A stretch of 34,499 nt of DNA, taken from positions 1-34,499 of the forward strand of contig NW_005434557.1 of the NCBI RefSeq assembly GCF_000315625.1, read 5' to 3'. Each line of letters opens with the position of its first letter. Position 1 is the stretch's first letter. The position numbers and the translations under genes are program-made. This stretch comes from Guillardia theta CCMP2712 (lineage: Eukaryota > Protista > Cryptophyta). A model generated the notes under the pieces. It saw only the letters and a list, made by a program, of their open reading frames with translations. It was not told where the DNA came from and made no database searches. Of the stretch, positions 1 to 34,499 are shown piece after piece.

Positions 1-1068
1 TGGCGATGAACGATGTGAATGACGTTTACACCTACTCTCCTCTCTTCTACTCGCGAGTGGATCCCTGGTATCTCCTCCTGCCTCTCCTCCTCCTCCTCCT
101 CCTCATGCCTCTTCTCCTCCTGCTCCCCCTTCCTGCCCTCCCCTCCTCTTGACCCCCCTCCCCGCCTCCCCATTTTCCCTCCTTGCTCGTTGCATCTGAC
201 CTAGTCCTCTCTTCTTCTGTCTTGTCTACATGCTCCACATCTCTCCTCTTCCTCTCCTCTTCCCTTCCTGATCTCACGTCTCTTCCTCTTCCTATCCTTT
301 CCCTCCCCTCTCCCTCCCTCCTGATGCCGCGCAGGAATCTGGCATGGCAGATGCGAGGAGCCCCGGTGGGAGAGCAGACGGTGTTGGGGTCTGTAGGTCG
401 AGGAAACTTCTCTGTGCTGTGGACGGAGGAGGGGCGGGTGCGGGGAGGGTTTCACTGCCGCTACGGGGAGGAGGAGGACGGGGAGACGCGGGACCCGTTC
501 GAGGTGCTGCGACGGCTCGTGGAAGAAAAGTTGACAAGAGAGCAAGTGGAAAGAGTAGTCAAGTGCCGCTCGATCTTTGAGGTGAGGAGAGGAAACGGAA
601 ATGATGGAGATGATGATGACGATGATGATGGAGATGATGATGATGGAGATGATGATGATGACGACGACGACCATGTCGATGGAGATGGTGGAATGATGAT
701 GGAGATGTCGATGGAGATGATGATGTCGATGGAGATAAAGATGATGATGATGATGAGGAAGATGATGAGGAAGATGATGATGACGATGATGACGATGGCG
801 ATGGCGATGACGATGACGATGACGACGACGATGACGACGACGACCATAACGATGAAAATGATGGAATGATGATGGAGATGTCGATGGAGATGATGATGAT
901 GACGACGACGATGATGATGATGACGATGACGACGACCATGACGATGGAGAAGGTGGAATGATGATGGAGCAGTCGATGGAGATGATTGAGTGGAGGATGG
1001 AGATTTGACAAGGTGCAACAGGCTGACGATGCTCTGAGAAAGCCATAGAGCAAGCAAGCTCAAGTTGA
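1..1068 (+). CDS. 3' part of an FAD/NAD-dependent reductase, monodehydroascorbate-reductase-like (partial, multi-exon)
   Basis: Exon 335-581 (cag|...|gtgagg) reads NLAWQMRGAPVGEQTVLGSVGRGNFSVLWTEEGRVRGGF..., resembling the MDAR C-terminal pattern LSWQFYG-x-VG...F-xx-W-xxx-G-x-V-x-G-x-F. Last exon lies after the GAT-repeat intron; stop at 1048 or 1068, uncertain. Family call is from memory. Confidence 0.5.
600..990. repeat. Intronic compound (GAT/GAC)n microsatellite with higher-order duplication
   Basis: Long GAT/GAC/ATG runs. The block gacgacgaccat...ggaatgatgatggag...gtcgatggagatgat recurs at ~663, ~836 and ~929. Confidence 0.95.
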
Positions 1069-1070
1069 AT

Positions 1071-1154
1071 CGCTAAGAGTCTGCAATTTCAGTAGTTTAT
1101 TTCAAATCTCATTGCCAAGAGTCTGCAATTTCAGTAGTTCATTTCAATTATCAT
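1071..1154. repeat. 42-bp tandem duplication between convergent genes
   Basis: aagagtctgcaatttcagtagtt(t/c)atttcaa at 1075 and 1117. Confidence 0.9.
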
Positions 1155-1205
1155 CATATTGATACAGATATCCATCTCGTCTCCTCTCTCTTGGCCCTCC
1201 CATGA

Positions 1206-2385
1206 TCAGAGCTGAGCGCTCATCTTGCGAAACTGCCGCTGAGAGGAGCATGTCAAGGAAAGCAGATGCAGGAAGAAGGAGAGAGTGGAAACGGAAGGGT
1301 TTAGAAGGAGCGAGGCGAGGGAGGAGGATCAGGTAGGATTAGGAAGGCCAGGGCGGAGGAAGATGAAGGAGGAATAGTGAAAGGAGAGAACGAGAGGGCG
1401 GCATACTTTCATGTAGCCTTTCACTTCATGCTCGCATGCGATGCACTGACATCCAACTTTGCAAAGTCTTGGCTCCTTGCTGTCTGAGGACAGGGAGATG
1501 GGAGGCTGCGGAGAGGAGCATGAGGGAGGTGCAGGAGAGGAGGAGCGTGCGTGAGAGGGGAGGAGAGGAGGAGCATGTAAGATGATGGTCATGGAAGAAG
1601 GCGTGAGATTCGAGTAGGAAGAAAACGGATGGAGAGAAAGAGCAAGGCTGAGAGAAGGGCAGGCAGCAAGTGAGCTCACCGCCGCATCCTCCTTTTTCCT
1701 CGGATTCTTGTGGGGCCCAACACTACGATGAGTCAAGAGGAGGAGGAGGAGGAGGAGGAGAGCAGCACCGGATGTCGACGTTGCCGGCCTTCTCCTTGTC
1801 CTTCATATCGCTCTGCTTGTGTAAAAACTTCTGCCTGAATACAGCATGTCGACGAATCCTCGCCTCCTAGAGGGATCAGATTCAGCTCAGTCAACCAACT
1901 TCGAGCTGGCTCACCTCAAGTTGCTTCAGCTCCTCTCCTTTCACCAGCTGGGGGTCCTTAAGGGCTGACAATGCCTCGTGCTGTTGCTTCTTGATCCTCC
2001 TCACCTCCTGCAGCTCCTGCATCCCTTGCTCCAACAGCTTGCTGATGAGCGCTTCTCGTCTCACACCTCTTGACTCCACTTGACCGTCTTCCTTGACGCT
2101 CATCGCCGGCAGCTCCTCTTCTTCCTCCTCTTCCTCCTGCTCTACAGCTGCGTGAGAAGAATTCTTGACGAAATGGTAAAGCTCCGAGTAGGCATCAGGC
2201 AGGGAGCGCGAGCGACTATGAAGGGCGAAGGATCTTTGAGATCCTTGCCTTGTCGTGCTGCTATGCGGTCCTTCTAGCTCAAACCTCCGGCTTCTCATAT
2301 CTGGAGCAGCTTCAGTCGCTTTCATGCTTACGCCGCGCGAGTCTTCCCGGCAGAAGCAGAACATGTCCATCAACCATTGATCCAT
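1206..2385 (-). CDS. Hypothetical multi-exon protein with coiled coil and a C-terminal Cys cluster
   Basis: Exon from ATG 2385 (MDQWLMDMFCFCRED...QLE) splices via GT-AG introns to EARIRRHAVFRQKF..., VGPHKNPRKKEDAA, PPISLSSDSKEPRLCKVGCQCIACEHEVKGYMK and RQFRKMSAQL* (stop 1206-1208). Confidence 0.65.
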
Positions 2386-2718
2386 CTTGCCTGCGCTGTC
2401 AGCTGCCGAGCTGCCGCGTAGATCAGCCTGGGCTTGTTTCTAGTCTCCTCCTCGCCCCCGTCCTCCCTCCTTGGGGGATCCCATCGGACTCGGATATCGG
2501 GACGGAAAAAAAAGATCATCAGTGTTCACGGTTAGGCACTGAGAGTTCGAGCGCTTCCCGGTGTGACTCAGACCGGGCTGGCGCCGGGCCCCGGGACCGG
2601 GACTCGCCCACCCGGCCCGGGCCGGGCGGCCCGGCTCTGTGCTTCCGCCATTTGAAGTTCACCCGGCTGCCGCACTGAGATGCCGGCAGAGCTCGTCCCC
2701 GGGGCCTCCTCCTCCGGT

Positions 2719-2890
2719 CTTTACTCAAAGTTAAGTTACTTGAAGATCAGGTTAACCTCTTTGCTTTACTCAAAGTTAAGTTAAAAAGCAGTACGAGGAC
2801 AATAATAATGAGAGTCGAGGAGGCTTGACCCTGACACTGTCGCACAGGCCAAATCAGGTACTTTACTCAAAGTTAAGTTAAAAGCAGCAC
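2719..2890. repeat. Three copies of the 20-bp direct repeat ctttactcaaagttaagtta in a divergent promoter region
   Basis: Identical copies start at 2719, 2764 and 2861. Confidence 0.9.
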
Positions 2891-2985
2891 GAAGATCTCT
2901 TTATTGACTGAAGATCAGTAGTAGGGGCGTGACACATTTAAACTGTAACGATGACCTTTTTTTTCAGAGCAAGTTGACATTTTTC

Positions 2986-3255
2986 GAAATCGTCTTCTCA
3001 TCTCTTCAAAGTTCCCCCTAACATTTCAAAGCTCCTTTCAAACCAAAGATGGAGCAGTGCCTCATGTTTCGCGGGAAGTCAATTCTTTTCAAACCCTCCC
3101 TCTCTCTCTTCAAAGTTAGCCCGAGCATTTCAAACACACGGTCAACTTTAACGCAAGCTCTCGTGAGGCGGATTTGAACCCACTTCAAGATACTCATGTC
3201 ACCATTACAAATTTTGCACAGCATCTTCAAGAATATCAACTTCCCTCCAAAGTTG
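2986..3255 (+). repeat. ~270-bp TTCAAA-rich element upstream of surface-protein copy 1
   Basis: Near-identical to 11041-11310 (same orientation) and to the reverse complement of 6878-7148. Confidence 0.9.
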
Positions 3256-3314
3256 TAGAAAAAAAAACCAAGAGTATAAAACCCGACTGACCACGCAGCA
3301 GACGCTCCATCGCG

Positions 3315-4075
3315 ATGCTCTTCAGATCCTTCCTCTGCCTCACCCTCGTGGCGGCTACTGCTGCTACCACATGCTACATCTCTGACAAGAAGGCCACCAA
3401 CGGTAGCTCCCTCCCTCCTGTCTCTCAGGCTCTTCTGCTTCTTGAGTCCTTTCTCGTGCTTGTCCTTATCCTCCTCCTCCTCTTGCTCCTCCTCCGTACC
3501 GTCTCGGCAACAGATGCTTGAGCTGACCTATGACGCAGGCGGATGCCCCGAGACGACTTTCAAGTACGGAAGCTGCGCGTCGAAAGCTGTGGCTGATGCT
3601 GGCGTGGACGCCTTGATCACCTCACACAAGGCTCTAGCACCGGCTGACAATGCAGCTTGCAAGGCTAAGATCGACGCACAGTGCGCTGGCGTTGTAAGTC
3701 AGAGAGAAGCTGGCTTGCTTGCCTACAGCCTATTGACTTGTTTCATGATCGCAGAAGGCGAAGGGATCCGACTGCGCCGCGTACTGTCCGATACTTCCTA
3801 CAGTGACTGGATGCATGACTGACTCGGACTGCACCTCGACGACGACCGTTCCTACTCCCTTGGCTTGCTGCAGCTCATTGAAGACCGTCTACTCCAACTT
3901 TTGCGAATATCCTAGCGCTACTCTCGATGCTGTCATCGCTGGGTTGAAGACTGGCGGCGGTTGTGCGGACACCAACTGCGTCTCTACTACCTCAGGAGCC
4001 ATGGGCTCAGCACCCATGTCCTTCGCCATGCTCCTTCTCGCCGTCGTTGCGAGCTTGACGGCCTCCAAGATCTGA
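3315..4075 (+). CDS. Secreted Cys-rich, putatively GPI-anchored surface protein, copy 1 (187 aa)
   Basis: Exons 3315-3402, 3539-3693 and 3755-4075 join in frame with GT-AG introns. Signal peptide MLFRSFLCLTLVAATAA, 14 Cys in the mature part, C-terminal SGAMGSAPMSFAMLLLAVVASLTASKI (small residues, spacer, hydrophobic tail). Confidence 0.88.
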
Positions 4076-4095
4076 TGCGAAGACTCTCGCTGACC

Positions 4096-5150
4096 TCAAC
4101 ACGCAATGTTCCTTGTATCTGATAATAAACTTGTCTTACCTCTGCGGTCTAGCGTCCGCGAGCTCCCACGCGAGGGCTCTGTCTCTCGCCACCTGCTGCT
4201 CTGGCCCCCCGTGAGGTACCGTGCCGAGGAGAGGAGGCGTGCGGAAGCACTCAAGACCACGACCAGAGGGTCTCGCGTGTCACTGTCGAGGTAGAGCAAG
4301 CCCTGCGCTGTGCTAAGCTTTGTACACGACCCCCGAATGCATACGCCTCTTCTCCTACAGCTCTTTCTCTTCTCCGCCAAGCCTCCCCGGCGTCTGCCTC
4401 CCCGTCATCACGACACGCGCCTCCAGCAGAGCCGATCATGCCTGCCGCCTCCAGCAGCAGCTCCGTCAGGATCTTCTGCTACTCGGGCGCAGTCTCTTCC
4501 TTGCATCTCCCTGACAACGCCATCGATGCCCCCGGACCTTCGGTCCCGAGGATCTGAGCTGTCGTCGGCATCGCCTGCTCAAGAGCGCTGGACGGCGGGA
4601 AGGAAGGGCGGCCTCTAGCGCGGTCCTCCGGGAAGACCCGGAGAGACATGGCAGCAGGGGGAAGAGAGAGCGCAGGACAGGTGCGAGGGATGCTGGATGT
4701 GAGGATGGTGACGATCTGGCTGACATGTCAAGCTCAGAGGTCTCGCAGACGTTGTTGATCAGACAGCGGTGTGACATGGCAACCAGCCACTCGTCCCGCG
4801 CGACGTGTCCTGTGCTCGCTGCTCTTTGTTCCTGTCCCTATAACCAATACTTCCTCCCTCCTCCGCTATCTCAGAGGATCTCCTCCTCCTTGCCTGCGAC
4901 CTCCTCCTCCCTCCTGCTGTTTGCCGTATCGTCGGGACTTGCGACCGCCTCCTCTGCAGCTGCCTTCGCTGGCCGAGCAGCAGCAGCGGCCGAAGTCTGA
5001 CTGCTGTGCAAGGCAGATGGTCAGGTACATTATCGCCTCGAGGTCAGGCATCAACTTCAGACGATAGCCCAGGGAGACGGAGGGCGAGAGGAGAGCAGAG
5101 ACGGAGGAGCTCAGTCAGACGATGACGGAGCACAAGGGAGTAGGAACCCC
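4096..5150 (-). pseudogene. Degenerate minus-strand coding-like relic (duplicated at ~8175-9266)
   Basis: Protein-like stretches interrupted by stops (ASMALSGRCKEETAPE*QKILTELLLEAAGMIG; QTSAAAAARPAKAAAEEAVASPDD...EEEIL*). Frameshifting indels differ between the two copies. Confidence 0.35.
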
Positions 5151-5170
5151 TTCATCAGATCTCTTCTCTC

Positions 5171-5707
5171 TTGGAACTCAACTATCAAAAACCTGCTGAC
5201 AAATCAATTTTACGTTTCTCGACACTCTGGATGCACAAACATGTCATGCATTTCAACGTTGATGGCGGTCGACTCTATGGGATCACCGAAGCGCTTCTGT
5301 ATTCATCGAACCAGTGCTACGACAACCTTAAGCTCCTGATGTCCAGTGCATTCTATAACCATATAGATAGAACAGTATGTGAAAGAATCCTGCAAGCTGG
5401 CGTTGGCATCGAAGATGAGCAGGACATCGACTACATCATCACACTCATCTTTCACAAGGAGGTGTATACTCGGAATCTGACTGGCCCAGTCGGAGAGGAT
5501 CCACACAGATATGTCTTACAGGACAAGTTGATTCAATCGTCAAAGTGGTTTGATGCCAAGACTCCGTCAGAGCTCTGCGGGGGTGAGCTCAAGCCTCCGC
5601 AGGAAGAAGTCTCATTGAGCAAGCGTGGGCAGCAAGAGCAGCTATATGACTCTTACAGCTACAAAGGCAGCAACGGCTACTGGCTCCCTGAGGTACAACC
5701 CCTGTAG
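5171..5707 (+). CDS. Intronless ORF of unknown function, possibly a captured fragment, copy 1
   Basis: Open frame 5144-5707 with globular composition and lower GC than flanks. Copy 2 keeps the frame with a 3-nt deletion (EVYTR to EDTR). First ATG at 5231. Confidence 0.45.
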   Translation: MELNYQKPADKSILRFSTLWMHKHVMHFNVDGGRLYGITEALLYSSNQCYDNLKLLMSSAFYNHIDRTVCERILQAGVGIEDEQDIDYIITLIFHKEVYTRNLTGPVGEDPHRYVLQDKLIQSSKWFDAKTPSELCGGELKPPQEEVSLSKRGQQEQLYDSYSYKGSNGYWLPEVQPL

Positions 5708-5881
5708 CGCAACGGAGACTGCAAGGTAGGAGTGAGTACGATTGACTGAACCTCGAGGAGGATGATCGCTCGTGCGTGAGGAGTCTTGTTTACCCCTGGT
5801 GGTTCCCTTACGGGCTATGAAAGAATCGTCTACTGCTGAGATGGTCTGTTGACTTCCCTTCTGTGTGTGCAACGAACCTGT

Positions 5882-6443
5882 TGATGTGAGACTTGCTCCA
5901 ACAACGTAGCAAAGTGCACTTGGAAGAATGAAGAATGAAGCTAGATTTGTTTATGTATCAGCAGTAGCAAGATAATTTGTGTAGGGACCAATGTAGAAGA
6001 GAGAGGAAGTTCGAGCAGCGGAAGCCGCTCCTCTGCTGGCTTAAATAGTGTCGTAGATGATCTTGCTAATGTACGGTCAAGCCTCATCCTCGTAGTAATA
6101 TACCTGTCGTATGTACTGAGCCTTTACGACCAGCCGCCAGGTCCATCGTATAAGATGCACCCTGCCGGCCCCAAGTTTGGTGCTCGCTGTCTTCTCTCTT
6201 CAAGCCTCGCCGTTTCAAGGGCCTGTGCGACAGTGTCAGGGTCAAGCCTCAGGCTCCTCGACTCTCCTGATTGTCCTCGTACTGATCATTCTTCAACTTC
6301 ACCGTTGAGTAAAAAGTACCCGACATAGTACCGGAGGTATTTCATATAAACTCCATATCGCCCTTTTGCTTTTGCTATTTCGGCATGATGCTGTTACATC
6401 GGTACAAGTCACTGAGTGCAACGATGTCATGGGTACAACATCA
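5882..6443 (-). mobile_element. Solo LTR (562 bp) with 5-bp target-site duplication CCTGT
   Basis: Ends TGATGT...ACATCA (TG..CA, 6-bp inverted repeat), flanked by cctgt at 5877-5881 and 6444-6448. The paralogous unit has a single cctgt at 10026-10030 (empty site). Strand guessed from TATTTAAG and ATAAAC motifs on minus. Confidence 0.88.
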
Positions 6444-6877
6444 CCTGTAATGTGTTTGTGATGAGTCTCGAATCGACTTCACATCACTTCTGTCACTGAG
6501 GGAGTCCCTCCCAGCCTCCCTCTGACTGACTGACTCAGGGGGGCGGGGGGGGTGACTCAGGCCGCCCATACGCCGGGGCTCAATTCTCCGGCCCGGCGGG
6601 CTTCCAGGGCTCAGGACCGCAGACGGACGGCCCCGGCACAGAGAGACTCCCGGCTGCTCGGCCCGGCCCGCCCGGTCACCCGGTGGCCGCGCATTGGAGC
6701 CGCCTGACGGCGTTGGCACTTGAAGGCCCGTCCGGCGGAGCCGCGTCGTTCGGAGTTCATTTTACTGAGTCTCTTAAAGCCTGACAGGCCTGCTATTTCC
6801 GGCCACTGCTGTCCCCCAAACTTAACTGATACCTTCACTTAACTTACTGCGCACAGGAACCTCGCTTTGTTTTCTGC

Positions 6878-7148
6878 CAACTTTGGAGAGAAGATGATAT
6901 TTTTGAAGATGCTGTGCAAAATTTGTAATGGTGACATGAGTATCTTGAAGTGGTTTCAAATCCGCCTCACGAGAGCTTGCGTTGAAGTTGACCGTGTGTT
7001 TTGAAATGCTCGGGCTAACTTTGAAGAGAGAGAGGGAGGGTTTGAAAAGAATTGACTTCCAGCGAAACACGAGGCACTGCTGAATCCTTGGTTTGAAGGC
7101 AGCTTTGAAATGTTGGGGGGAACTTTGAAGAGATGAGAAGACGATTTC
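6878..7148 (-). repeat. Inverted copy of the ~270-bp TTCAAA-rich element, upstream of surface-protein copy 2
   Basis: Reverse complement aligns end to end with 2986-3255 with scattered substitutions. Confidence 0.9.
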
Positions 7149-7241
7149 ACGTTCGCCCCATTCCCCTTTCCTTTTACTAGTTACCGGAAGTTAATTTTTA
7201 TTTATAAATATAAATGCCGACTGACCCAGACCTCCATCGCT

Positions 7242-8154
7242 ATGCTCTTCAGATCCTTCCTCTGCCTCACCCTCGTGGCGGCTACTGCTGCTACCACGTG
7301 CTACATCTCTGAGAAGAAGGCCACCAACGGTAGCTCCCTCCCTCCTGTCTCTCAGGCTCTTCTGCTTCTTGAGTCCTTCTCTTGCTCCTTCTCCTCATCG
7401 TCCTCTTGGTGTCGTATCGGGTTGTAAATCTCCTTCTTCCTCCCTGTAAAAGTGATTCACAGATGCTTGAGCTGACCTATGACGCAGGCGGATGCCCCGA
7501 GACGACTTTCAAGTTCGGAAGCTGCGCGTCGAAAGCTGTGGCTGATGCTGGCGTCGACGCAACCATCGCTGCACACAAGCTCGTAGCACCGGCTGACAAT
7601 GCAGCTTGCAAGGCTAAGATCGACGCACAGTGCGGTGCTATCGTGAGTCAGAGAGAAGCTGGCTTGCTTGCTTGCCTACAGCCTAGTGACTTGTTTCATG
7701 ATCGCAGAAGGCGAAGGGATCCGACTGCGCCGCGTACTGTCCGTTGCTTACCACAGTGACTGGATGCATGACTGACTCGGACTGCACCTCGACGACGACC
7801 GTTCCTGTTCCCAAGCCTTGCTGCAGCTCATTGAAGACCGTCTACTCCAACTTTTGCGAATATCCTAGCGCTACTCTCGATGCTGTCATCGCTGGGTTGA
7901 AGACTGGCGGCGGTTGTGCGGACAGCAACTGCGTCTCTACTTCTGAGAAGGTGGATACAACTCCTGTCCCCACATCTGCCTCAAAAGTAGGGGATACAAC
8001 ACCTGTCCCCCAATCAACCTCAAGCGTAGTGGATACAACACCGGTCTCCACGTCTACCTCGACGGTAGCCTCAGAAGCCATGGGCTCAGCACCCATGTCC
8101 TTCGCCATGCTCCTTCTCGCCGTCGTTGCGAGCTTGACGGCCTCCAAGATCTGA
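7242..8154 (+). CDS. Secreted Cys-rich, putatively GPI-anchored surface protein, copy 2 (229 aa, long Ser/Thr stalk)
   Basis: Exons 7242-7329, 7488-7642 and 7708-8154. Same 14 Cys; 42 extra residues containing three DTTPV repeats before the GPI-like tail. Confidence 0.88.
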
Positions 8155-9346
8155 TGCGAAGACTCTCGCTGACCTCAACACGCAATGTTCCTTGTAGTGT
8201 GCATTACATCTGATAATAAACTTGTCTTACCTCTGTGGTCTAGCGTCCGCGAGCTCCCACGCGAGGGCTCTTTCCCTCGCCACCTGCTGCTCTGGCCCCC
8301 CGTGAGGTACCGTGCCGAGGAGAGGAGGCGTGCAGAAGCACTCAAGACCACGACCAGAGGGCCTCGCTCGCACAAGTCCTCGCGTGTCACTGTCGAGGTA
8401 GAGCAAGCCCTGCGCTGTGCTAAGCTTGTACACGACCCCCGACTGCATACGCCTCTTCTCCTACAGCTCTTTCTCTTCCTTCTCCGCCAAGCCTCCCCGG
8501 CGTCTGCCTCCCTATCATCACGACACGCGCCTCCAGCAGAGCCGATCATGCCTGCCGCCTCCAGCAGCAGCTCCGTCAGGATCTTCTGCTACTCGGGCGC
8601 AGTCTCTTCCTTGCATCTCCCTGACAACGCCATCGATGCCCCCGGACCTTCGGTCCCGAGGATCTGAGCTGTCGTCGGCATCGCCTGCTCAACTTTGGAG
8701 CTCTTGACGGCGGGAAGGAAGGGCGGCCTCTAGCGCGGTCCCCCGGGAAGACCCGGAGAGACATGGCAGCAGGGGGAAGAGAGAGCGCAGGACAGGTGCG
8801 AGGGATGCTGGATGTGAGGATGGTGACGATCTGGCTGACATGTCAAGCTCAGAGGTCTCGCAGACGTTGTTGATCAGACAGCGGTGTGACATGGCAACCA
8901 GCCACTCATCTCCGCGCGACGTGTCCTGTGCTCGCTGCTCTTTGTTCCTGTCCCTACGACCAACCCCTCCTCCCTCCTCCGCGGTCACAGAGGATCTCCT
9001 CCTCCTTGCCTGCGACCTCCTCCTCCCTCCTGCTGTTTGCCGTATCGTCGGGACTTGCGACCGCCTCCTCTGCAGCTGCCTTCGCTGGCCGAGCAGCAGC
9101 AGCGGCCGAAGTCTGACTGCTGTGCAAGGCAGATGGTCAGGTACATTATCGCCTCGAGGTCAGGCATCAACTTCAGACGATAGACCAGGGAGACGGAGGG
9201 CGAGAGGAGAGCAGAGACGGAGGAGCTCAGTCAGAGGATGACGGAGCACAAGGGAGTAGGAACCCCTTCATCAGATCTCTTCTCTCTCGGAACTCAACTA
9301 TCAAAAACCTGCTGACAAATCAATTTTACGTTTCTCGACACTCTGG

Positions 9347-9820
9347 ATGCACAAACATGCCATGCATTTCAACGTTGATGGCGGTCGACTCTATGGGATC
9401 ACCGAAGCGCTTCTGTATTCATCGAACCAGTGCTACGACAACCTTAAGCTCCTGATGTCCAGTGCATTCTATAACCATATAGATAGAACAGTATGTGAAA
9501 GAATCCTGCAAGCTGGCGTTGGCATCGAAGATGAGCAGGACATCGACTACATCATCACACTCATCTTTCACAAGGAGGATACTCGGAATCTGACTGGCCC
9601 AGTCGGAGAGGATCCACACAGATATGTCTTACAGGACAAGTTGATTCAATCGTCAAAGTGGTTTGATGCCAAGACTCCGTCAGAGCTCTGCGGGGGTGAG
9701 CTCAAGCCTCCGCAGGAAGAAGTCTCATTGAGCAAGCGTGGGCAGCAAGAGCAGCTATATGACTCTTACAGCTACAAAGGAAGCAACGGCTACTGGCTCC
9801 CTGAGGTACAACCCCTGTAG
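9347..9820 (+). CDS. Intronless ORF of unknown function, copy 2
   Basis: Paralog of 5171-5707, frame intact. Confidence 0.45.
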   Translation: MHKHAMHFNVDGGRLYGITEALLYSSNQCYDNLKLLMSSAFYNHIDRTVCERILQAGVGIEDEQDIDYIITLIFHKEDTRNLTGPVGEDPHRYVLQDKLIQSSKWFDAKTPSELCGGELKPPQEEVSLSKRGQQEQLYDSYSYKGSNGYWLPEVQPL

Positions 9821-10415
9821 CGCAACGGAGACTGCAAGGTAGGAGTGAGTACGATTGACTGAACCTCGAGGAGGAGCAAGCAGCAGATCTAGTATGCAGA
9901 CGCACGAGGGATGATCGCTCGTGCGTGAGGAGTCTCGTTTACCCCTGGTGGTTCCCTTACGGTCTATGAAAGAATCGTCAACTGCTGAGATGGTCTGTTG
10001 ACTTCCCTTCTGTGTGTGCAACGAACCTGTATTGTGTTCAATTTGTGATGATTCTCGAATCGACTTCACATCACTTCTCTCCACAAGTTTCAGCAGGACA
10101 GACACAAGCAGGCGGTCGGTAATGACATCACTGGCTCAGTCAGTGGCCATCAAGTTCTGGCATACGGTACGCCGATCGTCATCGTCAGTCCCTCACAGCC
10201 TCCTCCCCCCTCCTCCCCCCTCCTCCCCCCTCCTCCCCCCTCCTCCCCCCTCCTCCCCCCTCCTCGCCCTCCCCGAACGCCCCCACCAGCCCGGATGACT
10301 CATAAGCTCAGTTAAACCATGGGAGCTCTAGAGTGACCTGCAGCAGAAGCTGCCTGTCGTCTAGAAAACCTGGTGAACAAAACATTTTCTTTTTTCTTTT
10401 TCTCTTCTTCTCTTT

Positions 10416-10515
10416 NNNNNNNNNNNNNNNNNNNNNNNNNNNNNNNNNNNNNNNNNNNNNNNNNNNNNNNNNNNNNNNNNNNNNNNNNNNNNNNNNNNNN
10501 NNNNNNNNNNNNNNN
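10416..10515. other. Assembly gap (100 N)
   Basis: Run of N. Confidence 1.
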
Positions 10516-11040
10516 GCTCCTGGGGTTCCGACATGATGGTCATAGTATTTCTATGTTGATGAGCAATTCTTGCCTTTACTATGGCTGCCCCCCACGAGCC
10601 AGGCTGAATCATCATGCTCAGGGCAATCATCAATTTCCTGTCAACAAAAATTTTATGTAATCATTTTCCGCTTCATCAATTTTTCCTTACAATAATCATC
10701 CACATCTTTCAAACTTCACTTTCCATTTTGTAACTTTACCCCACCCCTTTTAAAACCCCCCTTTCAACCTTCCTTTCGTACCCCTTCCGAACACCCACCC
10801 CTCAACACCCACACCCCCTACCCCTTTCACAAGAAGAATTCGCTATCGAACATACCGGTCCTCACTCCAGTGTCACATGATGGGGTCGGTGGCTCAATTC
10901 TGACCCCCCGCCCGTTCGATCGGAGCCGCCTCGTTCATTTTACTAGTCGGGCGCTGACATCGGAGTTGACTAATAATTGGTACGAATGAGCAGTAACGGT
11001 AGCTACCTTATATTCTTTTACCAGAAGGTAATATTTTTCG

Positions 11041-11310
11041 GAATCGTCTTCTCATCTCTTCAAAAATCTCCCTAACATTTCAAAGCTCCTTTCAAACCAA
11101 AGATGGAGCAGTGCCTCATGTTTCGCGGGAAGTCAATTCTTTTCAAACCCTCCCTCTCTCTCTTCAAAGTTAGCCCGAGCATTTCAAAACACACGGTCAA
11201 CTTCAACGCAAGCTCTCGTGAGGCGGATTTGAACCCACTTCAAGATACTCATCTCACCATTACAAATTTTGCACAGCATCTTCAAGAATATCAACTTCCC
11301 TCCAAAGTTG
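11041..11310 (+). repeat. Third copy of the TTCAAA-rich upstream element
   Basis: Near-identical to 2986-3255. Confidence 0.9.
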
Positions 11311-11369
11311 TAGAAAAAAAAACCAAGAGTATAAAACCCGACTGACCACGCAGCCGACGCTCCATCGCG

Positions 11370-12174
11370 ATGCTCTTCAGATCCTTCCTCTGCCTCACCC
11401 TCGTGGCGGCTACTGCTGCTACCACATGCTACATCTCTGAGAAGAAGGCCACCAACGGTAGCTCCCTCCCTCCTGTCTCTCAGGCTCTTCTGCTTCTTGA
11501 GTCCTTCTCGTGCTTGTCCTTATCCTCCTCGTCCTCTTGCTCCTCCTCCTCATCGTCCTCTTGGTGTCGTATCGGGTTGTAGATCTTCTTCACCGTGTAA
11601 GTGATTCACAGATGCTTGTGCTGACCTATGACGCAGGCGGATGCCCCGAGACGACTTTCAAGTACGGAAGCTGCGCGTCGAAAGCTGTGGCTGATGCTGG
11701 CGTCGACGCCTTGATCGCTGCACACAAGCTCGTAGCACCGGCTGACAATGCAGCTTGCAAGGCTAAGATCGACGCACAGTGCGCTGGCGTTGTAAGTCAG
11801 AGAGAAGCTGGCTTGCTTGCCTACAGCCTAGTGACTTGTTTCATGATCGCAGAAGGCAAAGGGATCCGACTGCGCCGCGTACTGTCCGTTGCTTACCACA
11901 GTGACTGGATGCATGACTGACTCGGACTGCACCTCGACGACGACCGTTCCTGTTCCCAAGCCTTGCTGCAGCTCATTGAAAACCGTCAACACCAACTTTT
12001 GCGAATATCCTAGCGCTACTCTCGATGCTGTCATCGCTGGGTTGAAGACTGGCGGCGGTTGTGCGGACACCAACTGCGTTCTCTACTTCAGGAGCCATGG
12101 GCTCAGCACCCATGTCCTTCGCCCATGCTCCTTTCTCGCCGTCGTTGCGAGCTTGACGGCCTTCCAAGATCTGA
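11370..12174 (+). CDS. Secreted Cys-rich surface protein, copy 3 (3' frameshifts probably contig-end errors)
   Basis: Exons 11370-11457, 11637-11791 and 11853-~12174. Several small indels occur only in the last ~140 bp before the N gap. Confidence 0.75.
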
Positions 12175-12218
12175 TGCGAAGCCTCTCGCTTGATCTCAAC
12201 ACGCAATTGTTCCTTGGT

Positions 12219-12686
12219 NNNNNNNNNNNNNNNNNNNNNNNNNNNNNNNNNNNNNNNNNNNNNNNNNNNNNNNNNNNNNNNNNNNNNNNNNNNNNNNNNN
12301 NNNNNNNNNNNNNNNNNNNNNNNNNNNNNNNNNNNNNNNNNNNNNNNNNNNNNNNNNNNNNNNNNNNNNNNNNNNNNNNNNNNNNNNNNNNNNNNNNNNN
12401 NNNNNNNNNNNNNNNNNNNNNNNNNNNNNNNNNNNNNNNNNNNNNNNNNNNNNNNNNNNNNNNNNNNNNNNNNNNNNNNNNNNNNNNNNNNNNNNNNNNN
12501 NNNNNNNNNNNNNNNNNNNNNNNNNNNNNNNNNNNNNNNNNNNNNNNNNNNNNNNNNNNNNNNNNNNNNNNNNNNNNNNNNNNNNNNNNNNNNNNNNNNN
12601 NNNNNNNNNNNNNNNNNNNNNNNNNNNNNNNNNNNNNNNNNNNNNNNNNNNNNNNNNNNNNNNNNNNNNNNNNNNNNNNNNNNNNN
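12219..12686. other. Assembly gap (468 N)
   Basis: Run of N. Confidence 1.
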
Positions 12687-12946
12687 GGTGCAGTTTGGGA
12701 GTAGGCATTTCTTACCTTCCACTCTCCCTCCGGTTTTCCAGGGACAGACCTCCACCTTCCAGCAAGGAATGCACCTCAGAAGACAGACGAAGCAGGACTG
12801 ACAGGAAGAGACGAGAACAAATGCAGAGACCAGCGGGTTGATGGAGGAGGGAGAGGAACCGACGAGGATGGAGAGGGAGGAGGGAGAGGAACCGACGAGG
12901 ACGGAGAGGGAGGAGAGAGAGGGAGGAGCCGAAACAAGCAGCCTAC

Positions 12947-14824
12947 CGGCACATGGATAGCACAGCCCTGGTGTTGGGTGGTCCGAAGATCAGATCCTTC
13001 AGCGCTGACGACCTCATGCCCGATACCTGCCCCAGCATCAGCCTAGCTCCCCAAGCAGCTCATCGCCTTGCCGGCGTATCATCCAGCTTCTGCAAGATGT
13101 CGCCGACAGCAATCTGTCCGTCCTCTGCTGCAGCTCCTCCCTCGTAGACCTACATCCTACACTCATGACAAGGAAAGCACAGGCGGCGGCGGCGCAAGTG
13201 GAGGCGAAGGAGGAGGGAGAAAAGGAAGAGGTGGGGGTTAGGAGAAGGAGGAGGAGGAGGAGGAGGAGGAAGGGGGGGGGAGGGAAGGAGGAGGAGGAAG
13301 AGGAGGAGGAGGAGGAGACCTCAGTGACCATAAAGTCTCCATGCTGATTCTTCTTAATTCCAATGCCTGCTCACACGCTCAGCCACTTGCCAGCTCTGCG
13401 GGTCTGCTTCCTCACCGACTCCGACACCTTCGCCCTTGTACGCCGCTGCGGCTGCTGCAGCTGGGGGGGATCGAGCAGCAGCAGCTTGTGCGGGTGTCGA
13501 CTTGGTGAACGAGACGCTACGCGCTGGTCACGCTACACACTCGAACTGAGGAGAGGACAAACCTTCCCATCAGGTTGGTCAGGGAGGACAGCGACGAAGA
13601 GAGCTTTGCTGACGCATCTCCTGCCGTAGCGCTGAACGAATGTCTCGTCAGGTGGAGACGGGATGGCGCGAAAGAAGCTGAGACCTGAGGGAAGAGATGG
13701 AGGAGGACGCCAGCCCTCCGATGTCACCGAGCGCGCTGAAGAGGGAGGAAGACTTCTTCTGCTCTGGTTCCGTGTGAACGCCCTTGAGGGGTCGACGAGT
13801 GATGACTGCGGTCTTCAGCTCTCCTTCCTCCGTTTGCAACTGCATCATCCCCTGTCAGTGCCTCCTCCTCCCCCTCCTGATCACAGCTCCCCATCATCCT
13901 CCCCCCACTCCTCCATCTCCTCAAGGCCTCCTCCTCCTCCCTTTCCCCTGGCCCTTGCTCTCCCCAATCCCTCCCCTCCCTCCTGCTCCTCCTCCGAGTC
14001 CGCAAGGTCACCTCGAGCGTGACCGTCGTCCCCTCCCTTCCTTTGATGTGAGACACGAGGTCTTTCATGCTCATGTCGATCAGCGACAGGCCGTTGCAAG
14101 ACAGCAGTATGTCTCCTACTTGCAGCTGGCCTGACTCTGCTGCTGGCCCTCCCGGCACCAGCTTCGTCACCACGAAGTTTGCACTCTCATCGAGGGTGAA
14201 GCCCACACCGATCCCCACGTCCGAGGCTGCGCTGCTCTTGCTCTGTCCGCTCTTGAGGCTTATGGCTCCCAACAGGCTCGACGAGGCCGCGTTCAGGATA
14301 GAGGATGAGGCAGCGATTGTGCTCGAGAGGAGGCTTGCTTCGCTCTCCTTCGCCACGGGCTCTCCTTGCGCCACACGCACGAGGGAGACATCATGGAGGC
14401 TACCTTCAGGTCCTCGCTGCAGGAGGAGCTTCACCTCGCTTCCGTCAGGCCCTCTCAGCTCCTGCGTCAGAGCTGTTGTACTCAGAGGTCCTACTGGCCG
14501 CTCGTCGACCTCTAGGATGATGTCGTTCTCGAAGACCAGCCCGCTAAGACGCGCAGGCCAGCCATCCTTGAGCTTCTTCACCATGTGGTTACCTAGCTTA
14601 TCTCGACCCAGCCCGATTCCGATCCCAGCATTCTTAGTCACATCTACCACACAGCTTCCGTCGATGCTCGCACCTCCTCGGAGACGAATGTTGCCATGAT
14701 GCGCTTGCATCGCACAACCAAGCGAGCAAGTATGGGGTACATTACAACCGTTCGAGCCTCCGACCCAGTAGATCGCCAGCAGCACGCACAAGATCGTCTT
14801 CCGGACGTAGAGAGCGGGAAGCAT
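12947..14824 (-). CDS. Signal peptide + RLRGG protein with three PDZ domains (3' end unresolved near the gap)
   Basis: Exon 1 has a hydrophobic N-terminus and RLRGG at aa 47-51. PDZ1: GIGIGL...WPARLSGLVFENDIILEVD...LRGPDGSEVKL. PDZ2: GIGVGF...GPAAESGQLQVGDILLSCNG...IKGREGTTVTLE. Downstream exons assemble PDZ3: GVGIGIKKNQHGDFMVTE/VYEGGAAAEDGQIAVGDILQKLDDTP/VSGMRSSALKDLIFGPPNTRAVLSMCR. Confidence 0.85.
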
Positions 14825-16020
14825 CTCCGAGGATACTCCAGCCTCAGTCCGTCTGCAGCGCTTGACCTCGGCCTTGCGGTCTCTGAGCGACGTCTCCTGA
14901 CTTGGGACTGCTGCTCGGGGTAGAGCAACCAGCTATCCGCTCCTCGTCCTCTGTCTCGTCTCACCGCCTCCTCCCCTGCTCTGATTGCTGTCTTCCTCTC
15001 CTGCGGCCGCCCCTCCCGCACGAGAAATGCAAATCAATAAAAAATATAGATCGTTTGTGCTCGAACCCATGTTGTCCCACCCTTGGCGCGATTATTTAAT
15101 ATCTGATATATGAAATATCACATGACTGAACCACATGTTCTCAGGCTTTCCCTCGATCTATAAATTTTATTGAGTTTTATTGCATTGGATTTCGCCTTTC
15201 CAATGGAGGGGTAGTGCAATTGGGAAATAGGGGGTAGAGGCTGACCCCGTGATTTCAGGACCCCTCATTTTACCATTATAAGTACCCCCGTGGGATATTC
15301 CACCCCCTACCCCACATTTTGACTCAACCAACGTCGATCAACACTAACCCTACCCCTCATATTCCGCTGCTCGTACCCCACCTTTATAAGGCCCCGGTTC
15401 CAGTACCTCAACAACCCCTACCCCCATCCTCGAGTCAACAAACTTGCGATGGTCATTCCGGACGAGTTGCGCCTGAGGAGCGGCTATGAGCAGCAAGTGG
15501 AAGAAACATGCAAGGGGACAGGCAGAGGTCTCTTAGGTCTGAGGAGCAGGGAAGGAAGAGCAAGCCTGGCAAGGGAGCTCGTCCAAGTGGTCTTTAGTAA
15601 CTTCGGGCCGCCTGTCAGACTGAGACCGGGGGCAGTGCCGCTGCCGCACAGGCTCAGACTGATTGGACCCGGCAGCACCGGAATGGCAACGCAGAAGCGT
15701 GAAACTCCTGGCCCAGTGGCCTGCATAGTGGAAGCAGCCTAGACAGGAGAGAAGAAGGCATATCCGATAGGGGAGGGAGGGGCTAGGTGAGGCTTTCAGT
15801 CACGGGCTGTGAGTTGGGGAGGGGGAGGAAGCAACTTGTAGGGACTGAGTGAAAGTGAAGAGCTAAGAGTTCCGCTGGCTTCTAGAGCCTCGGCTAGGAC
15901 GTGCGTGAAGTTTCGGAGAGGTGTATAGGGTTGAGATATAAGTGTCATAGAGCAAACTTGAAAGTCATGACCAGTCTCACATAAAGTCGAGATGTGCTGA
16001 TTGATGATGGTCCAGAGGAG

Positions 16021-17332
16021 ATGGCAAGATCAGGCGGCTCGCTATCTGGGTTGTGCTACAGCGAAAACTTTCCACTTGATGAAAACTTGTTTCAACCTTG
16101 CTTCTGCTTCGATGACAGGACGTTGTTTCGAGACCTCAAGTCGTCATGTTGCGATGACGTTATGATCTATGGAAGTACACGGGGTTCCTCAAAAGAGTTC
16201 GTCTGTTTCGACGTGATACAGCAGCCCTCGCACACAAGGGATGTGGTGTCAGAATTTTCAGCTCATGATGCTGTGGACGGCGATAAAAGTCTGGTCACGG
16301 GTGGGCTGATGTATTCTTCCCTTTACAGCCATCACAGCTCTCCCCAGTACTTCACAAAGTTCGCCAACCTGTCGGAATCCCTGGACCTCCTACAGAAGCT
16401 GCAGTTTCCCTCCCACCTCCCCGACCGACGCCTTCCGCAAGCCATCCACCATCATCCCCGCGCTGAATTCCCTCCGAAAGACTCTCACACCCACCCGAGG
16501 AAAGAGCACAAGAAGCCCCCCTCGCCGGATCGCTTCGCGTCGCACAAGGAGGTCAAGCTAGTCGCCCCGAGGTCGTTGATATCCGACGATCGGCTCCTGC
16601 TCGAGGTGAGAGTTTGAAGCATGTCGAACTGTCGATGAAGCACGGTGAATGCTCCAGGAGTACAAGGTCAGGAGAGAGAAAGAGAGGATGAAGCGGTGGA
16701 GGGAGAAAACGCAGGACGAGCATTGTCTCCGAGAAGGGGTGACTGCTGCTGTGAGGTCCCCTGACTCCTCTTCCTCTCGGGAGCGTTGACTCACATGCTG
16801 CGCAGGTCTCGCTTCGCAGAGCAAGCTTGTCTCCGTCCCATGAATGTACGGCACTCCTGATGCATGACGATCGTTTCCTCTCACCCTGGTGACGTTCAGG
16901 GGCGCGTCAGGTCGGCAGGGGTACCGGATGACGTCTGTCCTCCAAACTGCACCTGTGATATCTGCGAGAGGAAGGTGAAGAATTGCCTCGACGTATGCAG
17001 CTGCCACCTCCCTCGCCTCCTCTGACGTGCCAGCAGGACGCGGTCTGCAGGTATGAGATGGATCACATGCTGGACTCATAACGTCACGGGATCCATCATT
17101 CGTTGCTAGCTGACCAGTCAAGAAAGACGCGCTCCTGTCCTCCCTACTTGCTCTCAGTCTTGTTCTTCCATCAACACCTGCCGCTGCTTCACCCCTCTTG
17201 TCAGAGATCCAGCAAGACGAAACGTCACGAACTGTTGTCGCAGAAACGATCCTTTATCCTGCTCACCTCTCTCTCCCCTTAGCCGTCTATAGCGTCTCCT
17301 ACTTCTCCTCCTCCTCCTCCTCCCTGAACTAG
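16021..17332 (+). CDS. Hypothetical multi-exon protein
   Basis: ~195-codon first exon (MARSGGSLSGLCYSENF...LLLE|gtgaga), several short intron-like segments, last exon KDALLSSLL...SSSLN*. Internal exons not resolved. Confidence 0.45.
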
Positions 17333-17513
17333 ATCCCTCCTTCCCACTCGTTACTATCCTCCTACATTTCCCCTGTAGCTTTCATCGGGCGGATTTCAAG
17401 GCCGAGAACGAAACCGGTGGGGTACATCAAGTACCGGTCCTAAAGCGTTATGTTCATAGTGATTGTTTAGGGTCTAGGCAAAGGGGGTAGGGGTGGAGGG
17501 GTAGGAAACGAAA

Positions 17514-19277
17514 ATGAGGATCTTGGCAGTCCTCATGGCGATGGTGGCGAAGGAGGAAGGTGAGAGGGAGGGAGAAACAGGGAGAGGAAGTGAAGAGGAA
17601 GATGAGAGGGAGGAGGGAGGGATGGGGAGACAGATGCGGTGAAGGGGGGGAGAAGGAAGGAGAGCAAGAGGGGCCAGACGGCGAGGGGGGGGAAGGGAAG
17701 GAGGGAAGGTTAGGAGAGGGAGGGAGAGGATACCGAGTCGCACGATACAGAGAGGGATGAAGAACATCAAGCAGACAGCGAGCGGTAGGAGGGGGCAGGG
17801 AAGGTTGGGAGTGGAGGAGATGAAACAGAATACCATATGATTAAGACGGGCAGATCTTGTGGCCTTGAGCTCACCTTGAACTCTGATCAATCAGATTTTT
17901 CGTCTGGCCATCTGTTTTTGCGCGGAGGAGAACGAGGAGGACGGGGTGCGGGAGGAAGAGCAGGCGGGTTTTCCTTGTTTCCTCGGTACAGTAACATGCT
18001 TACTGAGCAAGTTGATGGTAAGCACGAGATTATCGCACCTCATTCTTCCCATTCCTCCTCGCTCCTCTCCGACATCTCTCAGCCTGCTCTCCTTGTTGTG
18101 CCGTCTACCTACTTTCTCCCTTCTTCTTACATCCTACCTGCCTAGAAAACAGCATCTACACCGGAGGCCTCAGCAGCGTGTCGATGGCCAACTTCAAGAT
18201 CGACGGGAAACCAGTGTCCATGGTGTTCGAGACTCAAAACATCTCCCATGGCGAGACGGCCCTTGTGGTAGGAGGAGCTAGCCCCTTCCCTCTCATCAAG
18301 GGAGTAGACAAGTCGTCCAACGCAATCGTGAGCAGAAAGAAAGCCGTCTACTTCGAGCAGAACAGAAAGGGAAAGTGGATCACCGTTGCCGTCCCTGTGG
18401 GTATGACGAAGCAACAGCTGATGAAGTTGGAGGAATTCTTGTCTTGATCTTGATGACACCATGGCACCGCAGGAAGATCGAGAAGGAGAAGCAGTTCCTT
18501 CAGGGTCTGCCGGACGATCAGGTGCGAACCTCGGCGTGCTGGAGGGACGTTGTTGAGAGGGCCCGCAGCGAAAGCAAATGGAGGAGGAGCGGAATACTGC
18601 GATGATGGATGCTCGATCACAAGGATATCAGGTGAGCACGAGGCATCTCAGGGGACGGGGTGTGAGGGAGGGGCATTGTATCAGGTGTTCTGTGCGGAGA
18701 ACAACGTCATCGAGAAGAAGATTAAGAAGCAGAAGAAAGAGTCTGAGAGGAAGAAGAGGAGATACCATGAGAAGATTTACAAGCAGCTGTAAGACCTTCT
18801 GTTCGACCTGTCCCGACGATCGACCTCCCTTGTTATCCACTGCTTCCTCACTCCTCCAGCTGACAGACCTGCTGCCTCGTTACTCCGCCTCAAGTAACTT
18901 TCCGACACTGCCAGGCTCGACAAGGAAACGAGGAAGCTGGAGGCTCGCCAGAGGCTGAAGGAGCGGCGAGCCAACAAGGGGAAGAAAAAGTCGAAAACGT
19001 TGAGCAAGATTCGCAAGACGTCATCCGGGGGAACACGACGAGCAAGGAGGACAGGTGGGTAGTGTAGGTAGCAGAGGAGGGGAGGGAAGAGAGGGAAAGA
19101 TCCTGGAGCAGGAAGAGATAGAGGGAACGAGGGAAGTAAAAAAGCTGGAGGGGTGGGGGTGGTGGTGGTGAAGGAGGAGGAGGGAGGAGGTGAAGGAGGA
19201 GGAGGAGGTGGTGGTGGAGGGCCCAATGAAATGCTTTGCGCTCATGGTTCTTTCTAGGTCGACATCGAAGGAGATAA
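17514..19277 (+). CDS. Hypothetical highly basic coiled-coil protein with short hydrophobic leader + LRGG
   Basis: Spliced model: MRILAVLMAMVAKEE|DFSSGHLFLRGG...MLTEQVD|ENSIY...VPVGMTKQQLMK|KIEKEKQFLQGLPDDQ|RKQMEEERN...YQ|VFCAENNVIEKKIKKQKKESERKKRRYHEKIYKQL|LDKETRK...RRARRT|GRHRRR*. All junctions GT-AG and in phase. Confidence 0.65.
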
Positions 19278-19292
19278 CGATTTCCGAACGTG

Positions 19293-19345
19293 GGGGAATA
19301 TCAGGGGAATATCAGCAGGGAATATCAGCAGGGAATATCAGCAGA
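19293..19345. repeat. ~13-bp tandem repeat gggaatatcagca, about 4 copies
   Basis: Directly visible between the stops of two convergent genes. Confidence 0.85.
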
Positions 19346-19430
19346 AGAGGCAAGAAGGGGGGTGGAGGGAGGGAGGGAGGGAGGGAGGAAGAGTGCGGTT
19401 TCAGAACGCCCTGTAAATATGAATGCAATT

Positions 19431-20378
19431 CTAACGAGAAGGTTGAAAGATTTGATGCTCCTCCCCCCGAGAAGACAACCACCATCGCTCCTTCCTCTTC
19501 TCCTCCTCCATCGCCTCCTGCGTCAGAATGCGCTCCTCACCATCCCTGATCTTGAGCACCCGCCTCACTGTCAGTGAGATCCTCCTCCCTCTCTCTACAG
19601 CCGTTCCCACACAGTAATCGTCACCGAGCACATGCAAGTTACATGTGTGGTGCTCGATGTTGTCTGCTCCTCTCTCGACTATCCCGTGCCAGTGGCTCTC
19701 GTATGCCTCCTCATTGAACACCAGCAGGCTGTTGGACAAGCACAGGACTGACGCGACTGCCTCCCCGCACTTGGTCGCATGCAGGCTCGGCCAAAACTGA
19801 AGGAGCGCGGGGCCATCGAGGGAGAGGATGGCGACTAGGGGCATGTAGAGGGGACCGTCCTGGTGAGGAGCAATGCCCTGACCCCTCGCGTACTCGTTGA
19901 GCAGGACATGATTCGGTCGTTCTTCCTCCTTGAACACACCCGCCTGCACCAGCGCGTCCATCACCGCATGTATGAACTGCGGGACCTCCGACGGGATCAT
20001 GCCATCCGGGTGCGGAGTTCCGCCATGGTTCTGCAGTCGCCTGCGCTTGAGGTTCGCCCATGAGCTCTCAGGCATCATGCTCACCCTCCTCAAGATCGCC
20101 GCCCCCTCCTCCTCCGTGAGGAAGTTCGGGATGTAGAACAAGCTGGCAAGCCCTCCGACTCTGAACTTGTCCAGCTCCATCGGCTCTCGTCGTGCAAGGC
20201 TCACAGGCAGGTCCTCCAGCTCCTGCCATGTCGGCGATGGCGTTGGGATCCCTGGAGTACACTTCCTGCTGCCGTCAGCCTCGCCTTCCACTCCATTCTC
20301 CTCGCCTTTCCTCAGCTGCTGGAGGGCCTTCTTCTTTTCTGCCTCAAGCAGAGCCTTGAAGTCAATTGCGGTCGCCAT
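19431..20378 (-). CDS. ALKBH6: 2OG-Fe(II) dioxygenase, AlkB homolog 6
   Basis: Intronless 315 aa. Motifs FYIPNFLTEEE, W-xx-LKRRRLQNHGG-x-PHP-x-GMI, PNHVLLNEY-xx-GQGI-x-PHQDGPLY (HxD), HGI (distal His) and RISLTVRRV (2OG-binding Arg). Confidence 0.93.
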   Translation of the reverse strand: MATAIDFKALLEAEKKKALQQLRKGEENGVEGEADGSRKCTPGIPTPSPTWQELEDLPVSLARREPMELDKFRVGGLASLFYIPNFLTEEEGAAILRRVSMMPESSWANLKRRRLQNHGGTPHPDGMIPSEVPQFIHAVMDALVQAGVFKEEERPNHVLLNEYARGQGIAPHQDGPLYMPLVAILSLDGPALLQFWPSLHATKCGEAVASVLCLSNSLLVFNEEAYESHWHGIVERGADNIEHHTCNLHVLGDDYCVGTAVERGRRISLTVRRVLKIRDGEERILTQEAMEEEKRKERWWLSSRGEEHQIFQPSR

Positions 20379-20649
20379 GTCTCTAACAGTCCAGCATGCA
20401 AAGAGCTACTGCTAGCCCCTGTTCCAAACCCTGGTCAGATCCACATACGTTCCCCTCTCACAATGTGCGATACTTTAGAAGACCAACGTCCTAGATCGAT
20501 CATGTCATGAAGATCTCCCCCCCCCCACCCTCCAAGTATCGCACATTGTGCGAGGGGAACGTCTGTGGATCTGACCAGCGTTTGGAACAGGGGCTAGCAG
20601 TAGCTCCTTGCATGTCGGACTGTCTACAGACATGGCGACCGCACTTGAC
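20361..20649. repeat. Imperfect inverted repeat, ~115-bp arms (20361-20475 / 20534-20649), ~58-bp spacer
   Basis: For example gagctactgctagcccctgttccaaac pairs with gtttggaacaggggctagcagtagctc, and cacaatgtgcgatactt with aagtatcgcacattgtg. Confidence 0.95.
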
Positions 20650-20743
20650 ATCCCGGGTCAGCCCGAGGCAAAAAAGACGCCGGTACTACCGTGCTGATGC
20701 CCATCTCGGATAACGGTGTTTTGGTTGAGACTTGTGGCTGGAA

Positions 20744-20843
20744 NNNNNNNNNNNNNNNNNNNNNNNNNNNNNNNNNNNNNNNNNNNNNNNNNNNNNNNNN
20801 NNNNNNNNNNNNNNNNNNNNNNNNNNNNNNNNNNNNNNNNNNN
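20744..20843. other. Assembly gap (100 N)
   Basis: Run of N. Confidence 1.
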
Positions 20844-20961
20844 ACTGTTTTTCTTTGTAGTATATTGCATCGAGTGGCGATGAACCCTCGCAAAAGATAT
20901 AGTATATGAAAATTATTTACAAAACATCTCCAGATTTTTTCCTTCAAGTCACTTGACCTCA

Positions 20962-22400
20962 ATGCACCGGTTGATGCGACTGTTGGGGGCAAGGAGAGGA
21001 GGAGGAGGAGGAGGAGGAGGAGGAGGCAGGATGAAGGTTGCATCTTGGAATGCAAGAAGGCTGGATGCCAACGCAGCTAGGAGAGCGCTTCCTGCTCGCT
21101 CATTCTCTTCCCTTCCTCCCTGGGGGCATGGATGGAAGAAGCATGTATGGAGTTGGACTGCTGAGCCTCAGAGCAGAGTGAAGAGCATGAGCAGGTGGGG
21201 GGGGATTGGGATAGGAATCTTAGCAGGAGGGCTGTACCTTGTCCAACGAACGGCCAAATGTGAGGACGGAGAGGAAGTGGTGAGAAGAGGCGGAGGAGGT
21301 CAACACCGACTGATTGAAGATACTGACAGTTCCTGATCGACATGGAGGAGAGGCCGGTGGTGGAAGACGACAGGCCAAAGAGAGATCCGTCGAAAATCAT
21401 CAACATCGAGCAAGAGCTGCTCCGAGGAAGGAAAATCTTCTTGGTGGGCCCTATCGACGATCGCTCAGCCAAGGTGAATTGGTGGCAAGCGGGAGTGAAG
21501 GGTTGACATCCCTGCTTCAGGAGATTTGCATGAAGCTGATGTTCCTCGACATGGAGAGCTCAGGCACTCCGATCTTTCTCTTCATCAACAGCCCAGGAGG
21601 AAAGGTAACCTACCATATTTCTGCTCGGTTCAACAACTCCCTCATTCGTTCTTTTCTCCCGAACAGGTGAACGCGGGTCTCGCTATCGTAGACACGATGA
21701 ACGCGGTAGGCCATTGTGCTGCGGCATGACCTGAGTTTGACATGCTGACAAGCTGTCCTCTCCCGTCCACACCATCTGCTGCGGTCGAGCATTTTCCATA
21801 GCGGGTAGGCTATCCTTGCTAGTTCACTCCTATGAACGTTCTGCATGCGCAGCCATTATTCTAGCCGCCGGCTCTCATGGCAACCGCATCTGTCTTCCGT
21901 ATGCCAAGGTGAAGATCTATACTTGATGTCCGTCGGTGTCCTTGCCGTTGGTTGACGCCTCATAGGTCATGCTGCACCAGCCCTCCGTCGAATACCCCAA
22001 AGTGAGCAAGAGGAGAAGGCAAGGAGCCGGAGTGACTTGGAGATCATTCAGATGGTAGCGACCGACATCATGATACGAGCTCACGAGACTCTCCGAACTA
22101 AAGTGCCTCCGCAATGAGAAGTTGCTTCCTACCTCTCTGATGCAGTTTCTCAGGAAATCATGAACAGCCTGCTGGCAAAACTGACCAAGCAGTCTGAGGT
22201 CAAGGCCTCTGGGCAGCAGGCGGGGTTACTGATGCTAAATGGTAGAAGAAGATATCGGAGATCTGTGAAAGAGACCATTACCTCACGGCGACGGAGGCTG
22301 TAAGGTGAGGGCCAACCCTCGCCTCTTCTACTGATCTGACAGACCTGCTTTAAGCCTGGGAGTCGTGGACAAAGTTTATGACAAGTTTTCGAAGCTATGA
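20962..22400 (+). CDS. clpP: ATP-dependent Clp protease proteolytic subunit, probably mitochondrial, ~11 exons
   Basis: Spliced: LLRGRKIFLVGPIDD...LMFLD...IFLFINSPGGK VNAGLAIVDTMNA LSSPVHTICCGRAFSIAAIILAAG...R...P-x-AK VMLHQP...ATDI...ERDHYLTATEAVSLGVVDKV. The Ser (AFSI), His (LHQP) and Asp (ERD) triad is present. Confidence 0.92.
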
Positions 22401-22732
22401 CTCTTGCAGCTGGGTCTTTGCTGAGAAACGGTGGACTCTCTTGATTTTTTCTCTGTCTGCTCTGAGTCTATCCATAACGTTAACAAGTGACAGTCTCTCC
22501 GCAACCACTCTTCACCCAGTGCCTGTAAGCAGCAAACATGATGATGTGCGCTGCCAGTCATTGCACTCGATTGTCAGACTTTTACTGCCCAACGCAAACA
22601 GGATCTGATGAATTGATGATACAAACTCAAGCTCAGAGCTCGATGATCTCTGTGGCCATGCCTGCCTGCCTTGCCCTTGCCCTCACGGGTCTTGTCTTAT
22701 CTTCGCCTCGTCTCTCGTGAGGCCCAGCCGTT

Positions 22733-24193
22733 CTATAGGACGTAGCACACGAGCGAGGGATTCTTCACAAGACTACGACAGAAGACCGTCGACGCCCTGT
22801 CCATGTAGCCTTTCGCCCACACCCGTGCATAATCCATTGAAGTCCCGGCATCGCTTGCGGCCTGGGGCCATGCCGAGTCATCGAACGACCTCTGATTCCA
22901 TTCAGCAGGCGGAGCGTCGCTGGGGAACTTCTGACACTTCCAGCCCGAGGAGCTGGTGGGCTCACCCCCGAAGATCCCGACCAGGCCCCCCGAACCTGCG
23001 ACATTGATCGCCTTGACCGCCACTAGAGCTCCAGCAGAAGAAGCGACGGGGACGGAGAGCTCATGCACTACCTGCGAATCGCTGCCCGAGGTCACGTAGA
23101 CCCCGTCCACGTAGAGGTCAAAAGCGTCCTCCACCCGCATCGCGATTTCCATCCTGCAGCTGGACAAGCTGACCTGGAGCTGCTGGTCAGAGGCTGAAGG
23201 AGACGGCTCGTTGAAGCTGCCTCTCGGGCTGCTGGACCCGCAGGGTTTGCTGGGGACGAACAGCTGGAGGTTGGAGTTCTCACCCCAAGGTATCCAGGTC
23301 GTCTCCATCTCATTGTACACCCAGCAGAAGGAGGGGTCTGCGGGGTCTAGAGCACACGGGTGGTTTTGTATGCACACCCAGACTTCGTACAGCCCGTGGA
23401 TGGCGAGCATGCCCAACCCTCCGGTCTTGAAGGCGACTCGGCCCATGCTTGCGTTGTACAAGAGCGCCTCCCAAGTGTGGTAAGGGTTGCTGCAATACCT
23501 GTACCTCACTGCACTCTGAGCAAGCATCTCCGTGAAGCCTTCCACCGCGTACGTCTTGTGCTGACAGGAGGGAGCAAAGTACCAGAATGGAGCCAAGGTT
23601 GCCTTGTACGAGACGTTTGAGCCCCCGGCCATCCCAGAGGAGTTGAAGCTTTCCATAAATGCAACCGAAATCCGCGATGGAGCGCAGAGAGCAGGAAGAG
23701 AAGAAGATGACGTCGACGGCGACGACGATGCTGAAGATGTAGGAGGAGTAGGTGCAGGGGCAGGGGCAGGGGCAGGAGAAGGAGGAGAAGGAGAAGGAGG
23801 AGAAGGAGAAGGAGGAGAAGGAGAAGGAGAAGGAGAAGGAGGAGCAGGAGAAGGAGGAGAAGGAGAAGGAGGAGGAGAAGGAGAAGGAGCAGGAGAAGGA
23901 GAAGGAGGAGAAGGAGTCGTAGTTGAAGGAGGAGTGGTGGAAGATCCAGGAGCAGCCTGAAATGCAGCAGGGGTCGTCGTGAAAGCTTTGAAAGGTGCTG
24001 TGGTCTTAGCTGCTGCAGGGGTTGTAGTCGTCATGCCAGGAGACGCAGGTGTGGTTGTTGCGGGAGTAGCCCGAGAAGTGGTGGGGGGAGGAGCAGGAGT
24101 CGAGGAGGGGGCCGTCTGAGCATGAACATGTTGGCATGGTACCAACAACAAGCTCAACAAGCAGCTGAGGATCAGCAGCGAGTAGCGCTGCAT
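22733..24193 (-). CDS. Secreted Thr/Ser/Pro-rich (HRGP-like) protein with C-terminal CBM67-like lectin domain
   Basis: ATG 24193 gives signal peptide MQRYSLLILSCLLSLLLVPCQHVHA. Then a TTP and (SP/SPP)n stalk, a Cys/Trp middle domain, and EDAFDLYVDG...VAVKAIN..G.GGLVG...SSGWK...PPAEWNQRSFDDSAWPQA, typical of rhamnosidase-N/CBM67-type beta-sandwich lectins. Confidence 0.8.
   Translation of the reverse strand: MQRYSLLILSCLLSLLLVPCQHVHAQTAPSSTPAPPPTTSRATPATTTPASPGMTTTTPAAAKTTAPFKAFTTTPAAFQAAPGSSTTPPSTTTPSPPSPSPAPSPSPPPSPSPPSPAPPSPSPSPSPPSPSPPSPSPPSPAPAPAPAPTPPTSSASSSPSTSSSSLPALCAPSRISVAFMESFNSSGMAGGSNVSYKATLAPFWYFAPSCQHKTYAVEGFTEMLAQSAVRYRYCSNPYHTWEALLYNASMGRVAFKTGGLGMLAIHGLYEVWVCIQNHPCALDPADPSFCWVYNEMETTWIPWGENSNLQLFVPSKPCGSSSPRGSFNEPSPSASDQQLQVSLSSCRMEIAMRVEDAFDLYVDGVYVTSGSDSQVVHELSVPVASSAGALVAVKAINVAGSGGLVGIFGGEPTSSSGWKCQKFPSDAPPAEWNQRSFDDSAWPQAASDAGTSMDYARVWAKGYMDRASTVFCRSLVKNPSLVCYVL
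23750..23915. repeat. Coding (GGAGAA/GGAGGAGAA)n repeat encoding a Ser-Pro rod
   Basis: Translates on minus to PPSPSPAPSPSPPPSPSPPSPAPPSPSPSP...APAPAPAP. Confidence 0.9.
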
Positions 24194-24976
24194 GCCACGT
24201 ATATTTACCGTAGTACTGGCCCGGCCGCCTGCACCCCAGCTTATCCCTGCAACCGTATTTCGGAGTAACGGCCAGCAACGGACTTCGCCAGCTGGGAGGC
24301 TCCAATATCTCAATGGTGTGGCACCAGGTGACTCGCCGGGCCCCGGTGAGCCAGTGTGACGGCGGGGCCGGGCCGGGCCACCCGGGAGTCCGGGCCGACT
24401 GGCATGGCGGTGTCAAAGTGTAGGACGAGTTACTCAGAATTTCGTTAACCGGATAAAGTATTGAAATACACAAAGCTAATTTCAAATTTGAAGTTCACAA
24501 TATTCGGAATTGTGGGTCACAGTGGGGATGTGGATGAACCCTTTTAGCTCTTGAAGTTTCCTCTGTGATGGAGAAACAGGCGGGGGGGGGGGGAGGATGA
24601 AAAGATGCAAGAGAACAAGAGACGGAGAAGAGAGAGAAGAGAGAGAAGAGAGAACAGAGATGAATGCGAAGTGAGGAGAAGTGAAGGTGATTCATGATAA
24701 GAACAGGAGAGCGTCAGTACAAGATTGAGATTGGGGGAAAATGGAGATGATAACACGATAGCATATGAGGAGAACACTGCAAGAGAATTGAATATTTCCC
24801 TAACAGGAATTTAGAGAAGGGAAAGATGTAGATTCTGTTGTAGTTCCTCGTTGTTTGTAGAGAGAAGACAACAAGGCACAGGTTGAGAAATATGATGGAA
24901 GATCACTAGGGTGATGGATCAATTCTCTCCGATGATCACCCTTTTGTTGATGTCCTGACGGTGTGTTTCATCAGGA

Positions 24977-26582
24977 ATGCCTCAGAAAAAGAAGTCCGGA
25001 AAGAAGAAGTGAGTCGATCTTGATTGAGATGAGAATACCCCTTGACCATCGACTTCAGGCCTGTAAAGGAATCTAGTTCCGAAACAAACGCAGAAGTAGA
25101 GCCCTGCCTTTGATCTTGATTGTGCCTTGACGGCTGATTTTATCAGGTCAATGCCTCTGTAGAGGAACAAGATACGTCGGTCGAGGAGGTCAGGATGCTG
25201 TTTATTTATCACGGCTGAACACACTGCAGGCGTCAAAGAGCAAGGAGCTTGAGAACGGTTATCTCCATTTGGGATTGTTGACGCGATGTTGCTCTGACCC
25301 TAGTGCGATCAGAGGTTGATGGCGAGGAAGAAAACGAGATCTCTCGGGATTCAAATAGCTCCACTGTTGACACGAATGTTGGTTCTTTGTCTCGACCGGA
25401 TGGGATGATCGTTCTTAACCTTTGATGTCCATAGGATGAAAACTCTACTCCTAGACCGGTCGAGCCTGAAGCCAAGCCTACGCCGGATCCGAACCCTGTT
25501 GCGAAAACCTCTCCAGAAAGTCCACAGAAGTCAGGGGTGAATCCTCCCGTGAGTCCCGCGATAGCCTTGTGTCTGCCCGCGACGTGTCGTTGAATACCAC
25601 ATCACTCTCAACATTGCGAGGTTCGCCAGTTTTACTCTGTTGCAGGTGTCACCTAGTGGAAACAAGGCCATGAAGGTTTGGGACGATGTTCCTGTCATCT
25701 CAACGGACAAGGTCAATGCTTTGATGCTCTCCGCGTCGGCACACAGTAGGCTTCATCTCCTTTGCGTCATTCAGATGACATCTCGATAAGAATGGGAGAT
25801 CGTCGTGACTCTGCATGAGCCGGGAAAGCCTGTGACTGCTACTTTGACGTCAAGAGTCGCCCCGAAGCAGGTGGAATGGATTACTTGACTATTAAAAGGC
25901 ACCCGAATGACCCTCCTAACTTGACAGGCGAAGCTTGTCATGACGGAACTTCGAACCCGCATGAGGCCCCCATACAATGTGAACGTGCGCACGAAGCGAA
26001 ATTCAGTCTGAGAGAAGTGATCGCAGGGAGATGAAGCACCGACGTTGTCGGCTGTACTTGTGGCAGGCATGAGAGAACTTGCAGGTGACATGTACAGGCT
26101 GACTTATACTCCTTCCTGAAAGTTGGTGGGTCCCAGCTCTTGAAGTAGACGATCTACAAGATTCCAACGTCAACCCATCCATCAAGGCACGAGAGATCGT
26201 TGTGGAGGTAGAGCTGCTTGTCGGCTGGGTTCCAGCATCCTCACAATGTGCAGGTCATGTGCCAGACGGACTTCAAGACGCAAGTTGCGTTCCGTATGAA
26301 GGATCTTGTGACGGCTGTGCAAGCAACGGCCCTCACTTCTGCTCTCCGACGCCTCAGTAACCTCCAGAAGAGTGCTGTCTCTACTCACGATCCAGTCTCC
26401 TCCACCTTGGCCTCGGCGTTGATCGCTGGTCTGCTTACATGGGATCGAGATCTCTAGATTTAGACACTTTACATCACTGAAAAATCTGTCAAGTAGGCGC
26501 GTTCTTGGATCTTGATTTGAATGTAGCTGCCGGGCACACGTCATGTTTTGCCTCCTACACAGGGGCTTGTGCTCACTCTTGA
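24977..26582 (+). CDS. Hypothetical protein with ~12 small exons (3' end 26457 or 26582)
   Basis: In-phase GT-AG chain: MPQKKKSGKKK|PVKESSSETNAE|VNASVEEQDTSVEE|ASKSKELEN|VRSEVDGEEE...|DENSTPRP...|VSPSGNKAMKVWDD...|WEIVVTLHEPGKP...|AKLVMTELR...|GDEAPTLSAVLVAGMRELA|ALEVDD...|VMCQTDFKTQVAFRMKDLV.... Confidence 0.75.
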
Positions 26583-27187
26583 AGAGCCTGCCAGAATTCA
26601 TCGAATGTCATCATCTTCTCAAGATCCCAGCTCCTGCCAGTTTGTAACGAGACCTTGCGGCTGAGAGTATGATAAGACCTTGTGTCCTGAACCATCTGCG
26701 CGAACTCAGAGCCGTCATCGATGTCATGCAGTTCGCCAGTCTGTGCTGCAGTGACTTATAGGGCATCATATATCTTGGAAGGCACCTGGCGAAGTTTCCC
26801 TTCATCGTGTATCCTGAGTGGCAAAACTCTTGAGAAGAAACTAGGAGAGCGCTGATAACCATGCTTACATGTCAAAATGCTTCTTGAAGATCCTCTTCGA
26901 GTCCTTGTAGGCTTATCAGATGGTCCGTCCCGAGGATACTACATGCTCTCACCTTGACAGGAACAAGAACCCCCGTCCCAAAAGCCTGTTTCCACAGTCT
27001 TTCACAGGATAGTAAGTGGGGTTCAACAAGATGTTTGCACAAGGAATTACTCAATATCTTCTTTGACATCCACAGATGGTTGGGTGTAGTGATGTTTTCC
27101 TTGATGTCCCTCTTTGATTGCACATTGACAGGGGTGCAAGACTGCAAGAAGTAGAGGGAGGAAGAACCAGTTCTTTAAACTTCTCAT
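26573..27187 (-). CDS. Small secreted protein (~122 aa) with a degenerate EF-hand-like C-terminus
   Basis: Six exons splice to MRSLKNWFFLPLLLAVLHPCQCA-IKEGHQGKHHY...KRIFKKHFDMIHDEGKLRQTGELHDIDDGSEFAQMVQDTRSWDLEKMMTFDEFWQALQE*. Confidence 0.8.
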
Positions 27188-27361
27188 CTCCTCGGCAGAT
27201 CCTCAATGATACCTATCTGCAAGCCCTCTAACGAGAAAGGCGTTGATCAGAAAAATGATTCAAAACCCTTCCCATTGGATCCTGTTTCACTAACCCCAAT
27301 CTTTCTCGGCTTCTCTTCTCCTTGAGCCCTATCTCTCCCTTATCTCCTTCTCCCGCTGTCT

Positions 27362-27392
<31 letters not shown>

Positions 27393-27638
27393 ACGTCTCC
27401 TCCTCCCGCCTCCCGCTCTGCTCTTCTGCTTATCCGCCTTCTCACCATGTTCTCAGTTCCGATCCTGTCTGACCTCAACCACAAAAAATTGTATCACCCA
27501 CCCACATACCTTATTTGCATCTCCACAGTACCCGGTACTTTCAATTTACAATATAGGGGTACTGATATACAAAAATATCACCCCCACCCGTCCTTTGATG
27601 TCACCCCACCCCCTTCAGTTCCAGCGGGTCGCGTCACA

Positions 27639-30600
27639 ATGGCGAGTCCAGGGCGAGGGACGAGGCGGCATCCGGAGGAGCGACATGTGGCCTCCTACAT
27701 CAGCATCGGCCCCGGAACACCCAAGGTGAGGAGGAGGAGAAGGAGGAAGAGAAGGAGTTGAGCTCGGGGGGAGGGAGGAGGGAGGAGGGAGGGGAGGGAG
27801 GAAGATAGAAGGAGAGCGGAAGCGAGCAGGGAGCAAAGGTTGTCAGATCGTGATGGTTGTTGTAGCAATCACCCAAGAGAGACGCGAGGAGTGCAGGAAC
27901 GACGGATGGTGAGACCAGCACGGAACATCAGCACGCGGAAGGTCAATGCTCCACTTCAATGGCTGTTTGCGATAACTGGTGCTGCAGACACGCTGTCTTC
28001 TCCTTCAAGCTCAGTGGCAACTCCAACAGAGGCAGGAGAGAGACAACGACCAAAGAGTCAGAGCGCGAGGAGAAAGCTCCTGCTCGACGAGAGCGAAGAG
28101 ACCCCGGCGAGAGCGAACGTGGGCATGCTGAAGAGACCGTTCCTTGGACTAGATATTAGCCCCCCACAGCTCCTCCTCCCTCGAGTGGATGACCTCACAA
28201 TCAAACGAGCAGAGGTGAAACTTGACCCTGTGCTGTTCCCACCCTCCCTCTGACGCTCTCCGGTTCCATGGCAGTTCTGTGACAAGTCAAGTGGGGAGCT
28301 GCTGGCGACTTTGTGCCGAGCCCTGCAGGACGTGCATACTTTTACGCTGTTCGAACAGAGCTCCAAGGCGTGTTCGGAAGTTCTCTCCCTCCTACAGGAC
28401 TACCTCCTCAAGTTCCAGATGCTGCAAGATCGCATTGTCCGAGGGGTTCAGTCCGGCGGGATAGCATGGGACGTGGAGTTCTCTCGGGGGGCGGTATGGG
28501 GGAAGGGAGCGGCGGGGGAGCCTGAGAGCTCGTTTCAAGTCGCCATGAAGCAGAGGAGGCAGAGGGAGCAGGCAGTGAGGTCAGCAGGAGAGGAGCAGGA
28601 CGGGTGCGATGGGAGCCTGTCGGATGTGTCTCAGTCTGTGAGGGTCGAGCGGCAGGAGGAGCAGAGCGCCTGCTCGTCGACCAGGAGCAGCCTTGACGAC
28701 TCGTCTGGGCTGGAGCACAAGTTTCAGTTCCCAGCATCGAGCGACTCTTTGGAGGGATACGGGAGCAGCCAGAGATCGCTCCACGACAAGTTCCTCTCCC
28801 CCGACCGTCACCGGAAATGTCCGGATGAGATGCAGAAGCGGCAGGAAGAGAAGCAGCTGCTGGCGCTCAAGAAACGCGCCGCTCTCGAAGCGCAGAAGCA
28901 GGAGAAGTTACGAGACGCTGAGATGCACCGACAAGAGCGTCTACGGCAGGCGAGTTGTGCTGTGGGGGAGGAAGAGGAGGGCGAGGACGGGGACGTGTGG
29001 CGGGGGGGGGGGGCAGAGGAATGATCCAGCTAGGGGAGAGTAGGAGGAGGAGGTCGGGGGTGACTCTGTCGGAGAAAGAGAGGAGCAGGAAATTGAATGA
29101 TTGGCAGGTGAAAGAGAAGCGGCAGAACACGCAGTACATCATTCATGAGCGGCTTCAGCGAGCTGAGAAGCTCCACCAAGCTCAGATCCTCGAACGACAG
29201 AGGAAGGCGAGGCAAGAGCACAGCAAGGTGCATGGAGTGAAGGTGAAAGGAAGGAGCTAGGGGGGGCGTGTGGTGGTAATCGACAGGAGCAGGAGGAGAT
29301 AGCTTTCATCGAGTTGCTGAATGCAGAGTCGAGGACTGCAGAATTGCAGAGCCGACTAGAGCTGGCAGAATCAAGGTGAAGTGAAGAGGGAGGATAAAAG
29401 ATATTGTTGTTATCGCTCTTTGACATTCTCTTTCTCATTTATTCCTGCCGTGGTTTTGTTCCTTGTTCCTGCTGCTCTTGCCCGTGCTGCCAGGATATTG
29501 TTTATGATGATGATGAGGAGGAGGTGGTGGTGGTGGTGGAGGTGGTGGTGGAGGAGGAGGAGAAGAAGAGTATCTTCAGCTGGGTTGACTGATGTTTTTA
29601 TCGCCATTCCATGGCTCTCTCCAACCACCTTCGGCTCCTTCGTCTCTGACATCTGAGCAGGAGGTTGCAATCGCTCGAGGCAGTTTCAAAGTCAACGGAG
29701 AAGGTGAGGGAGGATGGAGAAGTCCATCCTGACGTGCGGGGCGACAGGCAGCGAAAGAGGAGGCGGCGAAGAGGAGGAGGCTGCAGCTCGAAGAAGAGAA
29801 GCTACAGAGATTGGAGGCGCGTTATGCTCAAAAATTCGGATCGTCTACACCTTCGCACATGGCGAATGTGATGGAGAATGCGGAGGCTTCGCAGCTGAAC
29901 TCCTCAGAATGCGCTGCCCCTGCCCCCGTGTCCTCGTCCTCCTCCTCGTCCTTGTCTTCTATGCCGCTGTTTGCGGAAGGGGAGGGAGAATTGAGGACCA
30001 GCTACGGAGGTGCAGGAGAGTCGAGTGGGAGGCGATCGATCAGCAGAGACGAGGCGGCGAGGATGAGAAGGACGGAGCTCGAGAACGAGCGGCAGAGAAG
30101 GGTACGGACAGTTGGTGGTGATCCCTCCCAGCTAACGTCGAGCAGGTCGAGCAGGCGAGCCAGGAGAAGATCCAACGAGCGGAGGAGAGGCAGAAGAAGA
30201 TATTCGAGGAAAGGATGCTGGTGCTAGCGAACAAGGAGGTAGGAGAAAAAGAGCAAAAGCTTGAACCTCCCTCATCCTCTCCCCCAGGCCAAGATTCGAC
30301 ATCAGGCCGAGCAGCTCAACAGAATCACAGCAGAGATGCAAGCTGATGCAGAGAAGCAGAAGAAGGTGTGAAGAGAAGGGGAGGGAGAAGAAGGACGAGG
30401 GTCTGCTGTGCTGGTCAAGGGGAGGAGGAGAGGAGGGAATGGAAGTGGAAAGGCAATTGTATATGAAAGGAAGCAGGACGGACATGAAGATGTCCTAATC
30501 GTATCGAAAGGGAGAGGAGCAGGAAGGAGGAGGGGCAAGATGGAGGAGGGGCAGGAAGGTGGAGAGGTGGGAAGGAGGAGGGATAGGGGCAGGTGCGGGA

Positions 30601-32232
30601 AGGAGGAGGGATAGGGGCAGGTGCGGGAAGGAGGAGGGATAGGGGCAGGTGCGGGACGGAGGAGGGATAGGGGCAGGTGCGGGAAGGAGGAGGGATAGGG
30701 GCAGGTGCGGGACGGAGGAGGGATAGGGGCAGGTGCGGGACGGAGGAGGGATAGGGGCAGGTGCGGGACGGAGGAGGGATAGGGGCAGGTGCGGGACGGA
30801 GGAGGGATAGGGGCAGGTGCGGGACGGAGGAGGGATAGGGGCAGGTGCGGGACGGAGGAGGGCGTTACGTGCTGACTTGTGTTGCGCTAGGAGCTGGAGA
30901 TTCGATTGCAGTCTGTGGTGCAACGAAAGCAGCACTACATGCAGGAGATTATCGCCAAGGCGCACGCGGCGAGCGAACCAAAATCTCAGCATGCAGAGAC
31001 GGGATTGAAGAGCGAGGAGGAGGTAGCGACGAGAATCGCAGGTCGACCCTCCTCCGTGGCCGTGAGGGAGGAGCCGTCGAGTGTCCCCTCGTCGAGCTTG
31101 CTGGAGGCCCAGGAGAAGTTCAGCAGGGGGATGAAGAAGCGCGCGAGGAAGTTCCGGCAGAGGTTGCAGCTCGGGAGGAGCAAGTGGAACGAGAGTCAAG
31201 AGAACTCGGCGAGTTGGAAGACTATGAAGGATCCCAGGGGCATGAAAGCGATCGCCGACCTGGTGAGGAACATGAGCGAGGGAGGTGGGAAGAGGAGAAG
31301 AAGGGGAGCGAGAGAATTGGGCTGGAGAGGGGCAGGGTGATAAGATGGTGAAGATTAATTATGAAAGGGCGATGGGGTTAATCGTTGATGAAACAAGAGA
31401 AAGTGACTATCATGTCGGATCAGGCGAAGTTTTCATCTTTCGAGGAGAAGCAAGACGGGCAGATTCAGGGGGTGCCGCAGCATGCTCGTGCACAAGATGG
31501 GACTGACTGACATCGCAGAATCTCTTCTCGCGGCATCTCGAGGAGATCGAACGTTCGGCGGAAGAGTTGTACAGGTAAGAGGACTTTAGCTCAGCCTCTC
31601 CTCTTGAGATGTCAAATGTGCCTGTCCTGCCCTCAAAATCATCCAGCTCCAACAACACCAGCTCCTCTATCTGCTGTCCCTGCATCGGCAACTTCCTCAT
31701 CCTCATCCTCCTCTTCCTCCTCCTTGTCACCATCATCATCATCATCATCTTTCCACTTACATCTACATCTACATCATCATCATCATCATTATCATCATCA
31801 TCTTTCCACTTACATCTACATCATCATCCTCCTCGTCTGCCATCTTCACAGAATGCGTGTAGGCTGCTAGAGGCCTACGACTGCGACTATGGCGCAGAGG
31901 CTCGAGGGGATCCCATGAATAGCGTGGGAGGAGGAGGAGGAGGAGAGACCAAGAAGTCGATGCTTGCGCACATCCGACGAGCTGGAGTGCTTGCTGGTGT
32001 GAACAGTTTGCGGGTTGTTGAGAGGAGCTGACGAGCTGATGCGGCAGCGCTCATGAATGTGCTGGGGCTGCAGGTGAGGATACAGCAGGCGAGGCTGCTG
32101 CAGACGGTGATGAAGGTCTTGGCAAAAGTTTGTGAGGACGAGATGAACAGGTGCGTGAAGGTTGTTGCCGTTGCCGTTGTCGTTGTTGTAGGTGGTGGTG
32201 GTGGTGGTGGTGGTGGTGGTGATTATCATGAC

Positions 32233-32283
<51 letters not shown>

Positions 32284-34499
32284 GAGGTTCTATTGGTACT
32301 ATTGGTAATGATGATCAAGGTTGTACATCCTATCTACCGGGAGGCTGATGTATCTAGTGAACTTTCTCGACTCTGTCCTCGTCCCTTCCCTACAGCACTT
32401 GGCGATTCGCCCACTTCAAATCCTCTCAGGTCCTGCTCCTACTACTACTCGTCTTCCTCTTCCTCCTTCTTCCTTCTCCTCCTCTCATGCCCTTCTGAGA
32501 ACATTGTCTCCTCCCCCCTAATTCATGTTACTCAAGTTCCTTTCTTTCCTCTTGTCGAGTCAACTCCCCCCTCCTCCTTGTTTGTCCTCCCTCCCGTCCA
32601 TCTCTCCCTCCTCCCTTTCCCTTTCCTCCGATTTTCTTCCACTTTTGATTTGCTCGCAGACTGTCTGGCTATGAGTCTGCACGAACACGATCACGTTCAA
32701 GCAAGAAATGATACGATCGGTACGAGGAGGAGGGGAGAGGAGAAACAGGATAGAGAGAAGCAAGAAGAGGCAGAGGACAGAGGGGGTGCAGGAGAGGAGA
32801 GGAAGGTGAAGAAGACAGAGAGCAGGAGGAGCAGGAGTGAGGAGGAGAGGGGAGCAGTGGAGGAGCACCAGAGGAGGAGGAGGAGAGGGGAGAGGGAGTA
32901 GGAGAGGAGCAGGGGAGTCACCGCCATGGCAGGCTACCTAGTCAACTTGGGTATCATGCACAAGATCGAGAGAGTAATCATCTGGGGCACGCAAGTGATG
33001 AGGAGGAGAGAAGGAGGAGGCGATTTCCAACTCCTCCCAAACGAGGATGAAACCGAGATCAACCTCGAAGAGCCCCTTCTCCTCCGAGCCGTTGCACTCC
33101 TCCGAGCGACGACGAGCTGCAGGCAGGAGAGCGGCTGCCTGCAGTCTTGTATCTCCGACGAGTCTGTTGTCTCCAACATGGTAAGACCATCTAAACATGC
33201 TCAGCACGATGTGCCAGTTTCATGCTCTTCTCTCCTCTCCTCTCCTCTCCTCTCCTCTCCTCTCCTCTCCTCTCCTCTCCTCTCCTCTCCTCTCCTCTCC
33301 TTTCCTCTCCTCTCCTCTCCTCTCCTCCCTCACACACCATCTCTCAGGTTTCTTCCCTTCAAGGCTGCGGCATCGGCGGCATCGTCGCGCTTCTCTCTGC
33401 TCTCTTCCTCGAGTCTGAAACGCTAGCTGACCGTCCTGGCTCCTCCTCCCACGACCCTGACGCTAGAAGCGATCACTTCCCGTCCTCGAGCTGGACTCGA
33501 GCTGGGATCTGGTCGTCCCCCTGCTGGGCTTCCACGTGTGCTGTCTCAGCTTTCAGGATCCTCAATAACCTCGCGGTGACAGATCTGAACTTCCTGCAGG
33601 TGAGGAAGAGGGAGGAGAGGGGGAGGAGGAGAGAGTAAGGGTCGAGAGAGAAGGAGGAGGCGTGACGGTGACGAAGAGGAGGATAAGGACGAGTTAGGGG
33701 GACGAGAAGGAGAAGAGGAGGAAGGAGGAAGAAGAAGGACGGAGGAGGAAGAGGAGGGACGGAGGAGAGAGGAGGGAGGAGGTTGTGGTGGACGAGGTGG
33801 AGGAGAAGGAGGCAGGAGGAGGAAGGAGGAGACAGGAGGCAGGAGGAAGAAGAAGAAGGAGACAGGAGGAGGAAGAAGGAGGAGGGAGGAGGGAGGAGGG
33901 AGATAGGAGGAAGAAGAAGGAGGAGGCAGGTGGAAGAAGAAGGACGGAGGAGGGAGGAGGGTTGAATTTATTTTCACGTCAGAGAGCGTTGGGTTCGATT
34001 GTCTCTCAGGCTGAATTCTGCCACATCGCGCTCAAGGTGAGAAGATCGTCCTGACGTCTGTCGGGCAATTCACACCAAAAGACCCAAAAGCCACAACATT
34101 AACACATTTCGGGCAAATTCATCTTTTCATTGCACGAACTTGTGCTCTTATTGACAGACGAGGTCGTGTGTGCCCCTTCTCAGCTTGTCAAATCTTATCA
34201 TGACGTTCCTGTCCACCTCTCAGTCCAGCTGACCCTCTGTAGGTGCTCAAGGTCTGCGGGCCGTACGCGACAGCGACGCACACGTGGGAGGAGAAGGGGG
34301 AGGAGACGATGATGCATCCGGGGCAGGAGAGGGAGTGGACGACGACGGCGAGCCAGATGACGGCGATCGTTGACGAGCTGGTGCTGCTGCTGGGGTACAT
34401 GTCCTCTGTCAACTCGAGGACCTGCTCCTTCATCTTCGGTGAGGGCCAGGCGGGGTCAGCCCGTTTGACAACCTGCTGTCAAACTCTTGCAGCTGGGGA
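27639..34499 (+). CDS. SCAPER: S-phase cyclin A-associated protein in the ER homolog (multi-exon, runs off the window)
   Basis: N-domain [31 protein letters not shown]...GIAWDV; [10 protein letters not shown]...EEKQ coiled coil; C-terminal [14 protein letters not shown]...[21 protein letters not shown]...[13 protein letters not shown]...[10 protein letters not shown]. Motif order matches SCAPER as remembered. Confidence 0.85.
30574..30860. repeat. Intronic 28-bp G-rich minisatellite, ~10 copies
   Basis: Unit ggaggagggataggggcaggtgcggga(a/c); ataggggc recurs every 28 bp from 30583 to 30835. Confidence 0.97.
31730..31830. repeat. Intronic (CAT)n microsatellite with a duplicated tctttccacttacatctacatc block
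   Basis: Directly visible. Confidence 0.9.
32191..32280. repeat. Intronic (GGT)n and (GAT)n microsatellites
   Basis: (ggt)10 followed by about (gat)16. Confidence 0.95.
33229..33326. repeat. Intronic (TCTCC)n pentanucleotide repeat
   Basis: Directly visible; source of spurious SSPLL ORFs. Confidence 0.95.

Follow-up and report, generated by a model that had tools for sequence, protein, structure and literature searches.

The 34,499-nucleotide contig of Guillardia theta CCMP2712 that was analysed as a whole (the window) carries three members of a family in which about 20 paralogues and distant homologues have kept a signal peptide, a 140-residue domain with 14 cysteines and a short hydrophobic tail, with a Ser/Thr stalk in some. 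On balance, we favour the view that this is a multigene family, restricted to its lineage, that encodes small surface proteins of GPI type, undergoes birth-and-death evolution and has variable patches which possibly bind an outside partner. New copies arise by duplication, often beside transposon debris. Their ends are near-identical and only a few patches vary: residues ~50-62 where helix 1 ends, 79-81 where helix 2 ends, 94-98 in the loop past the CxxxC motif, and 115-122 in the loop and helix that surround CC. The protein would be exported, closed by seven disulfides and GPI-anchored on the outer cell face, where the patches would form a binding surface for a virus or parasite attaching to the cell, for a grazer or for self/mate recognition; this partner would drive selection for change. 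The window's three copies are recent duplicates that form a very young branch, with their differences falling within the variable patches.

The genes and the gap in the assembly are positioned as follows:
3315 to 4075, plus strand: copy 1 (GUITHDRAFT_117850), 187 aa; exons 3315-3402, 3539-3693 and 3755-4075
7242 to 8154, plus strand: copy 2, 229 aa; exons 7242-7329, 7488-7642 and 7708-8154
7942 to 8067, plus strand: Ser/Thr/Pro-rich stalk of copy 2, a 126-nt in-frame insertion with a 39-nt repeat in 2.8 copies
10416 to 10515, no strand: assembly gap between the copy 2 flank and copy 3, not bridged
11370 to 12174, plus strand: copy 3 (GUITHDRAFT_117854); exons 11370-11457, 11637-11791 and 11853-12174

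The first-pass annotation had described three paralogues with a common exon structure and 14 invariant cysteines, and both the gene models and the database match for copy 1 confirm that they are real. The spliced model of copy 1 is identical to the database protein. Each copy has three exons, the first two of 88 and 155 nt in all of them, separated by GT-AG introns of phase 1 and phase 0, and all 14 mature cysteines are present in copies 1, 2 and 3. Each is predicted to begin with a signal peptide and to end in a GPI-type tail, with the 14-Cys domain between them. The stalk insertion is absent from copies 1 and 3, from a fourth copy on contig C568 and from a wild relative (L086); independent DNA agrees with the stalk region of copy 2 without any difference.

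All exons lie outside the gap and the reading frames are therefore unaffected by it. DNA depth is almost nil at 10172-10547 and no piece spans this segment (the repeats 10195-10269 and 10381-10415 were skipped); the tandem position of copy 3 rests on scaffolding only and is not proven. A plasmid search with the polylinker-like letters just before the gap gave no match. As assembled, copy 3 is frameshifted past its last cysteine, adjoining a gap at 12219, and two independent DNA runs have copy-1-like letters at this 3' end; the frameshifts are probably contig-end read errors. The near-identical C568 copy, which has different flanks, equals copy 3 over the coding region except at this error-prone end. 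This identity, together with the unbridged gaps on either side, would fit copy 3 being an allele or assembly duplicate of the C568 copy and not a third tandem gene, in which case the family would be unaffected. We consider this unlikely: the upstream DNA of the two differs, the junction of the copy 3 upstream element with copy-3-specific DNA was found in an independent run (piece 10720-11099), and the depth, although rough (39-49 for unique pieces, 89-103 for two-copy pieces, 168 for the shared core), indicates about four copies. The idea that copy 3 is a gene-conversion mosaic was largely rejected in favour of mostly ordinary descent: when sites were polarised by the wild outgroup, 28 of 29 fitted the tree (copy 1,(copy 2,(3,4))) and one conflicted.

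The G. theta genome holds about 20-22 family loci that agree in intron phases and tail anatomy, and both Hanusia phi and metagenomes yielded homologues. Some like members stand in tandem, though the family is mostly dispersed: the clusters are on C117 (the window; two contiguous copies and a third across the gap), C29 (three) and C166 (two). Every member has a single, unrepeated 14-Cys domain. In 21 proteins, the last cysteine is followed by small residues, a hydrophobic stretch (mean KD 1.7-2.9) and then 0-9 residues; the short tail has no cytosolic part. From this anatomy GPI anchoring is predicted for the family, and the genome encodes Gaa1 and Gpi16, two subunits of the GPI transamidase. 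At one further locus (C48), the domain lies inside a 614-codon frame.

The proposal of a secreted, disulfide-rich, GPI-type surface family without a named domain is supported, as far as predictions go. The Pfam search returned only weak stray matches for the exons and the 21 members. Searches of the PDB by sequence and by profile gave no match, no named ciliate protein was among the 21 matches in 1.84 billion representatives, and the family turned up undescribed in our literature searches. Five wild alleles of a marine homologue differ in the mature domain by silent changes only. For the intronless marine homologue a viral origin was rejected, as the genes beside it, for a ubiquitin hydrolase and a threonine dehydratase, place it on a contig that looks eukaryotic.

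Two members were modelled by AlphaFold (pLDDT 88.8 for copy 1 and 83.9) and have the same topology, one alpha/beta domain made of a beta-hairpin and five helices. Foldseek found no match in the PDB, viral or Atlas sets (best Atlas TM 0.39); an Atlas search by features gave none for copy 1 and three unnamed clusters, all below 0.9, for a marine homologue. The domain is possibly a new disulfide fold. In the VIA fold search with copy 1, three of the five top rows were glypican (Z 4.1, 4.0 and 3.8, over alignments of 84-97 residues at rmsd 3.4-4.0). Both glypicans and folate receptors carry a GPI anchor. These rows, and the CxxxC motif and GPI-type tail common to both groups, would be expected if the proteins were ligand-binding receptors or carriers, distantly related to Frizzled, glypican and folate receptor and diversifying for different ligands, not for escape from enemies. 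We regard this as improbable, since a Z of about 4, as a measure of superposition on the four-helix core of known members, is within background and the second model gave glypican only at rank 22 (Z 2.8). Like our family, the Frizzled-type CRD superfamily (Frizzled CRD, glypican, folate receptor, NPC1) has a helical domain rich in disulfides, extracellular there and predicted to be so here, in which one helix bears CxxxC, but its published cysteine spacing, CX8CX6C..CX3CX6-7C (PMC4256011), does not fit the CX7C, X9, CX3C, X8 found here, and neither Pfam nor PDB profiles linked the two.

The coding divergence of copies 1 and 2 was compared with that of the DNA around them:
3990 to 5881, plus strand: 3' flank that recurs at 8069-10030 and contains an orphan ORF (5171-5707)
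8069 to 10030, plus strand: the same flank again, in which the orphan ORF (9287-9820) differs by 3 substitutions and one 3-nt deletion
5882 to 6845, no strand: spacer of dispersed transposon-like repeats, with at least 72 genome matches

The flank of about 2 kb, which the first-pass annotation had called nearly identical, indeed differs at only 25 of 1675 aligned bases (1.5%), with 7 indels. Its count of about 16 amino-acid-changing to 3 silent codons between copies 1 and 2 (without the stalk) became 17 to 3 on recounting. As evidence of selection, the count does not hold: the neutral expectation is about 3:1 (nonsynonymous site share 74%; binomial p 0.21), dN/dS of the local copies is 0.83, and in the site test on these copies the signal was gone once multi-nucleotide changes were allowed (p 0.92). 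Coding divergence is 5.6%, which is 3.7-fold above the flank (p 9e-7); changed codons are clustered (p 0.002), 9 of 20 carry at least two base changes (expected share 6%, p 6e-7) and adjacent substitutions are over-represented in the coding region (p 0.013). The single-base nonsynonymous (1.9%) and synonymous (2.1%) rates of the local copies match that of the flank (1.5%). Relative to the wild relative, single-base nonsynonymous changes occur at half the synonymous rate, and the frame is thus constrained. The differences among the window copies sit in the family's variable patches and are too few to prove selection alone.

The diversifying pressure that had been proposed for the window was found elsewhere, in a sister clade of five genes on C29, C27 and C41, where a site class with omega 5-7 comprises 13-19% of sites. 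The likelihood-ratio statistic for M2a versus M1a was 59.7 in our custom implementation of the codon models, applied to five sequences with signs of gene conversion. Allowing multi-nucleotide changes lowered it to 24.7 and masking the indel loop to 21.9; in the strictest model, which also includes rate variation among sites, it was 15.0 (p 6e-4). Each exon by itself gave p ~0.045, and among 45 null data sets simulated with multi-hit changes and recombination no value exceeded 9.5. The omega>1 class is therefore robust to multi-nucleotide changes and recombination in this clade, and is not found in the window copies. The sites at which copies 1 and 2 differ overlap the most variable sites of the sister clade (8 of 15, odds 4.2, p 0.012).

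Relaxed drift, by which redundant and mostly silent duplicates would gain complex mutations wherever the disulfide frame allows, with gene conversion keeping ends and flanks alike and no partner driving change, fits every local statistic. The signal peptide and tail of the sister clade are identical even at silent sites, exon 2 of a C166 paralogue has lost its beginning, a C173 paralogue appears broken, and one bulk RNA run (19.8 million short reads, no positive control) had no reads on copies 2 and 3. We nevertheless hold drift to be a rather unlikely account, because the sister clade retains its omega>1 class under the multi-hit, rate-variation and recombination controls. In terms of the favoured birth-and-death family, the window copies are probably condition-specific in expression.

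An element of 280 bp precedes each of the three genes:
2986 to 3266, plus strand: element before copy 1, with 9 TTCAA/TTGAA words against 0.8 expected
6866 to 7148, minus strand: element before copy 2, inverted, 94% identical
11042 to 11321, plus strand: the same element before copy 3

A TATA-like box directly after the element, ~40 nt 5' of the copy 1 ATG, and the same orientation kept in the wild relative accompany what is likely a promoter or enhancer; a transposon was rejected, as the genome holds only 4 matches. The inversion before copy 2, an architecture resembling ciliate surface antigens and the silence in bulk RNA, which is compatible with a silent repertoire, could be read as true antigenic variation, with one member displayed at once and switched, possibly via the inverted element. 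This is very unlikely: the inverted element has diverged by 6% and the DNA runs listed no joint that changes strand, which indicates an old fixed rearrangement; no member was found highly expressed and copies differ at <10% of residues. Nothing here shows parasite-style antigen switching, and the term variant-surface-antigen locus overstates the case for a mostly dispersed family with a marine homologue near-invariant among wild alleles. It is similarly doubtful, if slightly less so, that an undescribed surface fold supplies a switchable repertoire, under positive selection, for recognition of viruses or grazers or as decoys against them, with copies turned on singly; if true, it would be an algal counterpart of ciliate surface antigens in a photosynthetic cryptophyte.

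Oomycete elicitin-like proteins also combine a small helical disulfide domain, an optional Ser/Thr stalk and a GPI-type tail in a multigene family. Elicitins have six cysteines, and the elicitin Pfam model matched none of the 21 members. The Ser proteins of Tetrahymena are likewise polymorphic, Cys-rich surface proteins of a free-living protist, with a C-terminal GPI attachment signal to which the tail anatomy seen here would correspond, and are encoded by a multigene family with some tandem clusters (PMC4136848); tandem arrays occur here on C117, C29 and C166. However, the Ser family is defined by periodic blocks of 6, 8 or 10 cysteines (PMC4136848), whereas the G. theta proteins have one 14-Cys alpha/beta domain of ~140 residues and no repeated blocks; their about 22 genes are mostly dispersed and no sequence similarity to Ser was found. 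Ser expression is also mutually exclusive and switchable, as a major coat; the related observation here is that the bulk RNA run, which had no positive control, gave no reads on copies 2 and 3. Giardia VSP, trypanosome VSG and Leishmania PSA resemble the family in conserved ends, a variable core, positive selection and recombination (PMC2584048), but those parasites face host immunity, which is absent here, and have other domains and far larger repertoires.

The window copies carry a warning: the apparent 16:3 excess between two of them is no more than neutrality together with multi-base mutations would yield, and the true signal lies in another clade. To our knowledge, hardly anything has been learned about which proteins cover the outside of cryptophyte cells. 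The small, well-modelled domain is possibly a new disulfide fold to be solved, and, with its fast-changing patches defined, this unnamed domain offers concrete candidate virus receptors or recognition factors for a widespread group of algae.

The cysteine-rich genes of the window belong to a real, undescribed family of familiar plan, namely a signal peptide, a disulfide domain, an optional stalk and a GPI-type tail. The array is a young offshoot of this family. The following gene models were rebuilt from the sequence:

copy 1: exons 3315-3402, 3539-3693 and 3755-4075; 187 aa
copy 2: exons 7242-7329, 7488-7642 and 7708-8154; 229 aa
copy 3: exons 11370-11457, 11637-11791 and 11853-12174

All three have 14 cysteines in the mature protein, and their GT-AG introns lie in phases 1 and 0. 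The copy 1 product is identical letter for letter to GUITHDRAFT_117850. The three paralogues of common exon structure described in the first-pass annotation were confirmed. Copy 2 contains a Ser/Thr/Pro-rich insertion of 126 nt derived from a 39-nt repeat.

Searching the Guillardia theta genome (87.1 Mb, 669 contigs) with single exons and profiles yielded about 22 family loci. Three-exon models were built for 17 of them, and 16 agreed in intron phases and in the plan of the tail; the model on contig C15 is doubtful. Exons 2 and 3 are joined in one frame at the C163 locus, and the C173 locus looks broken. The head-to-head pair at C166:105734-107950 (L005, L006) is 98% identical, one member having a 120-base deletion through which the acceptor and the start of exon 2 are lost; its last cysteine is also absent. 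Identical proteins are predicted on separate scaffolds at C26:2284-2490 and C29:490791-490997 (L016/L017), one of them near a scaffold end. At C48:275505-275747 the second half of the domain seems to lie inside a 614-codon open frame and is perhaps a module of a larger protein. Homologues were found in Hanusia phi, an MMETSP transcript and marine and other metagenomes; the unnamed ones are, we infer, cryptophytes. In all full-length members, 27-47 residues separate the last cysteine from the C-terminus (73 in copy 2), small residues being followed by a hydrophobic stretch and almost nothing beyond. The genome encodes Gaa1 and Gpi16 of the GPI machinery, and GPI anchoring of the family is likely, as judged from sequence.

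AlphaFold2 modelled copy 1 residues 17-160 confidently (pLDDT 88.8, pTM 0.77) as a beta-hairpin followed by five helices, and the model of a distant homologue has the same order of elements (pLDDT 83.9). The second half of helix 1 forms the main variable patch of the model. The earlier statement that no named domain is recognisable held, and Foldseek found no match in the PDB, viral and Atlas libraries. In a wide VIA search three glypicans were among the top five, with Z scores of 3.8-4.1 that are within background; the match was not repeated by a second model, and the cysteine spacing of the family departs from the pattern proper to Frizzled/glypican proteins (PMC4256011). The modelled domain has no known match, although weak matches do not prove a fold new.

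Two genes of the proposed three-gene tandem array are certain, copies 1 and 2 being neighbours on a single contig, whereas the third sits beyond an unbridged gap (10416-10515) that interrupts no exon. In four runs analysed on 6600-12218, depth was near zero at 10172-10547 (two repeats in this interval were skipped) and no piece spanned the gap; the placement of copy 3 therefore depends on scaffolding. Its own upstream junction was read without differences in a 2021 run. The reading frame of copy 3 is shifted 3' of the last cysteine, at most 140 bases from the next gap. Because two DNA runs supply the letters absent from the assembly at 12079 and 12082 and one shows the common letters at 11981-11991, these frameshifts are probably read errors, with the caveat that contigs of sister copies align there as well. 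Copy 4 lies on the small contig C568; its coding sequence is that of copy 3 with an intact end, and its flanks are different. Depths of 39-49 (one-copy), 89-103 (two-copy) and 168 (shared pieces) roughly fit about four copies. Beyond the copy 2 flank, the segment 10025-10415 at first resembles the spacer ahead of copy 2 (6443-6520) before it decays. This segment may represent a read end of poor quality, and the true number of tandem units may exceed the assembled number by one.

Other features of the window are:

2986-3266 (+): upstream element of 280 bp before copy 1
6866-7148 (-): the same element before copy 2
11042-11321 (+): the same element before copy 3
5171-5707 and 9287-9820: orphan ORF of 178 codons, duplicated along with the surface gene
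13724-14824 (-): ORF whose start is hydrophobic and in which PDZ-like segments are repeated, judged by eye only
20333-20677: imperfect palindrome of 345 bp with arms of 90 and 53 bases

The upstream element contains nine TTCAA/TTGAA words (0.8 expected). In copies 1, 3 and 4, as well as in L086, the wild metagenomic relative, a TATA-like box directly follows it. The C166 paralogue has an upstream enrichment of these words too, which more distant members lack. The inverted element of copy 2 adjoins transposon-like repeats. The element has diverged by 6%, and there was no strand-changing joint among those listed from the DNA runs, so the inversion more probably reflects a fixed rearrangement than a switch. 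Among 19.8 million short RNA reads of a single 2026 run, none was placed over its full length on copies 2-3 at 88% likeness; this result is weak, the stretch being devoid of an expressed control. Several probable RNA runs contained 5-20% of the words of 3000-8200 as a whole. The orphan ORF gave no Pfam match and no outside homologue. Matches of its final 50 codons at about 15 other genome places suggest that its end is a repeat-derived piece.

Copies 1 and 2 differ by 17 amino-acid-changing and 3 silent codons. The earlier count (about 16 versus 3) thus stands as a number but not as a sign of selection: nonsynonymous sites make up 74% of the total, 17 of 20 is no excess (p 0.21) and dN/dS is 0.83 (Nei-Gojobori). 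Single-base changes occurred at 1.9% (nonsynonymous) and 2.1% (synonymous), similar to the duplicated flank (3990-5881 / 8069-10030), which is, as reported, nearly identical (1.5% divergence). The surplus of coding divergence over that of the flank (5.6% vs 1.5%, p 9e-7) is wholly confined to codons carrying more than one change (9 of 20 vs 6% expected, p 6e-7), and adjacent substitutions were more frequent in coding sequence than in the flank (p 0.013). With L086 (about 80% identical) included, M2a was favoured over M1a (LRT 12.5), but the gain disappeared once multi-base changes were allowed (LRT 0.17). Such changes are a known source of false selection calls (bioRxiv 10.1101/165969), and null simulations lacking a multi-base term reached an LRT of 28. 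The local copies are therefore no proof of selection, and their sequence differences are indistinguishable from the outcome of drift with complex mutations. Polarisation with L086 assigned 9 changes to copy 1 only, 12 to copy 2 only, 6 to copies 2 and 4 in common and 1 to copy 4 only, with 1 conflicting. The 12 private changes indicate that copy 2 evolved much faster than copies 3/4 after the split. A patchwork origin of copy 3 was largely rejected, the polarisation showing mostly descent. Nor is the domain hypervariable everywhere: in the intronless marine homologue (L047:10001-10579), from a marine eukaryote present in dozens of metagenomes, nine contigs (five alleles) varied at three silent sites only in the mature domain and at three residues in the tail.

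The real selection signal of the family, as far as codon models tell, is carried by a sister clade within it (support 100/100), which comprises five genes, L007-L010 and L013, at C29:322750-332477, C27:207122 and C41:235661. Their signal-peptide and tail sequences diverge by 0-8% and exon 2 by 13-23%. On the mature domain alone, M2a was favoured over M1a (LRT 59.7), and it stayed so when multi-base changes were allowed (LRT 24.7, omega 6.9 at 13% of sites), when the indel-prone loop was masked (LRT 21.9) and when site-to-site rate variation was added (LRT 15.0, p 6e-4); either exon alone gave p of about 0.045. None of 45 simulations without positive selection, which included multi-base changes and 3-8 recombined segments, exceeded an LRT of 9.5. 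These values come from our own code and five sequences with evident gene conversion. The selected sites (copy 1 numbering) were 51, 54, 55, 57, 80 and 122, plus the loop near 94-98 when unmasked, and 8 of 15 sites at which copies 1 and 2 differ coincide with the most variable columns of the clade, more than by chance (p 0.012).

The proposed diversifying pressure is supported for the sister clade and is not demonstrated by the window copies, and the models point to positive selection on particular sites in at least one of the family's clades. The Guillardia family falls outside that of the ciliate antigens; in its behaviour, it resembles other fast-changing surface families of protists.
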